Program-made: the position numbers and the translations under genes | Source: Eubacteriales bacterium | GTDB taxonomy: Bacteria > Bacillota > Clostridia > Oscillospirales > CAG-272 | Assembly (NCBI GenBank): GCA_045588675.1 | Contig: JAZNER010000046.1 | Coordinates: 108,550 to 172,549 of the forward strand | DNA: 64,000 nt | Direction of reading: 5' to 3' | Part shown: positions 1-64,000 of the stretch, piece by piece | Numbering within the stretch: position 1 is the stretch's first letter | Layout: each line of letters begins with the position of its first letter | The notes under the pieces: model-generated | Told to the model about the DNA's origin: nothing | Databases searched by the model: none | Seen by the model: the letters and a program-made list of their open reading frames with translations, nothing else

Positions 1-566
1 AGGAAATTGATGCTCTATGCTCGGGAAATACCCACGGTGGCATAATTGCTCTTTGTACGAAACGACAGTTCCCTAGCCTGAATGTTAATTTTTTAACAAA
101 CGGGAATTTTTATGCATTGATTGACGGAATTGAGGACCCTTATAACTTTGGATACTCTGTTCGTTCATTATATGCGGCCGGTGTTGACGGGATTGTCCTT
201 CCTCCTCGAAATTGGATGGACTACTCTGGAACTGTTGCTCGTTCATCTGCAGGAACAAGTGAGCTTTGCAATATATGCTTTTCAGAAACACTTGATGCCG
301 TGAAAACCTTTAAGGAGCATGGCTTTCAAATTGTTTGTGCGGGTATTCGTAATTCAATTTCTGTATATGATTATGATTTCACTAAACCGTTTTTATTGGT
401 TGTAGGCGGAGAGAAACGGGGTATTTCAAGTAAGATTTTAGAGCTTGCCGATAGTGTTATCCGCATAGAATACGGGCGCGAATTTATGGGTTCACTTCCC
501 TCTGCTTCGGCTGTTTCTGTGATTGCGTTTGAAGCATCAAGACAAATAAAGCTCAAAACTCTTTAA
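1..566 (+). CDS. TrmH/SpoU-family RNA 2'-O-methyltransferase, 5' end outside window
   Basis: Frame 3 is open from base 3 to the stop at 564-566; the ORF track starts at an internal Met (117). SpoU-type C-terminal motifs are present: IDGIEDPYNFG, LLVVGGEKRGIS, IRIEY..GSLPSASAVSV. Confidence 0.8.
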   Translation, partial: EIDALCSGNTHGGIIALCTKRQFPSLNVNFLTNGNFYALIDGIEDPYNFGYSVRSLYAAGVDGIVLPPRNWMDYSGTVARSSAGTSELCNICFSETLDAVKTFKEHGFQIVCAGIRNSISVYDYDFTKPFLLVVGGEKRGISSKILELADSVIRIEYGREFMGSLPSASAVSVIAFEASRQIKLKTL

Positions 567-654
567 ATTTAACAAAAAAGTCGTTATTTGTTGAATTAAT
601 GTATAATTTATTATTATATAATGTTAATATATCATCATAAAATGGGGTCTTATT

Positions 655-1497
655 ATGCGAAAAAAAATTGCTTTTATTGGTGTTGGTAATATGGCAACTG
701 CCATTATAAATGGTTTAATTTCAAATAAAAATGAAAATTCAATTGATATTTCTGATATCGTTTTGTTTGACAAAAACCCTTCGCAAACCGAAGAATTTCA
801 GAAAATGGGCGCACTTACAGCTTCTTCTGTTGAGGATGCCGCGAGCAAAGCAGACTGTATTATGCTTTGTGTAAAGCCCCAAAATTTTGAAGAGGTTCTT
901 CCCTCTTTGGCAAAGGTGGAAAATGCTTCGGAGAAGCTTTATATAACTATTGCCGCAGGAATTAAAACTGATGCAGTGTCTGATGCTATTGGCAGCGCGG
1001 CTGTGGTCAGAGTTCTTCCCAATACACCTATTTTCATAGGCAAGGGCGTTAGTGCTATCTGCAAAAACGAACAGGTATCCGATAGTGATTTTATGTTTGC
1101 GTGCGGGATTTTTTCATTATCAAGCCGAGTTATTGCAATTGATGAGAGCGAAATGAACAGGATTATCAGCGTTACATCATCATCACCTGCTTATGTTTTT
1201 TTACTCATAAAATCAATGCTTGACGGAGCTATTTCACAAGGCTTGTTAAAGTCTGAGGGCTCTCTGGGCGGTCTTGACCAAAATGAATTGATTGACTGTA
1301 TTTGCGACACTATTATCGGTTCTGCCGAGCTTATGAAATCAAGCATAAAGACGCCTGATGAGCAGATTAAAACCGTTGCTTCCAAGGGCGGAACGACCGA
1401 AAGAGCGCTTTCTGTTCTTGCTGATTATGAATTTTCGAAGGCCGTTGTATTGGCTATGGAAAAATGCACTGAGCGTGCAGATGAGCTTGGTAAATAA
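655..1497 (+). CDS. proC: pyrroline-5-carboxylate reductase
   Basis: 280 aa. N-terminal Rossmann motif IAFIGVGNMATAI and C-terminal P5CR signature ASKGGTTERAL. Confidence 0.9.
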   Translation: MRKKIAFIGVGNMATAIINGLISNKNENSIDISDIVLFDKNPSQTEEFQKMGALTASSVEDAASKADCIMLCVKPQNFEEVLPSLAKVENASEKLYITIAAGIKTDAVSDAIGSAAVVRVLPNTPIFIGKGVSAICKNEQVSDSDFMFACGIFSLSSRVIAIDESEMNRIISVTSSSPAYVFLLIKSMLDGAISQGLLKSEGSLGGLDQNELIDCICDTIIGSAELMKSSIKTPDEQIKTVASKGGTTERALSVLADYEFSKAVVLAMEKCTERADELGK

Positions 1498-1552
1498 TGT
1501 GATTTTGGATTGATATAAATGTGTAATTACATAGATAAAGAGGAATTATAAA

Positions 1553-2488
1553 TTGGAAAACAAATCAAAATTTAAGCTTTTTAATCTTAATAAAGACGGC
1601 GCGGGAGTCGAGCCGGGTGAGGATACTACACCGAATTTGAAATTCTTTTTCAAGCAGCTCGGGCGTAAGTTTTCTAAAATATTATCGCTCAATATTTTAA
1701 CTGTGTTTCAGATTTTACCGTTGGTAATTTGCCTGTATTTGTATTTTATGGCGTCGCCGACGACTCCCACTCTTATTCACCCCGAATATTCAGCTTTGTT
1801 TGGGATTGCAGAGGCGTCATCAACTGCGCCAAGCTTGCTTAATTTGAGTGTGTTCTCATTTCAGTTAGGCTTGCCTACATACAATACATATGTTTATTGG
1901 GTAATTGCCGTGTTGCTATTTTTCTTTGTTGTGACATATGGTTGGCAGAAGGTAGGAACTATCTATGTAACACGCGGACTTGTGCGCGGGGATAGCGTGT
2001 TTGTTTATTCTGATTTCTTTTATGCAATCAAGAAGAATTTTAAGCAGGGCTTCTTCCTTGGTCTTATAGATTGCCTTATTATGTTTGTGCTGGCATTTGA
2101 TTTTTATTATTTCTATACGACCGAACCGACACCGCTTACTAATTTTATGTATTTACTGATTTTCGCGTTAATTATTCTCTACATAATATTCCGTTTTTAT
2201 TTGTATTTAATGATTGTAACCTTTAATATCAAAATCAGTAAGGCATTTAAAAATGCATTTATTTTCACGGTTTTGGGAATTAAGCGAAATCTTATGGCGT
2301 TGCTTGGCCTTTTGCTTGTTACCGCATTTGCAATAATTCTGATTGTCTTATTCTTACCTATGGGACTTGGAGTTACTCTTGTGCTTCCCTTTATTTATTA
2401 CATTGGTGTGTGCGCATTTATATATACTTACGCCGCATATCCTGTTATCAAGAAATATATGATTGACCCAGTTGAGGAAAATCAATAG
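1553..2488 (+). CDS. polytopic membrane protein, DUF624/YesL-like (tentative)
   Basis: 311 aa. TTG start 8 nt after an aagagga RBS; no in-frame ATG near the 5' end. Multiple hydrophobic helices. Family call is from memory only. Confidence 0.6.
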   Translation: MENKSKFKLFNLNKDGAGVEPGEDTTPNLKFFFKQLGRKFSKILSLNILTVFQILPLVICLYLYFMASPTTPTLIHPEYSALFGIAEASSTAPSLLNLSVFSFQLGLPTYNTYVYWVIAVLLFFFVVTYGWQKVGTIYVTRGLVRGDSVFVYSDFFYAIKKNFKQGFFLGLIDCLIMFVLAFDFYYFYTTEPTPLTNFMYLLIFALIILYIIFRFYLYLMIVTFNIKISKAFKNAFIFTVLGIKRNLMALLGLLLVTAFAIILIVLFLPMGLGVTLVLPFIYYIGVCAFIYTYAAYPVIKKYMIDPVEENQ

Positions 2489-2491
2489 TTT

Positions 2492-2523
2492 AAAATCCCC
2501 AAGGCTGTGCCTTGGGGATTTTT
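2492..2523. terminator. bidirectional intrinsic terminator
   Basis: Stem atccccaagg / ccttggggat with A-run and T-run flanks, between convergent genes. Confidence 0.8.
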
Positions 2524-2539
2524 GATACTTAATAATGCT

Positions 2540-3253
2540 TTATTCCAACCCTATTAGCTCGCTTACGACAACAAATTTATAACCCATATCGAGAAGCTTT
2601 GGAATGAAAAGCTTTAACGCTTCAGGTGTTGGACTGTTGTGTCCAATATAATCGTGCATTAGAATTATATCTCCGGACCTTACTGATGATACAACATAAT
2701 TTGAAATGTCGGTAGGTGATGTGTGCGCCCAATCCCGAGTGTCTATATCCCACAAAATTACCTTATAGTCAAGACTTCTGAGCACGCTTCTGACATCTGC
2801 ATCAATCAGTCCCTCGGGCGGACGGAATAGCTTTGTTTTATAGTCGGTAAGCTCGTAAATTGCAGATTCGCATTTTTCAACCTCATTGTGTAGGGTGTAT
2901 GAATTCAGGCAGGACACATGCGGATGAGTATAGGTGTGATTGCCGATTTCATGACCGTTTTTAATTACTGCTTCCATTGTGTCAGGATAGTTTTTTGCAT
3001 TAATCCCGACCACAAAAAAGGTTGCCTTAACATTATATTCAGCTAAAATTTCTAAAATTTGAGGGGTGTATCTCGGGTGAGGTCCATCGTCAAAGGTCAG
3101 GGCGATTTTCATATAATTGTTTTCTTTTTTATGGTAAATGTCAACATCCTTGGTGAAATCTGCTGACATAATATTAAATGAAAACATAATAATCAAATTA
3201 GATAATATCGAATAAACAAGTAAAGATGAAATAATGCGTTTGATTGTCTTCAT
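2540..3253 (-). CDS. polysaccharide deacetylase (NodB homology domain), membrane anchored
   Basis: Motifs FDDGPHPRYTP, ATFFVVG, GNHTYTHP. I prefer the ATG at 3253 (RBS gaaagga upstream) over the GTG at 3271 in the ORF track. N-terminal TM helix. Confidence 0.8.
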   Translation of the reverse strand: MKTIKRIISSLLVYSILSNLIIMFSFNIMSADFTKDVDIYHKKENNYMKIALTFDDGPHPRYTPQILEILAEYNVKATFFVVGINAKNYPDTMEAVIKNGHEIGNHTYTHPHVSCLNSYTLHNEVEKCESAIYELTDYKTKLFRPPEGLIDADVRSVLRSLDYKVILWDIDTRDWAHTSPTDISNYVVSSVRSGDIILMHDYIGHNSPTPEALKLFIPKLLDMGYKFVVVSELIGLE

Positions 3254-3299
3254 TTCTATCCTTTCACGCACAAGGCTTTTTATACCTGTCTAATGTTTT

Positions 3300-4091
3300 T
3301 TAACCTTTGCAGAGCTCATCAAGGCTTCCAAAACGGTATCCCTGATTTTTCAATTCAACAATTATATCCTTTAAAATTGCCGCGTTAGTTGCAGATGTCG
3401 GGTGCAGAAGCATTACCTCACCATTGTGAATATTGTCAAGGATTTTCTTTTTTGCATTATCAAGCGACATTTGCCTGTTGTTGTCCCAATCAGCGTACGC
3501 AAAGCTCCAAAATACAGTTTTATAACCTAATTCATTTATATACTGCATTGATTGCTCGTCAAATTTGCCTTCCGGAGGCCTGTAATATTTGGATAAGCTC
3601 TTCCCTGTTTTTTCTATGCAGGTGTTTTCAAGCCGTGCAAGCTCGGAAGAAATTTCATCCTTTGTTTTGCCGATCATTGATTTGTGTGAATAGGTGTGAT
3701 TGCATACCAGATGCCCCTCGTTGAACATTCGTTCAATCAAATCGGTGTTTTTTTCAATCAGATTTCCAAGAACAAAGAATGCACCTACAACCCCCTCGCT
3801 TTTTAACACATCTAATGTTTTTTCAACATTGCCGTTTTCGTAGCCCGCATCAAAGGTTAAGTATATAACCTTTTCCTGAGAATCGTTGCCGTGTTTTTTA
3901 TCTATATAGTATCCATTATAATTTTCAATGAATGAAATTGAAGCATCGGCACGAGGCTGTAAATGGTCCTTTCTATGAACACAATACCAGTTATAATACT
4001 TCGTATCTGCAAAGATGTTCAGGCAGTTAGCCGATAGAATTAAAACTACAAGCGAAACTAATAAAAACCTTATAATGACTGATTTTTTCAT
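3300..4091 (-). CDS. pdaA: delta-lactam-biosynthetic de-N-acetylase-like polysaccharide deacetylase (sporulation PdaA-like)
   Basis: 263 aa with signal peptide. YLTFDAGYENG, GAFFVLGN, CNHTYSH and RPPEG are colinear with Bacillus PdaA as I recall it. RBS aaagga. Confidence 0.75.
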   Translation of the reverse strand: MKKSVIIRFLLVSLVVLILSANCLNIFADTKYYNWYCVHRKDHLQPRADASISFIENYNGYYIDKKHGNDSQEKVIYLTFDAGYENGNVEKTLDVLKSEGVVGAFFVLGNLIEKNTDLIERMFNEGHLVCNHTYSHKSMIGKTKDEISSELARLENTCIEKTGKSLSKYYRPPEGKFDEQSMQYINELGYKTVFWSFAYADWDNNRQMSLDNAKKKILDNIHNGEVMLLHPTSATNAAILKDIIVELKNQGYRFGSLDELCKG

Positions 4092-4341
4092 AATTATCCT
4101 TTCTGTGTCTTTTGGAAAATTTTGAAGGACTTAAATTAAGCTCCTCTTAAAATTATTGTTCTCTTTTTGATTGTGTTTAAAAAAGTAAAAATATAGGTCA
4201 TTTAGTAGTTTTTTGTATGTCACAAAAAGTTTTCATTTTGTTTCTTAATTTTAGGAATATATTAATAATTTCCATATTGACTTTTAACAAATAATAGTAT
4301 AAAATGTTATTATGGAAACACTGTTTAAAGGGGGACATTTT

Positions 4342-4605
4342 ATGAGTTTTATGGTCAAACTTATAATAGGTTTTTTCATAGGGCTTCTTTGCGGATTGAT
4401 TCCTTTGATTTACGGATTGTTAACAAACCATAGGCTATCGGCAATTATTGGACTCGTTGCTTCCTCACTAACAGGTGTTTTATTTGCATTTTTAAATAAA
4501 CAACCCTTTACCGCTATGGTTGTCGCGGTTTTGTTTGTTCTTTTCAATATTGCAAATAGTAAAAGACACAGTAAAAGTAAAAATTCAGATAATGATTATG
4601 AGTAG
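4342..4605 (+). CDS. small membrane protein (3 TM), unknown function
   Basis: ATG at 4342 is preceded by a strong RBS (aaaggggga); the ORF track start at 4312 lacks one. Hydrophobic with a basic C-terminal tail. Confidence 0.6.
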   Translation: MSFMVKLIIGFFIGLLCGLIPLIYGLLTNHRLSAIIGLVASSLTGVLFAFLNKQPFTAMVVAVLFVLFNIANSKRHSKSKNSDNDYE

Positions 4606-4640
4606 CATATCCTGATGTTGATGCAGGATATGCTATTTTT
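4604..4640 (+). terminator. intrinsic terminator
   Basis: Stem agcatatcctg / caggatatgct followed by a T-run. Confidence 0.8.
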
Positions 4641-4771
4641 ATGTTTTTTTATAAAAGAAATTTGAAAAAGCTATGTACAAAAGTTAACTTATATGATATA
4701 ATTATATATAATATTATATTTATTAATAATATCTATGATTTAAATTATAAAATGCCTCGAAAGGATTTTTT

Positions 4772-5671
4772 ATGGAATACAAAAAAAACTACGGAGAAAA
4801 AAATAACAGCTCCAATAAAAAATACAGCTCTCGCAACAGTGGCAAGAGTAATGATTACAAAAAAAGAGAAAAAACAGAATATAACAAGAATTTTACACCT
4901 AAATATTCTCGCGTTGAAGAAAAGAATGAGGCGCAGGAAAATACAGGTCTTGTAATTGGAAGAAATGCAGTCAGAGAACTTTTAAAATCCGACAGAGAGA
5001 TTGACAAGCTTCTCGTTCAGAGAGGCGAGCGCGAGGGCTCTATCGTGGTTTTGGTTGCTATGGCAGTTGAGCGCGGTATTCCTGTTGTTGAAATTGATAA
5101 GCAAAAGCTCGACTCAATGTCAGGCTTTGCTCCGCACCAGGGTGTAATTGCTATGGCATCTGAAAAGGAGTATTGCACTGTTGAGGATATTCTCCAAATT
5201 GCAAAGGACAGAGGCGAAGCGCCTTTAATAGTTATTGCTGACGGAATTACCGACCCATATAATCTTGGGGCTCTTATTCGTTGTGCTGAGGGAGCAGGAG
5301 CGCACGGAATAATCATTCCAAAGCGCCGTTCCACAGGATTGACACCGTTGGTTTCAAAGTCGTCTGCGGGCGCTATCGAGCATATGGCAATTGCAAAGGT
5401 ATCAAATATTGCAAATACAATTATTGAGCTTAAGGAAAAGGGCGTATGGACATTCGCTGCTGAGGCGGGTGGAAAGCCTTACTATGAAACCGATTTTAAA
5501 GGTCCCTGCGCACTGGTATTTGGCAGTGAGGGTAACGGAGTTTCGCAAATTGTTGTTTCAAAATGTGATGCTATAACCTCAATACCAATGTATGGAAAGG
5601 TAAACTCGTTTAACGTTTCAACGGCGGCTGCTGTAATTCTTTGCGAGGCCGCAAAGCAAAATAGAACTTAA
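4772..5671 (+). CDS. rlmB: 23S rRNA (guanosine-2'-O)-methyltransferase RlmB with Lys/Asn-rich N-terminal extension
   Basis: 299 aa. SpoU_sub_bind plus SpoU methylase motifs (HQGVIA, ADGITDPYNLGALIR, LVFGSEGNGVS, IPMYGKVNSFNVS). RBS aaagga. Confidence 0.85.
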   Translation: MEYKKNYGEKNNSSNKKYSSRNSGKSNDYKKREKTEYNKNFTPKYSRVEEKNEAQENTGLVIGRNAVRELLKSDREIDKLLVQRGEREGSIVVLVAMAVERGIPVVEIDKQKLDSMSGFAPHQGVIAMASEKEYCTVEDILQIAKDRGEAPLIVIADGITDPYNLGALIRCAEGAGAHGIIIPKRRSTGLTPLVSKSSAGAIEHMAIAKVSNIANTIIELKEKGVWTFAAEAGGKPYYETDFKGPCALVFGSEGNGVSQIVVSKCDAITSIPMYGKVNSFNVSTAAAVILCEAAKQNRT

Positions 5672-5707
5672 TTTTAAGTATCTTTAAATAAAAAAAGGAG
5701 GTTTCAG

Positions 5708-8431
5708 ATGGCAAAGCAGAGCAAGCAAGAAGAAAGCAAAGAACTGAAGTCTATTCTTGCTAAATTGAAAAAATCATATGATGAAGAGTCAAAAGTTGAT
5801 CTTGACAGTGCACAATCTGACTCCAAAATCGAAGAGGATAAAGAACTAAACGATATTTTAGGAAAATTGTTTAGCTCAAGCCAGAATATTGAGGGCGAGG
5901 CTGCTGATAATGAAGTAGTCGTTGAAGAAGCAGTTGAACAAGTTGATATATCTGATGAAGAGGCTTCAAAGGAAAATGAAGCGAAGGAGCTCCTTGCAAG
6001 CTTGTTTGAGGAAAATCCGGAGCAACAGGTTGAAAATGTTTTACAAGCTATGTTTCCTGCAACAAGTGTATCCGAGAACGTTGAGGATGAAGAAGACTTA
6101 AATGTTGACGAGGATATTGCATTAGATTATAACGACGAAATGCCGGAAGAAGCAACTGAAGAAACAGTTGAAGAAACAATTGAGGCAACAATTGAAGAAA
6201 CAATTGAAGAAACAATTGAAGAAACAATTGAAGAAGAAATTGAAGAAGAAATTGAAGAAGAAATTGAAGAAGAAATTGAAGAAACGATTGAAGAAACAGA
6301 TGATGAAGACTTTGCCGTAGAGGACGAGGAGTATGATACTTCCCTTCCGCAAGAGGCTATTCAAGGCAAAATTTTAAGTGCTGAGCATTATATAGATGAC
6401 CCGCTACAAGAAAGATTGCCCGAATTTGATGTGATTGAAGGAGCTTTTGAAGATAATTCACAAAAGGTTATTGCCAATAATTCCGCAAAACACAGCGAAA
6501 CAAAAGAGCACAAAGCATCAAGTCTTGACAACTCTGATATATCGTTATTATTGAAATTTGGATATGACAATGAGGTTAAATCCAAGATTGGCGAGGATGA
6601 GACACATAAGGCTATCCTTGAAGCAGACAAAGAGTTTATCCCCGAACCGCATAAAATTCTTTACGGATTTTGTGATAAGGAATTTTCTGACAAGTCGGAA
6701 ATTCGCAAAATTAAAACTAAATACAAGTCTGAAAAAAACGGCTTGATTTTCAATTTAGTCGCTGTTTCGTTTATTGCCGCACTTATTTTTATGCTTGACC
6801 TGTTTTTCGAGTTTTTCTCTGACCGTTCAAGCTATTTGTTGGTGTTGTCCTTCGAATTGGTGCTTGTTGCGGTTATTGCCTTGATACTAAGAAAAAGACT
6901 TATTTCGGGTTTTTGGGGAGTTTTACGATTTGAAGGTAATATATATTCTGTATTAGTATTCTTGTTGTTTTCATATACGCTTTATGATATTGTAACCGCA
7001 ATACTGTATCTTGTAAATATAAATTCAATTAATATTTCCGACTTGATGCTGTTTGGATTTTCTATAGCATTATATGCAGTCTTAACTGTTATTTCAGACC
7101 TTACAAATTGCTTGCGTGAGGCAAATACATTTGCCATTATTTCTGCTCCTCAGGGTATATATACAGCCGAAGAAAACAAGGAAGCGCAAAGCAGTATAGT
7201 GACTGGCTCGAGATTAAATTATTCAATTAAAGGCGAAAAATCCTATGCTATACATAAAGCCTCAATGATTAGCGGATATTTCAAGAAAATGTCGGGCACA
7301 GTAAATGCAGGCGTCAATTTGATTTATATTTATGGCATTGTGCCGATAGCTTCTCTGATTGTAGGTTGTGCTATTGCAATTTTCGGCGAGAGTGTTATGC
7401 GCGGTGTATCATCAATGATGATGACATCACTTATGTGCATACCGCTGTTTTATGTTTGTATTCCTACCTTGACCGAATACGTAGTTTCAACAAATCTGAA
7501 GAAGAAAAAAACAGCATTTATCGGCACAGCCCCGATTGCGGAATACGCCAAATCAGAATTAGTTTATTTTTCTGATGTTGATGCGATAGATATTATTTCA
7601 TGTACTGAAATTCACCCTACAAAGAGTGAGAATAGCAAGAAGATGCTTTCCTTGGCTCATTCGGTTTTTGCCTCATTGGGTGGACCCTTGGGCAACGCAA
7701 CCGCACAGTACAGGGATCTTGATAATTCAGCAGATGAAGAGGCGAATGACATTATTATAAATTCAATATCCGATAACGGAATTGATATTTACTTTAATTC
7801 GTCAATAAATATTCTTATTGGTGACAAGCAATATATGCAGGCGCATAATATTAAAGTGAAAACCGATCCCAATTTAACAACTGCTACAAAGGGTTATGAC
7901 AGAGCGGTTATTTATATGTCTTTTGACGGTGTTCCAAAGCTTGGATTTATTATTACAAGCAGGATAAAGCCGGCGTTTGCAGATATGGTATCAAAGCTTG
8001 ATGCGGAAGGGATTAAGGTAATAGTCAGATCATACGAGCCTCAAATCAACGACCTTTACTTTGAACAAAATAAGCCAGAGCATATGCCGTCGGTCAGCGT
8101 TTATAAATCGGGTGAATATCAATCAACTCGTGTAAGCTCGATTTGTAATGGAGTTGTAGCTTCTGAAACAGATAGTCTGTCAGTTGCCGATTTGATATTT
8201 GTTGGCAGAAAAACTGCTGAAAAAAGAAAACAAAACCAGCGGATTTTATTTGTACTCGTGCTTGCTGGATTTTTCGTGTCAGCATTGCTTGGCGCGCTAT
8301 TGTCAATAACAGATGCCATATTTATTTTAAGTGGATTAAAAACACACATAACCCTGCTCTTCAATTTTTTGATGGTTTTGTCACTTATTCCGGGTGTGGT
8401 CAGTTTATTGAAGCTAAAAAAACAAATTTAA
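5708..8431 (+). CDS. large membrane protein: acidic repeat N-terminus, multi-TM core, HAD/P-type-ATPase-like C-terminal region (degenerate)
   Basis: 907 aa with a strong RBS (aaggagg). About 330 acidic residues including EETI/EEEI repeats, then many hydrophobic helices. GFIITSRIKPAFADMVSKLDAEGIKVIV resembles the P-type ATPase hinge, but no DKTGT or TGD motif is present. Confidence 0.6.
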   Translation: MAKQSKQEESKELKSILAKLKKSYDEESKVDLDSAQSDSKIEEDKELNDILGKLFSSSQNIEGEAADNEVVVEEAVEQVDISDEEASKENEAKELLASLFEENPEQQVENVLQAMFPATSVSENVEDEEDLNVDEDIALDYNDEMPEEATEETVEETIEATIEETIEETIEETIEEEIEEEIEEEIEEEIEETIEETDDEDFAVEDEEYDTSLPQEAIQGKILSAEHYIDDPLQERLPEFDVIEGAFEDNSQKVIANNSAKHSETKEHKASSLDNSDISLLLKFGYDNEVKSKIGEDETHKAILEADKEFIPEPHKILYGFCDKEFSDKSEIRKIKTKYKSEKNGLIFNLVAVSFIAALIFMLDLFFEFFSDRSSYLLVLSFELVLVAVIALILRKRLISGFWGVLRFEGNIYSVLVFLLFSYTLYDIVTAILYLVNINSINISDLMLFGFSIALYAVLTVISDLTNCLREANTFAIISAPQGIYTAEENKEAQSSIVTGSRLNYSIKGEKSYAIHKASMISGYFKKMSGTVNAGVNLIYIYGIVPIASLIVGCAIAIFGESVMRGVSSMMMTSLMCIPLFYVCIPTLTEYVVSTNLKKKKTAFIGTAPIAEYAKSELVYFSDVDAIDIISCTEIHPTKSENSKKMLSLAHSVFASLGGPLGNATAQYRDLDNSADEEANDIIINSISDNGIDIYFNSSINILIGDKQYMQAHNIKVKTDPNLTTATKGYDRAVIYMSFDGVPKLGFIITSRIKPAFADMVSKLDAEGIKVIVRSYEPQINDLYFEQNKPEHMPSVSVYKSGEYQSTRVSSICNGVVASETDSLSVADLIFVGRKTAEKRKQNQRILFVLVLAGFFVSALLGALLSITDAIFILSGLKTHITLLFNFLMVLSLIPGVVSLLKLKKQI
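6146..6297 (+). repeat. in-frame 12-bp tandem repeat (gaagaaacaatt / gaagaagaaatt), about 12-13 copies
   Basis: Direct reading: the repeat encodes EETV-EETI-EATI-(EETI)x4-(EEEI)x4-EETI-EET inside the 907-aa ORF. Confidence 0.95.
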
Positions 8432-8469
8432 GACAAATGAGCTTTTCATAAGCTTGTTCGGTGATATTT

Positions 8470-10326
8470 ATGAATGAAAAACTTAACTCGATTTTAAAAC
8501 AGGTTTCAAAGCCCGGACGATATTCGGGCGGAGAATACGGGCAAATAATTAAAGATAAATCAAAAATAAAAGCGAGATTTGCTTTTGCTTTTCCCGATAC
8601 ATACGAAATCGGTATGTCAAACCTTGGCGTAAGAATTCTGTATGAGTGCTTAAATCGCGAGGACGATATTTGGTGCGAAAGGGTCTATAATCCTTGGGTA
8701 GATATGCAGGAAAAAATGAAGGAGTACAACCTTCCTCTGTGGGCGCATGAAAGCAAGGATGCCGTTTCTGACTTTGATTTTCTTGGCTTTACATTGCAAT
8801 ATGAAATGTCGTACACAAATGTGCTAAATATGCTCTCTCTCGCAGGTATGCCGTTACGCTCAGAGGATAGAGGCGAGGATTTCCCTATTGTTATAGGCGG
8901 CGGTCCTTGCGCGTATAATCCGGAGCCTGTTGCCGATTTCTTTGATTTATTCAATATAGGTGAGGGTGAGAGCCTTCTCGTCGAAATCGTCCGTCTTTAC
9001 ATTAAGATGAAGGATGAAGGCAGATATACGAAGGCAGAATTTTTGCACGAGGCAGCCAGAACAATTCCGGGTGTTTATGTTCCCTCTCTTTATACAGTTG
9101 AGTATAATTCAGACGGAATAATTAAGGCTTACACTCCCGTTTACGATGATATTCCAAGTAAAATCGTTAAAAGAATTGTCGAGGATTTGGATAAAGCACC
9201 ATTCCCCGATTATGCGATTATGCCCTATACAGAGGTAGTTCACGACAGAATTATGCTTGAGGTTTTCAGGGGCTGTATTCGCGGATGTCGCTTCTGTCAG
9301 GCGGGTATTATATATCGTCCCGTGAGAGAGAAAACGCCTGATGTTCTCAATGAACAGGCAAAGTGTATTTTCGAGAATACAGGGTATGAGGAGATTTCTT
9401 TAGCATCCCTTTCTATCAGCGATTACACGGGGTTACCCGCCCTTACAGACAAGCTGCTTGATTGGACGAAAGATAATATGGTCAGCTTTTCGCTACCCTC
9501 CCTCAGAGTTGATAGCTTTACCAAGGAGCTTATGGAAAAGGTCGCTTCGGTCAGAGCCTCTTCGCTTACCTTTGCTCCGGAGGCCGGAACTCAACGTTTA
9601 AGAAATGTTATCAATAAAAATGTTTTTGAGGACGACCTTATGAGAGCGGTAAATGTCGCTTTTGATGCAGGCAAAACTCAGGTTAAGCTCTATTTTATGC
9701 AGGGGCTTCCTACCGAAACAGAGGAGGATTTGCGAGGTATTCCGGAGCTTGCCAAAAAGGTTATTGAGGCATTTTATGCGAACCCCAACCGAAATCGCGC
9801 AAAATCTCCGCAGGTTACATTCAGTGTTTCCCCGTTTATACCAAAGCCCTTCACACCCTTTCAATGGGAAGCTCAGGACACACTTGAAACAATTAAGGAA
9901 AAGCAAGCGTTTATTGGAAATTGCGTAACAGACCGTAAAATCAAATATCAGCACCACGAGGCCGAGATTTGTCGCATTGAGGCGGTCTTGGCGAGAGGTG
10001 ACAGAAGACTTTGCAAGGCTTTGGAGCTTGCGGCTGCCGAAAGCTTCAAATTCGACGCGTGGAGCGAGTTCTTTGATTACGATAAGTGGATATCTGTATT
10101 TGAAAAAAGCGGCATAGACCCGTCATTTTACGCCAACAGACAGTATTCGTATGATGAGGTGCTTCCTTGGGATATTATCGACTGCGGTGTAACAAAGGAA
10201 TTTTTGCTTCGAGAGGCTAAAAAGGCTCACGAAGAGGAAACAACGCCTAATTGCCGCTTGACCTGCTCAGGTTGCGGTGCCAATAAGCTTGGAGGTGAGA
10301 GAACATGCTGTCCGAAAAAGAAATAA
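8470..10326 (+). CDS. B12-binding-domain radical SAM protein (TIGR03960-like)
   Basis: CxxxCxxC radical SAM cluster motif (FRGCIRGCRFCQAG). About 620 aa with a Cys-rich C-terminus. Start is ambiguous (GTG 8461 or ATG 8470). Confidence 0.8.
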   Translation: MNEKLNSILKQVSKPGRYSGGEYGQIIKDKSKIKARFAFAFPDTYEIGMSNLGVRILYECLNREDDIWCERVYNPWVDMQEKMKEYNLPLWAHESKDAVSDFDFLGFTLQYEMSYTNVLNMLSLAGMPLRSEDRGEDFPIVIGGGPCAYNPEPVADFFDLFNIGEGESLLVEIVRLYIKMKDEGRYTKAEFLHEAARTIPGVYVPSLYTVEYNSDGIIKAYTPVYDDIPSKIVKRIVEDLDKAPFPDYAIMPYTEVVHDRIMLEVFRGCIRGCRFCQAGIIYRPVREKTPDVLNEQAKCIFENTGYEEISLASLSISDYTGLPALTDKLLDWTKDNMVSFSLPSLRVDSFTKELMEKVASVRASSLTFAPEAGTQRLRNVINKNVFEDDLMRAVNVAFDAGKTQVKLYFMQGLPTETEEDLRGIPELAKKVIEAFYANPNRNRAKSPQVTFSVSPFIPKPFTPFQWEAQDTLETIKEKQAFIGNCVTDRKIKYQHHEAEICRIEAVLARGDRRLCKALELAAAESFKFDAWSEFFDYDKWISVFEKSGIDPSFYANRQYSYDEVLPWDIIDCGVTKEFLLREAKKAHEEETTPNCRLTCSGCGANKLGGERTCCPKKK

Positions 10327-11036
10327 TTCCAGGTGAGAAAAAGCTGTCGCGTCCCTTGCTTGAAACCCCTGTTACAGTAAGAATTAAATTCTGCAAAAAA
10401 GGAAATTTGCAGTTTATTTCACATCTTGACTTACAAAGAACATTTCATAGGGTTCTTGTAAGGGCCAATATCCCTATGTGGTACACGAAGGGCTTTAATC
10501 CTCACGCGAAGCTTGTTTTCGGAGTTCCACTGTCGGTTGGAACAGAAAGTAATTGCGAAATGGCGGATTTAAAGATTGAGCGACAAATAAGCCTTGAGGA
10601 TATTAAAAATCAGTTGAATGAACAGCTGACGGATGAAATGTATATTCTTGATGCTTATTATCCAACAACTAAATTTTCCGATATAGCCTTTGCAGATTAT
10701 ACAATCACTTTAAAATCACCTAAAATCAAGCCGAATGATGAAAAAGCAATAGCTGAGCTCTTTGCTTCCCCGATTATGATGAGCAAAAAATCGAAATCTG
10801 GAGAAAAAGAGGTTGATATTACAAGCTTTATAAAGAAAATGTCAATAAGCGCTGAAGATGGGATTATGACGATCAATACAGTTTTGTCAGCAGGAAGCAC
10901 CGAAAATTTAAATCCCGAATATATTGTTACGGCTATAAAAAACAATCTCGATTTCTTTAAAGCAAATCCCGCCCACGAAAGCTATCGTATAATGAGAAAC
11001 TGTGTTTATGACAAGCACTTAATTGTTTTCAGATAA
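10305..11036 (+). CDS. radical-SAM-associated protein (TIGR03936/DUF2344-like)
   Basis: 243 aa. ATG is preceded by ggaggtg and overlaps the upstream gene by 22 nt in another frame. RIKFCKKGNLQFISHLDL is typical of the DUF2344 partner as I recall it. Confidence 0.7.
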   Translation: MLSEKEIIPGEKKLSRPLLETPVTVRIKFCKKGNLQFISHLDLQRTFHRVLVRANIPMWYTKGFNPHAKLVFGVPLSVGTESNCEMADLKIERQISLEDIKNQLNEQLTDEMYILDAYYPTTKFSDIAFADYTITLKSPKIKPNDEKAIAELFASPIMMSKKSKSGEKEVDITSFIKKMSISAEDGIMTINTVLSAGSTENLNPEYIVTAIKNNLDFFKANPAHESYRIMRNCVYDKHLIVFR

Positions 11037-11184
11037 TTGTGGTCATATTAAACAAATTTCGACTTTATTTATGTACAATCATACAAAAATTTAAATGTAT
11101 GGAAAAAAGGTTTGCAATTTCTGATTATTTATGATAAAATATATAGGTAAATTATACGGATAAACAATTTTAGGAGGAAAAATT

Positions 11185-11604
11185 ATGGCAATCAAAATGA
11201 GAGTTCTTTGCTACCCCGAGAAAAAGAAGCTTCTTGCAATTGCGAATATGATCAAGGCTGAATATGAGCTTAATGTTAACGCAGTTGACAGAATTCCGCC
11301 CGCATATTCTTGTGACAAGGAGAGACTTGTTATTCTTGCAACCAACATTAAGGGAAATCTGCCTGATGATTACAGACTCTTTGTTAGAGAGCTTACAAAG
11401 GCAAGAGCCGCAAATGTTGCTATTATCGCCGCCGGTGACGATGCTTGCGTTGAAAAGACAAAGGCGCTCCTTGGCGAAGCAGGAACAAATATTGTTGGAG
11501 ATGTAAAGAAGATTAAAATGGGTCTTTTTGACTCCAAGGTAAGTGATGCCGAGAAAGACGAAATTCTCGCGTGGGTCAAGTCAACCGTTGAATCGCTTAA
11601 CTAA
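11185..11604 (+). CDS. hypothetical protein (possible flavodoxin-like fold)
   Basis: 139 aa with a strong RBS (aggagga). No motif I can assign; the alternating beta/alpha pattern is only suggestive. Confidence 0.6.
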   Translation: MAIKMRVLCYPEKKKLLAIANMIKAEYELNVNAVDRIPPAYSCDKERLVILATNIKGNLPDDYRLFVRELTKARAANVAIIAAGDDACVEKTKALLGEAGTNIVGDVKKIKMGLFDSKVSDAEKDEILAWVKSTVESLN

Positions 11605-11616
11605 TTTTATCTACAT

Positions 11617-11657
11617 AAAAAAATGGCTGTATGCTATTATGCATACAGCCATTTTTT
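11617..11657. terminator. bidirectional intrinsic terminator
   Basis: Stem atggctgtatgc / gcatacagccat flanked by an A-run and a T-run. Confidence 0.85.
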
Positions 11658-11660
11658 AGC

Positions 11661-11696
11661 AAAGCCCACGAGAAGTTTAATCTCGTGGGCAATTTT
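11661..11696 (-). terminator. intrinsic terminator after prs
   Basis: Stem gcccacgag / ctcgtgggc directly 3' of the prs stop on the minus strand. Confidence 0.6.
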
Positions 11697-11698
11697 AA

Positions 11699-12853
11699 TT
11701 ATTCATGATCAAAGGCTATCTTTATTTGACCTTGTTTATCGAGCTCTGCTTTATGCTTTGCCATGATTGCATTAATTCTCTTGGCGGGGTCAAGAAGCTC
11801 GCTGATCGTAGCATCGTGATTAAGCGTGTCAACAAGATAAGCAACATATTTGCACATATTAACATTGACATGCCAAGGTTTTTCAAGAAGACCGGGACGG
11901 CGATAAACCAAGTTTGTTGTGAATACCTTTGAAATAATTCCATCCTCATAAGCCTTATCAAATTTGTCAAATCCGTCTGTGAAAAGACCGAAGGTCGAGA
12001 AAGCAAATATTCTCTTAGCTCCTCTGTCCTTGAGCTGTTTACAAACATCAAGCATAGATTCACCGGAGGAAATCATATCGTCAACGACGATTGCATCCTT
12101 TCCCGTGAGGTCCTGACCGAGATATTCGTGTGCTTCAATAGGATTCTTACCGTTAACTATAATTGAGTAGTTGCGGCGCTTGTAGAACATACCAACATCA
12201 ACGCCAAGCATTGAAGAGTAATGGATAGCTCTGCCCATTGCTCCCTCGTCGGGAGAAATCATCATAAGGCTTTCTTTATCAATAATAATGTCAGGAACAG
12301 TTTTAATGAGGGCTTTAATCATCTGATATGAAGGCTGCACATTATCAAATCCGTGAAGAGGAATTGCATTGCAAACTCTTGCGTCGTGAGCATCAAATGT
12401 GATAATATTGGAAATGCCCATATTAACAAGCTCTTGAAGCATAAGCGCGCAGTCAAGTGATTCACGCGTTGAGCGCTTGTGTTGTCTTCCCTCGTAAAGC
12501 ATTGGCATAATGACTGTGATTCTGCGGGCTTTACCTGCGATAGCGGCAATAATTCTCTTTAAGTCTGCATAATGGTCATCAGGACTCATTGGTACTGTCT
12601 GGCAGTGCATACGGTAGGTCACACCATAGTTGAAAACATCGCAAATGATGTAAACATCCTGTCCGCGCATTGATTGGTGAATAAGTCCCTTGCCCTCACC
12701 CGTACCAAATCTTGGGCAGATTGTTTCAACGAGATACGTGTCCTCGCTTGTATGTCTGCGCCATTCCTTGAGATAATTGTCAACCTGCTCTGCGAAGTCT
12801 TCACAGCCTCTCATTCCTATTACGCTCAATTCGGCAATTTGTGCGTCCTTCAT
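11699..12853 (-). CDS. prs: ribose-phosphate pyrophosphokinase (long form)
   Basis: 384 aa. PRPP-binding loop VVDDMISSGES, plus ISPDEGAMGRA and KRR motifs. RBS ggagga. Confidence 0.8.
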   Translation of the reverse strand: MKDAQIAELSVIGMRGCEDFAEQVDNYLKEWRRHTSEDTYLVETICPRFGTGEGKGLIHQSMRGQDVYIICDVFNYGVTYRMHCQTVPMSPDDHYADLKRIIAAIAGKARRITVIMPMLYEGRQHKRSTRESLDCALMLQELVNMGISNIITFDAHDARVCNAIPLHGFDNVQPSYQMIKALIKTVPDIIIDKESLMMISPDEGAMGRAIHYSSMLGVDVGMFYKRRNYSIIVNGKNPIEAHEYLGQDLTGKDAIVVDDMISSGESMLDVCKQLKDRGAKRIFAFSTFGLFTDGFDKFDKAYEDGIISKVFTTNLVYRRPGLLEKPWHVNVNMCKYVAYLVDTLNHDATISELLDPAKRINAIMAKHKAELDKQGQIKIAFDHE

Positions 12854-12940
12854 CTTTAAAATCCTCCGAATAATTTATTTGTACTTTATGGAGGAATATC
12901 CGATATTTTTTATTGTTCAGATATTCCGCGTTTAGATAAA

Positions 12941-14422
12941 TCAAAAAATGTTTGCAATCTTACAGAATTTTTCGTAAGCATTATCCCACACGCCTCTATC
13001 ATTGGTAGGTTCATAATGCTTAAGCTCAAAGGAGTTAGCAACAACCTCTCTTGCTTGTGACAAGTCCTTGACCTCGCCTGCAGCAATTGCCTGCATCATA
13101 AGGTTACCTATTGCGGTTGCTTCCTCAGGTCCTGCACAAACAGGAATACCACAAGCATCTGCAGTCATTTGCGAGAGGAATTTGTCCTTTGTTCCACCAC
13201 CTACGACGTTAATCATAGATGTCTTTTTATTCATAAGCTTTTCTATCGTTTCAACGGTATATCTGTATTTGAGTGCCAAGGATTCATAAATGCAACGAAC
13301 AACTTCACCGACGCTTTCAGGAACATGCTGACCTGTTATGCGGCAAAATTCTCTGATTTTCTCAGGCATATTTCCGGGAGTGTTGAAGGTATGGTAATCG
13401 GGATTGATGATTGAAGCAAACGGTGTTGCTTCCTTTGCCCAAGCTTCCATTTGAGCAAAGCTGTATTCATTACCCTCTCGCTTCCACTGTCTTCTTGACT
13501 CTTGGATAATCCAAAGTCCCATAATGTTTTTGAGGAAACGGATAGTATCCATCGCGCCGCCTTCATTTGTGAAGTTAGCTTGCATAGTTTCTTCGCTGAT
13601 ATGAGGCTCGGGAAGCTCCGCGCCCATAAGCGACCAAGTTCCGCTGGATATGTAAATAAAGTCTTTCTTTTGTGTGGGAACCGCAATAACTGCACTTGCT
13701 GTATCGTGAGAAGCAACATTGACAACCTTGATATTATTCTTGCCAACCTCCTCATTGATTTGAGGGAGAAGTGTGCCGAGATTGTTGCAGGGCTTAACAA
13801 GAGGAGCGAAAAGTGAGCGATTAACACCGATTTTGTCAGTTAAATCAAATGCAAAATCTTTCTTATTTGCATCGAGAATCATACCGGTTGACGCTATTGT
13901 ATATTCTGTTGCCATCTTACCTGTTAGAAAATAGTTCAAAAGGTCAGGTATGAAAAGCATTTTGTCAGCTCTGTCAAGCATTTCGGGGTCGTCGCGTCTA
14001 TCAGCGGCAAGCTGATTGAGCGTATTGAAATCCGCTGCCTGAATACCTGTAACTCTATAAATTTCTTCGGGAGAAACAAAATTCTTTACATAGTCGGTAA
14101 TATTTACTGTTCTGGTGTCACGGTAATGATAAGGGTTAGACATCATTTTGCCGTTTTTATCAATAAGAGCATAGTCAACTCCCCAGGTGTCAATACCGAC
14201 AGAAGTTACATTGTCGCCCTCGATAACTGTTTTTGTGATTGAATTTTTAATTTCAAAGAATATTCTTAAAATATCCCAAGTAAATCTTCCGTTTACGAAA
14301 ACGGGGTCGTTTGAAAAGCGGTGATTTTCACGAAGCGTTAATTTGCTTCCGTCAAATGAGCCAACAATGCCTCTGCCACTGGAAGCACCAAGGTCTATGG
14401 CTAGCATTTTTAGTTCTGACAT
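12941..14422 (-). CDS. rhaB: rhamnulokinase / FGGY-family sugar kinase
   Basis: 493 aa. FGGY N-terminal motif AIDLGASSGR, also GIDTWGVDY. Overall RhaB-like. No rhaA/rhaD neighbours. Confidence 0.7.
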   Translation of the reverse strand: MSELKMLAIDLGASSGRGIVGSFDGSKLTLRENHRFSNDPVFVNGRFTWDILRIFFEIKNSITKTVIEGDNVTSVGIDTWGVDYALIDKNGKMMSNPYHYRDTRTVNITDYVKNFVSPEEIYRVTGIQAADFNTLNQLAADRRDDPEMLDRADKMLFIPDLLNYFLTGKMATEYTIASTGMILDANKKDFAFDLTDKIGVNRSLFAPLVKPCNNLGTLLPQINEEVGKNNIKVVNVASHDTASAVIAVPTQKKDFIYISSGTWSLMGAELPEPHISEETMQANFTNEGGAMDTIRFLKNIMGLWIIQESRRQWKREGNEYSFAQMEAWAKEATPFASIINPDYHTFNTPGNMPEKIREFCRITGQHVPESVGEVVRCIYESLALKYRYTVETIEKLMNKKTSMINVVGGGTKDKFLSQMTADACGIPVCAGPEEATAIGNLMMQAIAAGEVKDLSQAREVVANSFELKHYEPTNDRGVWDNAYEKFCKIANIF

Positions 14423-14669
14423 AAATACCTCCGTAATGATTTTATATTAGTAATAATACTACATCATAAATTATAGCATATTTCGCTCTGATTTGTTTGA
14501 ACATTTTGTTAACATAAGCTTTCTTTTACAAATAATCTTAATAAAAATCTAAATTCGACATCATTCACTTTTTTTAGTTTGATTCATAAAATGTAATAAG
14601 TCACAATAATGTGGCGAATTGTTTTTTATATCTATTTTACATTGCCTTGCGGTGTATGAAAGGATTATT

Positions 14670-15596
14670 ATGGATAAGAATTCAAAACAATATACATTTG
14701 CCGTTTTGGGCGGAGATAAACGGCAAGCAATTATTGCTGAAAGGCTGCTTTTATCAAATCACAAGGTAAAGCTATTTGGGCTTGGAGAGGTTGGTCAATC
14801 AATATCCGGAGCTGAGATTTGCTCGGATGTGAGCCTTGCTGTATCAGGAAGCGATTTTTTACTTCTTCCCTTGCCTGTTTCAAGAGATAAAATCAATTTG
14901 AATTTATCAAGTGATTGCACACAGTCACAGATAAAGCTCGCAGATATTATTTTACTCGCATCGAGTAGCGGAGCTTCAGCAATTTTAGGCGGAATGATGA
15001 CTGATGAATTTGAACGGCTTGCTAGTATCAAGGGCATTTGTGCTTATGATTATTATAAAAGCGAAGAGCTGCAGCGCAAGAATGCTCTGCCAAGTGCCGA
15101 GGGAGCTTTAATGCTTGCAATGGAGCATACAGAGATAAATATTGATGGAATGAATGTCCTTGTTAGCGGATATGGAAAAATCGGAGCTTGCTTATCATTA
15201 ATTTTGAAAAAACTTGGCGCTAATGTAACAGTTGCGGCAAGACGTGATGAAAGCTTATGCGATGCCGCACTGTCGGGCTTAAAAACAGTAAAAATTGATA
15301 AATACAGTGATAATGAAGGCTTACGATATGCTTTTCAAACGAGCGATGTTGTTTTCAATACGATTCCAAGCATAGTTTTCAACGAAAAAATTGTCAGGTC
15401 CAAATTGACAAAGCCATTATACATTGAAATAGCGTCAAATCCCGGAGGAATTGACCGTTTTGCTGCTCGCGATGCGGGAGTAAATATCATAAACGCGCCG
15501 TCGTTACCCGGCAAATATGCTCCCATTAATGCTGGCGAATATATATTCGAAACTATTATGGATTTTCTTAAAAGTGAAGGCTATTTATCCTACTAA
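14670..15596 (+). CDS. dpaA: dipicolinate synthase subunit A
   Basis: ATG at 14670 follows RBS aaagga (ORF track starts upstream at 14619). FAVLGGDKRQ and Rossmann VSGYGKIGA are typical of SpoVFA. Confidence 0.85.
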   Translation: MDKNSKQYTFAVLGGDKRQAIIAERLLLSNHKVKLFGLGEVGQSISGAEICSDVSLAVSGSDFLLLPLPVSRDKINLNLSSDCTQSQIKLADIILLASSSGASAILGGMMTDEFERLASIKGICAYDYYKSEELQRKNALPSAEGALMLAMEHTEINIDGMNVLVSGYGKIGACLSLILKKLGANVTVAARRDESLCDAALSGLKTVKIDKYSDNEGLRYAFQTSDVVFNTIPSIVFNEKIVRSKLTKPLYIEIASNPGGIDRFAARDAGVNIINAPSLPGKYAPINAGEYIFETIMDFLKSEGYLSY

Positions 15597-15655
15597 ACAT
15601 TTTTAATATTTTGAAACAATTATATAAGTGCTTTCGTGGCACGAGAGGGATTTAT

Positions 15656-16216
15656 ATGATAGGTTATGCTATGTGTGGCTCTTTTTGCACCTTTGCCGAT
15701 TCTGTGGCGGTGCTTAAAGAGTTAAAGAATAAATATAGCGACATTATACCAATTATGAGCTTTAATGCCTACAACACGGATACAAGGTTTGGCAGAGCTT
15801 GTGATTGGATTGATGTTGTTGAGGATATTTGCGGCAAAAGAATTATAAACACGATAGACGAAGCCGAGCCGTTGGGACCCAAAATACATCTTGATGCTCT
15901 TGTCATATCGCCTTGCACGGGAAATACTTTGGCAAAGCTGGCAAACGGCATTACCGACACACCTGTGTGTATGGCTGCAAAAGCTCATCTGCGACAGGAT
16001 AGACCGTTGCTGATTGCGCTGGCAACCAATGATGCGATGTCGGCAAATCTTGGGAACCTGAGTCGTCTTTTGATGAGAAAAAGTGTCTATTTTGTTCCAA
16101 TGAAGCAGGATGAGCCTGTAAAAAAGCCTCATTCCTTGGTTTGTGATTTTTCTCTTATCCCGGAGGCTCTTGAAAAGAGCTTAAAGGGAGAGCAAATGCG
16201 CAAATTGTTCTTATAA
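15656..16216 (+). CDS. dpaB: dipicolinate synthase subunit B
   Basis: Flavoprotein-like GYAMCGSFCTF and ISPCTGNTLAKLANGITD. Sits directly after dpaA. ATG at 15656 has a gagaggg RBS. Confidence 0.85.
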   Translation: MIGYAMCGSFCTFADSVAVLKELKNKYSDIIPIMSFNAYNTDTRFGRACDWIDVVEDICGKRIINTIDEAEPLGPKIHLDALVISPCTGNTLAKLANGITDTPVCMAAKAHLRQDRPLLIALATNDAMSANLGNLSRLLMRKSVYFVPMKQDEPVKKPHSLVCDFSLIPEALEKSLKGEQMRKLFL

Positions 16217-16222
16217 TTTATG

Positions 16223-16259
16223 TAGGACTGTTATTTTAGCAGTCCTATTTTGTTGTTTT
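16223..16259 (+). terminator. intrinsic terminator after dpaB
   Basis: Stem taggactg / cagtccta followed by a T-rich run. Confidence 0.75.
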
Positions 16260-16263
16260 CCTG

Positions 16264-16292
16264 TTGACTTGTAGCGAATTGTGTGATATAAT
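16264..16292 (+). promoter_or_regulatory. sigma-A promoter (TTGACT-17-TATAAT, extended -10 TG)
   Basis: ttgact at 16264-16269, 17-nt spacer, tgatataat ending at 16292. Confidence 0.8.
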
Positions 16293-16334
16293 AAGAGTAC
16301 ATAATTGAATAAACACAGTTCATCTGAATTACAA

Positions 16335-16535
16335 GTAATTCGTTGTCGGGTATGATTTATATGCTCGGGGATAAGGAAATGCGGTCAGAATCCGCAGCAA
16401 CAGCCATTACCGTATTTAAAGGGTTAAAGCTTTATAAGTCGGAATGCTTATCGGACTGTGACCGATAAAGGTCTCTTGGGCAATGTGAGGAGATACGGAA
16501 ACGACAGCTTTCAAGCAGGGGAAGCTTTTTTGTTG
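16335..16535 (+). promoter_or_regulatory. cobalamin (B12) riboswitch, probable
   Basis: ggggataaggaaatgcggtcagaatccgcagcaacagccattaccgta and aagtcggaatgc resemble the conserved core and B12 box. Followed by the hairpin agctt..aagct plus a T-run. Downstream genes are typical B12-regulon genes. Confidence 0.7.
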
Positions 16536-16536
16536 C

Positions 16537-16565
16537 GCACTCACAGGAGAGTGCTTTTATTTTTA
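16537..16565 (+). terminator. intrinsic terminator (riboswitch expression platform or second terminator)
   Basis: Stem gcactc / gagtgc followed by ttttattttta. Confidence 0.7.
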
Positions 16566-16601
16566 TCCTTTTATGCAATATACATATGAAAGGAATAATA
16601 T

Positions 16602-17015
16602 ATGAAAAAATTCAGCTTAAAACTATTATCAATTTTATGTGCTCTTGTGCTTTTAATTTCGGTTGTATCCTGCAATAAGACAGAAGCTTCTACAGGTCTG
16701 TGGGAGAATGCGACCTACAAATCAAGTACAGAAATCGGAAATGGCAGTAAATCTATTGAGATTGAAATTGTCATAGACGCTGATTCTATTGTTTTGGAAA
16801 TAAACACCGACAAGGAGAATGTGGGAGAGGCTCTGTTTGAACTTGGTCTTATTAATGATGCCTCATTTTTTGACACCTTGAACGGAATAAAGGCGGACTG
16901 GGCGAAGGATAAAGCATATTGGGGATTTTACCTTGAAAATGAAATGCTTCCTTACGGTGTATCTGATGCTAAAATAAACGGCGGCGAGCATTACAGGTTT
17001 GTTTACACAAAATGA
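16602..17015 (+). CDS. DUF4430-like lipoprotein (putative corrinoid-binding)
   Basis: 137 aa. Lipobox LISVVSC. Family call is from memory plus the B12 riboswitch context. Confidence 0.65.
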   Translation: MKKFSLKLLSILCALVLLISVVSCNKTEASTGLWENATYKSSTEIGNGSKSIEIEIVIDADSIVLEINTDKENVGEALFELGLINDASFFDTLNGIKADWAKDKAYWGFYLENEMLPYGVSDAKINGGEHYRFVYTK

Positions 17016-17016
17016 T

Positions 17017-17547
17017 ATGGCAAACAAATTTAATTATTCTCGCAGAGTGCGCGAAATATGCATTTTTGCAATGCTCGGTGCGCTTATGTTTTGCTCAAAG
17101 GTTATTATGGAGGTATTGCCTAACATTCACCTGCTTGGAATGTTGACAATGGTCTACACCCTCACATTCAGAAAAAAGGCTTTGATACCGATATACATTT
17201 ATGTTTTTTTGAACGGACTTTATGCAGGCTTTGATGTATGGTGGATTCCGTATCTGTATATATGGACGGTTTTGTGGGGAGTTACCATGCTTTTGCCTAA
17301 GAATATGCCTCGTGCAATTGGATATATAGTTTATCCAATCGTCTGTTCAATTCACGGATTTTTATTTGGAATACTTTATGCACCCGCACAGGCTCTGTTT
17401 TTTAATTTGAATTTTGCAGAAACATTAGCTTGGATAGGCTTTGGTGCTTGGTTCGATGCGTTACACGGCGTAAGCAACCTGTGTGCAGGGCTTTTGATTG
17501 TGCCCTTTACCTCGCTTTTGCAAAAGCTAAGTAAAAAATATTTATAA
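17017..17547 (+). CDS. ECF-transporter S-component-like membrane protein (CbrT-like by context)
   Basis: About 176 aa, 5-6 TM. The ATG at 17017 abuts the upstream stop. Sits downstream of the B12 riboswitch. No EcfA/EcfT nearby. Confidence 0.6.
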   Translation: MANKFNYSRRVREICIFAMLGALMFCSKVIMEVLPNIHLLGMLTMVYTLTFRKKALIPIYIYVFLNGLYAGFDVWWIPYLYIWTVLWGVTMLLPKNMPRAIGYIVYPIVCSIHGFLFGILYAPAQALFFNLNFAETLAWIGFGAWFDALHGVSNLCAGLLIVPFTSLLQKLSKKYL

Positions 17548-17550
17548 AAT

Positions 17551-17630
17551 ATAACCACCCGTTTGATATGCATCTCCAAAAGCGTCTGACTTTTGGGGTT
17601 CACTTCACTTGACGGGTGGTTATGATTTTT
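17551..17630. terminator. long bidirectional terminator hairpin between convergent genes
   Basis: ataaccacccgt (17551-17562) pairs with acgggtggttat (17612-17623). Inner hairpin ccaaaag / cttttgg. Confidence 0.7.
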
Positions 17631-17635
17631 TGTGT

Positions 17636-18514
17636 TTATTGTAAATCTTCAGGTTTGAATTTGTATTTTGAATTGCAAAATCTACATTCAATTTCAAGCT
17701 CTTCAGGCTTTCCCTCTGCTATTTGCTCGTCAAAGAGCTTTCTCAAATCCTTTTCGCCAATTGATTTTAAAGCTTTTTTCATTCGCTCGCGTGAGCAGGT
17801 ACAAAGATATTCGGTATCAATGACATCAAACAAATCGTACTCAATTCCCTGCAAGGCAAGGGCTGCGATTTCCTCGTTAGTCATTCCCTTCTCGAATAAT
17901 CTTGATACATTTGCTAAAAGCGGAACATTCTGCTCGATTTTAGTGACTGTTTCATCATCTGCAAAGGGCAAAAGCTGAATAATGACACCGCCTGCCGCCT
18001 TACAGCTTAAATCGGTATCAACGAGCACTCCAAGCGCACAAACGGTGGGTACTTGCTCGCTGTTTGCATAGTATGCGGTAATATCCTCTGCTATTTCGCC
18101 CGAAACAAGCTCGATTGAGCCATTGTAGGGCTCACTTGAGCCCATATCCTTAATAATGTTCAAGAAGCCTCTACCGACTGCGCCGCTTACATCAAGCTTA
18201 CCGTTAGATTTTAAAGGAATTTCAACATTAGGGTTCTGTATATATCCCCGTACATTGCCAATGTAATCGCTGACAGCCAAAACTCTGCCTGCGGGTCCGT
18301 CGCCATTGAGCGAAACCGTGATAGTGTCTTCCTTGTCACCAAGCATACAGCCCATCATTGACGTAACTGTTAAAAGTCTGCCGAGTGTCGCTGTTGCAGT
18401 AGCCGAGGTGTTATGATACTCGATTGCCCTATTTACTATGTCAGTAGAGTTAATTACATGAATTCTTGCGCTTCCGTCACTTGTCATTCCGCGCAAAATT
18501 TGAGATTTTGCCAT
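17636..18514 (-). CDS. hslO: redox-regulated chaperone Hsp33
   Basis: C-terminal zinc centre CTCS...CRFCNSKY. Start chosen at ATG 18514 (RBS ggaagga) rather than the 18595 ORF-track start, which overlaps the upstream gene. Confidence 0.85.
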
Positions 18515-18555
18515 TTTATAGTTCCTTCCGTTTGCAGTTTTCGTCAGTTGACTGT

Positions 18556-19329
18556 CTATTTTTTTGCCCTTGCGACTATGTACCAGCGCTCGCAATTATC
18601 ACTTGGCTTTGTAAATTTGAAATCCTCAAATGCTCCGATAAACTCAAGAGAGCATTTGGCAAGATAAGCTTTGATTTCTTCAAGTGTATAGCATCGCTCG
18701 GTTTGAACTTCATCGCTTCTTGAAAATCTTCCGTCATTCTCCTCGGTAAACACCGACAGATAAAAGTTACACAGCCTGCTTTCCTTGTCGTAATCGTTTT
18801 GCCAACCGCAATAAGCCGAGCGTCCGTCGGAGCTGTTATCTTCAAAAATATATGAGTTGCTGCCGTATATGTTTTCAAATTTATAAGGCGTGTTGATGTC
18901 AAAGATAAACAGTCCGTCGGGGTCAAGATAATTGTGCACATTTTTAAAGCATTTTTCTATATCACCGTCGTGTGTTAAATAGTTAATACTGTCAAGGCAC
19001 GAGCAGATAGCACCTACCGTTCCGTAAAGCTCAAAGCTTCGCATATCCTGCTTTAAAAAAAGGATATTGGATATTTCTTTATTATACGCTTTGTCATACG
19101 CCTCTGCGAGCATATCTTCACTTATGTCCGCTCCAATCATATCGTATCCACGCGAATAAAGCTCGAAGGTCATACTTCCTGTGCCACAAGCAAGGTCAAG
19201 TATAATTTCGGGCTTTTTCGGTAAATATTTTTCGAAGCATTCTTCGATAAAATCCGCCCAGGCGGAGTAGTCGATTTCCGAGTTTATATTGTCGTAAACC
19301 GAGGATATAGAGTTATATGCTGAGAACAT
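18556..19329 (-). CDS. class I SAM-dependent methyltransferase
   Basis: SAM-binding motif [12 protein letters not shown]. Start at 19329 avoids overlap with the upstream gene. Confidence 0.8.
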
Positions 19330-19354
19330 AAGGATAACCTTTCGAGCGTGAGGA

Positions 19355-19657
19355 TTATTTAGAGAGCTTTTTCTCTTCAAGCTTCATTTTTTCAAGAACC
19401 TTGTGGTAACCCTCTGTGCCGTATTTCAAACAGTGATTTACCCTGCTTATTGTCGCTGTGCTGAGTCCTGTTGTTGTTGCGATTTCGGAATATATTATTC
19501 CATCTCTCAGCATTCTTGCGGCTTTAAGTCTTCTCGACATTTCTTGAATCTCGGATTTGGTGCAAATGTCATCAAGAAAGCTTTTAGCGTCCTCTGCTGT
19601 TTCAAGTGAAGCGATACATTTGTAAAGAAATTCAATGTTTTCATCGTGATTATTCAT
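19355..19657 (-). CDS. TrpR-like YerC/YecD family protein
   Basis: 100 aa. EIQEMSRRLKAARML...GLSTATISRV helix-turn-helix typical of YerC/YecD. Confidence 0.75.
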   Translation of the reverse strand: MNNHDENIEFLYKCIASLETAEDAKSFLDDICTKSEIQEMSRRLKAARMLRDGIIYSEIATTTGLSTATISRVNHCLKYGTEGYHKVLEKMKLEEKKLSK

Positions 19658-19816
19658 AATAAAACCGGCGTTGCCGAAGCAATGGCTTCGGATATTCCTT
19701 TCATAAATTTTATTTACATAAATATTTTACCATTTTATCGTGAAAAAGTAAAGATGTTTTTAAATATTTGTCAAAAATATTTTTTAAACAAATCGTTGCT
19801 TTCTGTAAATTAAATA

Positions 19817-19845
19817 TTGACATTGATGAAAAAATGTTTTATAAT
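19817..19845 (+). promoter_or_regulatory. sigma-A promoter (TTGACA-17-TATAAT)
   Basis: ttgaca at 19817-19822 and tataat at 19840-19845. Confidence 0.8.
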
Positions 19846-19891
19846 ATAATAAATAAGTATATTTTATTAATTCTTTGATTTGGAGAGAGTT

Positions 19892-20977
19892 ATGACAGAA
19901 ATTAAAATTGGCAAAAAAATTCGTTTGCTCAGAAAAAACAATGATATTACACAAGAAAAGCTTGCAGCGTACCTTAATGTAACACCGCAGGCAGTTTCTC
20001 GCTGGGAGTCTGAAATTTGCTATCCTGATTTGGAAACCTTGCCTCAAATAGCAGACTTTTTTGGAGTTGGAATGGATGAGCTTTTGTGCTATGACAGCGT
20101 TCAAAAGGAATCAAGAATTAAAGAATACCTGAAAAATGTCGAGAAGCTCTATGATGATGAGAATCTTGCAGATTGTCTTTCGCTTTTGCGAGAGGCTTAT
20201 GCGGAAATTCCCTCCTCTTTTGAAATTCAGCTTGAGCTGGCAAAGGTTCTCTCTGCAATATCAGCCGAAGGTAAGCCGAGAAAGAATGACCTTATGGAAG
20301 CAGTTTCACTTTGCAACCACATTCTGGACTATTGCACGGAAGATGAATTGCGCGACGAAACAAAGAAAACTCTTTGCGATATATATTCACATCAAATCAA
20401 GAACAACGCTTTGGCTCTTGACATAGCAGAAAAGCTACACTCTATGAGTTACAGTAAGGAAATAGTTAAGGCGACCGTTCTTACCGGTGAAACTGCATTC
20501 AAGCAGGCTCAGGTAAATATTATGGAGTTTGCGGATAATATGTGGTGGCACATTTATAATATCGCTTGTGTTCCGGATATTTCCGAGGATAATTACTCTC
20601 TTGATGAAAAAATTGAGATTATGAACAAGGGCGTTAAGCTTTTGGAGGTAGTATTTGATAATGATTATCTCTATTACAATGACAGAATGGCAAACTCATA
20701 CCGTCAGCTTGCGATGCTTTATATTCTGAAGGGTGACCGCGAGAGTGCAATTGACTGTGTAGAAAAAATGGCAGAATATGCAGTTCAGTTTGATTCTACA
20801 AGCAATAGCGCAACATACTCCTCCCTTTTGCTGAATACCATTGAGTATAATAAGGGCGCGGGTGTTTCTCTTTGTGCCAAGCTTTTGAGAGGCCGTTTCG
20901 CTAATAGAATATGGGCACCAATCAGAAATGAAGCGAGATTTGTTGAAGCGGTACAGAAAATGGAGAGCTTTATTTAA
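19892..20977 (+). CDS. XRE-family HTH regulator with helical-repeat (TPR-like) C-terminal domain
   Basis: N-terminal IRLLRKNNDITQEKLAAYLNVTPQAVSRWE. ATG at 19892 after a ggagag RBS. Confidence 0.8.
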   Translation: MTEIKIGKKIRLLRKNNDITQEKLAAYLNVTPQAVSRWESEICYPDLETLPQIADFFGVGMDELLCYDSVQKESRIKEYLKNVEKLYDDENLADCLSLLREAYAEIPSSFEIQLELAKVLSAISAEGKPRKNDLMEAVSLCNHILDYCTEDELRDETKKTLCDIYSHQIKNNALALDIAEKLHSMSYSKEIVKATVLTGETAFKQAQVNIMEFADNMWWHIYNIACVPDISEDNYSLDEKIEIMNKGVKLLEVVFDNDYLYYNDRMANSYRQLAMLYILKGDRESAIDCVEKMAEYAVQFDSTSNSATYSSLLLNTIEYNKGAGVSLCAKLLRGRFANRIWAPIRNEARFVEAVQKMESFI

Positions 20978-20999
20978 TAAGCATAATAATTTTTGAACT

Positions 21000-21458
21000 A
21001 TGAACTTTCCTATTGAAATAATTACCGAGTCATCGGCTTTTACTGAGAAGCTTGGACAAGAGCTTGCACAAGCACTTACTCAGAATCAAGAATTGCCCAA
21101 ATTTATCGCTATGTACGGTGATTTGGGTGTTGGCAAAACATCATTTGTTCGAGGCTTTTGCTCAGAGCTTTGTAAGGGTGCTGTTGTAAAGTCGCCTACC
21201 TTTGCTCTCGTAAATGAATATAAATGCTGTTCGGGTCATAAGGAGAAAAAGGTTTACCACTTTGATATGTACAGAATTTCAGGCGAGGATGACCTTTACT
21301 CTATCGGATATTATGATTACCTTGATGATAATTGCTTTTGTATTGCCGAATGGTGCGAGATGATTCCCTTCGCACTTCCCGAGAAGTATATAAAGGTGTC
21401 AATTGATAAGCTTGATTTTGAAAATAGAAGAAGTATAAAAATCAGTCTTTTTGAATAA
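21000..21458 (+). CDS. tsaE: tRNA t6A biosynthesis ATPase TsaE
   Basis: P-loop GDLGVGKTSFVRG, 152 aa, followed by tsaB. Confidence 0.85.
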   Translation: MNFPIEIITESSAFTEKLGQELAQALTQNQELPKFIAMYGDLGVGKTSFVRGFCSELCKGAVVKSPTFALVNEYKCCSGHKEKKVYHFDMYRISGEDDLYSIGYYDYLDDNCFCIAEWCEMIPFALPEKYIKVSIDKLDFENRRSIKISLFE

Positions 21459-21502
21459 GACTTTTAGCTTTGAACGCAGTTTTGCGTGATGAAAGGACAA
21501 AA

Positions 21503-22210
21503 ATGAAAATATTAGCACTTGACAGTACCGCTGAGGTTTGTACTGTTGCGCTTTGCGACGACAGACGACTTGTAGCTGAATTTACTGTCAATACAGGAAA
21601 TACACACTCCCAAACTCTTTTGCCAATTGTTGAACAGGTTTTGAAAATTTCAGAAACCATACTTGACGAAATTGATTTGTTTGCTTGTAGCACGGGCCCT
21701 GGCTCATTTACAGGCGTAAGAATAGGAGCAGCAACGCTCAAGGGTATAGCATACGGAAAAAATAAGCCTTGTGTTTCGGTTTCAACGCTTGATGCTTTAG
21801 CGTATAATCTTTCCGCACTTGACGGACTTATCGTTCCGGTTATGAATGCGCGTCGCTCACAGGTCTATAATGCTTTGTTTGATTGTCGCAACAATAATCT
21901 GACAAGACTTTGTCAGGATAGAGCTATTTCGATCCAAGAGCTTGACTCTGAGCTTGCAGAAAAATATTCTGACAGAAAAATTTATCTCTGCGGAGATGGG
22001 TATGAAATAACCGAGAGTAAATTGGAGCGGACAAAAATTTCTTTAGTTCCGGAGAAAATGCGTTATGCCTCGGCTTATAGCGTGGCGTGCTGTGCGCTTG
22101 AAAAATTCAAGTCGGGAGATGCTTTGACCGACAGCACTATTGTGCCGATTTACCTCCGTCCCTCACAAGCCGAGCGCGAAAGAAACGAAAGGCTTGGCAT
22201 TAATCAATAA
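21503..22210 (+). CDS. tsaB: tRNA t6A biosynthesis protein TsaB
   Basis: MKILALDSTAE..GPGSFTGVRIG. ATG at 21503 follows RBS aaagga. Confidence 0.85.
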   Translation: MKILALDSTAEVCTVALCDDRRLVAEFTVNTGNTHSQTLLPIVEQVLKISETILDEIDLFACSTGPGSFTGVRIGAATLKGIAYGKNKPCVSVSTLDALAYNLSALDGLIVPVMNARRSQVYNALFDCRNNNLTRLCQDRAISIQELDSELAEKYSDRKIYLCGDGYEITESKLERTKISLVPEKMRYASAYSVACCALEKFKSGDALTDSTIVPIYLRPSQAERERNERLGINQ

Positions 22211-22254
22211 TTGCGAATTTAGTGCCGCTTGAGCGGTACTCGAAAGGATAAAAA

Positions 22255-22701
22255 ATGAGAAAAATTATTATCGGTTGCGACCATGGCGGTCTTGAACTGA
22301 AAAACGATATTATTGCTCACTTAACTAAGAGAGGCATTGAGGTTACAGATGTTGGAACATATACAAGCGACTCTTGTAACTACCCCGATTATGCAAAAGC
22401 TCTTTGCAAAAGAATTCAAAGCGGAGAGTTTGAGCGCGGTATTCTTGTTTGCGGAACAGGCATTGGTATGTCTATCGCGGCAAATAAGCACAGAGGCATT
22501 CGTGCGGCTTGCTGCTCGGACACATTTTCCGCAAGGATGACGAGAATGCACAACGACGCGAATGTTCTCTGCCTTGGAGGAAGAGTTGTCGGCGCCGGAC
22601 TAGCTATTGATATGGTTGACCTCTTTGTTGATACTGAATTTGAGGGCGGCAGACATAGCGAGCGTGTTTCTATGCTTGCCGATATTGAAAAGGAAGATTA
22701 A
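22255..22701 (+). CDS. rpiB: ribose-5-phosphate isomerase B
   Basis: 148 aa. GCDHGG, VCGTGIGMSIAANK. Confidence 0.9.
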   Translation: MRKIIIGCDHGGLELKNDIIAHLTKRGIEVTDVGTYTSDSCNYPDYAKALCKRIQSGEFERGILVCGTGIGMSIAANKHRGIRAACCSDTFSARMTRMHNDANVLCLGGRVVGAGLAIDMVDLFVDTEFEGGRHSERVSMLADIEKED

Positions 22702-22749
22702 TGTTATTATCTTTTGTTTGTTGAAGTTTATTGAAAGGATTTTGGTTCT

Positions 22750-23538
22750 ATGGCTGAACGAAACGACCTTCCCCATAATATTGCGGAGGTTCTGCGCGCC
22801 TTTATTGGCAAAACGGATAAAAAGTATTATACCTCAGCCGTGATTCTTGCGGCCGGTTCATCGGCTCGCTTTGGCGGAGAAACAACCAAGCAGTTTGCTT
22901 GTGTTGACGGTTTACCCGTTGTTGCAAGAAGTGCTATTGAGTTTGAAAAATCTGATTGCATAAATGAGATTATTATTGTTGCCAAGGCAGATGAATTTTT
23001 TCTTTATGACGGATTTCCCGAAAAATACGGTATAACTAAACCGTTTAAAGTGATTGAAGGCGGCGAAACGAGGCAAATTTCGGCTCGACTCGGTGTTGAT
23101 GCCGTAAACAATAAATCAAAATATATTGCCATTCACGATGCGGCAAGGTGCTTGATTACTGACAAGCTTATTTACAAGGTGTGTCACGGCGCATACTTGC
23201 ACAAGGGTGCAATTCTCGCAATCAAGGCAACTGATACTGTTAAAATTGGAGATAAGAGTGCCTTTATTGAATCAACCCCCGAAAGAAAGAATACCTGGCA
23301 GGCACAAACTCCCCAAGTCTTCCCTGTCAACGCTTTCCGCGCCGCAGCTTATATCGCGAGGGATGAGGGATTTGAAGGCACAGACGACGCTTCATTGCTT
23401 GAGCACATGAGAATACCCGTTAAGTTAATTGAGGGCTCAAAGGAAAATATAAAAATTACCGAGCAAAGTGACATTTATTTTGCAGAGGCTGTCATACGGG
23501 CAAGACAAGAAAATTGCAAGGGAGATGAAGCAAAATGA
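22750..23538 (+). CDS. ispD: 2-C-methyl-D-erythritol 4-phosphate cytidylyltransferase
   Basis: [19 protein letters not shown]. Overlaps ispF by 4 nt. Confidence 0.85.
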
Positions 23539-24014
23539 GAATAGGTCACGGGTATGATGTTCACCGCTTGGTTGAAGGACGGGATTGTATAATAGGCGGT
23601 GTGAAAATTCCACACGATAAAGGGCTTTTAGGCCATTCTGATGCAGATGTGTTGCTACACGCGATTATGGATTCAATTCTCGGGGCGCTTTGTTTGGGTG
23701 ATATAGGCCATCTGTTTCCCGACAGCGACAATTCATACAAGGACGCAGACAGCTTGAACTTGTGCTCCCGTGTAAATGATGTTATGAAGAAAAACGGCTA
23801 CAGAATCGGGAATGTTGATGCTACTATAATTGCACAAAAGCCCAAAATGCTTCCACATATTCAAAGAATGCGCGAAAATATCGCGAATGCTTTTGAAACA
23901 GATATTGGAAACATAAGCGTTAAGGCTACAACCGAGGAAAAGCTCGGCTTTACGGGAGAGGAGCTTGGGATTGTCGCTCACGCCGTCAGCCTGCTCGAAA
24001 AAATCCCTTCTTAA
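23535..24014 (+). CDS. ispF: 2-C-methyl-D-erythritol 2,4-cyclodiphosphate synthase
   Basis: [23 protein letters not shown], 159 aa. Confidence 0.9.
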
Positions 24015-24226
24015 TACAAATCGGAACTGCCAGAAATTTGGCAATTCCGATGTATATAAATCGCTCCGAGCGACCCTAATATCAGTTCACAACCTGTTTT
24101 TTAAACAACAAAAAGGCCGTCCCGAAGCGTTGCCTTATATTGACATAATATGAGGTAATAAGACAAAATTCTACATGCTTAAAATAAATACTGCTAAAAA
24201 TAATTTTGAAAGGTTGGGTTAAATTT

Positions 24227-24898
24227 ATGCTTTATATTGCCCCTTCACTGCTTGCCGCAGATTTTTCGACACTTGATACAGAAATCAAAAGAGTTGAAGC
24301 GGCAGGAGCACAATATTTGCACCTTGATATTATGGACGGTGCCTTTGTTCCAAATATTTCCTTTGGACCTGAATTGATTTCATCAATACGCAAGTGTACT
24401 CATATGATTTTTGATGTGCATTTGATGATAAAGCGTCCAGAAAGATATATAGATAGATTTGTAAAAGCGGGAGCCGATATTATAACGGTTCACTATGAGG
24501 CTTGCGAAAATCCGATGTCCGTAATTCATTTGATTCATTCTTATGAGATGAAGGCCGCTATTGCTATTTCTCCCAAAACTCCTGTCGAGCTGCTTTTCCC
24601 TCTTCTTGAGCATATTGATATGGCTCTTATTATGACTGTAGAGCCCGGCTTTGGCGGTCAGTCGATGATTCACGAAACACTTGATAAGGTTTCCGCTCTT
24701 CGCAGATATGCAAATGAGCACGGAATTACACTTGATATTGAAGTTGACGGAGGAATTAATGCAGATAATGTTGGTTTTGCAACATCTGCGGGCGCAAATG
24801 TGATTGTTGCAGGCTCTGCGATTTTCAAGGCAAAGAAGCCTCGCGCAGTTATTCAGGCTATGAAGGAAAGTGCCGCTGAAAACTGCTTCAAGGGATAA
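24227..24898 (+). CDS. rpe: ribulose-phosphate 3-epimerase
   Basis: IAPSLLAADF, HLDIMDG, VEPGFGGQ, VDGG. Confidence 0.9.
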   Translation: MLYIAPSLLAADFSTLDTEIKRVEAAGAQYLHLDIMDGAFVPNISFGPELISSIRKCTHMIFDVHLMIKRPERYIDRFVKAGADIITVHYEACENPMSVIHLIHSYEMKAAIAISPKTPVELLFPLLEHIDMALIMTVEPGFGGQSMIHETLDKVSALRRYANEHGITLDIEVDGGINADNVGFATSAGANVIVAGSAIFKAKKPRAVIQAMKESAAENCFKG

Positions 24899-24914
24899 GT
24901 TGAATTAAATATAC

Positions 24915-24947
24915 AAAAAGGCGAACAGTGAACCTGTTCGCCTTTTA
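24915..24947. terminator. bidirectional intrinsic terminator
   Basis: Stem aggcgaacag / ctgttcgcct with A and T flanks. Confidence 0.85.
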
Positions 24948-24986
24948 ATAATAATTACGATTAAATGTATTTGTCGAATTGGAGGA

Positions 24987-25790
24987 TTATGGTCTGAGTC
25001 CCATACCGCCTTCAAGGGTAAGAGTTTCGCCCGACATATATTTGAAGTCCGGAGAAGCAAGCTGAACACAAACGCGTCCGATTTCAAGCTCACTGTGTCC
25101 AAAGTGTCCCATAGGAGGCATCTTTACATTAGCTGCAAATGCTTCGGGATTGTATTGCTTCCACTTTTCAAGCTGAGAAGTCCAAGCGAGAGGACAAACA
25201 ACATTTACATTGATTCCGTCAGGACCCCATTCTGTTGCCGCAACACGAGAAAGCCCTCTGATACCCTCTTTCGCAGCGGCATATGCGCACTGACCGTAGT
25301 TTCCAAAGAGTCCTGCACCTGAAGCAAAATTAATAACACTTCCCTTTGTTTCTTTAAGATAAGGATAGCAAGCCTTCATATAATAGAACGCAGAGTATAG
25401 TCCAGAATAAATAGCCAAGTTAAACTGCTCAATAGTGTGATTTGCGAGAGTAACACCAGATGCGGAGGCCTGTGCATTGTTTATAAGAACATCAATGCGT
25501 CCGAATTTTTCAACAGCTTTTGAAACAACTCCTGCTGCAACCTCTTCGCCGTTTTCCTTTTCATTAATGTCGGCCTGAACTGTCAAAACTTCAATGTTAT
25601 AAAGTCTTTCAAGCTCTTCCTTTGCTGATTCGAGTTTTTCAAGATTTCTTCCTGTCAAAACAAGGTTTGCGCCTTCCTTCGCATACGCTATCGCGATACC
25701 GTATCCGATTGAACCGGCAGACCCGTCCTCAAGCGGATTTGCTCTTCCGCCACCTGTGATAATAGCGGTTTTTCCTTTTAAAAAGCTCAT
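24987..25790 (-). CDS. SDR-family oxidoreductase
   Basis: 267 aa. Gly-rich N-terminus ITGGGRA and catalytic YAAAK. RBS ggagga. Confidence 0.85.
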   Translation of the reverse strand: MSFLKGKTAIITGGGRANPLEDGSAGSIGYGIAIAYAKEGANLVLTGRNLEKLESAKEELERLYNIEVLTVQADINEKENGEEVAAGVVSKAVEKFGRIDVLINNAQASASGVTLANHTIEQFNLAIYSGLYSAFYYMKACYPYLKETKGSVINFASGAGLFGNYGQCAYAAAKEGIRGLSRVAATEWGPDGINVNVVCPLAWTSQLEKWKQYNPEAFAANVKMPPMGHFGHSELEIGRVCVQLASPDFKYMSGETLTLEGGMGLRP

Positions 25791-25810
25791 AATGTTCCTC
25801 CTTGAAATTT

Positions 25811-25847
25811 AAAAAATTGGGCAAGTAAGATATTATTTACTTGCCCA
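25811..25847 (-). terminator. intrinsic terminator after alaS
   Basis: Stem tgggcaagtaa / ttacttgccca followed by a T-run on the minus strand. Confidence 0.8.
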
Positions 25848-25867
25848 TTGATGTTTAAATTATTATA

Positions 25868-28498
25868 TTATTTTAACATACCTTCAAGAGTATTCTTGGC
25901 TGATTCCAATGCCTCTTGAAGCTTGGATGTGTCCTGACCGCCTGCCATAGCATTGTCGGGTCTTCCTCCGCCCTTGCCGCCGGTAACTGCCGCAACCGCG
26001 CCAACAAGCTTGCCTGCATGCGCTCCTGCCGCCACGGCGTCCTTTCCTGCTACTGATATAAAGTTAAGCTTGCCACCTGTATTTACCGCGATTACCGCAA
26101 CTGTACTCGGGTGCTCTGCTTTAATTCTGTCAGAAAGACTTCTTGCTGCATCAAGCTCCATATCTTCAACAAGAGTTGCTACGAGCTGCACGCTGCCAAC
26201 CTCAACTGCATTCTTCAAAACCTCATCAAGCTTTGAGCCTGCGAGCTTTGAATTGAGGACTTCAATTTCTTTCTTCATAGAGGCAATTTCATTTTGAAGA
26301 ATAACTGCTCTCTTAGCAATATCAGCGGGATTTTGAACCTTAAGCTCAGATGCTGTTTGAGCAATAAGCGAATCTTTTTCAGAAATCAGCTTTAGCACAC
26401 CCATTCCACTAACCGCTTCTATACGACGAACACCTGCCGCAACGCTGGATTCGGAAATTATTTTGAACAGACCGATTTTGCCAGTATTATCGCAGTGTGT
26501 ACCGCCGCAAAGCTCGGTTGAGAATTTACCCATTTTAACCATACGAACAGTGCTACCGTATTTTTCGCCGAAAAGTGCCATAGCGCCATTCTTTTTAGCG
26601 GTTTCAATATCTGTTTCCATAGTAACAATATCATTCGCGGATAAGATGTTAAGGTTTACAAGCGCTTCTACTTTTTGAATTTCTTCAGCAGTTAAGGAAG
26701 CAAAGTGAGTAAAGTCAAATCTGCAAATATGCTCGTCAACATAAGAGCCTGCCTGCTCAACGTGATTGCCGAGTACGCTACGGAGAGCAGCCTGCAACAA
26801 GTGTGCGGACGAGTGATTACGGCAAATTGCATTTCTTCTGGCGTCCTCAATATCGGCTGTAACTGTATCTCCTACCTTTAAGTTGCCGTTTGCAACTGTG
26901 CAGAGGTGAATATATACGCCGTCTGTTTTCTTTGTATCATATACATTTGCAATAAAACCGTCGGTATAAATTGTACCTGTGTCGCCAACCTGTCCGCCGC
27001 CCTCGCCATAGAAGGGGGTACGGTCAAGGATGATTGTGCAGTCACCCTCGTCAACAGAATCAACGCTTCCGCCTTCAGTTAAAATCGCAATGACCTTTGC
27101 CTGACTTCTGTAATCGGTGTAACCGGTAAATTCAGTTTTTTGAAGGTCGGAAAGCAATGATTTTGACGATTCATCCCAACCGCCTATATTGGCTCTTGCC
27201 TCTCTTGCTCTCTGCTTTTGTTGAAGCATAAGCTCATTAAATTTCTTTTCATCAATTGCGAGATTACTTTCAGCTACAATTTCGCGTGTCAAGTCAATCG
27301 GGAAGCCAAATGTGTCGTAAAGCTTAAATACCTCTTCACCGGAAATGGTATCAGAATGATCAGAGATTGCGCCGCTTATAAGGTCTGAAAGGATTGCAAG
27401 ACCGGCGTCAACTGTTGCATCAAATCTTTCCTCTTCCATAGCTATGACCTTGAGGATATAATCTCTCTTTTCGTCAAGCTCGGGATATGCGCCTTTACTT
27501 TCCTCAATAGAAACAGTAACAGTGTCAACAAGGAAAGGATGATTAATGCCAAGCAGCTTACCGTGACGGCAAGCACGGCGAATTATACGGCGAAGTACAT
27601 ATCCGCGTCCCTCGTTAGAAGGAATAACACCATCCGAAATCATAAACATAGCGCTTCTCGAATGGTCGGTTACAACACGGATAGAAATGTCATCATCCTT
27701 GTCGTCGCCATACTTTTTATTTGAAATTTCACAAGCTTTGTCAATAACCTTGCGGATTGAGTCAACCTCAAACATATTGTCAACGCCCTGCATTACGCAA
27801 GCAAGACGCTCAAGTCCCATACCTGTATCGATATTTTTTGTTGCAAGCTCGGTGTAGTTTCCGTGTCCATCATTGTTGAACTGTGAAAAAACATTATTCC
27901 AGATTTCCATAAATCTGTCACAGTCGCAACCCGGCTTACAATCGGGAGAGCCACAGCCGTACTTGATGCCACGGTCAAAGTAAATCTCTGAACAAGGACC
28001 GCAAGGACCGCTTCCATGCTCCCAGAAGTTATCTGCTTTGCCAAGACGAACTACATGTGTCGGGTCAACTCCGATTTTATTTACCCAAATCGCATAAGCC
28101 TCTTCGTCATTTTCATAGATAGAGGGCCAAAGCAAATCCTTTGGAATTTCAAGAGTTTCGGTCAAAAATTCCCAAGCCCACGGAATAGCCTGCTCCTTAA
28201 AATAATCTCCAAATGAGAAGTTACCGAGCATCTCAAAGAATGTACCGTGACGCGCGGTGTGTCCAACGCGCTCAAGGTCGGGAGTTCTTATGCACTTCTG
28301 ACAAGTTGTAACACGCTTACAGGGAGGAACTTCTTCTCCTGTAAAAAACTTTTTCATAGGTGCCATACCTGAATTTATAAGTAAAAGAGATTTGTCGTTA
28401 TGAGGAACAAGCGAGTATGAAGGAAGACGAAGATGTCCCTTTGACTCGAAGAATGAGAGATATTTTTCTCTTAAATCGTTTAATGAAGTCCACTGCAT
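25868..28498 (-). CDS. alaS: alanine--tRNA ligase
   Basis: 876 aa. Class II core, editing-domain HSSAHLL and CGGTHC motifs, C-terminal DHHA1-like domain. Confidence 0.95.
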   Translation of the reverse strand: MQWTSLNDLREKYLSFFESKGHLRLPSYSLVPHNDKSLLLINSGMAPMKKFFTGEEVPPCKRVTTCQKCIRTPDLERVGHTARHGTFFEMLGNFSFGDYFKEQAIPWAWEFLTETLEIPKDLLWPSIYENDEEAYAIWVNKIGVDPTHVVRLGKADNFWEHGSGPCGPCSEIYFDRGIKYGCGSPDCKPGCDCDRFMEIWNNVFSQFNNDGHGNYTELATKNIDTGMGLERLACVMQGVDNMFEVDSIRKVIDKACEISNKKYGDDKDDDISIRVVTDHSRSAMFMISDGVIPSNEGRGYVLRRIIRRACRHGKLLGINHPFLVDTVTVSIEESKGAYPELDEKRDYILKVIAMEEERFDATVDAGLAILSDLISGAISDHSDTISGEEVFKLYDTFGFPIDLTREIVAESNLAIDEKKFNELMLQQKQRAREARANIGGWDESSKSLLSDLQKTEFTGYTDYRSQAKVIAILTEGGSVDSVDEGDCTIILDRTPFYGEGGGQVGDTGTIYTDGFIANVYDTKKTDGVYIHLCTVANGNLKVGDTVTADIEDARRNAICRNHSSAHLLQAALRSVLGNHVEQAGSYVDEHICRFDFTHFASLTAEEIQKVEALVNLNILSANDIVTMETDIETAKKNGAMALFGEKYGSTVRMVKMGKFSTELCGGTHCDNTGKIGLFKIISESSVAAGVRRIEAVSGMGVLKLISEKDSLIAQTASELKVQNPADIAKRAVILQNEIASMKKEIEVLNSKLAGSKLDEVLKNAVEVGSVQLVATLVEDMELDAARSLSDRIKAEHPSTVAVIAVNTGGKLNFISVAGKDAVAAGAHAGKLVGAVAAVTGGKGGGRPDNAMAGGQDTSKLQEALESAKNTLEGMLK

Positions 28499-28641
28499 GG
28501 ATTTTTTCCTTGCCTTTCGTTTAATATAATTATTATTAATATACTTTACAATATCCCTTAAATTATATCACCGAGAGGCAAATAAGTCAAGAGTTTATTG
28601 ATATTTTTTGATAATATTTATCAAAAATCGCTGCTTTCAGT

Positions 28642-29514
28642 TCAAATTTCGTTTTCGTTGTAAAGCGCTGCGCCTACAACTGTTCCGAAACGAGCATTTT
28701 CGGGTATAATGAAATTTACGCCAAAGGAATTAAGTCCTGAAAATACATCTCTTATAGGCTTTAAGGTAGTAAGATTTCCAATCAGTACAATATCGCACAA
28801 TCCGTGTCCTTTAGCTGCAAATACCGACAGCATAGCGATAGTTTCAGCCACCATATTTGCCACTCCCAGTGCAATATCACTTGAATCAGCTAAATCCGAG
28901 ATTTTTCCAAAGTTTGAAGCGGTCAAATTTTCATTTACGCCTGTGTATTTCGAATTGTTTGAAATATCCTTGACACGAAGGTCAATATTATCAAGATTGC
29001 CGTTTTCACAAATGCTTTCTATATGCTCAATTGTATTGACGCCCGTCATTTTATTGGTAAGACCAATAAGAGTACCCCCGCCGACGCCTGTACCGCCAAG
29101 ATAGTCAATCTTTGTTTTGTTCTTCTCTTTTTTTGCGTGAATCAATGCAGTTCCCGTACCCATACTGACTATAATTGCTTCGTCAAGTCCCGAAAGATAC
29201 AAGCCACCAAGACCTACTGCTGAAAATTCGGGAACGGCTCTGCAATCAAGAGAGTATATTGGACTTTTCATATGTGTAGCCCCCACACCTGTAACCATAA
29301 CCCTATCAATATCGTTAAGTGAAAGATTATTTTCAGAGGTGAATTTGCCGAATGCGCCGTAAATTGATGTTATTGGGTCGGTTGCACGGACAAACAGAGG
29401 AGAAATCAACTGATTTTCACCGTCACTTCCCTTTTTAAAGCCTACAATTTTGGTCGTGCTTCCCCCGACATCTATGCCGATTACATTTTTTCCCTTAATA
29501 TCTGAATTATACAT
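28642..29514 (-). CDS. coaW: type II pantothenate kinase-like (ASKHA fold)
   Basis: IGIDVGGSTTK, MGTGTA, GGTGVGGGT. Start is uncertain (ATG 29514 or TTG 29532), and neither has a clear RBS. Confidence 0.65.
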   Translation of the reverse strand: MYNSDIKGKNVIGIDVGGSTTKIVGFKKGSDGENQLISPLFVRATDPITSIYGAFGKFTSENNLSLNDIDRVMVTGVGATHMKSPIYSLDCRAVPEFSAVGLGGLYLSGLDEAIIVSMGTGTALIHAKKEKNKTKIDYLGGTGVGGGTLIGLTNKMTGVNTIEHIESICENGNLDNIDLRVKDISNNSKYTGVNENLTASNFGKISDLADSSDIALGVANMVAETIAMLSVFAAKGHGLCDIVLIGNLTTLKPIRDVFSGLNSFGVNFIIPENARFGTVVGAALYNENEI

Positions 29515-29670
29515 TTTTTCATTATTTTGCAAATTTTGATAAAAATCTTATCAAAAAGCAAATTTCTCCATATATTATTTAATTTTATTATATCACTATC
29601 TTGAAAAAAAATCAATATGGTGTTATAATATAATCAACAAATTTTTTTAGTTTGATTTCTGGAGGCATAA

Positions 29671-31440
29671 ATGGCTTTTGATGCAGGTATGCTTTCTTGC
29701 ATTATTCACGAAATAAAGGAGATAGCGCAAGGAGGCAGAATTGAAAAAATATATCAGCCCGAAAAAGATGAAATAATTTTGCAAATGCGAACTCTTGCAG
29801 GAGGTAAACGCCTTTTGATAAATGCGGGGTCAAATAACCCCAGAATCTCTTTTACAACGATTCAAAAGGAGAACCCTATGCAAGCTCCGATGTTTTGTAT
29901 GCTTCTGCGAAAGCATCTGACAGGAGCTCTCTTGTCAAATGTTGAGCAATTTTCGTTTGAAAGAGCTGTAAAGCTCACCTTTGATACAAGAGATGAGATG
30001 GGCTTTGACTGTAAAAAATATATTATTGCCGAGATAATGGGAAAGTACAGTAATTTAGTTTTTGCAGACGAAAATATGAAAATAATTGCTTCACTGAAAA
30101 CTGTTGATTTTACAACAAGTAGCTTGAGGCAGGTTTTACCAGGTATGAAATATGAGCTCCCACCCGCACAGGATAAGCTTAATCCGCTTGTGGCGACGAA
30201 AGAACAGTTTTTCGAAGCCTTAGCTAAATATCCCCCCGAAAAAAGCGCGGAGAAATTCATTACATCAACATACCTTGGAATTGCCACGAGTGTGGCAAGA
30301 GAATTGGTTATGAGAGCTTGCGGAGTCTTTGATGCTAACTTGTCCACTTGTCCGAGCGAAGCTCTTTACAGAGAATTTTCAAGCCTGTATGACAAGCTTG
30401 CAAGAGGAGAGTTTGCTCCTGAGGTGGTTTTGGACGGAAGTATGCCAGTTGAATATTCCTTTACTTCTCTCTCTTATTATGGTCCTGCCTTTGAGCATAG
30501 GTCGTTTGAAAGTCCCAGCGAAGCGCTTGACTTATTCTTTTTGTCAAGAGATAATGAGCAAAGAATCAGACAAAGAGCATCTGATATTCTAAAGCTTTTA
30601 ACTAATGCCGAAGCAAGATTAATTAAAAAAATTGACTCACAAGAAAAAGAACTCGCTGACTGTGAGCTTGGTGAGAAGTATAAGAAATACGGTGACTTGA
30701 TTACCGCTAATATTTATAAGCTGAATAAGGGCGACAAATCAGTTGAGCTTGTTGATTACGAGGCTTGGAATGAGGAAACAGGCGAGTGCGGCACGGCAGT
30801 AATTGAGCTTGATGAAAGACTGACCCCTGCGGCAAATGCTCAAAAATATTATAAGCAATACAACAAAACGAAAACCGCAAAGGTTGAGCTTTCAAAGCAG
30901 CTTGAAATAGGAAAAGCTGAGCTTGAGTATATATATTCTGTTTTTGACGCCTTAACAAAGGCAGAAAGCAGTGCGGATTTGGCGGAAATTCGTGATGAGC
31001 TTTACAAAAGCGGATATGCTTCGAAGATGAAGGGCTACGCTGCTCCCAAAAAGCTGCACAATCTGACTGTGTCCGAATTTGTTACAACAAACGGTTACAG
31101 GGTTTTGTGTGGTAAGAATAACTATCAGAATGAGTATATTACCCACAAGCTTGCAGAGAAAAATGACTATTGGTTTCACGCTAAAAATGTTCCCGGCTCT
31201 CATGTTCTTATGATAACAAACGGCGAGGAGCCGCCAAGTGAGGACTTTACAGATGCTTGCGAAATTGCGGCATATTATTCCAAGGCAAAGGGCGGCTTTA
31301 ACATTGAGGTTGACTATCTTTTTGCCAAAGGTGTAAAGAAGGTTTCGGGAGCAAAACCCGGATTTGTGATTTATCATAACAACTGGTCAGCTTTCGTCAC
31401 ACCCAATGAGGAAAAAATTAATAAAATGAGAAAAAAATAA
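29671..31440 (+). CDS. rqcH: ribosome quality control factor RqcH (NFACT / FbpA family)
   Basis: 589 aa. N-terminal NFACT-N, coiled coil, C-terminal YWFHAKNVPGSHVL (NFACT-R). RBS ggagg. Confidence 0.85.
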   Translation: MAFDAGMLSCIIHEIKEIAQGGRIEKIYQPEKDEIILQMRTLAGGKRLLINAGSNNPRISFTTIQKENPMQAPMFCMLLRKHLTGALLSNVEQFSFERAVKLTFDTRDEMGFDCKKYIIAEIMGKYSNLVFADENMKIIASLKTVDFTTSSLRQVLPGMKYELPPAQDKLNPLVATKEQFFEALAKYPPEKSAEKFITSTYLGIATSVARELVMRACGVFDANLSTCPSEALYREFSSLYDKLARGEFAPEVVLDGSMPVEYSFTSLSYYGPAFEHRSFESPSEALDLFFLSRDNEQRIRQRASDILKLLTNAEARLIKKIDSQEKELADCELGEKYKKYGDLITANIYKLNKGDKSVELVDYEAWNEETGECGTAVIELDERLTPAANAQKYYKQYNKTKTAKVELSKQLEIGKAELEYIYSVFDALTKAESSADLAEIRDELYKSGYASKMKGYAAPKKLHNLTVSEFVTTNGYRVLCGKNNYQNEYITHKLAEKNDYWFHAKNVPGSHVLMITNGEEPPSEDFTDACEIAAYYSKAKGGFNIEVDYLFAKGVKKVSGAKPGFVIYHNNWSAFVTPNEEKINKMRKK

Positions 31441-31442
31441 TC

Positions 31443-31476
31443 TTATGCGGATGGGCTTTTATGCTTATCCGCATAA
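31443..31476 (+). terminator. intrinsic terminator (weak T-run)
   Basis: Stem ttatgcggat / atccgcataa. Confidence 0.6.
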
Positions 31477-31515
31477 TAATGTTTTGTAAATAAAATGTTA
31501 AAGAAAAATCGATTT

Positions 31516-31544
31516 GTTGACAAAATCAAAAAATTAAGTTATAA
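31516..31544 (+). promoter_or_regulatory. sigma-A promoter (TTGACA-17-TATAAT)
   Basis: ttgaca at 31516-31521 and tataat at 31539-31544. It lies inside the ORF-track 5' extension of the MarR gene, which supports the downstream start. Confidence 0.8.
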
Positions 31545-31599
31545 TACTCATATTGAAGCGACAGCTTTGATAAACTTGGGAAGGAGTGTACGAAAAATA

Positions 31600-32046
31600 A
31601 TGGATAACTTTTCTGCATTTGCAGTTTCGCTTGAAAATGTGAACAAGTACATCAATAAAATTAAAAGCATTAAAATATCGGAATACGGCATCAGAGCAGC
31701 GCATTTTAACTGTATGATGCATATTGATCTGTCAAAGGACGGTCTTACTCCGACAGAAATTTCAGAGGATTGCGGAATAGATAAGGCTTTTGTTTCACGA
31801 ACAACCGCTGACTTGATCAAGGGTGGATTTATCAGAATTAATCAGAAATTCAACGACGGAAGAAAATACAGGAATAAATACATATTGACCGAAAAGGGTC
31901 AGAATGTTATTGAAGAAACCAAATTGTTAATAGAAAAGTATTTAACTGAAATTTGCGGCAAAATTGGCGAAATGGATATGAAGTCTTTTATGAAGGTTAT
32001 TCTCTCAATTAATGAGGGAATGGGCAAAAAAGTCGCAAAGATATAA
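31600..32046 (+). CDS. MarR-family transcriptional regulator
   Basis: Winged-helix region LTPTEISEDCGIDKAFVSRTTADLIKGGFI. Start at 31600, downstream of the promoter. Confidence 0.75.
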   Translation: MDNFSAFAVSLENVNKYINKIKSIKISEYGIRAAHFNCMMHIDLSKDGLTPTEISEDCGIDKAFVSRTTADLIKGGFIRINQKFNDGRKYRNKYILTEKGQNVIEETKLLIEKYLTEICGKIGEMDMKSFMKVILSINEGMGKKVAKI

Positions 32047-32068
32047 ATTGGTTTGAGAGGATAAATTA

Positions 32069-33787
32069 ATGAATAAATTACCAAACAGAAAAAGAATAGA
32101 CAGAACACTGCCGCGCCTGTGGGATGTGAACGACTTGCTTGAGCATATTAATTCTCACGGAGATAGACTTGCTTATAAGTATTTTGAGCAGGGCAAGCTT
32201 CAGGAGATGACATATGCAGAGTTTTATCAAATGGTGCTTCAGATATCCGCAGCTTTTACAAAGAAGGGCTTTTCAGGCAAAAGAGTGGCGGTAATCGGTG
32301 ACACCTCGCCGCAATGGCTTGCCACCTATGTAGGTGCGCTTGCTTCCGGAACTATTATCATACCTATGGATAAGGAGCTGGCTCTCTCTGAAATTGAAAA
32401 GTTTTTAGAGATAGCAGAGGCAGAGGCTGTTGTTTACTCAAAATCGTTTAACGAAAAATTTGTTACAACAATAAATTCTCACCCTACGGTTAAAACCTTT
32501 ATTCCAATCAATGCAGATTATGACTCAAGCTTTTCTCAAAAGGTTCTTCCCTTTGCTTCCTTGCTTGAATTAGGCCAAGAGGAGCTTGACGGTGGATATA
32601 GAATTCAAATGGTTAAAAACCGTGACGAGATGGCTGAGATGCTATTTACGTCAGGTACGACAGGCACAAGCAAATGTGTAATGCTATCGCAAAAGAATAT
32701 TTTTGCTGCGGTAAGCTCTGCGATTGAAACTGTCTGCTTTGTTTCTGAGGATGTTGTTGTATCGGTTCTTCCCGTGCATCACACCTATGAGCTGATGTGC
32801 CTGCTTGCCGAAATGGTGTTCGGTATTACCACCTGCATCAATGACTCTTTGCGCCACGTTATGAAAAACTTTGCATTGTTTAAGCCTACAGGACTTGTTC
32901 TCGTGCCTATGTTCTTGAACACTATGTATAAGAGAATTTGGTCTGAGGCTGAGAGGGGCGGCAAGGATAAGGTGCTTAAAGCCGCTCTTGTAATGTCAAG
33001 AAATTTGATGAAGGTCGGCGTTGATGTAAGAAGAACTCTCTTTAAATCTGTTCTCGACGCATTTGGCGGAAATCTTGACCACATAATTTGCGGCGGAGCT
33101 AAATTGAATCCAGATTTGATTGTTGCATTCGAGGATTTCGGCATTTCCGTGTTTGAGGGCTTTGGTATTACAGAGTGCTCACCGCTTGTTTCGGTTACGC
33201 CTTATTATGCAAGAAAGCTGGGCGCAATCGGTCCGTCAGTTCCCTCTTGCAGAACGAGGATAGACCCTAATGGCGAATTTACCGATGAAGGCTACGAAAT
33301 TGGTGAAATTCAAGTTAAGGGTGACAATGTTATGATTGGATATTATAACAATCCCGAAGCCAATGCAGATGTATTCACAAATGACGGGTGGTTCAGAACT
33401 GGGGATGTCGGATATATGGATAATGACGGTTATTTGTATATTACGGGTCGCATTAAGTTTGTAATAGTGCTTGAAAACGGAAAAAATGTATTCCCCGAAG
33501 AAATTGAAGAATACCTTGATATAATTGATACAATTAAGGAATGCTGTGTTGTCGGAAGAAAGGCAAGTGATGGCGACGAGATTATTTTGACTGCCGTTGT
33601 TTATCCCGATTACTCAAAATTCCCTGAGGGCGCCAATGAGGACGAGGTAAAGGAATCAATCAGAAAATCTATAAACGCCACAAACAAAAAGCTCCCAACC
33701 TACAAGCAAATAAAGTCGGTTGAAATCAGAAAGACAGAGTTTGAAAAAACTACTACAAAGAAAATCAAAAGACAGCTTGTAAAATGA
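32069..33787 (+). CDS. AMP-dependent long-chain acyl-CoA synthetase/ligase
   Basis: AMP-binding motifs LFTSGTTGTSKCVMLS and GWFRTGDVGYMD. 572 aa. Confidence 0.85.
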   Translation: MNKLPNRKRIDRTLPRLWDVNDLLEHINSHGDRLAYKYFEQGKLQEMTYAEFYQMVLQISAAFTKKGFSGKRVAVIGDTSPQWLATYVGALASGTIIIPMDKELALSEIEKFLEIAEAEAVVYSKSFNEKFVTTINSHPTVKTFIPINADYDSSFSQKVLPFASLLELGQEELDGGYRIQMVKNRDEMAEMLFTSGTTGTSKCVMLSQKNIFAAVSSAIETVCFVSEDVVVSVLPVHHTYELMCLLAEMVFGITTCINDSLRHVMKNFALFKPTGLVLVPMFLNTMYKRIWSEAERGGKDKVLKAALVMSRNLMKVGVDVRRTLFKSVLDAFGGNLDHIICGGAKLNPDLIVAFEDFGISVFEGFGITECSPLVSVTPYYARKLGAIGPSVPSCRTRIDPNGEFTDEGYEIGEIQVKGDNVMIGYYNNPEANADVFTNDGWFRTGDVGYMDNDGYLYITGRIKFVIVLENGKNVFPEEIEEYLDIIDTIKECCVVGRKASDGDEIILTAVVYPDYSKFPEGANEDEVKESIRKSINATNKKLPTYKQIKSVEIRKTEFEKTTTKKIKRQLVK

Positions 33788-33789
33788 TA

Positions 33790-34138
33790 AAAAAACTTGC
33801 TCACCTGTGCTGCGGGTGCTAAAGGACAGTAATAAAGCCGATATGGATTAAACATCTGTATCGGCTCTTTTCTATTACACCGCTAATAGTGGTGAGTAAG
33901 TGCGCTTTTTAAGTTTTTAGTGATATGCTGTCTATGACAGCGTGATATTACTCGCCCTGCTCGTAGTGATATTGAAACCTTGCGGTTTCAGTGGTATTCT
34001 ATTCGCACGACAACTCGCGTAGCGAATATCACTCGGCGTAAGCTGAATATAACTGCGAAGCAATATAACTCGCCAGAGGCGAATAGAGTTGGCGTTGTGT
34101 CCTTTGGAACACAACGCCTGAGGGTGAGCAAGTTTTTT
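33790..34138. repeat. structured intergenic element A (inverted-repeat bracketed, 9-mer/mini-hairpin array)
   Basis: A 16-nt perfect inverted repeat (IR): 33790-33805 / 34123-34138. AGTGRTATK at 33919, 33941, 33965 and 33990. AATATMACT at 34025, 34046 and 34062. Spacers form small hairpins. Terminal hairpin at 34091-34118. Confidence 0.85.
33836..33871 (+). terminator. intrinsic terminator after the acyl-CoA ligase gene
   Basis: Stem agccgata / tatcggct followed by cttttc. Confidence 0.7.
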
Positions 34139-34355
34139 ACTATAGTGTTTCGCTGGATCTTTTAGTTGTTAATATTGCAAGTTGCATTATAAAAAAAATT
34201 ATTCAAATTATTAATATTTTTTATGTTTTTATGCACTTTTTTATAAAAATTTAATGTTTGCACTTGTATTTTGGAAGAATTTGTGTTATCATTATATGAA
34301 TAGATATTTAGGGCTATAATTTAAAGGTTAGCAATTTGAAAGGAATATTCAATTT

Positions 34356-36299
34356 ATGAAAGACGGATATATCAAGGTTGCATCAGCGTGTCCTGAAATT
34401 AAAATGGCAGATGTTAAATTCAATACAGACGCTTGTATTTCCTTGGCAAATCGCGCAAACGAGTTGGGCGTTAAGCTTCTGGTTTTCCCTGAGCTTGTTC
34501 TGACAGGCTATTCCTGCGGAGATATGTTTTCGTCAGAAAGCCTGCTTAAAGGTGCTCTTACGGGTCTTAAAAATTATGTTTATGCTACTGCTATGCTTGA
34601 TATGGTTTCGATAATTGGATTGCCAATTGAGCACGGTGACAAGGTCTATAACTGCGCGGCTGTCGTATCGGGCGGTCAGCTTCTCGGAATAGTACCAAAG
34701 AAAAATCTTCCTAATCAGGGCGAATATTATGAGCTTCGCAATTTTATTCCTGCGCCAAAGGACAATTTTGCTTATAGCTTTGACGACAGTATCGTTATGT
34801 TTGGCACAAATCAGTTCTTCGTTTGCAGACAAATGCCAAGCTTTAGGATAGGTGTTGAAATTTGTGAGGATCTGTGGTCTTCTGACGCTCCATCTTCAAT
34901 TCTTGCTTCTGCTGGAGCTACGGTTATTGCAAACCCCTCGGCTTCAAGTGAGATTATCGGCAAAGAGGATTACAGAAAAATGTTAATCCGCACGCAATCA
35001 TTAAAGACTATTTCGGGGTATGTTTATACAAGCTCGGGACTTGGAGAATCAACTGCAAATTCGGTTCTTTCGGGACATTGTATAATCGCAGAAATGGGTA
35101 CTATCATCGGTGAGAGAAAGCCTTTTGATTTTTCTGCAGATGAGCTTACGATTACCGAGCTTGATTTGCAGAAAATCGTCCACGCTCGCCGCACAAACAA
35201 TACATTTACAAAAAACACAAACGGAATTGAATTTTGCGAGATTGAATTTGATTTAAGTCTTGAAGATACAATTATTACAAGAAAAATTGACCCATCTCCC
35301 TTTGTTCCAACAGACAAAAAGGAACTTGCAGACAGATGTGAAAAAATCCTTAATATACAAGCATTAGGTCTTGCAGAGAGAGTTAAGGCGTCGTATTCAG
35401 GAAAGCTTGTTGTTGGTATTTCGGGCGGACTTGATTCTTGCCTTGCGCTTCTTGTAATGGTGCGAGCTGCCGATTATCTCAATATTCCAAGAAAAGATAT
35501 AATTGCAGTTACAATGCCCTGCTTTGGAACAACTTCGAGGACAAAAAACAATGCAACTGTTCTTTGTGAAAAGCTTGGTGTTGATTTCCGTTGTGTTAAC
35601 ATTTTTGATGCGGTAAGACAGCATTTTGCTGATATTGGTCACGACCCTGAAAACTATAATGTTGTATATGAGAATGCTCAGGCGAGAGAAAGAACACAGG
35701 TCCTTATGGATATAGCCAACGCCGAGAGCGGTCTTGTTGTCGGAACTGGTGACCTTTCCGAGCTTGCACTTGGTTGGGCGACCTATAACGGCGACCATAT
35801 GTCAATGTACGGCGTTAATGCTTCAGTTCCCAAAACGCTTATCAGACATATTGTAAGCTATTGCGCTGATTTGGAAAAATCAAAGGGTGAGGAGCTTTTG
35901 GCAGATGCTATTTATGACATTCTCAATACTCCTGTTTCACCCGAATTACTCCCTGCCACAGAGGGCGGTGAGATTTCTCAAAAAACAGAGGATTTGGTTG
36001 GTCCTTATGAGCTTCACGATTTCTACCTTTTCAATTTTGTAAAGCACGGATTTACTCCTAAAAAGCTTTTCAGAATGGCAAAAATAGCCTTTAACGGCAT
36101 ATATGATGAAAAAACACTCTTAAAGTGGCTCGAAGTATTTGTAAAGAGGTTTTTTGCTCAACAGTTTAAGCGCTCGTGTCTGCCCGACAGTCCGCGCGTT
36201 GGAACGGTAGCGCTTTCCCCGAATTATTTTAAGATGGTTTCGGATATGTCATCAAACTTGTGGCGAGCGGAAATCGAAGAGCTTAAAGAATTAATTTAA
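34356..36299 (+). CDS. nadE: glutamine-dependent NAD+ synthetase
   Basis: 647 aa. N-terminal CN-hydrolase (FPELVLTGY, EICEDLW) plus a C-terminal NAD synthetase PP-loop (GISGGLDS). Confidence 0.9.
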   Translation: MKDGYIKVASACPEIKMADVKFNTDACISLANRANELGVKLLVFPELVLTGYSCGDMFSSESLLKGALTGLKNYVYATAMLDMVSIIGLPIEHGDKVYNCAAVVSGGQLLGIVPKKNLPNQGEYYELRNFIPAPKDNFAYSFDDSIVMFGTNQFFVCRQMPSFRIGVEICEDLWSSDAPSSILASAGATVIANPSASSEIIGKEDYRKMLIRTQSLKTISGYVYTSSGLGESTANSVLSGHCIIAEMGTIIGERKPFDFSADELTITELDLQKIVHARRTNNTFTKNTNGIEFCEIEFDLSLEDTIITRKIDPSPFVPTDKKELADRCEKILNIQALGLAERVKASYSGKLVVGISGGLDSCLALLVMVRAADYLNIPRKDIIAVTMPCFGTTSRTKNNATVLCEKLGVDFRCVNIFDAVRQHFADIGHDPENYNVVYENAQARERTQVLMDIANAESGLVVGTGDLSELALGWATYNGDHMSMYGVNASVPKTLIRHIVSYCADLEKSKGEELLADAIYDILNTPVSPELLPATEGGEISQKTEDLVGPYELHDFYLFNFVKHGFTPKKLFRMAKIAFNGIYDEKTLLKWLEVFVKRFFAQQFKRSCLPDSPRVGTVALSPNYFKMVSDMSSNLWRAEIEELKELI

Positions 36300-36304
36300 A
36301 ACCG

Positions 36305-36335
36305 AAAAACCGTTGCAGAAATGCAACGGTTTTTT
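36305..36335. terminator. bidirectional intrinsic terminator
   Basis: Stem aaccgttgca / tgcaacggtt with loop gaaa and A/T flanks. Confidence 0.85.
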
Positions 36336-36338
36336 ATA

Positions 36339-36794
36339 TCAAATATCTTTTTCGCTAATATTGAAGATTTGCTTCTTCTTTTTCTTTGCATACTTATAGG
36401 TCTGGTAAGCTCCGCCAAAATCGTGAGTTATATATGCTATAACACAGTCTGCCTTCTCGACCATCCACCTGTTACGGTATGAAATCGCAAATTTAAGCGG
36501 TACTTTTTCGAGTTCAGGATAGATAATGTCATCATACAGATTTTTCTCGTATTCTAAATGATTTTTTTGATAATCAACTGTTATATACGGTGTAATGAAA
36601 ACTAATTTCGTGTTTGGGTGTGTTTCCTGATATTTCTTTCCGCATCTCCGAGCAAACGCGTCAAAAGAGCCGTAACCGCCCAAATAAAGCTCGGCGTGAT
36701 CATCTCCGATAATTTCCGTCAAAATAGATATGATTTTTTGCGCGTCCTCTCTTGTTTCAATGTATTTTGAATGTCCGCAAAATGTAACTATCAT
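36339..36794 (-). CDS. DUF1273 / YpsA-like SLOG-family protein
   Basis: MIVTFCGHSK..LYLGGYGSFD..ISYRNRWMVEKAD. Start at ATG 36794; the 10 upstream codons of the ORF-track call run through a terminator hairpin. Confidence 0.7.
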   Translation of the reverse strand: MIVTFCGHSKYIETREDAQKIISILTEIIGDDHAELYLGGYGSFDAFARRCGKKYQETHPNTKLVFITPYITVDYQKNHLEYEKNLYDDIIYPELEKVPLKFAISYRNRWMVEKADCVIAYITHDFGGAYQTYKYAKKKKKQIFNISEKDI

Positions 36795-36817
36795 AAAACT
36801 ACCCCGTAAATAAAAAA

Positions 36818-36964
36818 AGTGCACCCCCGAAGGAATGCACTGAAAAAATGCTTCCCTCGATTGTTGCTACACAAACTTTCTCTGATATGGGATGAGAAAA
36901 GAGAGAAAACACTTTTTACCAAAGTATTTTCCCATATCAGAAAAAAATATGCAGTTTGTGTAGC
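36818..36964 (-). promoter_or_regulatory. structured 5' leader: 99-nt hairpin plus intrinsic terminator upstream of the YpsA-like gene (or an independent sRNA)
   Basis: Minus strand: gctacacaaact (36964-36953) pairs with agtttgtgtagc (36877-36866). Inner stem tctgatatggga / tcccatatcaga. Then the hairpin agtgcattcc-ttcg-ggggtgcact (36841-36818) plus a T7 run. Confidence 0.6.
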
Positions 36965-36970
36965 GTGTAT

Positions 36971-36999
36971 ATTATACCACATTTTACGAGATTTGTCAA
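36971..36999 (-). promoter_or_regulatory. sigma-A promoter (TTGACA-17-TATAAT, TG extended -10), minus strand
   Basis: Reverse complement reads ttgaca(36999-36994)-aatctcgtaaaatgtgg-tataat(36976-36971). Confidence 0.85.
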
Positions 37000-37078
37000 T
37001 ACAGAATAGACAGACTGTAATATTTGAATAATCCAAAACAAAAAAGAGCTATCTTAAGATAACTCTTTTGATTGATTT

Positions 37079-37353
37079 TGTGCTCATAGTACCAAAATAC
37101 AACTCGTATATTTAGTGAAGTTTTGGCTACGCCAAAGTGATGTTATGCTTCGCATAGTGATGTTGCTCCCTACGGTCGCAGTGAAGTGATATGTTCCTAA
37201 TTTCGTGCCAAAGGCACACTTCACGCGCGAATCGCACTCCACTTCCGAAGGAAACATCACGCTCCGTTTGCGGAACGCATCGTTGAAAAAAGCACTTGCG
37301 CAAGCAAGTGCTTTTTTCTGTGCTCATAGTACAAAAATGCAACTTTATGTATT
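37079..37353. repeat. structured intergenic element B flanked by imperfect direct repeats 240 nt apart
   Basis: tgtgctcatagtac.aaaat.caact at 37079 and 37319. AGTGAWGT at 37114, 37136, 37156 and 37180. Reverse complements at 37218, 37236 and 37254. Mini-hairpins lie between them. Terminator at 37286-37317. Confidence 0.85.
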
Positions 37354-37466
37354 TCTACAATCATAACAGCACTAATAAGTGTTGTGTTTAGAAGAAAATA
37401 CATTTCTTACTGTGTAATATTAACCGTAATTTTTTCATTATCCACAGTAGAACAACCTATATCATT

Positions 37467-37991
37467 TTAATAAATATCAAGTGCGTACCATTCACCATCA
37501 TAATTTAAGCAAAAAATAAAATCGGTTCTTTCCTCACCATCCACCTCCGAATTAACACTAACAATACAATATTCATCAATCAACGCCAAATCCTGAGGTG
37601 TAGCGCCATAAGATTCCATACCCGCTATATAGCCATTAAGCAATTCCTCACATGTATAAGACCATATTCCAATATCAAGCATTGCTGAAACATCTTTTTT
37701 TTCACTGCTGATTATAATACACTCGCAAATATCATCTTCTGTAATATTATCTTTCATGTCATTAACAATTTGTTCTTTATTAAAATCTTCCCCAAACATT
37801 GCTTTTAAAGCAAAATCAGGAAAACAATTGACCATCTTTTCTGGATTTGCCGTAAAAATCGCCACTACTAAATTTTCCGCTACTTTTTCCGGAGTGGATG
37901 TGACGCCACTCTTTCCGCAAGCAACAAGGGAAACGAGCATAGCCATTATAATAATGAACACAAAAACCTTAGATAAACTATTTCTTTTCAT
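37467..37991 (-). CDS. lipoprotein, unknown function
   Basis: 174 aa. Lipobox LVSLVACG. RBS ggaggaag. Confidence 0.7.
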   Translation of the reverse strand: MKRNSLSKVFVFIIIMAMLVSLVACGKSGVTSTPEKVAENLVVAIFTANPEKMVNCFPDFALKAMFGEDFNKEQIVNDMKDNITEDDICECIIISSEKKDVSAMLDIGIWSYTCEELLNGYIAGMESYGATPQDLALIDEYCIVSVNSEVDGEERTDFIFCLNYDGEWYALDIY

Positions 37992-38048
37992 TTTTTTCTT
38001 CCTCCAAAAATTAAAATTTTAATATCGCTACTCAACTATAATATTTTA

Positions 38049-38510
38049 TCAAAAGTCAAATATCGCTGACGGTATATCTAACCAAATGAAAATGATTGAC
38101 AATAATACATAAACCGCATTTACAATTAATACTCTTCTCTTTTCTTGCTTATCTGCCAATTTATCTGCGCTTATAACTAATGAAACTATTATGGCAGCTA
38201 TTCCAGGAATTAATGTCAACGAGGCCTTATAATCTCTATGAATTCCGAAAACTTTAGTATTATCTAGCAAATTATCATAGTAAATATATTCGCTCTGCAT
38301 AGAAATCCTAATTATTAAAGAAATAAAAGCACTGATAACACTAGCAATATAAGATTTTTTCAAACAAGGTTTGTACGCCTTATTTGTATCTGATATAGCA
38401 AGCTCCTCATTATCAATTTCTTCAACACCTTCTCTTCCAATTTGGCATCCACACTTTTCGCAAAACATTGCTTCATCGTTAATTTCTTTTCCACATTTTG
38501 AACAAAACAT
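38049..38510 (-). CDS. zinc-ribbon domain membrane protein
   Basis: N-terminal CSKCG..CEKCG zinc ribbon followed by 3 TM helices. RBS aggaga. Confidence 0.7.
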   Translation of the reverse strand: MFCSKCGKEINDEAMFCEKCGCQIGREGVEEIDNEELAISDTNKAYKPCLKKSYIASVISAFISLIIRISMQSEYIYYDNLLDNTKVFGIHRDYKASLTLIPGIAAIIVSLVISADKLADKQEKRRVLIVNAVYVLLSIIFIWLDIPSAIFDF

Positions 38511-38534
38511 ATCACTTTCTCCTATTTAATTTAT

Positions 38535-38579
38535 TTGTAACAAATTGTTACAAATAATATTGTAACACAATGTTACAAT
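38535..38579. promoter_or_regulatory. two palindromic operator-like sites TTGTAACA-N3-TGTTACAA
   Basis: ttgtaacaaattgttacaa (38535-38553) and attgtaacacaatgttacaat (38559-38579), in the divergent intergenic region next to the XRE gene. Confidence 0.7.
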
Positions 38580-38619
38580 AAAGTCAAGAGGTTTACATAA
38601 TTTTATTAGGAGGAATTTT

Positions 38620-38841
38620 ATGAAAGCAAACCAAGGGCTTCTCGGATTAAGAATTGTCAGGACGAAAAAACAATACAGCCAATTAAAAGTAGCCATGGAT
38701 TTGAATATAAGCCGAGAAGCACTTTCTTATTACGAAACCGGAAAAAGAAATCCCGACCTGCAAATGCTTCGACAATTATCAAAATATTTTAATGTCTCTA
38801 TTGATTTTTTGGTAAACGGGAAAGAATTTCAAGAAAAATAA
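38620..38841 (+). CDS. XRE-family HTH protein (73 aa)
   Basis: LRIVRTKKQYSQLKVAMDLNISREALSYYETGKRNP. RBS aggagga. Confidence 0.8.
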   Translation: MKANQGLLGLRIVRTKKQYSQLKVAMDLNISREALSYYETGKRNPDLQMLRQLSKYFNVSIDFLVNGKEFQEK

Positions 38842-38879
38842 GAGCCAAATATACTGCTACAAGGAGTTAAGTAATTCAC

Positions 38880-39151
38880 AACGACTATGCGACTGCTACG
38901 GGACTGTGCCTGCGATAGTTTGCAATAAAATCCTATGCAGTCATACTTACTTCCTAAAATATAGTCGTTTTGAAACAAATCACGCCATAGGCGTGTATGG
39001 AATCCGCAACATGTTGCGGTATGGAATCATCACGAGATGATGTATAGAATCAATCCGAAGGTAGATATACGCTGACGCGTGATGCCATACGCCTGCGACA
39101 ATTCCATACTCACTTACGCGAGATTACATGCCAATCCTTCGGATTGAATAG
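38880..39151. repeat. structured intergenic element C (two domains; 9-mer/mini-hairpin array)
   Basis: Domain 1 is closed by aacgactat (38880) / atagtcgtt (38961). Domain 2 has GTATRGAAT at 38995, 39019 and 39042, and reverse complements at 39082, 39100 and 39123. Hairpins cacgcc/ggcgtg, ccgcaa/ttgcgg, atcatc/gatgat, caatcc/ggattg. Confidence 0.85.
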
Positions 39152-39181
39152 AAAAAAGACCGTCCGAAAACGGTCTTTTTT
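39152..39181. terminator. bidirectional intrinsic terminator (ends the tRNA transcript on the minus strand)
   Basis: aaaaaagaccgt-ccgaaa-acggtctttttt. Confidence 0.9.
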
Positions 39182-39183
39182 CT

Positions 39184-39258
39184 TGGCACCCCCAACGGGA
39201 ATCGAACCCATAACTAACCCTTAGGAGGGGCTTGTTATATCCATTTAACTATGGAGGC
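39184..39258 (-). tRNA. tRNA-Arg (anticodon CCU), CCA encoded
   Basis: Manual cloverleaf, 75 nt. Acceptor GCCUCCA/UGGGGGU, D stem GUUA/UAAC, anticodon stem AGCCC/GGGUU with loop CU-CCU-AA, T arm AUGGG-UUCGAUU-CCCGU, discriminator G, 3' CCA. Confidence 0.9.
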
Positions 39259-39274
39259 GTGCTATACTTAATAG

Positions 39275-39303
39275 ATTATATCACAAAAGGCTGAGAATTT
39301 CAA
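39275..39303 (-). promoter_or_regulatory. sigma-A promoter for the tRNA (TTGAAA-17-TATAAT, TG extended -10)
   Basis: Reverse complement reads ttgaaa(39303-39298)-ttctcagccttttgtga-tataat(39280-39275). Confidence 0.8.
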
Positions 39304-39395
39304 GTGCAAATTTATATTTTTTGAAATATTGTGCATCAAATGCCACCGCAAAAATTTACGCGACATTTAATGCACTTTTTATATCTTTACTTGTT

Positions 39396-39980
39396 TTATA
39401 TTTTTTTACTTGCTTCGTATTCTTGCTTTAAAATCGCACAGGTTGCAATATCTCGGTACTCACCCTTAATCAGCATTGACTTTCTCCGAATTCCCTCAAA
39501 GGTCATATTATTTTTCTCCATTACTCTCCTTGAAGCCTTGTTTTCGGGGATATATCGACACTCAATTCGATTTAACCCCAAGCGCTCAAAGCCAAACTTA
39601 ATAATTTCACGGCACGCCTCACTTGCAATTCCCTGTCCGTGAAATTCAGGATTTACCACATAACCGATTTCGGCTGAGTTGTTGAAGAAATCAAATCTTG
39701 TAAAGCCACAGGTGCCAATCATTTTGTCAGTTTTGTTATCGACGATTGCCCAGTCGTAGAAGTCGCCCGACTTATACCTTGTTTGGAGATAAATAAGATA
39801 TTGCAGTGTATATCCCTTGTTTTCGTGCGGAAGCCAGGTCAGATATTGTGTTACATCTGCCCTTTTGGCATATTCAAACATATCGTCGGTATCATCAGGT
39901 GTCAATTTTCTCAAGGTAAGCAATTCTGTTTTCAGATTTGGTATTTTGGAAAAAATTTTGTGTATATATTCTCGTTTCAT
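39396..39980 (-). CDS. GNAT-family N-acetyltransferase (RimJ/RimL-like)
   Basis: HGQGIASEACREIIKFGFERLGLNRIE acetyl-CoA binding region. ATG at 39980. Confidence 0.8.
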   Translation of the reverse strand: MKREYIHKIFSKIPNLKTELLTLRKLTPDDTDDMFEYAKRADVTQYLTWLPHENKGYTLQYLIYLQTRYKSGDFYDWAIVDNKTDKMIGTCGFTRFDFFNNSAEIGYVVNPEFHGQGIASEACREIIKFGFERLGLNRIECRYIPENKASRRVMEKNNMTFEGIRRKSMLIKGEYRDIATCAILKQEYEASKKI

Positions 39981-40140
39981 TTTAGTGAACCCTTTTTGTT
40001 TTATATGTACCATTATATACTATTTTTCCTTTGTTTTCAAGTGTATTTCTCTTTTCTTGAAAATTTTTTTCATTATGTCTTGAAAAAATCAACCAATATG
40101 ATATAATATATGTATATGTTAAATGATTTGTTGGTGGAAA

Positions 40141-40506
40141 ATGTACTACAACTGTAATGAATACTTGGTACCTGTAATTGTCGGTTGCTCTGAGAAATCA
40201 ACCGCTCTTGCAAAAAAGCTTTTACGGGAAAAAGGATTGAAGGCTCATATCTTTTGTGAGAAGCCGTCTTTGATAAAACGAATTATATACAAATGCTATA
40301 AGGTCTATCCTATGACGAATAAATGGTTGCTTGAAAGTCTTATTTCATTTGCATCTTCGCTTGAAGAATATTATATGCCGACAATTTTTGTCTGTGACGA
40401 TTTTTCAAGAGGATTTGTTGAAGAATGTTACCATGCGCTTGAAGCAGCATTTGTTATAGTTGAAGATAATGTATTTTTTAATGGAGAGAGAAGCTTGGAG
40501 GAATAG
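40141..40506 (+). CDS. hypothetical protein
   Basis: About 121 aa. ATG at 40141 after ggtgga. Abuts murE. No recognisable motif. Confidence 0.5.
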   Translation: MYYNCNEYLVPVIVGCSEKSTALAKKLLREKGLKAHIFCEKPSLIKRIIYKCYKVYPMTNKWLLESLISFASSLEEYYMPTIFVCDDFSRGFVEECYHALEAAFVIVEDNVFFNGERSLEE

Positions 40507-40509
40507 CAA

Positions 40510-42030
40510 ATGATTACAAGAGATATTTTTGATGTAATTGAGGTATCTTCGTATCATATACCTGAAAATATGGACAGAAGACGCATACTTTCAATTACTC
40601 ATAATTCGAAGTTTGCAGGTCCCACTTCTCTTTTTGTTTGCAAAAGCGGCTCAATTCGTGACGGCCATTTTTATGCGCGCCAGGCGTACGAGCAAGGCAC
40701 TCGCCTGTTTTTAGCCGAAAGGCCTCTTGATCTTCCCAGTGATGCGGCAGTTTTGATTACAGATAATACTAATGAGGCGATCTGCAAGCTTGCAATATAT
40801 TTTTATGACAATCCAGCTCGTGATATGAAAATTATAGGTGTTACAGGTACAAAGGGCAAAACTACGGTCGCTATGTCAGTTTACAGTGTTGCAACGGCGC
40901 GCGGAATTAAGATGGGGTATATTGGAACTAACGGAGTTTATTATAACGGCTGTATTACCGAAACTGTAAATACCACTCCCGACCCTCTTGAGCTTCAAAG
41001 ACACTTGAAAAATATGAAAGATGCGGGTGTTGAGTTCGTTATTATCGAGGTTTCATCGCAAGCTCTGTGGCAAAAGCGCATTTATGGAATTGAATTTGAA
41101 ATTTGTGCTTTTACCAACTTGTACGAGGACCACATCGGCGGAATTGAGCATCCTACCTTTGAGCATTATCGTGATTGCAAGCAAATGCTGTTTACTGATT
41201 ACAATTCAAAAAATATTGTAATAAACTCGGATAGTGGATATGCAAATCATATGCTCGACGGAGTACAATGCTCAAATATCGTTAAAACTTCCGCGCTTGG
41301 TTATGAAAAAGCTAAGATTTATGCTAAATCATCAAAGAAGGTTAAAAACGGAATTGTTCCGGGTGTCAGCTTTACTTGCTACATAAATGAGAGCGAGGGC
41401 GAAATTTCTTCAAGAAATGTATTTATTCCCTTGCCCGGTATGTACAGTATAGAAAACGGGCTAATCATTATAGCAATTTGCCGCTTGCTCAATATTTCAT
41501 TAGATGATATTGTGGATAGCTTGTCTGCTTCCTGTGTGCCCGGCAGATTTGAAGCAGTTGAGCTTCAATCACGCCCAGGTTCATTATTCGTTATTGACTA
41601 CGCTCACAATGGCGCAAGTCTTGAAGCGGTCTTGAGCGCTCTGCGAGAATATGAGCCGAGTAGAATAATTTGTCTTTTCGGAAGTGTAGGCGGGCGAACC
41701 TTTGGGCGCAGACGTGAGCTTGGCTTGGCGGCAAGAAACGGCGCAGATGTCATAATCGTTACATCGGACAACCCCGACGGAGAGGACCCTATGCAAGTAA
41801 TAGACGATATTTGCGAAGTCCTTGATGGCTGTAAAAAGGAAATACACAAAATTCCCGACAGATATGAAGCGATAAATAAGGCGTTTGAGCTTGCAGAGCC
41901 AAATGATTATGTTCTCTTGGCGGGTAAGGGTCATGAGAGCTATCAATTGATAAAGGGAAAAAGAATTCCCTTTTCGGAAAAAGCAATTCTAAAGCAAATA
42001 GATTTGTTAAGCTCAGAAGTATTCAAATAA
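40510..42030 (+). CDS. murE: UDP-N-acetylmuramoyl-L-alanyl-D-glutamate--2,6-diaminopimelate ligase
   Basis: 506 aa. GVTGTKGKTT P-loop, DYAHNGASL, TSDNPDGEDP. RBS ggagga. Confidence 0.9.
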   Translation: MITRDIFDVIEVSSYHIPENMDRRRILSITHNSKFAGPTSLFVCKSGSIRDGHFYARQAYEQGTRLFLAERPLDLPSDAAVLITDNTNEAICKLAIYFYDNPARDMKIIGVTGTKGKTTVAMSVYSVATARGIKMGYIGTNGVYYNGCITETVNTTPDPLELQRHLKNMKDAGVEFVIIEVSSQALWQKRIYGIEFEICAFTNLYEDHIGGIEHPTFEHYRDCKQMLFTDYNSKNIVINSDSGYANHMLDGVQCSNIVKTSALGYEKAKIYAKSSKKVKNGIVPGVSFTCYINESEGEISSRNVFIPLPGMYSIENGLIIIAICRLLNISLDDIVDSLSASCVPGRFEAVELQSRPGSLFVIDYAHNGASLEAVLSALREYEPSRIICLFGSVGGRTFGRRRELGLAARNGADVIIVTSDNPDGEDPMQVIDDICEVLDGCKKEIHKIPDRYEAINKAFELAEPNDYVLLAGKGHESYQLIKGKRIPFSEKAILKQIDLLSSEVFK

Positions 42031-42058
42031 AAAAGGCGGTTTTGCAACCGCCTATTTT
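42031..42058. terminator. bidirectional intrinsic terminator
   Basis: Stem aggcggtt / aaccgcct with loop ttgc. Confidence 0.8.
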
Positions 42059-42695
42059 ATTTGAGCATATAGCCTTTACCCCGTATGGTGTAAATTAGCT
42101 TCAGCCCTAATTTGTTATCTATCTTTCGTCTTAAATGGCAAATATAAACATCACCCATATTGCCCGCGTCAAATCCCAGCAAGGCTTGTATTTCCTCTCT
42201 CATGACAACCTTGCCGCGACAATCAAAGAGCTTTGATAAAACCTTAAATTCGTATTCGCTAAAAGTAATATTCAGGTCGCCAATTTTTGCAGACTGTGTT
42301 TTATGATTTAAGACAAGCTGATATGTTGGAGCCTTTGAATGATGTGCTCTGCTTTTAATCTCGTGAGATTTATTTGTCGCATGAGTGTCAATTCCTGTAA
42401 AAGCTTTTCTGAAATCTGTCATTAAAAACGGACGGTGCAAAAAGCAGGTCAGTTTATCGGCAACAGCTCCTAATTCATCATAATTTGAGCGAGAGAAGCC
42501 AATTATACTATAATCATTTATATACTTTTCAAGCTCTTCGGTATTAAAAAAATCAAGGTCGGCGATTATATATGTAATTTTCTTTTCGCCCCATTCTGTA
42601 TTTGATATAGCTTCAATTCCTATATCACTGAGTTCGTGCGCAAGCATTCGAGCAAATCTTGCGTCATCAGTTATTATTTGAGCGTACAATGACAT
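42057..42695 (-). CDS. OmpR/PhoB-type winged-helix regulator with short atypical receiver domain
   Basis: C-terminal VMREEIQ..VYICHLRRKID..IYTIRGKGYML. N-terminal IITDD..IIADLD, but LHRPF replaces the usual KP motif. ATG at 42695 after a ggag RBS. Confidence 0.65.
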   Translation of the reverse strand: MSLYAQIITDDARFARMLAHELSDIGIEAISNTEWGEKKITYIIADLDFFNTEELEKYINDYSIIGFSRSNYDELGAVADKLTCFLHRPFLMTDFRKAFTGIDTHATNKSHEIKSRAHHSKAPTYQLVLNHKTQSAKIGDLNITFSEYEFKVLSKLFDCRGKVVMREEIQALLGFDAGNMGDVYICHLRRKIDNKLGLKLIYTIRGKGYMLK

Positions 42696-42825
42696 TTTAA
42701 TCTCCATTCTGCCGCCTTTTGCGGCGGCACAAACACAATCGTTGAATTTTGCCGAAAGGCAAAATTCGCGCGTGAAGCAGTTGATTTACCTATAAGTTGG
42801 AAGTAACTTTCACGCTGTTTCCCCT

Positions 42826-43851
42826 TTAAGCGTTTGCTATCTTTAATTGGTTTATAATCTCTTCTATCTCGTGAGTAGAGCTCGTTTTCATAATTTGGTC
42901 GCGCAAGGATGCGGCGGAGCGAACATTCTTAATATACAGAACAGCATGCTTTTTGATTTCGGCAGAGCTTACATACTCTCCCTTTTGCTCTCTCATAGTC
43001 TTTATATGGTAAAGACAGGTGTCAAGCCGTTCTTCAAGAGAGGGAGCTACAAATTCCTTACCGTCAAGCCTTGCCGCAATCTCTGCAAAAATCCAAGGAT
43101 TACCAAGTGAGCCTCTGCCTATCATAAGACCGTCACAACCGCATATATCAAGCATTTTTGCGGCGTCGTCGGCACTACATATATCCCCGTTTCCAATAAC
43201 GGGAATATTAACCGCTTTTTTTACATTTTCAATTACAGTGAGGTCAATTCCGGGATTGTACATCTCTTCCCGTGTCCGCGCGTGAACGAATATAGCAGAA
43301 GCACCCGCCGCTTCAAGCATTCGAGCCATTTCAGGCGCATTTTTGTTTTCTTCATTCCAGCCTGCGCGAATTTTTACTGTTACAGGGATATTTTTTAGCT
43401 TTTTTGCAGCTGCCTCAACGATTTTTGCCGCGAGGGTAGGGTTTTTCATAAGCGCGCTTCCCTCTCCGTTTGAAACGACCTTGTGCATAGGACATCCCAT
43501 GTTGATATCAATTGCAGATGGCGGAATTTTTGAAAGACATCCTTTGTATGAAGAACTCTCAATCATTTCTGCCGCCGCCGAAACAAATTCAGGCTCACTG
43601 CCGAAAAGCTGAACAGACATCGGCATTTCCTCAGCTCTAACCTCTGCTAAAGGTGCTGTTTTAAATTGTGAGGGCGATACTCTTTTTGCCGATTGTTCAT
43701 AGCAAAGAGCCTTTGCAGACACCATTTCGCTGACAGTAAATTCCGCGCCGTTCTCACGGCAAATTTTTCGAAAAGTATAGTCGGTAAAGCCAGCCATTGG
43801 AGCTAAAAAAAGCCCGTGCTTTAAAATGTGATTACCAATTTTTATACTCAA
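42826..43851 (-). CDS. dusB: tRNA-dihydrouridine synthase
   Basis: LAPMAGFTD, DINMGCP, VIGNGDI. 341 aa. Confidence 0.9.
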   Translation of the reverse strand: MSIKIGNHILKHGLFLAPMAGFTDYTFRKICRENGAEFTVSEMVSAKALCYEQSAKRVSPSQFKTAPLAEVRAEEMPMSVQLFGSEPEFVSAAAEMIESSSYKGCLSKIPPSAIDINMGCPMHKVVSNGEGSALMKNPTLAAKIVEAAAKKLKNIPVTVKIRAGWNEENKNAPEMARMLEAAGASAIFVHARTREEMYNPGIDLTVIENVKKAVNIPVIGNGDICSADDAAKMLDICGCDGLMIGRGSLGNPWIFAEIAARLDGKEFVAPSLEERLDTCLYHIKTMREQKGEYVSSAEIKKHAVLYIKNVRSAASLRDQIMKTSSTHEIEEIINQLKIANA

Positions 43852-43996
43852 AATAATACTCCGATATTAATATATTAACGATTACAGTTTATTTTACCAT
43901 TATTTTTGTTTGGTGTCAATATAATTTTAAAATATTGTTTGCAAGCAATTAACTGGTGGCATAATTAATCATATATTTTAAAAGTTTGGAGCGGTT

Positions 43997-44848
43997 ATGG
44001 AGAATTTAGGTTACTACAACGGAGCTTTTGCACCCATTGACGAGATGTATATTCCTTTTTGTGACAGGGTGCACTTTTTCGGTGACGGAGTTTATGAGGC
44101 AACGCTTGCAAAAAATTATAAAATATTCGCTCTTGACGAGCACATTGAGAGATTATTCAATAGCGCGTCAATGCTTGATATTAGAATTCCGAACACAAAA
44201 GCAGAGCTCGCCGAAATCATCAAAGGTCTTGTCTTGAAGCTCGACTGTGACGAGCAATTGGTTTACTTTCAGGTTACTCGCGGAACGGGAGCGAGAAGCC
44301 ACACATACCCCGACGACATGGTTGGTAACATCTGGATAATGCTACGACCGATGAAGATGCTGGATATTTACAAGGAAATTGACGCTATTACCCTTCCCGA
44401 TACGCGTTATCTTCACTGTAATATTAAGACGCTGAATTTAATTCCGTCGGTCATTTATGCTCAAAAAGCAAAAATGTCAAACGCTTATGAGGCGATACTT
44501 TATCGCGAGGGCGGACGGGTGACCGAGTGCTCACACTCAAATGTGCATATCATTGATAAAAACGGAATTTTCAGAACCGCCCCAAAGGACAACTTGATTT
44601 TGCCCGGAATTGCTCGTTCAAATTTAATAAGAGCGTGTCATTCGCTTGGGATTGAGGTGATTGAAAAAGCCTTTACACTTGAAGAAATGCTTGATGCCGA
44701 TGAGATTTTAACCTCATCCTCAACCGTGCCGATTATGCGATGTAGGTCTGTTGACGGCAGAGCTGTTGGCGGACGCTGTGAGGAAAAGGTAGAAAAGCTA
44801 CGCGAATGGGTCTTAGAGGATTTTAAAAGGGCAACCCAAATAAATTAA
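43997..44848 (+). CDS. dat: class IV aminotransferase, D-amino-acid transaminase-like
   Basis: 283 aa. GDGVYE, catalytic-Lys region CNIKTLNL, TECSHSNV. Specificity not certain. Confidence 0.7.
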   Translation: MENLGYYNGAFAPIDEMYIPFCDRVHFFGDGVYEATLAKNYKIFALDEHIERLFNSASMLDIRIPNTKAELAEIIKGLVLKLDCDEQLVYFQVTRGTGARSHTYPDDMVGNIWIMLRPMKMLDIYKEIDAITLPDTRYLHCNIKTLNLIPSVIYAQKAKMSNAYEAILYREGGRVTECSHSNVHIIDKNGIFRTAPKDNLILPGIARSNLIRACHSLGIEVIEKAFTLEEMLDADEILTSSSTVPIMRCRSVDGRAVGGRCEEKVEKLREWVLEDFKRATQIN

Positions 44849-44870
44849 GGCGGTCGATTTTGACCGCCTC
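44848..44870. terminator. bidirectional terminator between convergent dat and tcdA
   Basis: Stem aggcggtc / gaccgcct. Confidence 0.7.
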
Positions 44871-44873
44871 GTT

Positions 44874-45584
44874 CTATTTGCTTATAATATCGTTAATAAT
44901 TTCGCCTGCCATGATAAGTCCCATAACCGAAGGAACAAAGGATAGGCTTCCTGGTATATTTTTCTTGCTTTCACCGTCGTAAAGCTCGCTCTTACGAGGC
45001 TCTTCCTTTGAATAAACAACCTTTAATTTCTTAATCCCTCTGCTTTTAAGCTCACGGCGCATAACTCGCGCCAGGGGGCAGACCTCTGTTTTGTAGATGT
45101 CGGCAACCTCAAATTTCGTAGGGTCGGTTTTATTTCCCGCTCCCATAGCTGAAATAATAGGAATGTTTAGAGAATTTGCCCTTTGCACCAAGGATATTTT
45201 AGCCGAAACGGTATCTACTGCATCTGCTATATAGTCGTAGATAGATAAGTCATATTCGTCAGCATTCTCAGGTAAATAAAAAACATTATTTGCCTTAACA
45301 GTACAATCTGGATTTATATCAAGCAAGCGCGCCTTCATAACATCGACCTTATTCTGACCAACAGTAGAATGGAGAGCGATAATCTGGCGATTGATATTTG
45401 ACAGAGATACGGTATCCTTATCAAATATATCAATCTGCCCCACTCCTGCACGACAGAGCGCTTCACATATATAGCCACCCACACCTCCGACGCCAAAGAC
45501 AGCAACGCGAGAGTTATTCAGTTTTACAATCGCTTCCTCACCGTAAAGGTTAAGGGTGCGTGAAAATTCTTCTCTTTGTGGCAT
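44874..45584 (-). CDS. tcdA: tRNA threonylcarbamoyladenosine dehydratase (ThiF/E1-like)
   Basis: VAVFGVGGVGG Rossmann motif, SNINRQ, 236 aa. Confidence 0.8.
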   Translation of the reverse strand: MPQREEFSRTLNLYGEEAIVKLNNSRVAVFGVGGVGGYICEALCRAGVGQIDIFDKDTVSLSNINRQIIALHSTVGQNKVDVMKARLLDINPDCTVKANNVFYLPENADEYDLSIYDYIADAVDTVSAKISLVQRANSLNIPIISAMGAGNKTDPTKFEVADIYKTEVCPLARVMRRELKSRGIKKLKVVYSKEEPRKSELYDGESKKNIPGSLSFVPSVMGLIMAGEIINDIISK

Positions 45585-45594
45585 AATGTCCTCA

Positions 45595-46173
45595 CTATTT
45601 CAAAAATTTAAATCTGTGTCTTATTTTTACAAGGTAAACAGTAATTATTTTCGTCAGGGCAATATCGTAAATAATAAATGTTATATTCAAAAGAATATAT
45701 GTTGCAATTGCTAATGTGCTTCCTATCTCGCCGTTGCCGAAAACAAAGAAAAATGCTTCAAGTATAGTTTTACTATCGCTATTGCCAAAGAAAACAAAGT
45801 ATGAAATCAATACACAAAGCCCTACCGAAAGGTTTAAGACAAGCATCTTAATCGCCCATGTGACTGTCTTATTAAGCTTTTCAAGCTTTTCCTTGATAAT
45901 TGGGTAAAAGCCGAAAAACAGCATATAAAACCAAGGAGCGAGGCTCATTGGCATAAATATGATTGCAAGAGCTCCCGTTGTTGCATAAATCAAATACGGA
46001 TAAATTCCGCCAAGCTCAATTACGGCAAAAATGCAGAAAAAGGATGCAAGTACCGCCATTGACAAATCAAGTATTTCAAACAGTGAGCCAATAAGCAATA
46101 ATGAAACGCCCATTGCTGACAGAATTGCTCCCAATGTCAGTTTTTTCGTTTTACTTGAAATTCCGCTTTTCAT
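45595..46173 (-). CDS. polytopic membrane protein, unknown function
   Basis: About 192 aa, 5-6 TM. ATG at 46173 with RBS gagga. Confidence 0.65.
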   Translation of the reverse strand: MKSGISSKTKKLTLGAILSAMGVSLLLIGSLFEILDLSMAVLASFFCIFAVIELGGIYPYLIYATTGALAIIFMPMSLAPWFYMLFFGFYPIIKEKLEKLNKTVTWAIKMLVLNLSVGLCVLISYFVFFGNSDSKTILEAFFFVFGNGEIGSTLAIATYILLNITFIIYDIALTKIITVYLVKIRHRFKFLK

Positions 46174-46186
46174 ATATTTATCCTCA

Positions 46187-46825
46187 TTAACAGCAGCCAA
46201 TCAAATCTCCGCCCATACACTCACAGCAACAGTCGGCGCAAAGCAAGGATGAACAAACATCACATCCTGAGCAGCCGCCTGAATTTGTCGTATTGTATCC
46301 GCTGCCATAGCCCCGTGCTTGCATATTAAGCCTATCTCTTGTTTGGCGGTACTCCATATTTGAAGGGTCCATTTGACAAGCGGTATTAATCATTCTTTGT
46401 GCATCAACATAAAAGCCCTTTTTAATCAAAACGCATCCCATAAGATAGTGCCATTCTGCCGCTCTGTCGCCTTCATTGATAAGATTAAGCTCATTTTCGG
46501 CAGCCATTATATTGCCTGTGTTGATATTTCTCCGTATATTCGTGTAGTTATATCTGCCGTTACCGCTTGAGTAATTATCATAAGAATTATTGCCGTATGA
46601 GCTATTACCGTACGAGCCTTGTCCGCCTGCTCTCATTTTCTGGATTTCCTCGTAGGCGGCGTTGACCTCCTTCATCTTCTCCTCAGCAAGCTCTTTAAGG
46701 TCGCCCTCAGCATACTTGTCGGGGTGGTATTTGCGAGCTAATTTACGGTACGCGTCCTTGATTTGCTCGTCGGTGGAGTTGGGTGTTACTCCAAGTACTT
46801 TATATGGGTCCTTGTAATCAGCCAT
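46187..46825 (-). CDS. J-domain protein with TPR-like middle and Cys-rich C-terminal tail
   Basis: [15 protein letters not shown] domain. The tail [30 protein letters not shown] has 12 Cys in 30 residues. Confidence 0.85.
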
Positions 46826-47723
46826 TTTTGGTTTTCCCCTTCGATTTTCTCATTTTTGTCTTTTGGTCACATTCAAGACCAAGCACACGGTCTGCCACCT
46901 TTGGCATTCCTCTGTAAATAATATTTTTAATTATCTCTTCAATATCGCCCATTCCGTCAAAGTCAATCAAGTCAAATGCGGGCTCGGCAGACAAAAGCTC
47001 CAAGCGTAGCGAGCTTGAAATGTCATTTCTTTGCGCCTCTGTTAAGGGCTCGTTGTTATATAAATAAATAAATGGATTATATCGGTCACGCTTCATGTCT
47101 TCTTCAAGGTCGTCTGTCGCGTCAAGTATATAAATCCAACGACCTATATGCCTGCCGATATTCCTTGCAATTTTTTCTTCTGCTCCCGATAGACCGAATG
47201 ACAATATTTGCGACATAATCTCGCCAAAGCTCTCGGCGGGCGTGTCAACAGATTGCATTTTAAGCTTCTCAATTTTGGAGAGCTCCATAAGTCCTTTTGA
47301 AATGTGAGCATCAAGCTCTGAGTAGCTTATCAATGCCTTTTTTCGCATAGCCTTCAGGTATGGCTTGACCGCTTGAGCCTTTAAACGCTTAACTCCCTTT
47401 TCATCATTGATGTCGTCGAGGCATTTACCGTATGCAAGTAAGGCATATGCATAAGCGCAATAAGCAAGCTGAGGACAAAAATCAACATAAGCCCGTTTTT
47501 TAAGTGGGTGCGCGATACATCTGCCGCGCTTGATTTGAATTTTTGACTTATCAAGTGCGATACGGACAAGAGCTAAAAAAACAACATCATAGCTTAGTGT
47601 CATTCGTGAGCATTGACCTGTGCATTTGCCCTGAGCGCGACAAAGACCGCAATAAACGGCGCGGTAAAACTCATTTTCCCTTACGCGCAACTCGGGTGTA
47701 TCAGGACGAATATAACCAAACAT
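46818..47723 (-). CDS. DUF5685-like protein
   Basis: [20 protein letters not shown]-terminus. ATG at 47723 after an aaggagag RBS. Its stop overlaps the J-protein start by 8 nt. Confidence 0.6.
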
Positions 47724-47954
47724 AGCTCTCCTTTCCGTGATTTGCACTTAAACATAAATATACAGTATAATAATACATCACAATGGAAAACTTTGCAAGT
47801 ATTTTTTGTAAACAATTATCATTTTTCGCCTTGACTTAATATAATTTAACATTCTATATATATTTTTTGTAAATTTTTCTATTTTCCACTTGAAAAAGAA
47901 TATAAAATCGGTTATACTATACCTTGGAAAAAATTTTTGGAGGATTAATATAAA

Positions 47955-49619
47955 ATGGCTCTTAAATTAAACAAATCACCTCGTTTTGACGGTGTTAAAG
48001 GCCCTGTATTGACAATTGTCATGGACGGTGTCGGTATTGCACCTGATACGATTTCAAACGCGGTTTCAGGCGCTTATACGCCTAATCTCGATATGCTTAT
48101 GGCAAGCTATCCTATGGTTTCTCTTAAAGCCCACGGAACTGCGGTAGGACTTCCCTCTGATGACGATATGGGTAACAGTGAGGTTGGCCATAACGCTCTC
48201 GGTGCAGGACAGGTTTTTGCACAGGGTGCAAAGCTCGTGTCAAACTCGATTGAAAGCGGAAAGATGTTTGCTTCAGATACATGGCGTGAGGTAATTTCCA
48301 ATGTTCTTCAGAACAAGTCAACACTTCACTTCCTCGGCCTTTTCTCTGACGGAAACGTTCATTCTCACATTGACCACCTGAAGGCTATGCTTGTACAGGC
48401 GAAGAAAGAGGGCGTCGCTAATATCCGCGTTCACATTCTTATTGACGGACGCGACGTCGGTGAAACAAGCGCACTTGAATATATCAATCCCTTTGAAGAA
48501 TTTATTGCTTCCCTCTCTGACGCAAATTGCAGCATCAAGATTGCAAGCGGTGGCGGAAGAATGAAAATTACAATGGATAGATACGAGGCTGACTGGTCTA
48601 TGGTTGAGCTTGGTTGGAAAACACACGTGCTTGGTGAGGGCCGTCAATTTGCATCCGCGCGCGAGGCTGTTGAAGCATATCGTGCTGAATACAAGGTTAT
48701 TGACCAGGATCTGCCCCCATTTGTAATTGCCGAGAATGGCAAGCCTGTTGGAACTGTTAACGATGGCGATAGCGTTGTGTTCTTTAATTTCAGAGGCGAC
48801 CGCTCTATTGAGATTTCTAAAACCTTTGATGCAAAGAGTGGTGAATTTGATAAATTTGACCGTGTTCGCGTACCCGATGTTGTTTATGCAGGTATGCTTG
48901 AATATGACGGTGACCTTCATATTCCTCACAAATATCTTGTAAATCCACCCGAAATTACCGAAACTATGGGAGAGTACCTTGCAAACAGCGGTGTTTCACA
49001 ATATGCAATATCCGAAACACAGAAATACGGTCACGTAACATATTTCTGGAACGGAAACAAATCAGGCAAGTTCTCCGAAGAGCTTGAAACCTATGTTGAG
49101 GTTCCCTCTGATGTAGTTCCCTTTGAACAGCGCCCCTGGATGAAGTGCGCAGAAATCACAGATAAGCTCATTGAAGCTCTTGAATCGGACAAGTACACAT
49201 ATCTGCGCGTGAACTTCCCCAATGGTGATATGGTAGGTCACACAGGTAGCCTTGCAGCTACAAGATGCTCTATGGAAGCACTTGATTTGCAGCTTGGCAG
49301 AATTCTTTCGGTAGTTGACAAAATGGGCGGCGTTGCGCTCATTACTGCCGACCACGGAAACGCTGATGAGATGTATGAAATGGACAAGAAGACCGCTCAG
49401 CCTAAGGTGAGCAAGGACGGCAAGATGAAGTCCAAGACAAGCCATACATTAAACCCTGTTCCCTGCATTATTTATGACAATACAGAGGCAAAGGAGCATT
49501 ACACGGTTAAAGCTGACGAAGGACAGTTCGGTCTTTCAAGCGTTGCGGCAACTATGGTTAATCTTATGGGCTATGAAGCTCCTGAAAAATGGGATGAAGG
49601 TATAATCGAATTAAAGTAA
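47955..49619 (+). CDS. gpmI: 2,3-bisphosphoglycerate-independent phosphoglycerate mutase (long, about 550 aa type)
   Basis: MGNSEVGHNALGAG, TADHGNA. 554 aa. RBS ggagga. Confidence 0.85.
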   Translation: MALKLNKSPRFDGVKGPVLTIVMDGVGIAPDTISNAVSGAYTPNLDMLMASYPMVSLKAHGTAVGLPSDDDMGNSEVGHNALGAGQVFAQGAKLVSNSIESGKMFASDTWREVISNVLQNKSTLHFLGLFSDGNVHSHIDHLKAMLVQAKKEGVANIRVHILIDGRDVGETSALEYINPFEEFIASLSDANCSIKIASGGGRMKITMDRYEADWSMVELGWKTHVLGEGRQFASAREAVEAYRAEYKVIDQDLPPFVIAENGKPVGTVNDGDSVVFFNFRGDRSIEISKTFDAKSGEFDKFDRVRVPDVVYAGMLEYDGDLHIPHKYLVNPPEITETMGEYLANSGVSQYAISETQKYGHVTYFWNGNKSGKFSEELETYVEVPSDVVPFEQRPWMKCAEITDKLIEALESDKYTYLRVNFPNGDMVGHTGSLAATRCSMEALDLQLGRILSVVDKMGGVALITADHGNADEMYEMDKKTAQPKVSKDGKMKSKTSHTLNPVPCIIYDNTEAKEHYTVKADEGQFGLSSVAATMVNLMGYEAPEKWDEGIIELK

Positions 49620-49625
49620 TTTGTT

Positions 49626-49657
49626 TTGGGGTGTGAGCTTTTACACCCCAATTATTT
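49626..49657 (+). terminator. intrinsic terminator
   Basis: Stem ttggggtgt / acaccccaa. Confidence 0.75.
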
Positions 49658-49738
49658 ACTCCAAAATCCAGTTGACAAAGCATATAAAAAATAGTATAAT
49701 TATTATGTAAGATAAATTCTAAAATAGAGGAATATATA

Positions 49739-50962
49739 ATGAGTTTACATGTAATGGATGAGGCAAATCGCTGTCTTGGTTGTAAAAATCCCCAGTGCCA
49801 AAAGGGATGCCCGATTTCAACGCCAATCCCGACTATTATCAAGCTTCTGAAAGAAGGAAAATTGGACGAGGCAGGTAGAATGCTTTTCGAGAACAATCCT
49901 CTGACAACCGTGTGCAGTCTTATTTGTAATCACGAAAATCAATGCGAGGGGCATTGTGTACTTGGTAAAAAGGGTGACCCTGTTCACTTTTCTATGATTG
50001 AGAGCTATATCTCGTCAACATATGCCAATAAAATGGTAAAAGGACCTCAAAAATCCAACGGAAAAAGAGTTGCTATTATCGGCTCAGGCCCGGCAGGCAT
50101 AACTATTGCTATCATTCTCGCAAGATATGGTTATCAGGTAACTATATTTGAGGGCAAGGACCAAATCGGCGGAGTATTACGGTACGGTATTCCCGAATTC
50201 AGACTTCCTAAATCGGTTATTGATGATATTCAGTACAGGCATTTGGAGCTGAAGGGTATAAAAATCCGCCCGAACACCACAATAGGCAGGGCGATTGGTA
50301 TTGACGACTTGTTCCGTGACGGATATAAAGCGATTTTTATCGGTACGGGAGTTTGGCAGCCAAACACATTGCACATTAAAGGCGAAACGCTTGGTCATGT
50401 TCACTTTGGAATTAATTATCTTAACAATCCCAATAGCTATAAGCTCGGCAAGAAGGTTATCATTATCGGCGCAGGTAACGCTGCTATGGATGTGGCGCGA
50501 ACTGTGCTCAGAAAAGGAAGCGAGGAAATTCAATGCTTCTCAATTACGAAAAAGGTTGCCGCAAGCCAATATGAATACAGCTATGCAAAGCTTGAGGGTG
50601 TAAAATTCCTATACAATAAGCGCCCGATTGAAATATTGGACGAGGGTGTTATCTTCCGTGATGTGATTGAAAAAGAAGACGGTACATTTGAAGATATTGA
50701 AGGTACGGATACACTTTATGATGCGAACAGCGTAATTATTTCAATAAGTCAAGGACCTCAAAACACTATTGTAAGTACAACGACGGGACTTGAAGCGAAC
50801 AAGAGAGGTTTGCTTGTTGCTGATGAGAACGGACACACAACAAGAGAAGGCATATTTGCCTCAGGTGATGCCGTAAACGGTGCGAGAACAGTTGTTGAAG
50901 CCGTAGCGCACAGTAAAAAGGTAGCTGAGGCGATGCACGAATATATGCAAGGACTTGATTAA
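49739..50962 (+). CDS. GltD/NfnB-family NAD(P)H-dependent FAD/Fe-S oxidoreductase
   Basis: N-terminal Cys cluster CLGCKNPQCQKGCP and two dinucleotide folds (VAIIGSGPAG, VIIIGAGNAAMD). No partner subunit is adjacent. Confidence 0.8.
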   Translation: MSLHVMDEANRCLGCKNPQCQKGCPISTPIPTIIKLLKEGKLDEAGRMLFENNPLTTVCSLICNHENQCEGHCVLGKKGDPVHFSMIESYISSTYANKMVKGPQKSNGKRVAIIGSGPAGITIAIILARYGYQVTIFEGKDQIGGVLRYGIPEFRLPKSVIDDIQYRHLELKGIKIRPNTTIGRAIGIDDLFRDGYKAIFIGTGVWQPNTLHIKGETLGHVHFGINYLNNPNSYKLGKKVIIIGAGNAAMDVARTVLRKGSEEIQCFSITKKVAASQYEYSYAKLEGVKFLYNKRPIEILDEGVIFRDVIEKEDGTFEDIEGTDTLYDANSVIISISQGPQNTIVSTTTGLEANKRGLLVADENGHTTREGIFASGDAVNGARTVVEAVAHSKKVAEAMHEYMQGLD

Positions 50963-50978
50963 ACTGAAAAATGATTAT

Positions 50979-51022
50979 AAAAATCGGTATGCAACTTGGT
51001 TTGCATACCGATTTAGTTTTTT
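50979..51022. terminator. bidirectional intrinsic terminator
   Basis: Stem atcggtatgcaa / ttgcataccgat. Confidence 0.85.
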
Positions 51023-51029
51023 GTTAATA

Positions 51030-51641
51030 TTATTTACTTTCCCAGACCTTTTTACACCAAGTACGCTTATTGCACTCTGGGCATTTCAAATATCTTGTCG
51101 TGCCCATATGCATAGCATTTAATGCTTGTGTATATGTTGGTACAAATTTGTGCTTGCAATTTTTGCACTGATAGCTTCCTGTTTCTACCTCATAGCGCAA
51201 GGCAATAAAGCACGGAATTAGGAACAATACTGTTGCTGACAATATAACTGCTAACTGTAAAGGGCCTTCCGGTATAAATGCTCCCGCGATGAGACATGCA
51301 CCCAAAAGTCCTACAATGCTGATAATCATAATTGTCCACATTGCAACTCTCATTTTTTTGTTGTATATCTTCTCTTTTTCAGCCATTTGGAGCAAGAGCT
51401 CCTCGTTTTTCTTTTCGTAATTTTCCATACTTATTTTCTCTCCATTCAATAATTCATTTACATTTATGTCAAGATGATGGCATAAATCAAGCATAATTGA
51501 GGGGTCGGGCATTCCCTTACCTCTTTCCCATTTTGATACTGCTCTGTCGGTGATGTTCAATTTTTCAGCAAGCTGTGCCTGTGTCAGATTGTGCCCCTTG
51601 CGACATTCGGCTATAAATTGCCCGATTTTGATTTGGTTCAT
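51030..51641 (-). CDS. XRE-family HTH protein fused to TM helices and a C-terminal zinc ribbon
   Basis: IAECRKGHNLTQAQLAEKLNITDRAVSKWE, then 2 TM helices, then CKNCKH..CPECN. ATG at 51641 after an aaggag RBS. Confidence 0.75.
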   Translation of the reverse strand: MNQIKIGQFIAECRKGHNLTQAQLAEKLNITDRAVSKWERGKGMPDPSIMLDLCHHLDINVNELLNGEKISMENYEKKNEELLLQMAEKEKIYNKKMRVAMWTIMIISIVGLLGACLIAGAFIPEGPLQLAVILSATVLFLIPCFIALRYEVETGSYQCKNCKHKFVPTYTQALNAMHMGTTRYLKCPECNKRTWCKKVWESK

Positions 51642-51725
51642 AGTTTGCTTATCTCCTTCCAGTATCATTATAAAGTAATTATGCTTTAAAGTAAACACAC
51701 TAATCGTTGAGTTGAGAGAATTATA

Positions 51726-52259
51726 CTATTTTATGATTTCTTTTATAACCTTATATGTACCAAATTCTCCGTTTGGAGATGTGCCGATTACAAATTTGTT
51801 CGCTAATAATCTTTTGGGTATCCTGCAATCCTTAATTTCCTCATAGGCATCGGATACCTTATTCGAGTTATCATCCATAAACAAGGTTGTGTGAAATTTA
51901 TAATCAGTATCGTATTCGTGTAGCGGAATGTTATATTTTTCAAGCAGAAAATTGTTTAGCCTGTCGTGCAGACGGTATAAGCTTCGGTTTTTCAACATCA
52001 TAATCCATACTATTGTATTATGGTGCTCAATTTCCTTAACATCAATATAAAACGGTTCAATTTCAGAGTAAATATCAGATATGTCATTTACTATTTGTCC
52101 AAGATTGCAATCATCAATTTCAAAGGAAATCTTCAAGGATATATGATATGGCAGCGTGAAGTTTGACCTCTCAAAGCCTATTTTAGTTTCAATCGACTTG
52201 GCTTTTTCCTTTAATTCTTGAAATTGATTATCAACATCTATTCCTATCCAAATATACAT
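51726..52259 (-). CDS. 2H phosphoesterase / 2'-5' RNA ligase (LigT)-like protein
   Basis: Two H-x-[ST]-x motifs (PYHISL, KFHTTL) at the right spacing. 177 aa. Confidence 0.65.
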   Translation of the reverse strand: MYIWIGIDVDNQFQELKEKAKSIETKIGFERSNFTLPYHISLKISFEIDDCNLGQIVNDISDIYSEIEPFYIDVKEIEHHNTIVWIMMLKNRSLYRLHDRLNNFLLEKYNIPLHEYDTDYKFHTTLFMDDNSNKVSDAYEEIKDCRIPKRLLANKFVIGTSPNGEFGTYKVIKEIIK

Positions 52260-52325
52260 ATTACACCGTTTATTATATAAATTTTCTTAATTATATCACA
52301 AAACAGTAAGCAAAAAACAAAATCC

Positions 52326-53483
52326 TTACTTTGTCAAAGCTTCATTTTGAAACTTAATTTTACCGCCAATAATGGTTTTTTGAACATTAAAATTCTCGTC
52401 AAGAATAACAATATCTGCATCCTTACCGACCTCAAGTGAACCTTTCTTATCTGCAAGCCCGATTGCTGTTGCAGGATTTAAAGAAGCGCAGTTTACACAT
52501 TCGTGAAGAGGAATATTTGAATTTGTATAAGCGTTCCAAACTCCTTTGTTCAGGGGCAACACGCTACCGGCTATCGTTCCGTCTTCAAGACGGCATATGT
52601 TGCCATCATAAATAATCTTAGCACCGCCGAGAGTGTATTCGCCAATAGGAAGACCGCCCGCAGGCAAACAGTCGGTGATAAACACGAGCTTTCTGCCCTT
52701 CAGCTGATAAACCATATCGTAAAGGCTCGCACTAACATGCAGCTTATCAACGATAAGCTCGCAACTGACAGAACTGTTAAGCGCAGCTCCGACTACTCCG
52801 GGCTCTCGGTGTGTGAGAGGTGTCATCGCGTTAAATAAGTGTGTAGCGTGCGAAATTCCCGCCTCTACCCCTTCGATTGCGGTATTATATTTTGCAGATG
52901 TGTGTCCCATAGAAACAACTACATCAGTATCTCTTTTAATTTCTCTTATTGCATCAAAGCTTTCTGTATCTTCCTCGGGAGCGAGTGTGATTATCTTGAT
53001 TATATCTGAATATTCCTTGACAAATTCAGCATCGGGTTTGAGTATATACTTTTCGTCCTGTGCGCCTTTTTTAGAGGAAGAAATGTAGGGCCCCTCAGCG
53101 TGAACGCCAAGAATTGTCGCACCGTCCCAATCTTTGCTTTCCTCTTTCAGAGCGCGGCAAACATTCAAAGCACCGACTATAACTGACATATCAACAGTCA
53201 TTGTCGTTGGCAAATAACCTGTAACTCCATTTTGAAGCAAGCCCTTTGAGATAATTCTAATGCTCTCTTCATTCGCGTCACAAACATCCTTGCCAAGATA
53301 CCCGTGAATATGTAAATCTATAAATCCCGGTGATACATAACCGCCATTAGCATCAATAATCCTGCAATTATTAGGAATTTCGTCGGTAGGAACGATAGCC
53401 TCTATTTTATCACTGTAAATTAGTGACTTGCCCTCTATTATGCAGTTATCAAGTATTATTTTTCCATTTTTGATTGCATACAT
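52326..53483 (-). CDS. nagA: N-acetylglucosamine-6-phosphate deacetylase
   Basis: FIDLHIHG, HAEGPY, HATHLFNAM. 385 aa. Confidence 0.9.
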   Translation of the reverse strand: MYAIKNGKIILDNCIIEGKSLIYSDKIEAIVPTDEIPNNCRIIDANGGYVSPGFIDLHIHGYLGKDVCDANEESIRIISKGLLQNGVTGYLPTTMTVDMSVIVGALNVCRALKEESKDWDGATILGVHAEGPYISSSKKGAQDEKYILKPDAEFVKEYSDIIKIITLAPEEDTESFDAIREIKRDTDVVVSMGHTSAKYNTAIEGVEAGISHATHLFNAMTPLTHREPGVVGAALNSSVSCELIVDKLHVSASLYDMVYQLKGRKLVFITDCLPAGGLPIGEYTLGGAKIIYDGNICRLEDGTIAGSVLPLNKGVWNAYTNSNIPLHECVNCASLNPATAIGLADKKGSLEVGKDADIVILDENFNVQKTIIGGKIKFQNEALTK

Positions 53484-53674
53484 AAGATATCTCCTAATTA
53501 GCTATTTATAAGAATTATTTGCAAAGCGAAAGGTCTTTGATGAGAGAGAATTAACCCATAAAAAGAAGTCCGTGTTTATGAGGTAATTATAGCACAAAAG
53601 TCAATTATTGTCAAGGATTTGTCGCTCCAACATTTAATGCCTATATCCCAACAAAACGAAAACTTCACAGTTGA

Positions 53675-54346
53675 TTACCATATATAAGGTATCAGACGAT
53701 ATTTTACTTTTTGCATGTATTCACTATAGCCTACAAGCTTCTTTTCAAGAAACTTCTCTTCACTCTTAATCCTTTTTGCAATTATAAAAGGATATGCAAG
53801 GAAAATAATAAATGAATAAATAGAGCCCAACACAATCGGCATTGACAAAAACAAAAGCAAGGTAGCACTGTACATTGGGTGTCTGACAATTCCATACAAG
53901 CCTGTGTCAATGACCTTTTGATTTTCCTGTACCTCTATAGTACGGCTTAGATATGTATTTTCCCTAAGCACTTCTGCATAAAGGAGATATGCTATCAAAA
54001 ATACTGCCACAGCCCCAAACACAACACCTTTTGGCAGTAAATACCAATCAAACCTAAAGCCAAGTCCTGCTACGATGAAACCGCATAAAAACATAAGACC
54101 GCTTAATTTAACAACTATGCTTTGTTCTTTCAGTTTTTCCTTTGCATCAAGTCGCTTTTTTAGCAAATCGGGATTTTTGAGCATCATAACAATTCCTGCG
54201 AAGAAAATCGGCACAAAGAGGACACCCATAAAAAGCCAACCGTTAAAGAACATAAAACTGCCGGCAGGAAGAAATATCAAAGCTCCCACTAAAACGACGC
54301 CTAATAAAAATTTTGCTATCGCTTGAAAAAACAATTTAACTGTCAT
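53675..54346 (-). CDS. isoprenylcysteine carboxyl methyltransferase (ICMT)-family membrane methyltransferase
   Basis: GLYGIVRHPMYSATLL motif, multi-TM. Confidence 0.75.
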   Translation of the reverse strand: MTVKLFFQAIAKFLLGVVLVGALIFLPAGSFMFFNGWLFMGVLFVPIFFAGIVMMLKNPDLLKKRLDAKEKLKEQSIVVKLSGLMFLCGFIVAGLGFRFDWYLLPKGVVFGAVAVFLIAYLLYAEVLRENTYLSRTIEVQENQKVIDTGLYGIVRHPMYSATLLLFLSMPIVLGSIYSFIIFLAYPFIIAKRIKSEEKFLEKKLVGYSEYMQKVKYRLIPYIW

Positions 54347-54417
54347 AATAATACTCCTATAATTTCAAGTTCTTTAAGAGAGAATTTTAAAGAGCACTCA
54401 TACGCACTAAATTTATT

Positions 54418-54867
54418 CTATCCTCGCCAATCATAAAAATCTTTCTTTGAATATTTATGATTTTCTTTTTTTATTTTTTGGCATTTCGCAACCTGTACAA
54501 TTAGAAAAGGCCCATCTATTAAGCTAATCAACACAAAGGGCCCCCACCCTATCATAAAACATAAAACAATAAATCTTTCCATAGGGAGAAACAAAGATAA
54601 AATCAACATAAGAATTGGCGCCATCAAAGAAGATAGTTGAATATAATGACAAAGACTAATCAACCAATGGATGCTCCCTTGAGTGTCAATCTTAAAAAGG
54701 CTTCTAACAATTCTCACGATTTTTCTTTGATTAACATAACTGCGGGGGAATTTTTCTCTCAACGGCCAATAAAAACTCTTTATGCATTTTTCATGATGTC
54801 TAATAACTACGCCAGAAAGAAAAAACATAACAAAAGATCCAATTATACCTCCCCACATCAACAGCAT
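54418..54867 (-). CDS. membrane protein, unknown function
   Basis: 149 aa, about 4 TM. RBS ggagg. Confidence 0.6.
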   Translation of the reverse strand: MLLMWGGIIGSFVMFFLSGVVIRHHEKCIKSFYWPLREKFPRSYVNQRKIVRIVRSLFKIDTQGSIHWLISLCHYIQLSSLMAPILMLILSLFLPMERFIVLCFMIGWGPFVLISLIDGPFLIVQVAKCQKIKKENHKYSKKDFYDWRG

Positions 54868-54949
54868 ATATAATACCTCCTTATAAATTACCTATACTGA
54901 TATTATTTTTTGGAAAATTATTACCCTATTGTCTAAATAGTATAACATA

Positions 54950-55056
54950 TTTTTACATGTTTTGCAATATTCTTTCAATAATTATAGACTTTAGGCATTC
55001 TAAAAACACCCACTCCCGAAGGAGTGGGTGAAACTTTACTTCTAAAAATTTAGAAT
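54950..55056 (-). repeat. terminator-promoter module, copy 1
   Basis: Hairpin cacccactcc-cgaa-ggagtgggtg (55007-55030) with the shared tail aaactttacttctaaaaatttagaat. Minus-strand promoter ttgaaa(54978-54973)-17-taaaaa(54955-54950). Confidence 0.8.
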
Positions 55057-55126
55057 AATGTCATTAGAATTTTACAGATACTTAATTAAAAAAATGTTAT
55101 TTACAACCAAACATTCAATAAACATA

Positions 55127-55597
55127 TTAAATATCAAAACCTATTCTCATATCGTTCTCACTTGTTATAATTTCTATATTTTCATAGCAATTAGTTTTGC
55201 AATTAGTTAAAACAGTTTTAATTATATTTTCATCCTTTGCATAGAAATCAGCATAACTGTCTGCACACAAAAGAACAAACTCACAAGAACTTTTTATAAA
55301 TGTATCATAATCTTTAATATTTTCAATATCTAATCCCTCTCCAATGGGTACAGCAAAAATTCTAATATGTATAATATAGTACTCTTTACTTTTAATTATT
55401 TTTTCAAATTGTGTCCCCGTATATATTCCATTTTTAAAAAAATTTGCATCCGCTTGTTCCGTTTGCTCATTAAAATAGAGAGTCTCGTTATCAGTTAAAT
55501 AAAACATATATTGAGATAAATCAATACCTTTGAAAAGATTATGCAAATGTGGCTTGTAGTCTGTTGAAAATAAAAATGAAATTCCTCTTGTTTTCAT
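55127..55597 (-). CDS. hypothetical cytoplasmic protein (156 aa)
   Basis: RBS ggagg. No recognisable motif. Confidence 0.6.
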   Translation of the reverse strand: MKTRGISFLFSTDYKPHLHNLFKGIDLSQYMFYLTDNETLYFNEQTEQADANFFKNGIYTGTQFEKIIKSKEYYIIHIRIFAVPIGEGLDIENIKDYDTFIKSSCEFVLLCADSYADFYAKDENIIKTVLTNCKTNCYENIEIITSENDMRIGFDI

Positions 55598-55645
55598 ACA
55601 ACCTCCAGATTTTTTATTAAAAATATTACAATTGAGTAGGAATAA

Positions 55646-56080
55646 TCATTCGCTAAATTCTTTCAAATAATTTTTTATACACGACAAAACTTCATCAGAT
55701 GGAGCAAATTTTTCTGCATTGTTGTAATAAAAGTCATAATAATCATTTTGACCTATATGTTTATACTCCTTGCACAACAGCATAGCAGATACAGATTTAA
55801 AAAGATGATAAGGTGTACTATAAATTAAATATAATTTTTCGATTCTTTCCGCAGAATCCAATTTATCCATCTGAGAAATATAATTAATAATTTGTACTAA
55901 TACGGAAGAGTCAATGCTATTAAAAGTATCTTTTGGCTTTTCACCGTGATTTAGAAAATCAAATAATTGGTTAAACAAAGACACACTAAAATAATAATTC
56001 TTCTCATAACAAGTAGTATCTCTCGGCAACATATTATATTGCTCATTAAATGCTGTAATCTTTCCACTCATTCCAATCAA
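55646..56080 (-). CDS. hypothetical protein (about 141-144 aa)
   Basis: Start is TTG 56080 or ATG 56071. No recognisable motif. Confidence 0.55.
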   Translation of the reverse strand: MIGMSGKITAFNEQYNMLPRDTTCYEKNYYFSVSLFNQLFDFLNHGEKPKDTFNSIDSSVLVQIINYISQMDKLDSAERIEKLYLIYSTPYHLFKSVSAMLLCKEYKHIGQNDYYDFYYNNAEKFAPSDEVLSCIKNYLKEFSE

Positions 56081-56095
56081 AAGCAGTCTTTCATA

Positions 56096-56383
56096 TTAAA
56101 GCCAAATGCTCTTTTTATATTTTGATATGCATTTATCCAAATATGTTTCGCAATCTTGAAATCTATTAGATGATAAATATTGAATTATTCTTTTTTTAAT
56201 ATTTATGTTTCTTTCTCGCACATACCAATAATTAATACTTATAGTTAAAATAGTAGTGCTTAAAATGCTAATTGTTCTTGCCCAAAAAATATCTATTCCT
56301 GTTGGAAGGATAATTTGTGCATGAATAATTAAAATTAAGTAACCGATCAATATCAATAAAAATTTTTCAAGTTTTGAATTCAT
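56096..56383 (-). CDS. small membrane protein (about 95 aa, 2 TM)
   Basis: ATG at 56383 after an aaggag RBS; the ORF-track start at 56431 lacks one. Confidence 0.55.
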   Translation of the reverse strand: MNSKLEKFLLILIGYLILIIHAQIILPTGIDIFWARTISILSTTILTISINYWYVRERNINIKKRIIQYLSSNRFQDCETYLDKCISKYKKSIWL

Positions 56384-56493
56384 AAATATCTCCTTATGAT
56401 GAAATTTAAACACTGGAACTTTTATGCGCACACTGCAACCGTTCTTATAAGACCATTGGAGAATGTAAATAACTATAAAAATAGTTTGGCATA

Positions 56494-56575
56494 TTTTTAC
56501 AATCTTTTCAAAATATTTTTCAAAGACCCACTCCCAAAGGAGTGGGTGAAACTTTACTTCTAAAAATTTTAGAAT
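56494..56575 (-). repeat. terminator-promoter module, copy 2
   Basis: Hairpin acccactcc-caaa-ggagtgggt (56526-56547) plus an identical tail. Minus-strand promoter ttgaaa(56523-56518)-18-taaaaa(56499-56494). Confidence 0.8.
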
Positions 56576-56586
56576 TGTATATTTTG

Positions 56587-57153
56587 CTATGTTCGTGTTA
56601 CATCAGCGTAATTGTATTTGCAATACCAATTATCATCAATCTTTTTGACATTACCACGTTGACCTATATAAGTTAAAAAACGAGATAGAGGATCAGATTC
56701 CATTTCGGTATAATATATAACTACATCTATATTCACACCCAATAAAACAAAATAAACAGAATCAAAACATTTACCGATTTCGTAGAATCCTTGTTCTTTT
56801 AAAAAATCGCAGAAAAAATTATAATCCTCTGAAGAATAAAACTTTTTCATTTGAGAGAATTCATAGTAAATCATAGCAGGTTCTTCATGTGTTGTTGTCC
56901 ATAAATAATCAAACAGTTCAGATTTTGCTAATAAAAAAACCGCTTGTTGAAATTCTTCTTTGTTTTCATAAAAGTTTTTTTCTATTTCTTCATAGTTTTC
57001 ATATATTTTTAGGGGAAATTCATTTGATTTATTAAACACACAACCCGTAGTGCATATATGACAAATAAAAGAAATGGCAACTACAAATGCCATAAGCCTT
57101 GAATTACGGGAAAGTGCGGTTAATTCCCGGCGTTGCTTCTGTATAGTCTTCAT
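56587..57153 (-). CDS. hypothetical protein with N-terminal hydrophobic/lipoprotein-like segment
   Basis: 188 aa. FVVAISFICHICTTGC looks like a signal peptide plus lipobox. Confidence 0.6.
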   Translation of the reverse strand: MKTIQKQRRELTALSRNSRLMAFVVAISFICHICTTGCVFNKSNEFPLKIYENYEEIEKNFYENKEEFQQAVFLLAKSELFDYLWTTTHEEPAMIYYEFSQMKKFYSSEDYNFFCDFLKEQGFYEIGKCFDSVYFVLLGVNIDVVIYYTEMESDPLSRFLTYIGQRGNVKKIDDNWYCKYNYADVTRT

Positions 57154-57269
57154 AAAACCAATTAATTCCCTTCTGAATTGTATAATGTTTATCTTACTTC
57201 ATAATATAATCTCAGGAGCTAAAGCTACAACTACTATAGTTGTTACATTGCTCATCATAAGTATAGCAC

Positions 57270-57297
57270 AATTTTACATATTTTGCAATACTTTTCA
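57270..57297 (-). promoter_or_regulatory. minus-strand promoter, third copy of the shared promoter sequence
   Basis: ttgaaa(57297-57292)-16-taaaat(57275-57270). ttttacatattttgcaatacttttcaa is near-identical to 54951-54978. Confidence 0.7.
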
Positions 57298-57365
57298 AGA
57301 ACTATCCGCAGTTTTTGTCATATTCGCTTTTGACATCTTTTACTAAAATTTAACATCTTTCGCAA

Positions 57366-57394
57366 TTGACATACAATGGGGTTTATATTATAAT
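57366..57394 (+). promoter_or_regulatory. sigma-A promoter (TTGACA-17-TATAAT)
   Basis: ttgaca at 57366-57371 and tataat at 57389-57394. Confidence 0.8.
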
Positions 57395-57431
57395 ATAATT
57401 ACTATAGAATTTTATCAAATTTGGAGGACTT

Positions 57432-57740
57432 ATGAAAAAATGTCCAATATGTCAACAGACATTTACACAATATCAATTACTGAAAAAAAGCTGCTTAAAA
57501 TCAGTGGGAAAACTCTTAGAAACTCATTTTATGGACGGCAAGGGTGTTATCAGATGTCCACACTGTAACGCACGGTTGATAAAAAAACGCTCTTTTTGGT
57601 TTATCGTTGCGTTAATTCCCTTTTGTGTATCTGCAGTATGGTATTCCATTACACATCAATATGATTTCCTTATGTATCTTTCTATTGTTTTATTTATGAT
57701 TATCTATGCAAGTTTACCATATGTTCCTTATGACAAATAA
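57432..57740 (+). CDS. zinc-ribbon membrane protein (102 aa)
   Basis: CPICQ...CPHCN followed by 2 TM helices. RBS ggagga. Confidence 0.65.
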   Translation: MKKCPICQQTFTQYQLLKKSCLKSVGKLLETHFMDGKGVIRCPHCNARLIKKRSFWFIVALIPFCVSAVWYSITHQYDFLMYLSIVLFMIIYASLPYVPYDK

Positions 57741-57817
57741 TATTTTTAAATAGATATTATTTCTTGGGATTGAAACACCTTTATTAGAGCCTTTATAATG
57801 CTATATGGAGTATAATT

Positions 57818-59053
57818 ATGAAAAAGTTACTTTTATTTATCTTAACCTTGACAATGTGTTTGTCGTCTTTAATCAGCTGTAATATATCGCCAAAAATAAG
57901 TTCTGACAAATGGGATGGTTCTATAGCCTCATCTTTTGATTCAGGTAACGGAACAGAGCACGACCCATATATAATAAAATCAGCTTCGCAGCTTGCCTAT
58001 TTAGCAACACAGGTAAATCAAGGAATAAACTATTCGGAAAAGTATTTTTTACTTGAAAATAATATTGACTTAAATAATATCGAGTGGACACCTATTGGAT
58101 ACGGAGATTATTATTTTAGTGGTTATTTTGACGGTAACGGACATACTATATCAAATCTAAAAATTAGTGATGTAAAAACATACACATCTACATATTCATA
58201 TGGAGCTTCGACAGATTGTGTTTCGGGACTTTTCGGCGTGTGCGTGGATGCAACAATTTGTAATGTAAACATAGAAAACGCCAACATTTTTGCAAAAAGT
58301 ATCAGCAAATACAATTCTTCATATATTGGGGTGTTGGCCGGATCATTTAAAGCCTCAAAAAATTGCAAAATAGATAATATCAAAGTTTCGCAATCAAATA
58401 TATCCAACATTGAAAATAATTTTGAAAATGAGCGTAGTTATTCGTGTCCGCTTTATGTGGGAGGCGCAATTGGTTTTATAGGCGTTATAGAAGAAACTCA
58501 ATTTGAAATGTCAAGAATTCAAAGTGATATTAACATTTCATTTCCCCAAACATCATCAAAAGTATATAATTATTTTGGTGGTATAGCAGGATATATTTCT
58601 AATTTGGGTAATTATAGGTGTACTGATTTTGCTTCATATTTAACACTCAATGGCCCAGAATATTCAACAAACTATGCAGGAGCCTTCAACGCATCAAACT
58701 CTAACGGCATATTTAATTTATCTAATGGTTTTTCAGAAGTTAGCATAAATAAAGTTTTGTCAGATCCTATAATCTGGCCTCATATCGCGAATGCAATTAT
58801 AGGTATAGCATATCAAGGGAAAACACAAGAGCTTACAGTACTGGGTGAATATGAATTTAAGAATCTGTTTGGATATACTAAGCCAATTGATGAGTCCTCA
58901 GAAGCCTTGTTACCTGTTTGTACTCTATACAATATGCCAAGTCACGCCACATATTCAGAAACTAATTGTCAAGTATGTACCACACTTCCCTCTAATCACG
59001 GGTTAAATAAGGATATATGGGATCTCGAATCTCCCTCTCCGCGCTTAAAATGA
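57818..59053 (+). CDS. surface lipoprotein, GLUG-motif-type adhesin/protease-like module (tentative)
   Basis: Lipobox LISC. GNGTEHDPYIIKSASQLAYLA..FLLENNIDLN..WTPIG..FSGYFDGNGHTISNL is the pattern I associate with GLUG-domain surface proteins. Confidence 0.6.
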   Translation: MKKLLLFILTLTMCLSSLISCNISPKISSDKWDGSIASSFDSGNGTEHDPYIIKSASQLAYLATQVNQGINYSEKYFLLENNIDLNNIEWTPIGYGDYYFSGYFDGNGHTISNLKISDVKTYTSTYSYGASTDCVSGLFGVCVDATICNVNIENANIFAKSISKYNSSYIGVLAGSFKASKNCKIDNIKVSQSNISNIENNFENERSYSCPLYVGGAIGFIGVIEETQFEMSRIQSDINISFPQTSSKVYNYFGGIAGYISNLGNYRCTDFASYLTLNGPEYSTNYAGAFNASNSNGIFNLSNGFSEVSINKVLSDPIIWPHIANAIIGIAYQGKTQELTVLGEYEFKNLFGYTKPIDESSEALLPVCTLYNMPSHATYSETNCQVCTTLPSNHGLNKDIWDLESPSPRLK

Positions 59054-59178
59054 TTCCTTATTTTAAAGGTTCTCGTCCTTTAGCACAATTAATTATCTGA
59101 ACATATTTTTAACAATTTCATCTATTGACATTACTAACAATTAGATTATAACTTTAAATTTAGAAAGTGAGGCCATTT

Positions 59179-61200
59179 ATGAAAAAAACAATTGCTATGC
59201 TTCTTGCTGTTATTATGTTATTTATTTCCATTTGCGGTTGCTCCCCTACTCCGCCCGTAAATCACGAGACTGACACTCAGAAACCTGCAGAAGACAACGA
59301 AACAGAATCTGCTTTGCATGAAGCTCCCGTTGAAGATTTTGAGTATAAACTGAATCACCTTGAAAATGCTATTATAATAACCAAATATATCGGGAATGAT
59401 GAGCATGTCGTCATACCCTCCGAGATAGACGGTCTTCCTGTAATCACTATTGGGTCGTACGATATTCTTGAAGGCAATTATTATGTAAATATTGGCGCAT
59501 TTCAAAATTCAAATATAAAATCCGTGGTGATTCCCGATTCGGTAACCTTTATTCAGCGCGCATTTTCTGACTGTAAATATTTGACGGAGGTCACTTTCGG
59601 TAAAAATTCGAATTTGGATACGATTGAATCAGCCTTCCAGAACTGTATATCACTTGAAGCACTCGACTTGTCAACAACTAAGCTTACTGAAATATCTAAC
59701 GACACTTTTAACGGTTGTAAAAATTTAAGGAGCATAAACATCTCTGACTCTGTCACATCTATCGGAGAAAGAGCTTTCTATGAATGTGAATCTCTTAAGG
59801 AGATCGTTCTGCCAAAAAATCTTGAAGACATAGGCAGAAATGCATTTGGATATTGTACATTGTTGAAAACAATCACTATACCCGCGAAGCTTGATATCAA
59901 CGAAGGGCTTACTCAGTCTGTTTTTCATGATGTTCCTTCGCTTGAAAAAGTAATATTTGAAGAAGGAAGAGATGAGATAAAAGGATATGCTTTTATTTCG
60001 ATAACCTCTGACGCAGAGATTATCGTTCCTGCAAGCGTTAAGAAGCTATCTTTGTGGTCGTTCTTCTTTTTAAGTCCTGCTAACGCAAAGATTGTTTTTT
60101 TAGGTGATTGTCCGGAATTTCTTAATGAAAAGCTTCATGAATTCTACGCTGTTCCTACCATATACTATGATCCCAATACTGAGGGATGGGATAATTGCAT
60201 TTTGGAAGAAGCCGGTTATACCTTGTTGCCAATAGAACAGACTGAAGACACATATGAAAGAGAAACAGATGTACAATTAAATAAATTTAACGGTTATTTC
60301 GGTAATATCAAAAAATATGATAAATGGTTAGAGTCGATGCTCGCAAGCGATGCTCATTCGACATTGGAAGTTTATTTGGAATATTTAAGCTTTTTGGCTT
60401 ATGAATTAGAAATTACCGTTGAACACGGAAAAGCTGTTTTAGATGTGGAAACACAATATAACTCGTGGAAAGAATGTTTAGAGCGTTGGGTGGACTCAAT
60501 ACATGAGATTATGATTATCGAAATGAATTCTACCAATTCCGATCCTATGGGTCAACTCGTGTTACTCATTTCCCGTTGTAATCTTTTTCGCCAAAAAGTC
60601 ATTCAATCTAAGATTTTTTTGTACAGGTATGAATTTTATTATAAATCAGCTTCAGATAACCGTAAAATTATCCTTGAAGATCCAGATATAGCTTGCTTGT
60701 TAGAGTATGATGTATTTCTATTAGATGACGAGAATAAATACACTGTTAATTCCGTCTTTGATTCGGAAACAATTGAGCTTTTAAATTATTTTAACAACAA
60801 TGCCAATGAATATCAGGCAGATTATGATGAATTGATAAACAAAGATCTGGATGAAAATGGACATGATGATTTTGGGGTTTATTTGGAGTATTTAAATTTT
60901 TGGGAAGATCTGGAGTATAAATATTCCATTTCAGCCGGAAATGATCTTCTTGAAGATTTTAATGAATATGAACAATGGAAAAATGCCGCTGATCAGTTAA
61001 AAGGCTCGTCGCAAAGTCTTTTTACTTGCGAAAAATCAATCTTAATTGGCGATTACTTTAATACTTATAATTTGCAGTATAATTTCTTTTGTCAACAAGT
61101 TCTTTGTCAAAAATTTTTCTTATGTTATAAAAATTATCAACAAATTGTAATACAAGGTGGGGATATACATGAAATATCAATTAAATGGGGCATAAAGTAA
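59179..61200 (+). CDS. BspA-type leucine-rich-repeat lipoprotein with duplicated helical C-terminal module
   Basis: Lipobox SICGC. LRR units such as IPDSVTFIQRAFSDCKYLTEVTF and ISDSVTSIGERAFYECESLKEIVLP. Internal repeat VYLEYLSF..QYNSWKE / VYLEYLNF..EYEQWKN. Confidence 0.8.
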   Translation: MKKTIAMLLAVIMLFISICGCSPTPPVNHETDTQKPAEDNETESALHEAPVEDFEYKLNHLENAIIITKYIGNDEHVVIPSEIDGLPVITIGSYDILEGNYYVNIGAFQNSNIKSVVIPDSVTFIQRAFSDCKYLTEVTFGKNSNLDTIESAFQNCISLEALDLSTTKLTEISNDTFNGCKNLRSINISDSVTSIGERAFYECESLKEIVLPKNLEDIGRNAFGYCTLLKTITIPAKLDINEGLTQSVFHDVPSLEKVIFEEGRDEIKGYAFISITSDAEIIVPASVKKLSLWSFFFLSPANAKIVFLGDCPEFLNEKLHEFYAVPTIYYDPNTEGWDNCILEEAGYTLLPIEQTEDTYERETDVQLNKFNGYFGNIKKYDKWLESMLASDAHSTLEVYLEYLSFLAYELEITVEHGKAVLDVETQYNSWKECLERWVDSIHEIMIIEMNSTNSDPMGQLVLLISRCNLFRQKVIQSKIFLYRYEFYYKSASDNRKIILEDPDIACLLEYDVFLLDDENKYTVNSVFDSETIELLNYFNNNANEYQADYDELINKDLDENGHDDFGVYLEYLNFWEDLEYKYSISAGNDLLEDFNEYEQWKNAADQLKGSSQSLFTCEKSILIGDYFNTYNLQYNFFCQQVLCQKFFLCYKNYQQIVIQGGDIHEISIKWGIK

Positions 61201-61313
61201 TATTGTGGTCTTTAAATTATAATTTATATAGAATTTTGATGTGTTGTGTGAACCATAATTAAAAGATTTGTTCATGTTTTTTATGTTATAATATTTTAAA
61301 AGGAGGGATTGCT

Positions 61314-61847
61314 ATGAAAATTTCTAAAAACAGAAAGTTAGTATTTATTGTTTTGTCAATTGTAATTTTGATTGCTTCAATTTTGCCCGTAATTATCAGT
61401 AAAGACGCTGCAATCACGAAATATTCCTTTATTTCTATCGCCTTTGCTTTCTGCTCCGTCGTTTATGCGGTAATAGCCTTTATTCTTAAGGGAAAAGGAA
61501 ATCTGTTTGTTGCAGGATATCGGTTTTGGAGATTTGTAGATTATTTGTTTGCCGAAACCGAATCATATACTAAAACCGAAGATTACAAAAAAGAATTTGA
61601 ATTTTCTGCCTTTGTTTTTTGCGCTTCTATTCCTCTATATATACCTCTCGCTTTTTTTGCTAAGAGTTTCTATGCGGCACTTTCGTCAGCACTTTTCCTT
61701 ACGCTCCTTAGAGACTTGCTAACATTTGTTTTGGTGCTGATTCCTCGCTTAATAAAGAATGCACAAGAGAAAAAGCAAGGTCGCATTAAGGACGAAGCTG
61801 ACAGAAAAGAACAGGAACGTCGTGAATCAATGGGAAAATGGAAATGA
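61314..61847 (+). CDS. membrane protein with charged C-terminal tail
   Basis: 177 aa, 4 TM. RBS aaggaggg. Confidence 0.65.
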   Translation: MKISKNRKLVFIVLSIVILIASILPVIISKDAAITKYSFISIAFAFCSVVYAVIAFILKGKGNLFVAGYRFWRFVDYLFAETESYTKTEDYKKEFEFSAFVFCASIPLYIPLAFFAKSFYAALSSALFLTLLRDLLTFVLVLIPRLIKNAQEKKQGRIKDEADRKEQERRESMGKWK

Positions 61848-61864
61848 TATAACAGAAATAAATC

Positions 61865-61958
61865 ATAATTTTATATTAAATGCGGAGGGGGTTTATGAAA
61901 CGAATTTTGGCGTTGTATTTGGTAAGTGTATTTTTTATTACGGCTTTGGTTGGATGTG
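61865..61958 (+). repeat. 94-nt RBS plus signal-peptide module, copy a
   Basis: Matches 62691-62784 at 90 of 94 positions by my manual alignment. Confidence 0.9.
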
Positions 61959-62596
61959 GACAAGCTCCGCAAGAAAAGAATGAATATGAGGAACTACATA
62001 AAGAAAATATTACGCTTTCCGAAGAAAACCGGCAAGAAATTAGCAGATTGACAGAGATATACAACTCTAATTGGGCAAATATTACGGAAAGTGATTTGGA
62101 TTTTCTGTTATATTGGGATGACTATACTTGCTATAATACGCACGATGCAGATAATCCAAGTTGTTATAGATTTTCTGTGTTAGATATGAACAGCGACGGC
62201 TTAAGCGAAATAATAGTTGAATACAACGGAGAACACTGTATTATATATTACAGTGCCGAAAAGAATAGGTTAGCGGCAGTACACTTTGGATTCAGGGGAA
62301 TGTATAACATTAATATGGATGGAACATTCTCGTGGAATGACACATCAAATCTTGGACATAAATATGGGTTGTCAAGATTAGATAAAAATATGAATGTAAT
62401 AAATTTGGTCACAATAATAAACGATGGCACAGATTTTGCCGAGTATTTTATCGGTGATGATTCTGTGACCCGAGATGAGCTTGCTCAATATACTTCCCAA
62501 TTCAGTTATAACCGCATAGAATTCTATGATGTTACTTCAGAAAATTTATCCAAATATATTACTTTTGAATCAATGTATAATGTGAATAGCAAATGA
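61895..62596 (+). CDS. lipoprotein, unknown function
   Basis: MKRILALYLVSVFFITALVGC lipobox. ATG at 61895 after a ggaggggg RBS. Confidence 0.75.
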   Translation: MKRILALYLVSVFFITALVGCGQAPQEKNEYEELHKENITLSEENRQEISRLTEIYNSNWANITESDLDFLLYWDDYTCYNTHDADNPSCYRFSVLDMNSDGLSEIIVEYNGEHCIIYYSAEKNRLAAVHFGFRGMYNINMDGTFSWNDTSNLGHKYGLSRLDKNMNVINLVTIINDGTDFAEYFIGDDSVTRDELAQYTSQFSYNRIEFYDVTSENLSKYITFESMYNVNSK

Positions 62597-62690
62597 ATAG
62601 TTTAGCCGCCCAAAGGGTCAGCTTTTTTGCAATAAAAAATGTATGTTATCTCATCATATCAGAATATGGTGTTTACGTTATAATTAATAT

Positions 62691-62784
62691 ATAATTTTAT
62701 ATTAAATGCGGAGGGGTTTTATGAAACGAATTTTGGCGTTGTGTTTGGCAAGTGTATTTTTTATTATGGCTTTGGTTGGATGTG
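62691..62784 (+). repeat. 94-nt RBS plus signal-peptide module, copy b
   Basis: See copy a. Similarity stops immediately after the lipobox Cys codon. Confidence 0.9.
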
Positions 62785-63749
62785 CTTTTCCAAACGAAAA
62801 TAATGAAGCAAACGACGATATAGCTAAACCCGAGAGAAATCTTATAGATGTCTTAGAAGATATAGCCGTTATGCGCCCCTCGCTTGATGAGTTTAAGCAA
62901 ATCTATCCTGATTGCAGAGTATTGCGTGAGGACATAGACGGTTCTTACTCTAATATAATTATTTCAACATCAAAAATGCCGAATGTTTTGTTTTCTTTTG
63001 AGCGTTATTTCGGGAAAAACGGTTATTCGGGAATATACTTGTCATCAATAAATGCAAGTGCAAGCCTCATATTACCTGAATATGTAAATATGAATATCGC
63101 AGATATTAAAAAAAACGAAGGAGAGCTCGCTTTTTATAAGGAAATTCAAAATACTGATGTTACCTACGGTGATGTATATATTTATCGAGAAAATTTTTAT
63201 TATTACATACAAGGGTATGTTCATCCATACAAGCTTGGCGAAGACGGTATGTACATAGAGCTATATGATGACAGCTTATTTTCGCCAATAGAAAATAAAT
63301 TTTCTGATATAGAAAATGCCGATTCTATAAAAGAAGTGCTTAAAAGCTTATCTGCAGAAAGATGTACTTTAAATCAATTCAAAGCAACATTTAACGATTG
63401 GCGCGTTGTTAATGAAAATGAGAATTCTATTACTATTGCTTGTGACAGATTGAAAGAAGTAGAGTTTGAATTTCAAACGATGATAGATGATCTTGGAAAA
63501 ACTCAAACAGTTCTGTCTTATATTAGTGCAAAAGCCGATCTTCTTATGACCGATTATATAGGGTTAGATAGGTATGAGCTTACAGAAGCTGGTATGGAGA
63601 TGCCTTGCAATAATGAGTTTGATTATCGTTCTCTGTTCTTATACGAGGAAGAATATTGTCTTTGCATTAATCTATATACAGATGCTTTAGAAAATGACAC
63701 GATAGTATATGTTATACCATATACAAATTCTTGGATACGCCCTTGGTAA
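62721..63749 (+). CDS. lipoprotein, unknown function
   Basis: MKRILALCLASVFFIMALVGC lipobox. The mature part is unrelated to the preceding lipoprotein. Confidence 0.75.
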   Translation: MKRILALCLASVFFIMALVGCAFPNENNEANDDIAKPERNLIDVLEDIAVMRPSLDEFKQIYPDCRVLREDIDGSYSNIIISTSKMPNVLFSFERYFGKNGYSGIYLSSINASASLILPEYVNMNIADIKKNEGELAFYKEIQNTDVTYGDVYIYRENFYYYIQGYVHPYKLGEDGMYIELYDDSLFSPIENKFSDIENADSIKEVLKSLSAERCTLNQFKATFNDWRVVNENENSITIACDRLKEVEFEFQTMIDDLGKTQTVLSYISAKADLLMTDYIGLDRYELTEAGMEMPCNNEFDYRSLFLYEEEYCLCINLYTDALENDTIVYVIPYTNSWIRPW

Positions 63750-63778
63750 ATATTTATATTAACATATAAATAATATTG

Positions 63779-63815
63779 TCCCCTGCAGAAGAATACTCCG
63801 CAGGGGATAATTTTA
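63779..63815 (+). terminator. intrinsic terminator
   Basis: Stem tcccctgc / gcagggga followed by a T-rich run. Confidence 0.75.
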
Positions 63816-63837
63816 TTTCTTTACAAAAACCGAGAAA

Positions 63838-63861
63838 CACCCACTCCCGAAGGGGTGGGTG
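63838..63861 (-). repeat. terminator hairpin, copy 3 of the shared cassette hairpin
   Basis: cacccactcc-cgaa-ggggtgggtg, 3' of the partial minus-strand ORF at the window end. Confidence 0.75.
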
Positions 63862-63892
63862 AACTACTATTAAATTTGGTAATCATAAATTG

Positions 63893-64000
63893 CTATTTAG
63901 AAGATTTTAATACAGAGCGGTGTTTTATATATACAATAAGCTTTGGGAAATACATAGATGTAATAAATAACCACAAACATCCCAATGCCCACACACCAAA
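63893..64000 (-). CDS. 3' end of a hydrophobic protein gene continuing beyond the window (tentative)
   Basis: The reverse strand reads ..FGVWALGCLWLFITSMYFPKLIVYIKHRSVLKSSK-stop (stop at 63893-63895). Followed by the shared terminator hairpin. Confidence 0.4.
   Translation of the reverse strand, partial: FGVWALGCLWLFITSMYFPKLIVYIKHRSVLKSSK

Follow-up and report, generated by a model that had tools for sequence, protein, structure and literature searches.

An apparent two-armed Gut-1 (RF01706) element lodged in a predicted terminator of a gut clostridial genome

What is the compact array of repeated heptamers and small hairpins that stands between an acyl-CoA ligase gene and nadE, and does it act as RNA or as DNA? 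The array, termed element A here, lies in an intergenic region of 568 nt within the window, i.e., the whole stretch of 64,000 nucleotides that was analysed, and the coordinates of its parts are collected in Table 1. The original prediction described a perfect 16-nt inverted repeat enclosing four direct copies of the 9-mer AGTGRTATK, three copies of its complement, hairpin-forming spacers and a closing hairpin. The inverted repeat is indeed perfect and has no further copy within the window, the complements (AATATCACT or AATATAACT) stand at 34025, 34046 and 34062, the spacers are flush hairpins (GCTGTC-TAT-GACAGC, TGAAACC-TTGC-GGTTTCA, TCGGC-GTAA-GCTGA and TCGCC-AGA-GGCGA), and the closing hairpin has a perfect 10-bp stem. 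The direct copies require a correction: the heptamer core, GTGATAT or GTGGTAT, is present in all four, but the second 9-mer reads CGTGATATT and therefore falls outside the AGTGRTATK pattern. The right half also contains a fourth hairpin, TCGC-GTA-GCGA, which had been overlooked. The 9-mer AGTGRTATK occurs nine times in the window against 2.15 expected, a count that none of 100 shuffles reached, and four of the nine occurrences cluster in element A. The two strands fold with -141.4 kcal/mol (z = -9.5) and -125.4 kcal/mol (z = -8.0), well beyond shuffled controls. The listed features of element A are not the product of chance.

Table 1. Features of element A, its flanking genes and its sister elements in the window.
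Feature	Position	Strand	Remarks
Acyl-CoA ligase gene, AMP-binding	32069-33787	+	Flanks element A upstream
Outer inverted repeat, left half (A-run + CTTGCTCACC; as a whole AAAAAACTTGCTCACC)	33790-33805	not assigned	Perfect 16-nt repeat
Conserved unit of element A	~33814-34118		
Left terminal conserved segment GGGTGCTAAAGGACAG	33814-33829	none	Kept in the window, L049 and L088
Terminator-like hairpin module: 13-bp stem and loop, then CTTTTCTATT	33836-33876	+	Conserved in class I
Small hairpin (33878-33894), then conserved block GGTGAGTAAGTGCGCT	33878-33906	none	Conserved in class I
Left arm, heptamers R1-R4 at 33920, 33942, 33966, 33991	33920-33997	+	Rfam Gut-1 orientation on + strand
Left-arm hairpins H1, H2 (imperfect in the window), H3	33927-33941; 33949-33965; 33973-33990	+	Between R1-R4; covariation
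Long-range helix, 5' strand TCTATTCGC	33998-34006	none	Closes right-hand domain
Right-hand domain	34015-34082	-	Rfam Gut-1 orientation on - strand
Right-domain hairpins Hc, H1', H2' (TGCGAAGCA), H3'	34015-34025; 34033-34046; 34054-34062; 34070-34082	-	
Right-domain linkers ATATCAC / ATATAAC	34026; 34047; 34063		Between hairpins
Long-range helix, 3' strand GCGAATAGA	34079-34087	none	Overlaps apparent fourth complement repeat
Strong right-hand hairpin, 10-bp perfect stem (34091-34100 / 34109-34118)	34091-34118	none	Terminates conserved unit
Outer inverted repeat, right half (GGTGAGCAAG + T-run)	34123-34138	none	Locus-specific
NadE gene	34356-36299	+	Flanks element A downstream
Sister element B	~37105-37320		Heptamers GTGAWGT and ACWTCAC; flanked by 36-nt direct repeats
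Sister element C	~38979-39185		Three GTATGGAAT copies and complements; abuts tRNA terminator

The array had not been recognised as any named RNA or repeat family, yet its arms belong to the Gut-1 RNA motif family (Rfam RF01706). A permissive Rfam scan of the window returns one Gut-1 match on each arm, at 42.1 bits on the minus strand (34021-34091) and at 23.8 bits on the plus strand (33906-33977), both below the gathering score of 50 bits. In a sample of 20 related loci from the genome collection described below, 14 matches reach the gathering score, at 51-64 bits, and these fall on right arms and on one-armed arrays; members of the subfamily to which the window's copy belongs, class I (L049, L088, L105, L109 and L113), score 40-54 bits. 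Because relatives of like architecture pass the gathering score, the window's copy can be taken as a divergent member of a known family, at its fringe by score and, judged from the alignment, homologous to it. Element A has at least three tandem hairpins, a conserved GUGAWAU linker and covarying stems, the hallmarks of Gut-1. The motif was reported from human-gut metagenomes only, with no organism assigned (Weinberg et al. 2010, PMC2864571), and a literature search on Gut-1 found nothing beyond that report. When the seed alignment of Weinberg and colleagues (the Stockholm file) is read together with its flanks, the two-armed layout is already visible: the seed sequence BAAZ01000095.1 has four units of GUGAUAUU plus a hairpin, followed by four AUAUCAC units, as well as an outer inverted repeat, and the seed includes GUGAUAU variants of identical layout. 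Gut-1 is classed as RNA by Rfam and by Weinberg et al. (2010); an RNA function in element A is putative.

The plan of the element is shared by many relatives. A scan of a genome collection for three spaced copies of GTGATAT gives at least 120 loci, nearly all of them in MAGs of gut or rumen Clostridia (Oscillospiraceae, Acutalibacteraceae, Christensenellaceae, Ruminococcus and "Eubacteriales"), and complement copies follow downstream in about half of the arrays among the matches listed. The window's own spacing (~22-25 / ~35 / 21, 16, 20) is kept in at least ~65 genome loci and in 42 metagenome loci, with shifts of several bp among members that go with hairpin length. Across ~160 related loci of gut and rumen Clostridia, four units made of GTGATAT and a short perfect hairpin come first, followed by a domain in which a covarying 9-bp helix closes around three to four inverted units, and then by a strong hairpin, which measures 10-14 bp in every family member and has a class-specific sequence. 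The first sample, from which 40 elements were aligned, forced GTGATAT in the left arm; because it had imposed this motif, a second sample was drawn from metagenomes, anchored on the right-hand domain alone, and gave 42 parsed unique elements. There, GTGATAT is the commonest heptamer at each of the positions R1-R4 (27-35 of the 42 elements), and since this sample is independent of the left arm, the conservation of the motif is real. One-armed arrays also exist, adjoining terminators or sitting in 5' leaders. Searches for exact matches to the ligase and NadE proteins of the window returned no record, and homologues took their place.

Two sister elements, B and C, lie within 5 kb downstream of element A and had likewise been missed; the three heptamer-hairpin clusters stand within 5.4 kb of the window. 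Element B gives Gut-1 matches of 34.4 and 27.3 bits on opposite strands, and element C has a 12-bp closing helix of unrelated sequence at the position of that of element A. Because both sisters keep the plan with other heptamers, it is the plan that is conserved, and the heptamer differs between subfamilies in one genome.

The fold itself is conserved. In the 40 aligned elements, the hairpin set is 84.4% paired, against 30-48% in slid controls, with 256 double-compensated cells, and none of 500 shuffles reached the observed values; the mini-hairpins are thus preserved by compensatory change as single-strand structures, in agreement with the original prediction. One of them, H2', is nearly invariant as GC-GNA-GC and reads GCGAAGC in the window. 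A long-range helix that closes the right-hand domain is 98.1% paired, again unmatched in 500 shuffles, and its pair 33999:34086 covaries as A-U (16), U-A (13) and C-G (10). When all positions were scanned against all for covariation, only the hairpins and the long-range pair emerged. The long-range helix is used in the minimum-free-energy fold of element A, and the local hairpin H3' competes with it. Because this helix covaries, the right half constitutes a closed multi-hairpin domain, and what looks like a fourth complement copy (ATAGAGT, 34083) is one strand of that helix, a point that had been missed.

The 16-nt inverted repeat, by contrast, is not the bracket of the element that it had been taken for, as it is locus-specific and lies outside the conserved unit. 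Its left half begins 3 nt beyond the ligase stop codon, which ends at 33787, and its right half, GGTGAGCAAG, is followed by TTTTTT; this GC-rich stem and T-run after a stop codon are predicted to form an intrinsic terminator, of which the "loop" is 317 nt long. Among class I members, the outer stems are wholly different in sequence, with an A-run before and a T-run after in all of them, the interiors are conserved from GGGTGCTAAAGGACAG to GGAACACAACGCC, and the flanking genes are unrelated. The MITE-like presence/absence polymorphism suggested earlier is found at this very site: four related genomes, with a ligase 82-84% identical and the same ligase-nadE order, are without the element, and their intergenic regions of 110-146 nt hold a plain terminator and the nadE promoter. 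Since the outer stems are locus-specific and relatives have a plain terminator, the 16-nt repeat is most simply read as the stem of the acyl-CoA ligase terminator, with the element most likely standing in its loop. Being lodged in a terminator, the element would be transcribed as a highly structured 3' end.

Within the conserved unit, the ends are less regular. The left terminal segment GGGTGCTAAAGGACAG and the apical part of the right-hand hairpin (34098-34110) are complementary, which may reflect a terminal inverted repeat or a long-range pairing. Terminal inverted repeats of ~15-21 nt are present in L105 (21 nt) and in class II, where the analogous pair is CTTAACGGAG / CTCCGTTAAG; they are degenerate in the window (33816-33828 vs 34098-34110). 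The small hairpin that precedes the block GGTGAGTAAGTGCGCT varies in sequence among class I members.

Several loci bear the marks of duplication and mosaicism. Two near-identical cores stand 2.7 kb apart in one contig with different flanks (L051), and another locus (L086) has two near-identical one-armed copies, terminator included. At an esterase gene (L049), strains whose esterase is 100% identical agree over the first half of the stem, beyond which their inserts differ, and contigs also end at this point. In a 90% relative at this esterase site, the terminator is simply the hairpin known from the element's internal module; in L251-L253, a solitary hairpin of the same sequence type terminates the esterase gene, and the L249 allele at the site is rearranged. 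Neither a target-site duplication nor a clean empty site with the same stem was found, the closest relatives having ~84% ligase identity, and the flanks form a locus-specific inverted repeat in place of a target-site duplication. No recurring neighbour protein family (transposase, integrase or reverse transcriptase) appeared in the clustered ORFs of 120 loci, and neither the 64-kb window nor the neighbours at these loci yielded a transposase, a RAYT or another partner protein. A phage or plasmid origin was rejected, as plasmid collections gave no match, a single partial match, over 34% of the query at 75% identity, came from phage collections, and no more than two of 120 viral pattern matches had the architecture, the others being unrelated tandem repeats. 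Where crude ORF proxies allowed both neighbours to be called, 25 of the 26 elements lie towards the 3' end of one gene or of both. A tRNA gene adjoins nine of the 40 aligned elements, and there the right end of the element directly abuts the tRNA terminator. Insertion at tRNA genes accompanied by att duplication was rejected because the T-arm-like left flank is an inverted copy and occurs in one class only.

Altogether, the reading that we prefer, although we place it just short of an even chance, is that element A is a REP/BIME-like mosaic Gut-1 repeat lodged in the ligase terminator, in which a folded single strand presents the heptamers as recognition sites and which probably propagates at the DNA level. 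Element A belongs to a family of non-coding, multi-copy repeats in gut and rumen Clostridia (Oscillospiraceae, Acutalibacteraceae, Christensenellaceae and relatives), built in the order of a terminal segment, a terminator-like hairpin, four GTGATAT-hairpin units, a closed domain with three to four reversed units, and a terminal hairpin. The hairpins may serve as scaffolds that leave the heptamers unpaired between them as repeated sites for a putative trans-acting factor. Copying around the genome would proceed at the DNA level via single-stranded hairpin DNA, by means of an enzyme encoded elsewhere, and from its position in the terminator the element may form the structured 3' end of the transcript, with possible side-effects on termination or mRNA stability. 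Against this REP/BIME-like reading count the negative searches for a partner protein, a target-site duplication and a clean empty site, the RNA class given to Gut-1, and further observations. Classical REPs are near-identical within a genome. In the element family, hairpin sequences vary between units and between copies, even within one MAG (L032 vs L049); near-identical duplicates are only occasional (L051, L086), and conservation is confined to the heptamers and the right-hand domain. Moreover, in tandem contexts the orientation of the element relative to the upstream gene is biased 14 to 4 by the same crude ORF proxies, with the window's copy in the minority orientation, and a bias of roughly 3:1 would suit a role at the RNA level.

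This orientation bias is one of the arguments for the main, though less probable, alternative, in which the array is a genuine structured RNA, made as a 3' extension or as an sRNA, whose linker heptamers bind several copies of one protein, in the manner of a CsrB/RsmZ-type sponge or of a platform for termination or decay, and whose dispersal reflects the ordinary gain and loss of sRNA genes. The covariation of the hairpins and of the closing helix, the persistence of unpaired motifs between variable hairpins even in the sample that did not select for them, and the one-armed arrays beside terminators or in 5' leaders are all in keeping with such an RNA. So is a promoter-like, sigma-70-like site, TTGAAA-17-TGgTATTCT (33972-34000), which faces the right-hand domain; chance alone would supply ~2.8 such sites in the region, however, and a transcript started from it would begin inside the covarying helix, on its 5' strand. 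A pair of sRNA genes diverging from a central promoter was rejected on these same two grounds, the site being at chance level and the start cutting the helix. A T-run does not directly follow most right-hand hairpins, and the three heptamers found in one genome would call for three binding specificities.

The base-pair statistics weigh further against an RNA. Covarying RNA stems usually contain several percent of G:U pairs and far fewer A:C pairs. In 289 distinct spacer hairpins, 1637 of the 1705 stem positions are Watson-Crick, 15 are G:T and 22 are A:C (~1% each), so that G:U is almost absent and no commoner than A:C. The asymmetry between G:U and A:C that was sought as a way to assign the transcribed strand was not seen in these stems. 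The lack of G:U could be attributed to the very short stems. Triloops dominate, with 154 loops of 3 nt and 110 of 4 nt among the 289 hairpins, and the H2' stem of 2-3 bp would be marginal as RNA. Loops of the G..A kind are found in 153 of the 289 hairpins on the strand opposite to the Rfam orientation, 145 of the 153 being closed by C:G, against five of 289 on the Rfam strand; the favoured loops are C-GNA-G or C-GNNA-G, and 63 of the G..A loops are tetraloops of the GNRA type. It has been reported that d(GCGNAGC) and d(GCGNNAGC) form extraordinarily stable DNA mini-hairpins, of which the RNA versions are much weaker, r(GCGAAAGC) having a Tm of 39 C (PMC13037366), and the favoured loops of the element family fit this rule. 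Because the loop-favoured strand flips between the arms, no single transcript would carry the favoured loops in both. Taken together, the stem and loop statistics lean towards a single-stranded DNA form, without proof; the frequent GNNA tetraloops and the junction-closing helix would fit RNA equally well.

A further view, possible though rather doubtful, is that Gut-1 is not an RNA gene but one half, the half seen so far, of a new class of single-stranded DNA hairpin arrays in Clostridia, a REPIN analogue made of C-GNA-G mini-hairpins with heptamers at their feet. Such arrays would be copied into terminator loops by a putative HUH-type or primase-like enzyme, and their two inverted arms would ensure that one arm is always exposed on the lagging-strand template.

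Much less probable is the rod proposed in the original prediction, in which one strand, RNA or single-stranded DNA, folds back so that the direct heptamers pair with the complements of the other arm in helices of 8-9 bp, with the mini-hairpins projecting at four-way junctions. Complementary motifs do occupy both arms, in the sister elements as well (GTGAWGT / ACWTCAC and GTATGGAAT / ATTCCATAC), and R4:R1', the inner pair, matches perfectly in 27 of the 42 elements, with three compensated variants. Arm-to-arm pairing (87.8%) is nevertheless no better than in column shuffles (87.6%), 76 of 500 of which reach it. In the second sample, R3:R2' is perfect in 15 and R2:R3' in six of the 42 elements, and both contain uncompensated central mismatches in most elements. 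The complementarity of the heptamers is independent of register, the outermost "complement" belongs to the different, covarying helix, one-armed arrays occur, and the arm-arm helices are unused in the minimum-free-energy fold. The alignments suggest that the arms share an inverted motif but are not maintained as helices.

Least probable of all is an array of iterons or operators whose heptamers are read as duplex DNA, for example by a replication initiator or a partition protein, or as a transcription roadblock. One motif that recurs about every two helical turns, both directly and inverted, and is conserved in either orientation without a pairing requirement would fit it, as would the AT-rich region that follows (34140-34340), but the spacing varies by several bp among members, the compensated hairpins, the long-range helix and the strand-asymmetric loops are all irrelevant to duplex DNA, no rep or par gene accompanies the housekeeping neighbours, the collections give no plasmid match beside the one partial phage match and the two viral loci, and the AT-rich stretch is the nadE promoter region, present also in relatives without the element. 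As identities for the heptamer, the DnaA box, the NrdR box, the integron attC core and the k-turn / C-box were dropped, since the sequences do not match.

These results bear on a motif that has been an orphan since 2010, with no organism, no function and a 77-nt model only. Gut-1 now has named gut host lineages, a full architecture of ~300 nt that includes a covarying closing helix, evidence of movement and of a location in terminators, and pair and loop statistics that cast doubt on an action as RNA, and a single-stranded DNA mobile element and a multivalent RNA platform have become testable alternatives. There are practical consequences too, as the elements break metagenome assemblies, may be mis-annotated as sRNA genes, and serve as markers of hypervariable terminator regions in gut Clostridia that are abundant yet uncultured.

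Compared with Gut-1 as described, the element family has the same tandem short hairpins and GUGAWAU linkers, comes from gut microbiomes and shares the two-armed flanks of the seed members. The Rfam model covers three hairpins of one arm in 77 positions, whereas element A adds the inverted arm, the closing helix, the flanking modules and the insertion polymorphism, and, by its loop chemistry, the favoured strand is the one opposite to that of Rfam. Once known from no sequenced organism, the family is now seen in many named clostridial MAGs of human and ruminant guts. REP, BIME and REPIN sequences are likewise short palindromes of extragenic DNA that bear a conserved motif at the hairpin foot and are arranged, together with other motifs, in mosaic clusters of direct and inverted copies at gene 3' ends, with several subfamilies per genome, compensated hairpins, non-autonomous behaviour and no target-site duplication. 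The units of the element are shorter, however (stems of 3-9 bp, mostly 5-7), the heptamer is conserved instead of the hairpin sequence, each arm has three to five different hairpins, and no RAYT/Y1 transposase is linked to it; REP, BIME and REPIN sequences with RAYT are known from Proteobacteria, and the hosts of the element belong to another phylum.

Correia, BOX, RUP and ERIC elements are also small, non-coding, multi-copy and modular fold-back sequences with presence/absence polymorphism that often affect transcript ends. They have no counterpart to the heptamer-hairpin array, and the element differs from them in its short and degenerate terminal repeats, in having no clear target-site duplication and in its unusual position in a terminator loop. 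CsrB/CsrC and RsmX/Y/Z resemble it in carrying many copies of a short motif on a scaffold of variable hairpins and in having several paralogous copies per genome. Their motifs lie mostly in loops and their partners are known, whereas the motif of the element is a 7-nt linker whose complement is present in the same element. The DNA mini-hairpins of the phage G4 origin, ssiA and the N4 early promoters (PMC13037366) share the C-GNA-G and C-GNNA-G loops, and H2' is itself GCGAAGC; those hairpins stand singly in phage and plasmid origins, where they are recognised by primase or by N4 RNA polymerase, whereas the element is a chromosomal array with conserved linkers.

The two-armed plan of element A, the Gut-1-type hairpin array between the acyl-CoA ligase and nadE genes, is also found in element B (37069-37344), one of two sister elements lying within 5 kb of it and built on other heptamers. 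Element B gives two matches to the Gut-1 motif (RF01706), of 34.4 and 27.3 bits and on opposite strands, both below the gathering score of 50 bits. The imperfect direct repeats that bracket this element hint at an insertion or duplication event. In the second sister, element C (38979-39185), the closing helix occupies a position equivalent to that of the long-range helix of element A, and the terminator that follows is common to element C and the convergent tRNA gene. No Gut-1 match was obtained for element C.

Features of elements B and C in the window
Feature	Position	Strand	Remark
Element B, flanking direct repeats	37069-37104 / 37309-37344		36 nt, 83% identity
Element B, direct heptamers GTGAAGT / GTGATGT	37115, 37137, 37157, 37181		
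Element B, complement ACTTCAC	37218		
Element B, complement ACATCAC	37254		
Element B, closing terminator	37285-37318		
Element C, direct copies of GTATGGAAT	38995, 39019, 39042		three copies, hairpin spacers between
Element C, complements	39081, 39101		
Element C, closing helix	39050-39061 / 39136-39147		12 bp, perfect
Bidirectional terminator	39150-39183		directly after element C
tRNA gene	39187-39258	-	convergent

Between ORF 38049-38510 and element C lies a small ORF of about 73 aa (38620-38842), in AT-rich surroundings with TTGTAACA / TGTTACAA repeats at 38537-38580; its translation, judged by eye, looks like an XRE-type helix-turn-helix regulator. Elsewhere, a Butyrivibrio crossotus contig (L099) carries an entire one-armed array in tandem duplicate at about 1960-2190, comprising five units plus GTTATGGAATATTCCAT and ending in the palindrome TGGAATATTCCA, which is similar to the heptamer of element C.

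The terminator hairpin adjoining element B (37285-37318), GAAAAAAGCACTTGC...GCAAGTGCTTTTTTC, recurs near-unchanged beside Gut-1-type elements of other species, in the right flanks of loci L012, L035 and L055, where it serves as a tRNA gene terminator; terminator hairpins may thus themselves be shared, mobile modules. The 3′ flank of the esterase gene is a hypervariable, repeat-rich terminator hotspot. Among strains whose esterase genes are 100% identical, the half-stem AAAAAAATGCAGCCCGATGG is followed by at least three different sequences (L246-L250 versus L049), and metagenome contigs break off after this same half-stem. In a related genome (L251-L253), the terminator-like module AAAGCCGATA...TATCGGCTCTTTT, internal to elements of class I, the subfamily of element A (33836-33876 in the window), stands alone just after the esterase gene as its only terminator, which is consistent with a mosaic build of the class I element from separable modules.

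Follow-up and report, generated by a model that had tools for sequence, protein, structure and literature searches.

The 64,000-nt stretch of a Eubacteriales bacterium analyzed here (the window; GCA_045588675.1 JAZNER010000046.1:108550-172549) carries three intergenic elements, A, B (37114-37318) and C (38980-39183). Their features are listed below in window coordinates, with no strand assigned except where one is given.

33790-33805: 5' arm, AAAAAACTTGCTCACC, of a perfect 16-nt outer inverted repeat that encloses A; partner 34123-34138
33834-34118: element A, full extent common to family members at non-orthologous loci, by homology (85% identity to L268, 88% to L324, 80% to L283)
33836-33866, + strand: 13-bp hairpin with a T-run after it, resembling a terminator and belonging to the A-subfamily unit (terminator scan; kept in L268)
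33919-33998: left arm of A, four AGTGATATT-type motifs (direct 9-mers of AGTGATAT(T) type) at 33919, 33941, 33965 and 33990, with hairpins 33927-33941 and 33974-33989 between (sequence repeats)
33998-34006: centre arm of the long-range stem of A, TCTATTCGC, pairing with 34079-34087, GCGAATAGA (inverted-repeat pair)
34016-34090: right arm of A, the part modelled by Rfam: hairpin CGCGTAGCG, then AATATCACT, AATATAACT twice and AATAGAGTT; the inverted motifs (AATATCACT or AATATAACT) start at 34025, 34046 and 34062, and the hairpins between them are CGGCgtaaGCTG, GCGAAGC and CGCCagaGGCG
34091-34118: 10-bp GC-rich hairpin closing A, terminator-type (inverted repeat; covaries in relatives, alignments A1 and A3)
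34123-34138: 3' arm, GGTGAGCAAGTTTTTT, of the outer inverted repeat; pairs with 33790-33805
37069-37104, + strand: direct repeat 1 flanking B, 36 nt, 83% identical to 37309-37344; comes after a bidirectional terminator at 37040-37069
37114-37188: left arm of B, AGTGAAGTT, AGTGATGTT twice and AGTGAAGTG with hairpins between (repeats and Gut-1 match); the direct motifs (AGTGAAGTT or AGTGATGTT) start at 37114, 37136, 37156 and 37180
37205-37284: right arm of B, hairpins with CACTTCAC (37217), ACTTCC, AACATCAC (37253) and a degenerate CATCGTT (repeats and fold)
37285-37318: bidirectional intrinsic terminator closing B, a 15-bp perfect stem with A-run and T-run; also the terminator of the gene at 37467-37991 (- strand)
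37309-37344, + strand: direct repeat 2 flanking B; partner of 37069-37104
38980-39050: left arm of C, a hairpin, then GTATGGAAT twice and GTATAGAAT with hairpins between (repeats, descriptor); the direct motifs (GTATGGAAT or GTATAGAAT) start at 38995, 39019 and 39042
39050-39061: centre arm of C, TCAATCCGAAGG, forming a perfect 12-nt long-range stem with 39136-39147 (inverted-repeat pair; topology as in the A family)
39082-39147: right arm of C, ATGCCATAC, ATTCCATAC and ATTACATGC with hairpins (repeats, fold); the ATTCCATAC-type inverted motifs start at 39082, 39101 and 39122
39150-39183: bidirectional intrinsic terminator common to C and the tRNA gene (inverted-repeat pair)
39184-39258, - strand: tRNA-Arg(CCT); the order tRNA, terminator, array is typical of the family context

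An earlier reading of the sequence alone (the sequence-only reading) had described a shared architecture of three to four direct motifs with hairpins, followed by the reverse-complement motif with further hairpins; this is present in A, B and C, where the hairpins are small and GC-rich, and the start-to-start distances agree with its motif spacing of 16-25 nt. A descriptor consisting of an 8-mer with at most one mismatch, at least three direct copies and at least two inverted copies downstream returned four multi-seed clusters in the window, where Markov shuffles predict 0.13, and three of the four are A, B and C. The elements are far more stable than shuffled controls on both strands (folding z-scores of -8.0/-7.3 for A, -4.5/-5.2 for B and -4.5/-6.0 for C). 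The description of the spacers as hairpins holds on average, with a mean best stem of 3.9 bp versus 2.5 bp in shuffled spacers and about nine of 20 spacers individually significant, although a few, such as 33950-33964, are not hairpins. An A-run/hairpin/T-run terminator was said to close every element. It closes B and C, but the end of A has no such local terminator and carries the GC-rich hairpin at 34091-34118 instead. The 16-nt inverted repeat around A does have the form A-run/stem/T-run and looks like a bidirectional terminator stem with A in its loop; it falls outside the family homology, and outer stems do not characterize the family. In C, the minimum-free-energy structure of the tRNA strand contains the long-range stem, with the right-arm hairpins inside it; a local hairpin at 39131-39145, at the end of the right arm, competes with this stem.

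CRISPR arrays have repeats of at least 23 nt, unique non-palindromic spacers and a single orientation. That candidate was rejected for the present elements, whose repeats are 7-12 nt, whose spacers are hairpins and whose second half is inverted; a single Rfam CRISPR-repeat match reached 14 bits.

The sequence-only reading had found no existing class that fits, but the architecture is that of the Gut-1 RNA motif (Rfam RF01706), an orphan motif from gut Firmicutes metagenomes in which conserved GUGAAAU/GUGAUAU linkers stand between three hairpins that vary in sequence and covary (Weinberg et al., 2010, Genome Biol 11:R31, PMC2864571). The window copies score under the 50-bit gathering score of the Gut-1 covariance model, with left arms matching on the + strand and right arms on the - strand: the right arm of A at 34021-34091 (42.1 bits, E 6e-6), its left arm weakly at 33906-33977 (23.8 bits), and the left and right arms of B at 37095-37168 (34.4 bits) and 37213-37285 (27.3 bits). 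C has no match to this model. The closest homologue of A, L268, passes the gathering score with 52.9 bits, as do nine further members of alignment A1 (55.7-69.5 bits). Three hairpins with GUGAAAU-like linkers are seen in A by covariance-model alignment and in both A and B by reading the sequence; C has a Gut-1-like layout but another linker. The motifs had been called locus-specific, and they do differ between elements (linker cores GTGATAT in A, GTGATGT and GTGAAGT in B, ATGGAAT in C), but they are not unrelated, since all lie one or two mismatches from the Gut-1 linker GTGAAAT. The same architecture recurs with differing motifs in C within the window and in a TGTATATCATCA subfamily at L304, L320 and L346.

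A family profile of 43 elements, threshold-passing Gut-1 members included, matches A at 153.6 bits (nhmmer E 1e-46) and B marginally at 37112-37265 (E 1.4e-4); C is undetected by nhmmer with this profile. A thus belongs to a sequence-conserved family of more than 120 metagenome loci, contrary to the claim that this is not a dispersed family with conserved sequence. Across those loci, the Rfam motif is one arm of a two-armed element of about 200 nt. One of the exemplars of Weinberg et al., BAAZ01025322, is the same sequence as L210 in our alignment, and their flanked alignment has the same two-armed layout and tRNA context. A, B and C are genuine, diverged copies of one superfamily of non-coding intergenic elements that is widespread in gut bacteria and of which Gut-1, as already listed in Rfam, makes up one half. 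The Rfam entry models 77 nt, one arm only, and the original paper gives the motif one sentence. Neither describes the arm in inverted orientation, the long-range stem from centre to end, the bidirectional terminator at the flank (which in Rfam's orientation precedes the motif), the proximity to tRNA genes, the neighboring PF05635 gene or the related subfamilies whose linkers differ (C and the TGTATATCATCA type).

Selection on a single-stranded fold, as the sequence-only reading had suggested, is borne out for the hairpins of the spacers and for a stem that links the centre with the end next to the terminator, though not for pairing between left and right motifs. In the family alignment, the hairpins and long-range stem have 96.9% of cells paired, compared with 79.9% in shuffles and 30-48% in slid controls, and 181 double-sided changes compared with 46. 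Such changes occur in 20 of 31 pairs, and the covariation score is 0.40 against 0.107 for shuffles. In the long-range stem, 99.6% of cells are paired, and one pair occurs as AU 27 times, UA 10 times and CG six times; C has the same centre-to-end topology in unrelated sequence. Covariation therefore strongly supports local hairpins plus a long-range stem between the centre and the terminator-side end. The linkers, which have no support as paired positions in this alignment, are its most conserved columns and nearly invariant across the 43 diverse copies.

Arrays typically sit immediately beyond a terminator, that of a tRNA operon or of a gene, and the order seen at C, with the array past the last tRNA gene, was found in about 17 of 50 loci scanned. 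The sequence-only reading had named a lack of the pattern in orthologous intergenic regions of relatives as evidence against it, and there the elements are absent. Relatives whose NadE is 80%, 74% and 73% identical lack element A in the orthologous region; in L081, the nadE terminator directly precedes tRNA-Arg(CCT), so the 2.85 kb with B and C is an insertion. The three elements are thus insertions, not conserved cis-regulators of neighboring genes, and the elements are lineage-specific and dispensable. Homologues of A at L268, L324 and L283 have no AMP-binding or NadE genes nearby. Upstream of A, B and C no convincing promoter was found, and no replication or partition gene adjoins them.

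Among about 42 unique loci whose flank is long enough, 13 (roughly a third) have a gene of the PF05635 family at the left end of the array. This gene has its own promoter abutting the last linker, the last motif meeting the -35 box (TTTACA-17-TATATT). PF05635 ORFs were absent from 1.5 Mb of unrelated Clostridia loci and from the window. Arrays of the GTGATATT type go with one PF05635 subtype and TGTATATCATCA arrays with another, a link that spans two subtypes only and could stem from co-inheritance of a linked cassette; L304 has both array/subtype pairs side by side. A subtype-2 gene 89% identical to that of L304 was found without any array.

The best guess at a mechanism, which we hold with less than even confidence, is that the hairpins present the recurring linkers as a putative multivalent protein-binding platform. 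A complete element of about 200 nt comprises a left arm of three to four units, each a conserved 7-12-nt linker plus a variable GC-rich mini-hairpin, then a centre segment and a right arm of reverse-complement linkers with hairpins of their own. The terminator-side end, with a bidirectional intrinsic terminator beside it, can form a local hairpin or pair with the centre, the latter closing the right arm into a domain. Transcription from either side, or another single-stranded state of the DNA, would let the spacers snap into hairpins, exposing the identical linkers as a regular platform for an oligomeric nucleic-acid-binding protein. The best candidate binder is the Avd-like four-helix-bundle protein of PF05635 encoded beside many copies. 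Avd is a pentameric nucleic-acid-binding protein. With no PF05635 gene nearby, A, B and C may be "solo" arrays acting in trans or may be decaying. Expression, protein binding and cellular role are all inferred. The missing promoters before A, B and C and the absence of a PF05635 gene from the window speak against the platform model. So do the stems, in which G·U is in no excess over A·C, unlike typical RNA-only selection. Moreover, a one-strand RNA platform leaves the reverse-complement second arm unexplained unless both strands are used.

As an alternative to the platform, the arrays may be REP/BIME-like palindromes without a protein partner, whose hairpins block 3' exonucleases and back up termination both ways, making a bidirectional transcript-end insulator; this has a minority but appreciable chance of being right. 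Arrays always adjoin a bidirectional terminator, between genes or after tRNA operons, and weak terminator scores are given to some units made of a hairpin plus ATATTTTT. The two strands fold equally well, and 98% of the pairs in the hairpin stems are Watson-Crick, G·T and A·C being equally rare (nine each in about 955 pairs), as expected if both strands matter. The local hairpins show no G·U bias between strands (9 vs 9); in the long-range stem, G·U pairs favor the strand opposite to Rfam's orientation by 10 to 0, and minimum free energy slightly prefers Rfam's strand. Like the REP/BIME elements of enterobacteria, the arrays are groups of small extragenic palindromes that alternate in orientation and lie where transcription units have their 3' ends. 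Unit number varies (tandem copies or variable units at L252, L278, L293, L218 and L255), as does presence between strains, the arrays being absent at orthologous sites. The sequence shared within a genome that marks REP/MITE families is lacking, given the marginal B match and the undetected C. BIMEs keep their palindromes constant and let the linkers diverge, whereas the arrays keep the linkers and change the palindromes, with compensation; near 14 annotated arrays, no RAYT-type transposase was found. Passive palindromes also leave unexplained why linkers are the most conserved part, why they are identical within an element and why the centre-to-end stem covaries, and a strong terminator is present already.

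A more specific version of the platform model, speculative and on the whole unlikely, would make array and PF05635 gene an unrecognized cassette colonizing the far side of tRNA/stable-RNA gene terminators. An Avd-like oligomer would specifically bind the linkers between hairpins, as ssRNA or ssDNA of either strand, subtype and linker would co-evolve, and solo arrays of the A, B and C type would be non-autonomous derivatives. PF05635 is homologous to Avd of diversity-generating retroelements (PMC10053308). As with Avd and with the PF05635-bearing intervening sequences of 23S rRNA, a four-helix-bundle gene goes together with a structured, palindromic non-coding stretch lodged within or next to the gene of a stable RNA (PMC10053308). 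In contrast to the intervening sequences, the array lies outside the RNA gene, past its terminator; in contrast to the retroelements, no reverse transcriptase or template/variable repeat pair was found near annotated array loci; and, unlike in PF05635-bearing systems, only a fraction of arrays are associated with the gene. If true, the cassette would give a joint function to two orphans, the large PF05635 family and the Gut-1 motif, and link them to the Avd-RNA complexes of those retroelements and to the intervening sequences.

The fold originally proposed, in which left-arm motifs pair with right-arm motifs so that 9-bp helices, in RNA or ssDNA, stack into a long rod with hairpins at its sides and a succession of four-way junctions, is fairly improbable. 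Each subfamily (A, B, C and the TGTATATCATCA type) does carry the matching reverse complement in its distal arm, complementarity falls from 97% at the innermost pair to 77% at the outermost, and the + strand folds of B and C use some left-right pairs. The compensatory change between halves that had been offered as evidence of pairing finds no support within the family: 87.5% of left-motif/right-motif cells are complementary versus 87.0% in shuffles, with 8 double-sided changes versus 4.5, and deviations are mostly uncompensated mismatches. Conservation alone explains the complementarity. RNAalifold favors the centre-to-end stem, which is incompatible with a rod. Single arms stand alone in L293 and L278, and the one exemplar of Weinberg et al. 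inspected for this, BAAY01013587, has no inverted half within its aligned flank.

Improbable, too, is non-autonomous mobile DNA (MITE/foldback-like), with the arms as two transposon ends, each bearing several subterminal sites to which a transposase or recombinase specific to the family would bind, like the ends of Tn7, Mu and CACTA. The change from direct motif copies to inverted ones between the arms, subfamily-specific motifs with several subfamilies in one genome, lineage-specific insertion and the same element at non-orthologous loci would all suit it, as would A lying inside an apparently pre-existing terminator stem, B between 36-nt direct repeats and the preference for sites downstream of tRNA genes. 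Against this, the 14 annotated loci have no recurrent transposase or integrase gene nearby, inspection of the element ends by eye showed neither target-site duplications nor conserved terminal inverted repeats, strong hairpin covariation is not predicted, and the copies are old and diverged rather than near-identical. Integron attC sites are similar as imperfect palindromes downstream of genes with structure conserved above sequence, but their defining features (57-141 nt, two pairs of integrase-binding boxes, one-strand specificity and a nearby integron integrase) were not seen at the arrays.

An operator/iteron array of duplex-DNA sites for a regulator of an adjacent promoter, such as that of the PF05635 gene, whose -35 box the last motif abuts, is very improbable: the solo copies A, B and C have no adjacent promoter, compensatory changes in the spacer hairpins go unexplained and the spacing lacks helix phasing. 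Linker spacing in the family varies from 16 to 26 nt with hairpin length while the spacers remain hairpins, which fits a folded form better than helical phasing on duplex DNA.

Elements A (33834-34118), B (37114-37318) and C (38980-39183) each combine a left arm of direct motif copies (linkers) with a right arm of reverse-complement motifs, the spacers being mostly GC-rich hairpins of 4-6 bp with loops of 3-4 nt. The motifs listed here were located by sequence reading together with a repeat finder.

33919, 33941, 33965, 33990: left-arm motifs of A, AGTGATAT(T)-type 9-mers
34025, 34046, 34062: right-arm motifs of A, AATATCACT or AATATAACT
34091-34118: 10-bp hairpin at the end of A
33790-33805 / 34123-34138: perfect 16-nt inverted repeat (A-run/stem/T-run) around all of A
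37114, 37136, 37156, 37180: left-arm motifs of B, AGTGAAGTT or AGTGATGTT
37217 and 37253: right-arm motifs of B, CACTTCAC and AACATCAC, respectively
37285-37318: perfect bidirectional terminator at the end of B
38995, 39019, 39042: left-arm motifs of C, GTATGGAAT or GTATAGAAT
39082, 39101, 39122: right-arm motifs of C, ATTCCATAC-type
39150-39183: perfect bidirectional terminator at the end of C

The arrays that a sequence-only reading had proposed are real and well above chance: a simple descriptor found four multi-seed clusters in 64 kb, three of them A, B and C, compared with 0.13 in Markov shuffles. Their mean spacer stem is 3.9 bp (2.5 bp when shuffled), and on both strands they fold far better than dinucleotide-shuffled controls (z = -8.0/-7.3 for A, -4.5/-5.2 for B and -4.5/-6.0 for C). 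The proposal that a terminator closes each element holds for B and C, whereas A ends in the 10-bp hairpin inside its 16-nt inverted repeat. This outer stem falls outside the homology to family members and looks like a terminator stem with element A in its loop; outer closing stems were rejected as a family trait (mean 7.5 nt versus 7.1 in the null). No convincing promoter was found upstream of A, B or C, and at L224 and L251 the promoter-like sites directed into the arrays are only weak. B is bracketed by a 36-nt direct repeat of 83% identity (37069-37104 and 37309-37344), each copy immediately 3' of a bidirectional terminator, which may be the footprint of duplication or insertion of the element or its terminator. 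The descriptor also picked 57276-57370, which is not a hairpin array; here the AT-rich promoter region of a gene starting at 57432 contains TTGACAT three times at intervals of about 20 nt.

The identity of the elements is settled: they are arrays of the Gut-1 type (Rfam RF01706), with A as a member and B and C as variants. At Rfam gathering thresholds the sole match is tRNA-Arg(CCT), 39184-39258. Gut-1, for which the cut-off is 50 bits, surfaces only in E-value mode, with four matches in the region.

34021-34091, minus strand: RF01706 match, 42.1 bits
37095-37168, plus strand: RF01706 match, 34.4 bits
37213-37285, minus strand: RF01706 match, 27.3 bits
33906-33977, plus strand: RF01706 match, 23.8 bits

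The initial view that no existing class fits is wrong. The model consensus, [GUGAAAU][hairpin] three times and then GUGAAAU, is exactly the unit of repeat plus variable hairpin seen in the window; since left arms match on the plus strand and right arms on the minus strand, each element consists of two Gut-1-like arrays in inverted orientation. Gut-1 was graded as certainly an RNA, was listed with 43 examples, all from the human gut, and received one sentence of text (Weinberg et al., 2010; PMC2864571). The flanked alignment of that study contains the full two-armed layout (e.g., BAAZ01000095) and, in BAAZ01025322, a copy that comes right behind a tRNA with its terminator, neither layout nor tRNA context being described in the paper's text (PMC2864571). 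In the literature searched, Gut-1 is mentioned by the 2010 paper alone and by no later one.

The family was surveyed with a motif-motif-centre pattern, GTGATATT-N(7-20)-GTGATATT-N(15-30)-GCGAATA, which replaced a pattern of three direct copies that had been swamped by ordinary tandem repeats in viral contigs. In metagenomes it returned at least 120 loci, mostly from human gut, and exact-sequence collapse left 97 distinct cores among the matches listed. Among four viral contigs returned, only one carried a true element (L096), located after a phage head-tail-connector-like gene. BLAST of A gave one match in a phage collection, MT835815, whose sequence is that of Weinberg's BAAZ01025322, and no match in a plasmid collection, and B-type and C-type patterns found only coding regions or unrelated iterons in viral contigs. 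One B-type false positive, at 3940-4060 of a phage contig (L336), comprises AAAAGTAACATCACCTAA-type iterons, direct and inverted, without spacer hairpins, and looks like a replication-origin iteron array.

Ten of 15 loci tested passed the Rfam Gut-1 threshold (52.9-69.5 bits), among them L268, the nearest homologue of A. A family profile built from 43 distinct elements detected A (E 1e-46) and B (E 1.4e-4) but not C. Within the family the sequence is conserved, contrary to the earlier impression. Given the profile match and the passing homologue, A is a bona fide member that has decayed slightly, with two right-arm motifs now reading AATATAACT. B is a distant relative, and C has architecture alone in common with the family. 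The core motifs of A, B and C are nevertheless related, each lying one to two mismatches from GTGAAAT. A further subfamily with the same layout repeats TGTATATCATCA (two copies in locus L304, and loci L320 and L346). An architecture common to different sequences, as first suggested from A, B and C, is therefore a superfamily property, and several subfamilies can coexist in one genome, the window being an example. Possible likenesses of the linker to DnaA boxes, parS half-sites, Rex/CRP half-sites, Chi sites and the anti-Shine-Dalgarno tail were dropped because the motif varies among the subfamilies of one genome.

On the alignment of family members (A1), RNAalifold predicted the spacer hairpins and an 11-bp long-range stem joining the centre TTATATTCGCC, just 3' of the last left motif, to the terminator-side end GGCGAATATAA, so that the right arm would be closed into a domain. 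On this predicted structure 96.9% of cells are paired (79.9% in shuffles; 30-48% in slid controls), with 181 double-sided changes versus 46, which upholds the proposed selection on structure for the hairpins and the long-range stem. At one pair of the long stem, 27 sequences have AU, 10 have UA and 6 have CG. Three segments of L330 have changed jointly (TATTCACC, CTCACC and GGTGAATA), such that the long stem and a competing local hairpin are both kept. C has a perfect 12-nt stem (39050-39061/39136-39147) around its right-arm hairpins, reproducing the A-family topology in unrelated sequence, and its 3' arm has an alternative in a local hairpin at 39131-39145; in B, sequence reading indicates a weaker equivalent (37191-37197/37272-37280). 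Pairing of left with right motifs, as originally envisaged, is not supported, and the rod fold built on it is less likely: such pairing stands at 87.5% versus 87.0% in shuffles, with 8 double-sided changes versus 4.5, and deviations are mostly uncompensated mismatches. Single arms also occur alone (L293 without the left, L278 without the right), and inner units are lost in L252 and L279.

A census of spacer-hairpin pairs, counted per sequence, gave 938 Watson-Crick, 9 G·T and 9 A·C. RNA-only selection typically gives far more G·U than A·C pairs; with G·T as rare as A·C, the two strands of the hairpins look equally constrained. On the window's plus strand, opposite to the Rfam annotation, 10 G·U and 0 A·C were counted in the long-range stem and end hairpin, and minimum free energy slightly favours the Rfam strand (-76.3 versus -73.1 kcal/mol), being lower there in 45 of 56 elements. 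The Rfam orientation places the terminator upstream of the motif; the opposite one places it at the 3' end, as the sequence-only reading had assumed. As these signals conflict, the G·U versus A·C asymmetry was rejected as a pointer to the transcribed strand, and the Rfam strand annotation of Gut-1 may be uncertain.

Synteny from the AMP-binding gene to nadE is retained in relatives whose NadE is 80%, 74% and 73% identical, with intergenic regions of 74, 204 and 176 nt, respectively, compared with 568 nt in the window. The pattern was not found in these orthologous regions of relatives, and no array occurred at 80 NadE-retrieved loci of species-representative genomes (1.35 Mb) or at nine closer metagenome loci. 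In the 80% relative, the closest one (nadE loci L081/L082), tRNA-Arg(CCT) lies directly 3' of the nadE terminator; hence window 36340-39183 is an insertion between nadE and the tRNA. This 2.85-kb block is a small island on the 3' side of the tRNA, without an integrase; besides B and C it carries four small genes (SLOG-like, putative lipoprotein, zinc-ribbon membrane protein and XRE regulator). Homology of A to L268, L283 and L324 covers 33834-34118, and these loci lack AMP-binding and NadE genes, so the A-type unit occupies non-orthologous sites. Tandem copies lie 313 nt apart in L218 and L255. Rather than regulators of nadE or its neighbours, A, B and C are accessory non-coding insertions. 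A MITE-like element is a less likely description; at 14 annotated loci no transposase or integrase recurred near the arrays, whose neighbours were mostly housekeeping genes.

At about 17 of 50 loci scanned, the last tRNA gene (variously Arg, Tyr, Met, Gly, Asn or His) and its bidirectional terminator are followed immediately by the array; at other loci the array lies 3' of a protein gene's terminator hairpin. C obeys the order of tRNA, terminator and array exactly, and B follows gene 37467-37991 and its terminator likewise. Between tRNA operons and arrays or PF05635 genes, L218 (3976-4210) and L255 (12890-13200, minus strand) carry units of about 130-200 nt with tRNA-like ends, ...CTCC(T/G)(A/C)CCA, tandemly duplicated in L255. 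These gave no ARAGORN call and, for L255, no Rfam family at gathering score; an unannotated stable-RNA gene and tRNA fragments are two possible readings.

Among about 42 unique loci with sufficient flanking sequence, 13 have a gene of 118-132 aa that abuts the array end distal to the tRNA, and the gene's own promoter, TTTACA-17-TATATT, touches the last motif. The product is a four-helix-bundle protein of PF05635 ("23S rRNA intervening sequence protein"), a family homologous to the accessory protein Avd of diversity-generating retroelements (PMC10053308); the surroundings of gene and array at 14 annotated loci showed no reverse transcriptase. A PF05635 profile search found 53 ORFs in array-selected loci, many being copies of the same locus; neither 1.5 Mb of unrelated Clostridia loci nor the window yielded any. 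Each TGTATATCATCA array of L304, L320 and L346 is followed at the same position by a clearly different PF05635 subtype. In L346 the full arrangement runs from a tRNA-like 3' end through terminator, array and promoter to the gene, and in L304 the two array types are adjacent, each paired with its own subtype. The pairing is facultative, since a subtype-2 gene with 89% identity to that of L304 is also found with no array. In L255 (12297-12900, minus strand) a third subtype comes after a stable-RNA-like unit, a terminator and, in place of a Gut-1-type array, a different palindrome, polypyrimidine/polypurine; PF05635 genes may generally lie behind a palindromic spacer after stable-RNA genes. A second TGTATATCATCA array of L304 (6646-6814, within 6088-6814) is followed by a terminator and tRNA-Asn, and from its far end, otherwise the PF05635 position, diverges a gene for a 173-aa XRE-type HTH protein; an XRE gene adjoins C in the window too.

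In the mechanism that we favour, hairpins of any sequence or length would fold away, and the identical linkers thus displayed would form a multivalent platform to which an oligomeric protein could bind. PF05635 is the obvious candidate for this binder, and either strand of the element would be usable. The display model fits the invariant, unpaired linkers, the unphased spacing, compensated hairpins and strand symmetry, and the way in which gene subtype goes with motif. It remains an inference: the subtype-motif pairs number only two, and the window has no PF05635 gene. Its main rival is a REP/BIME-like bidirectional transcript-end insulator, which would involve no dedicated protein; a duplex-DNA operator is less likely.

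The results suggest that the Rfam Gut-1 model covers only half of the real unit, and show that the two-armed unit is one of several architecture-sharing subfamilies with a fixed genomic grammar: stable-RNA gene, bidirectional terminator, array and then, often, a PF05635 gene. To our knowledge, this two-armed, terminator- and tRNA-associated, often PF05635-linked, multi-subfamily unit has not been described. Gut-1 has been an orphan motif since 2010, and the grammar brings an abundant gut RNA motif and a very large Avd-related protein family, both listed as "function unknown", into one testable pairing. For annotating the window, the practical message, that A, B and C are accessory insertions, is modest.

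Three other sites were noticed. The 5' leader (36795-36968, minus strand) of the SLOG/YpsA-like gene 36339-36824 follows a perfect sigma-70 promoter (TTGACA-17-TATAAT, 36999 to 36971) and contains a long hairpin and then a terminator-like hairpin (36841-36818) just 5' of the start codon. No Rfam family matches this candidate attenuator or riboswitch-like leader, whose RNA folds at -61.6 kcal/mol (z = -9.05). At 38535-38580, in the gap separating the divergent genes 38049-38510 (minus strand) and 38620-38841 (XRE, plus strand), four TTGTAACA/TGTTACAA half-sites form overlapping palindromes, an ordinary operator-like arrangement. Upstream of nadE in an unrelated Clostridia MAG (L058, 1940-2210), two GGGAGCTGTCGGAAACGGCAGCTCC copies surround GCCGAAAA/TTTTCGGC repeats, which constitute a different structured intergenic element.
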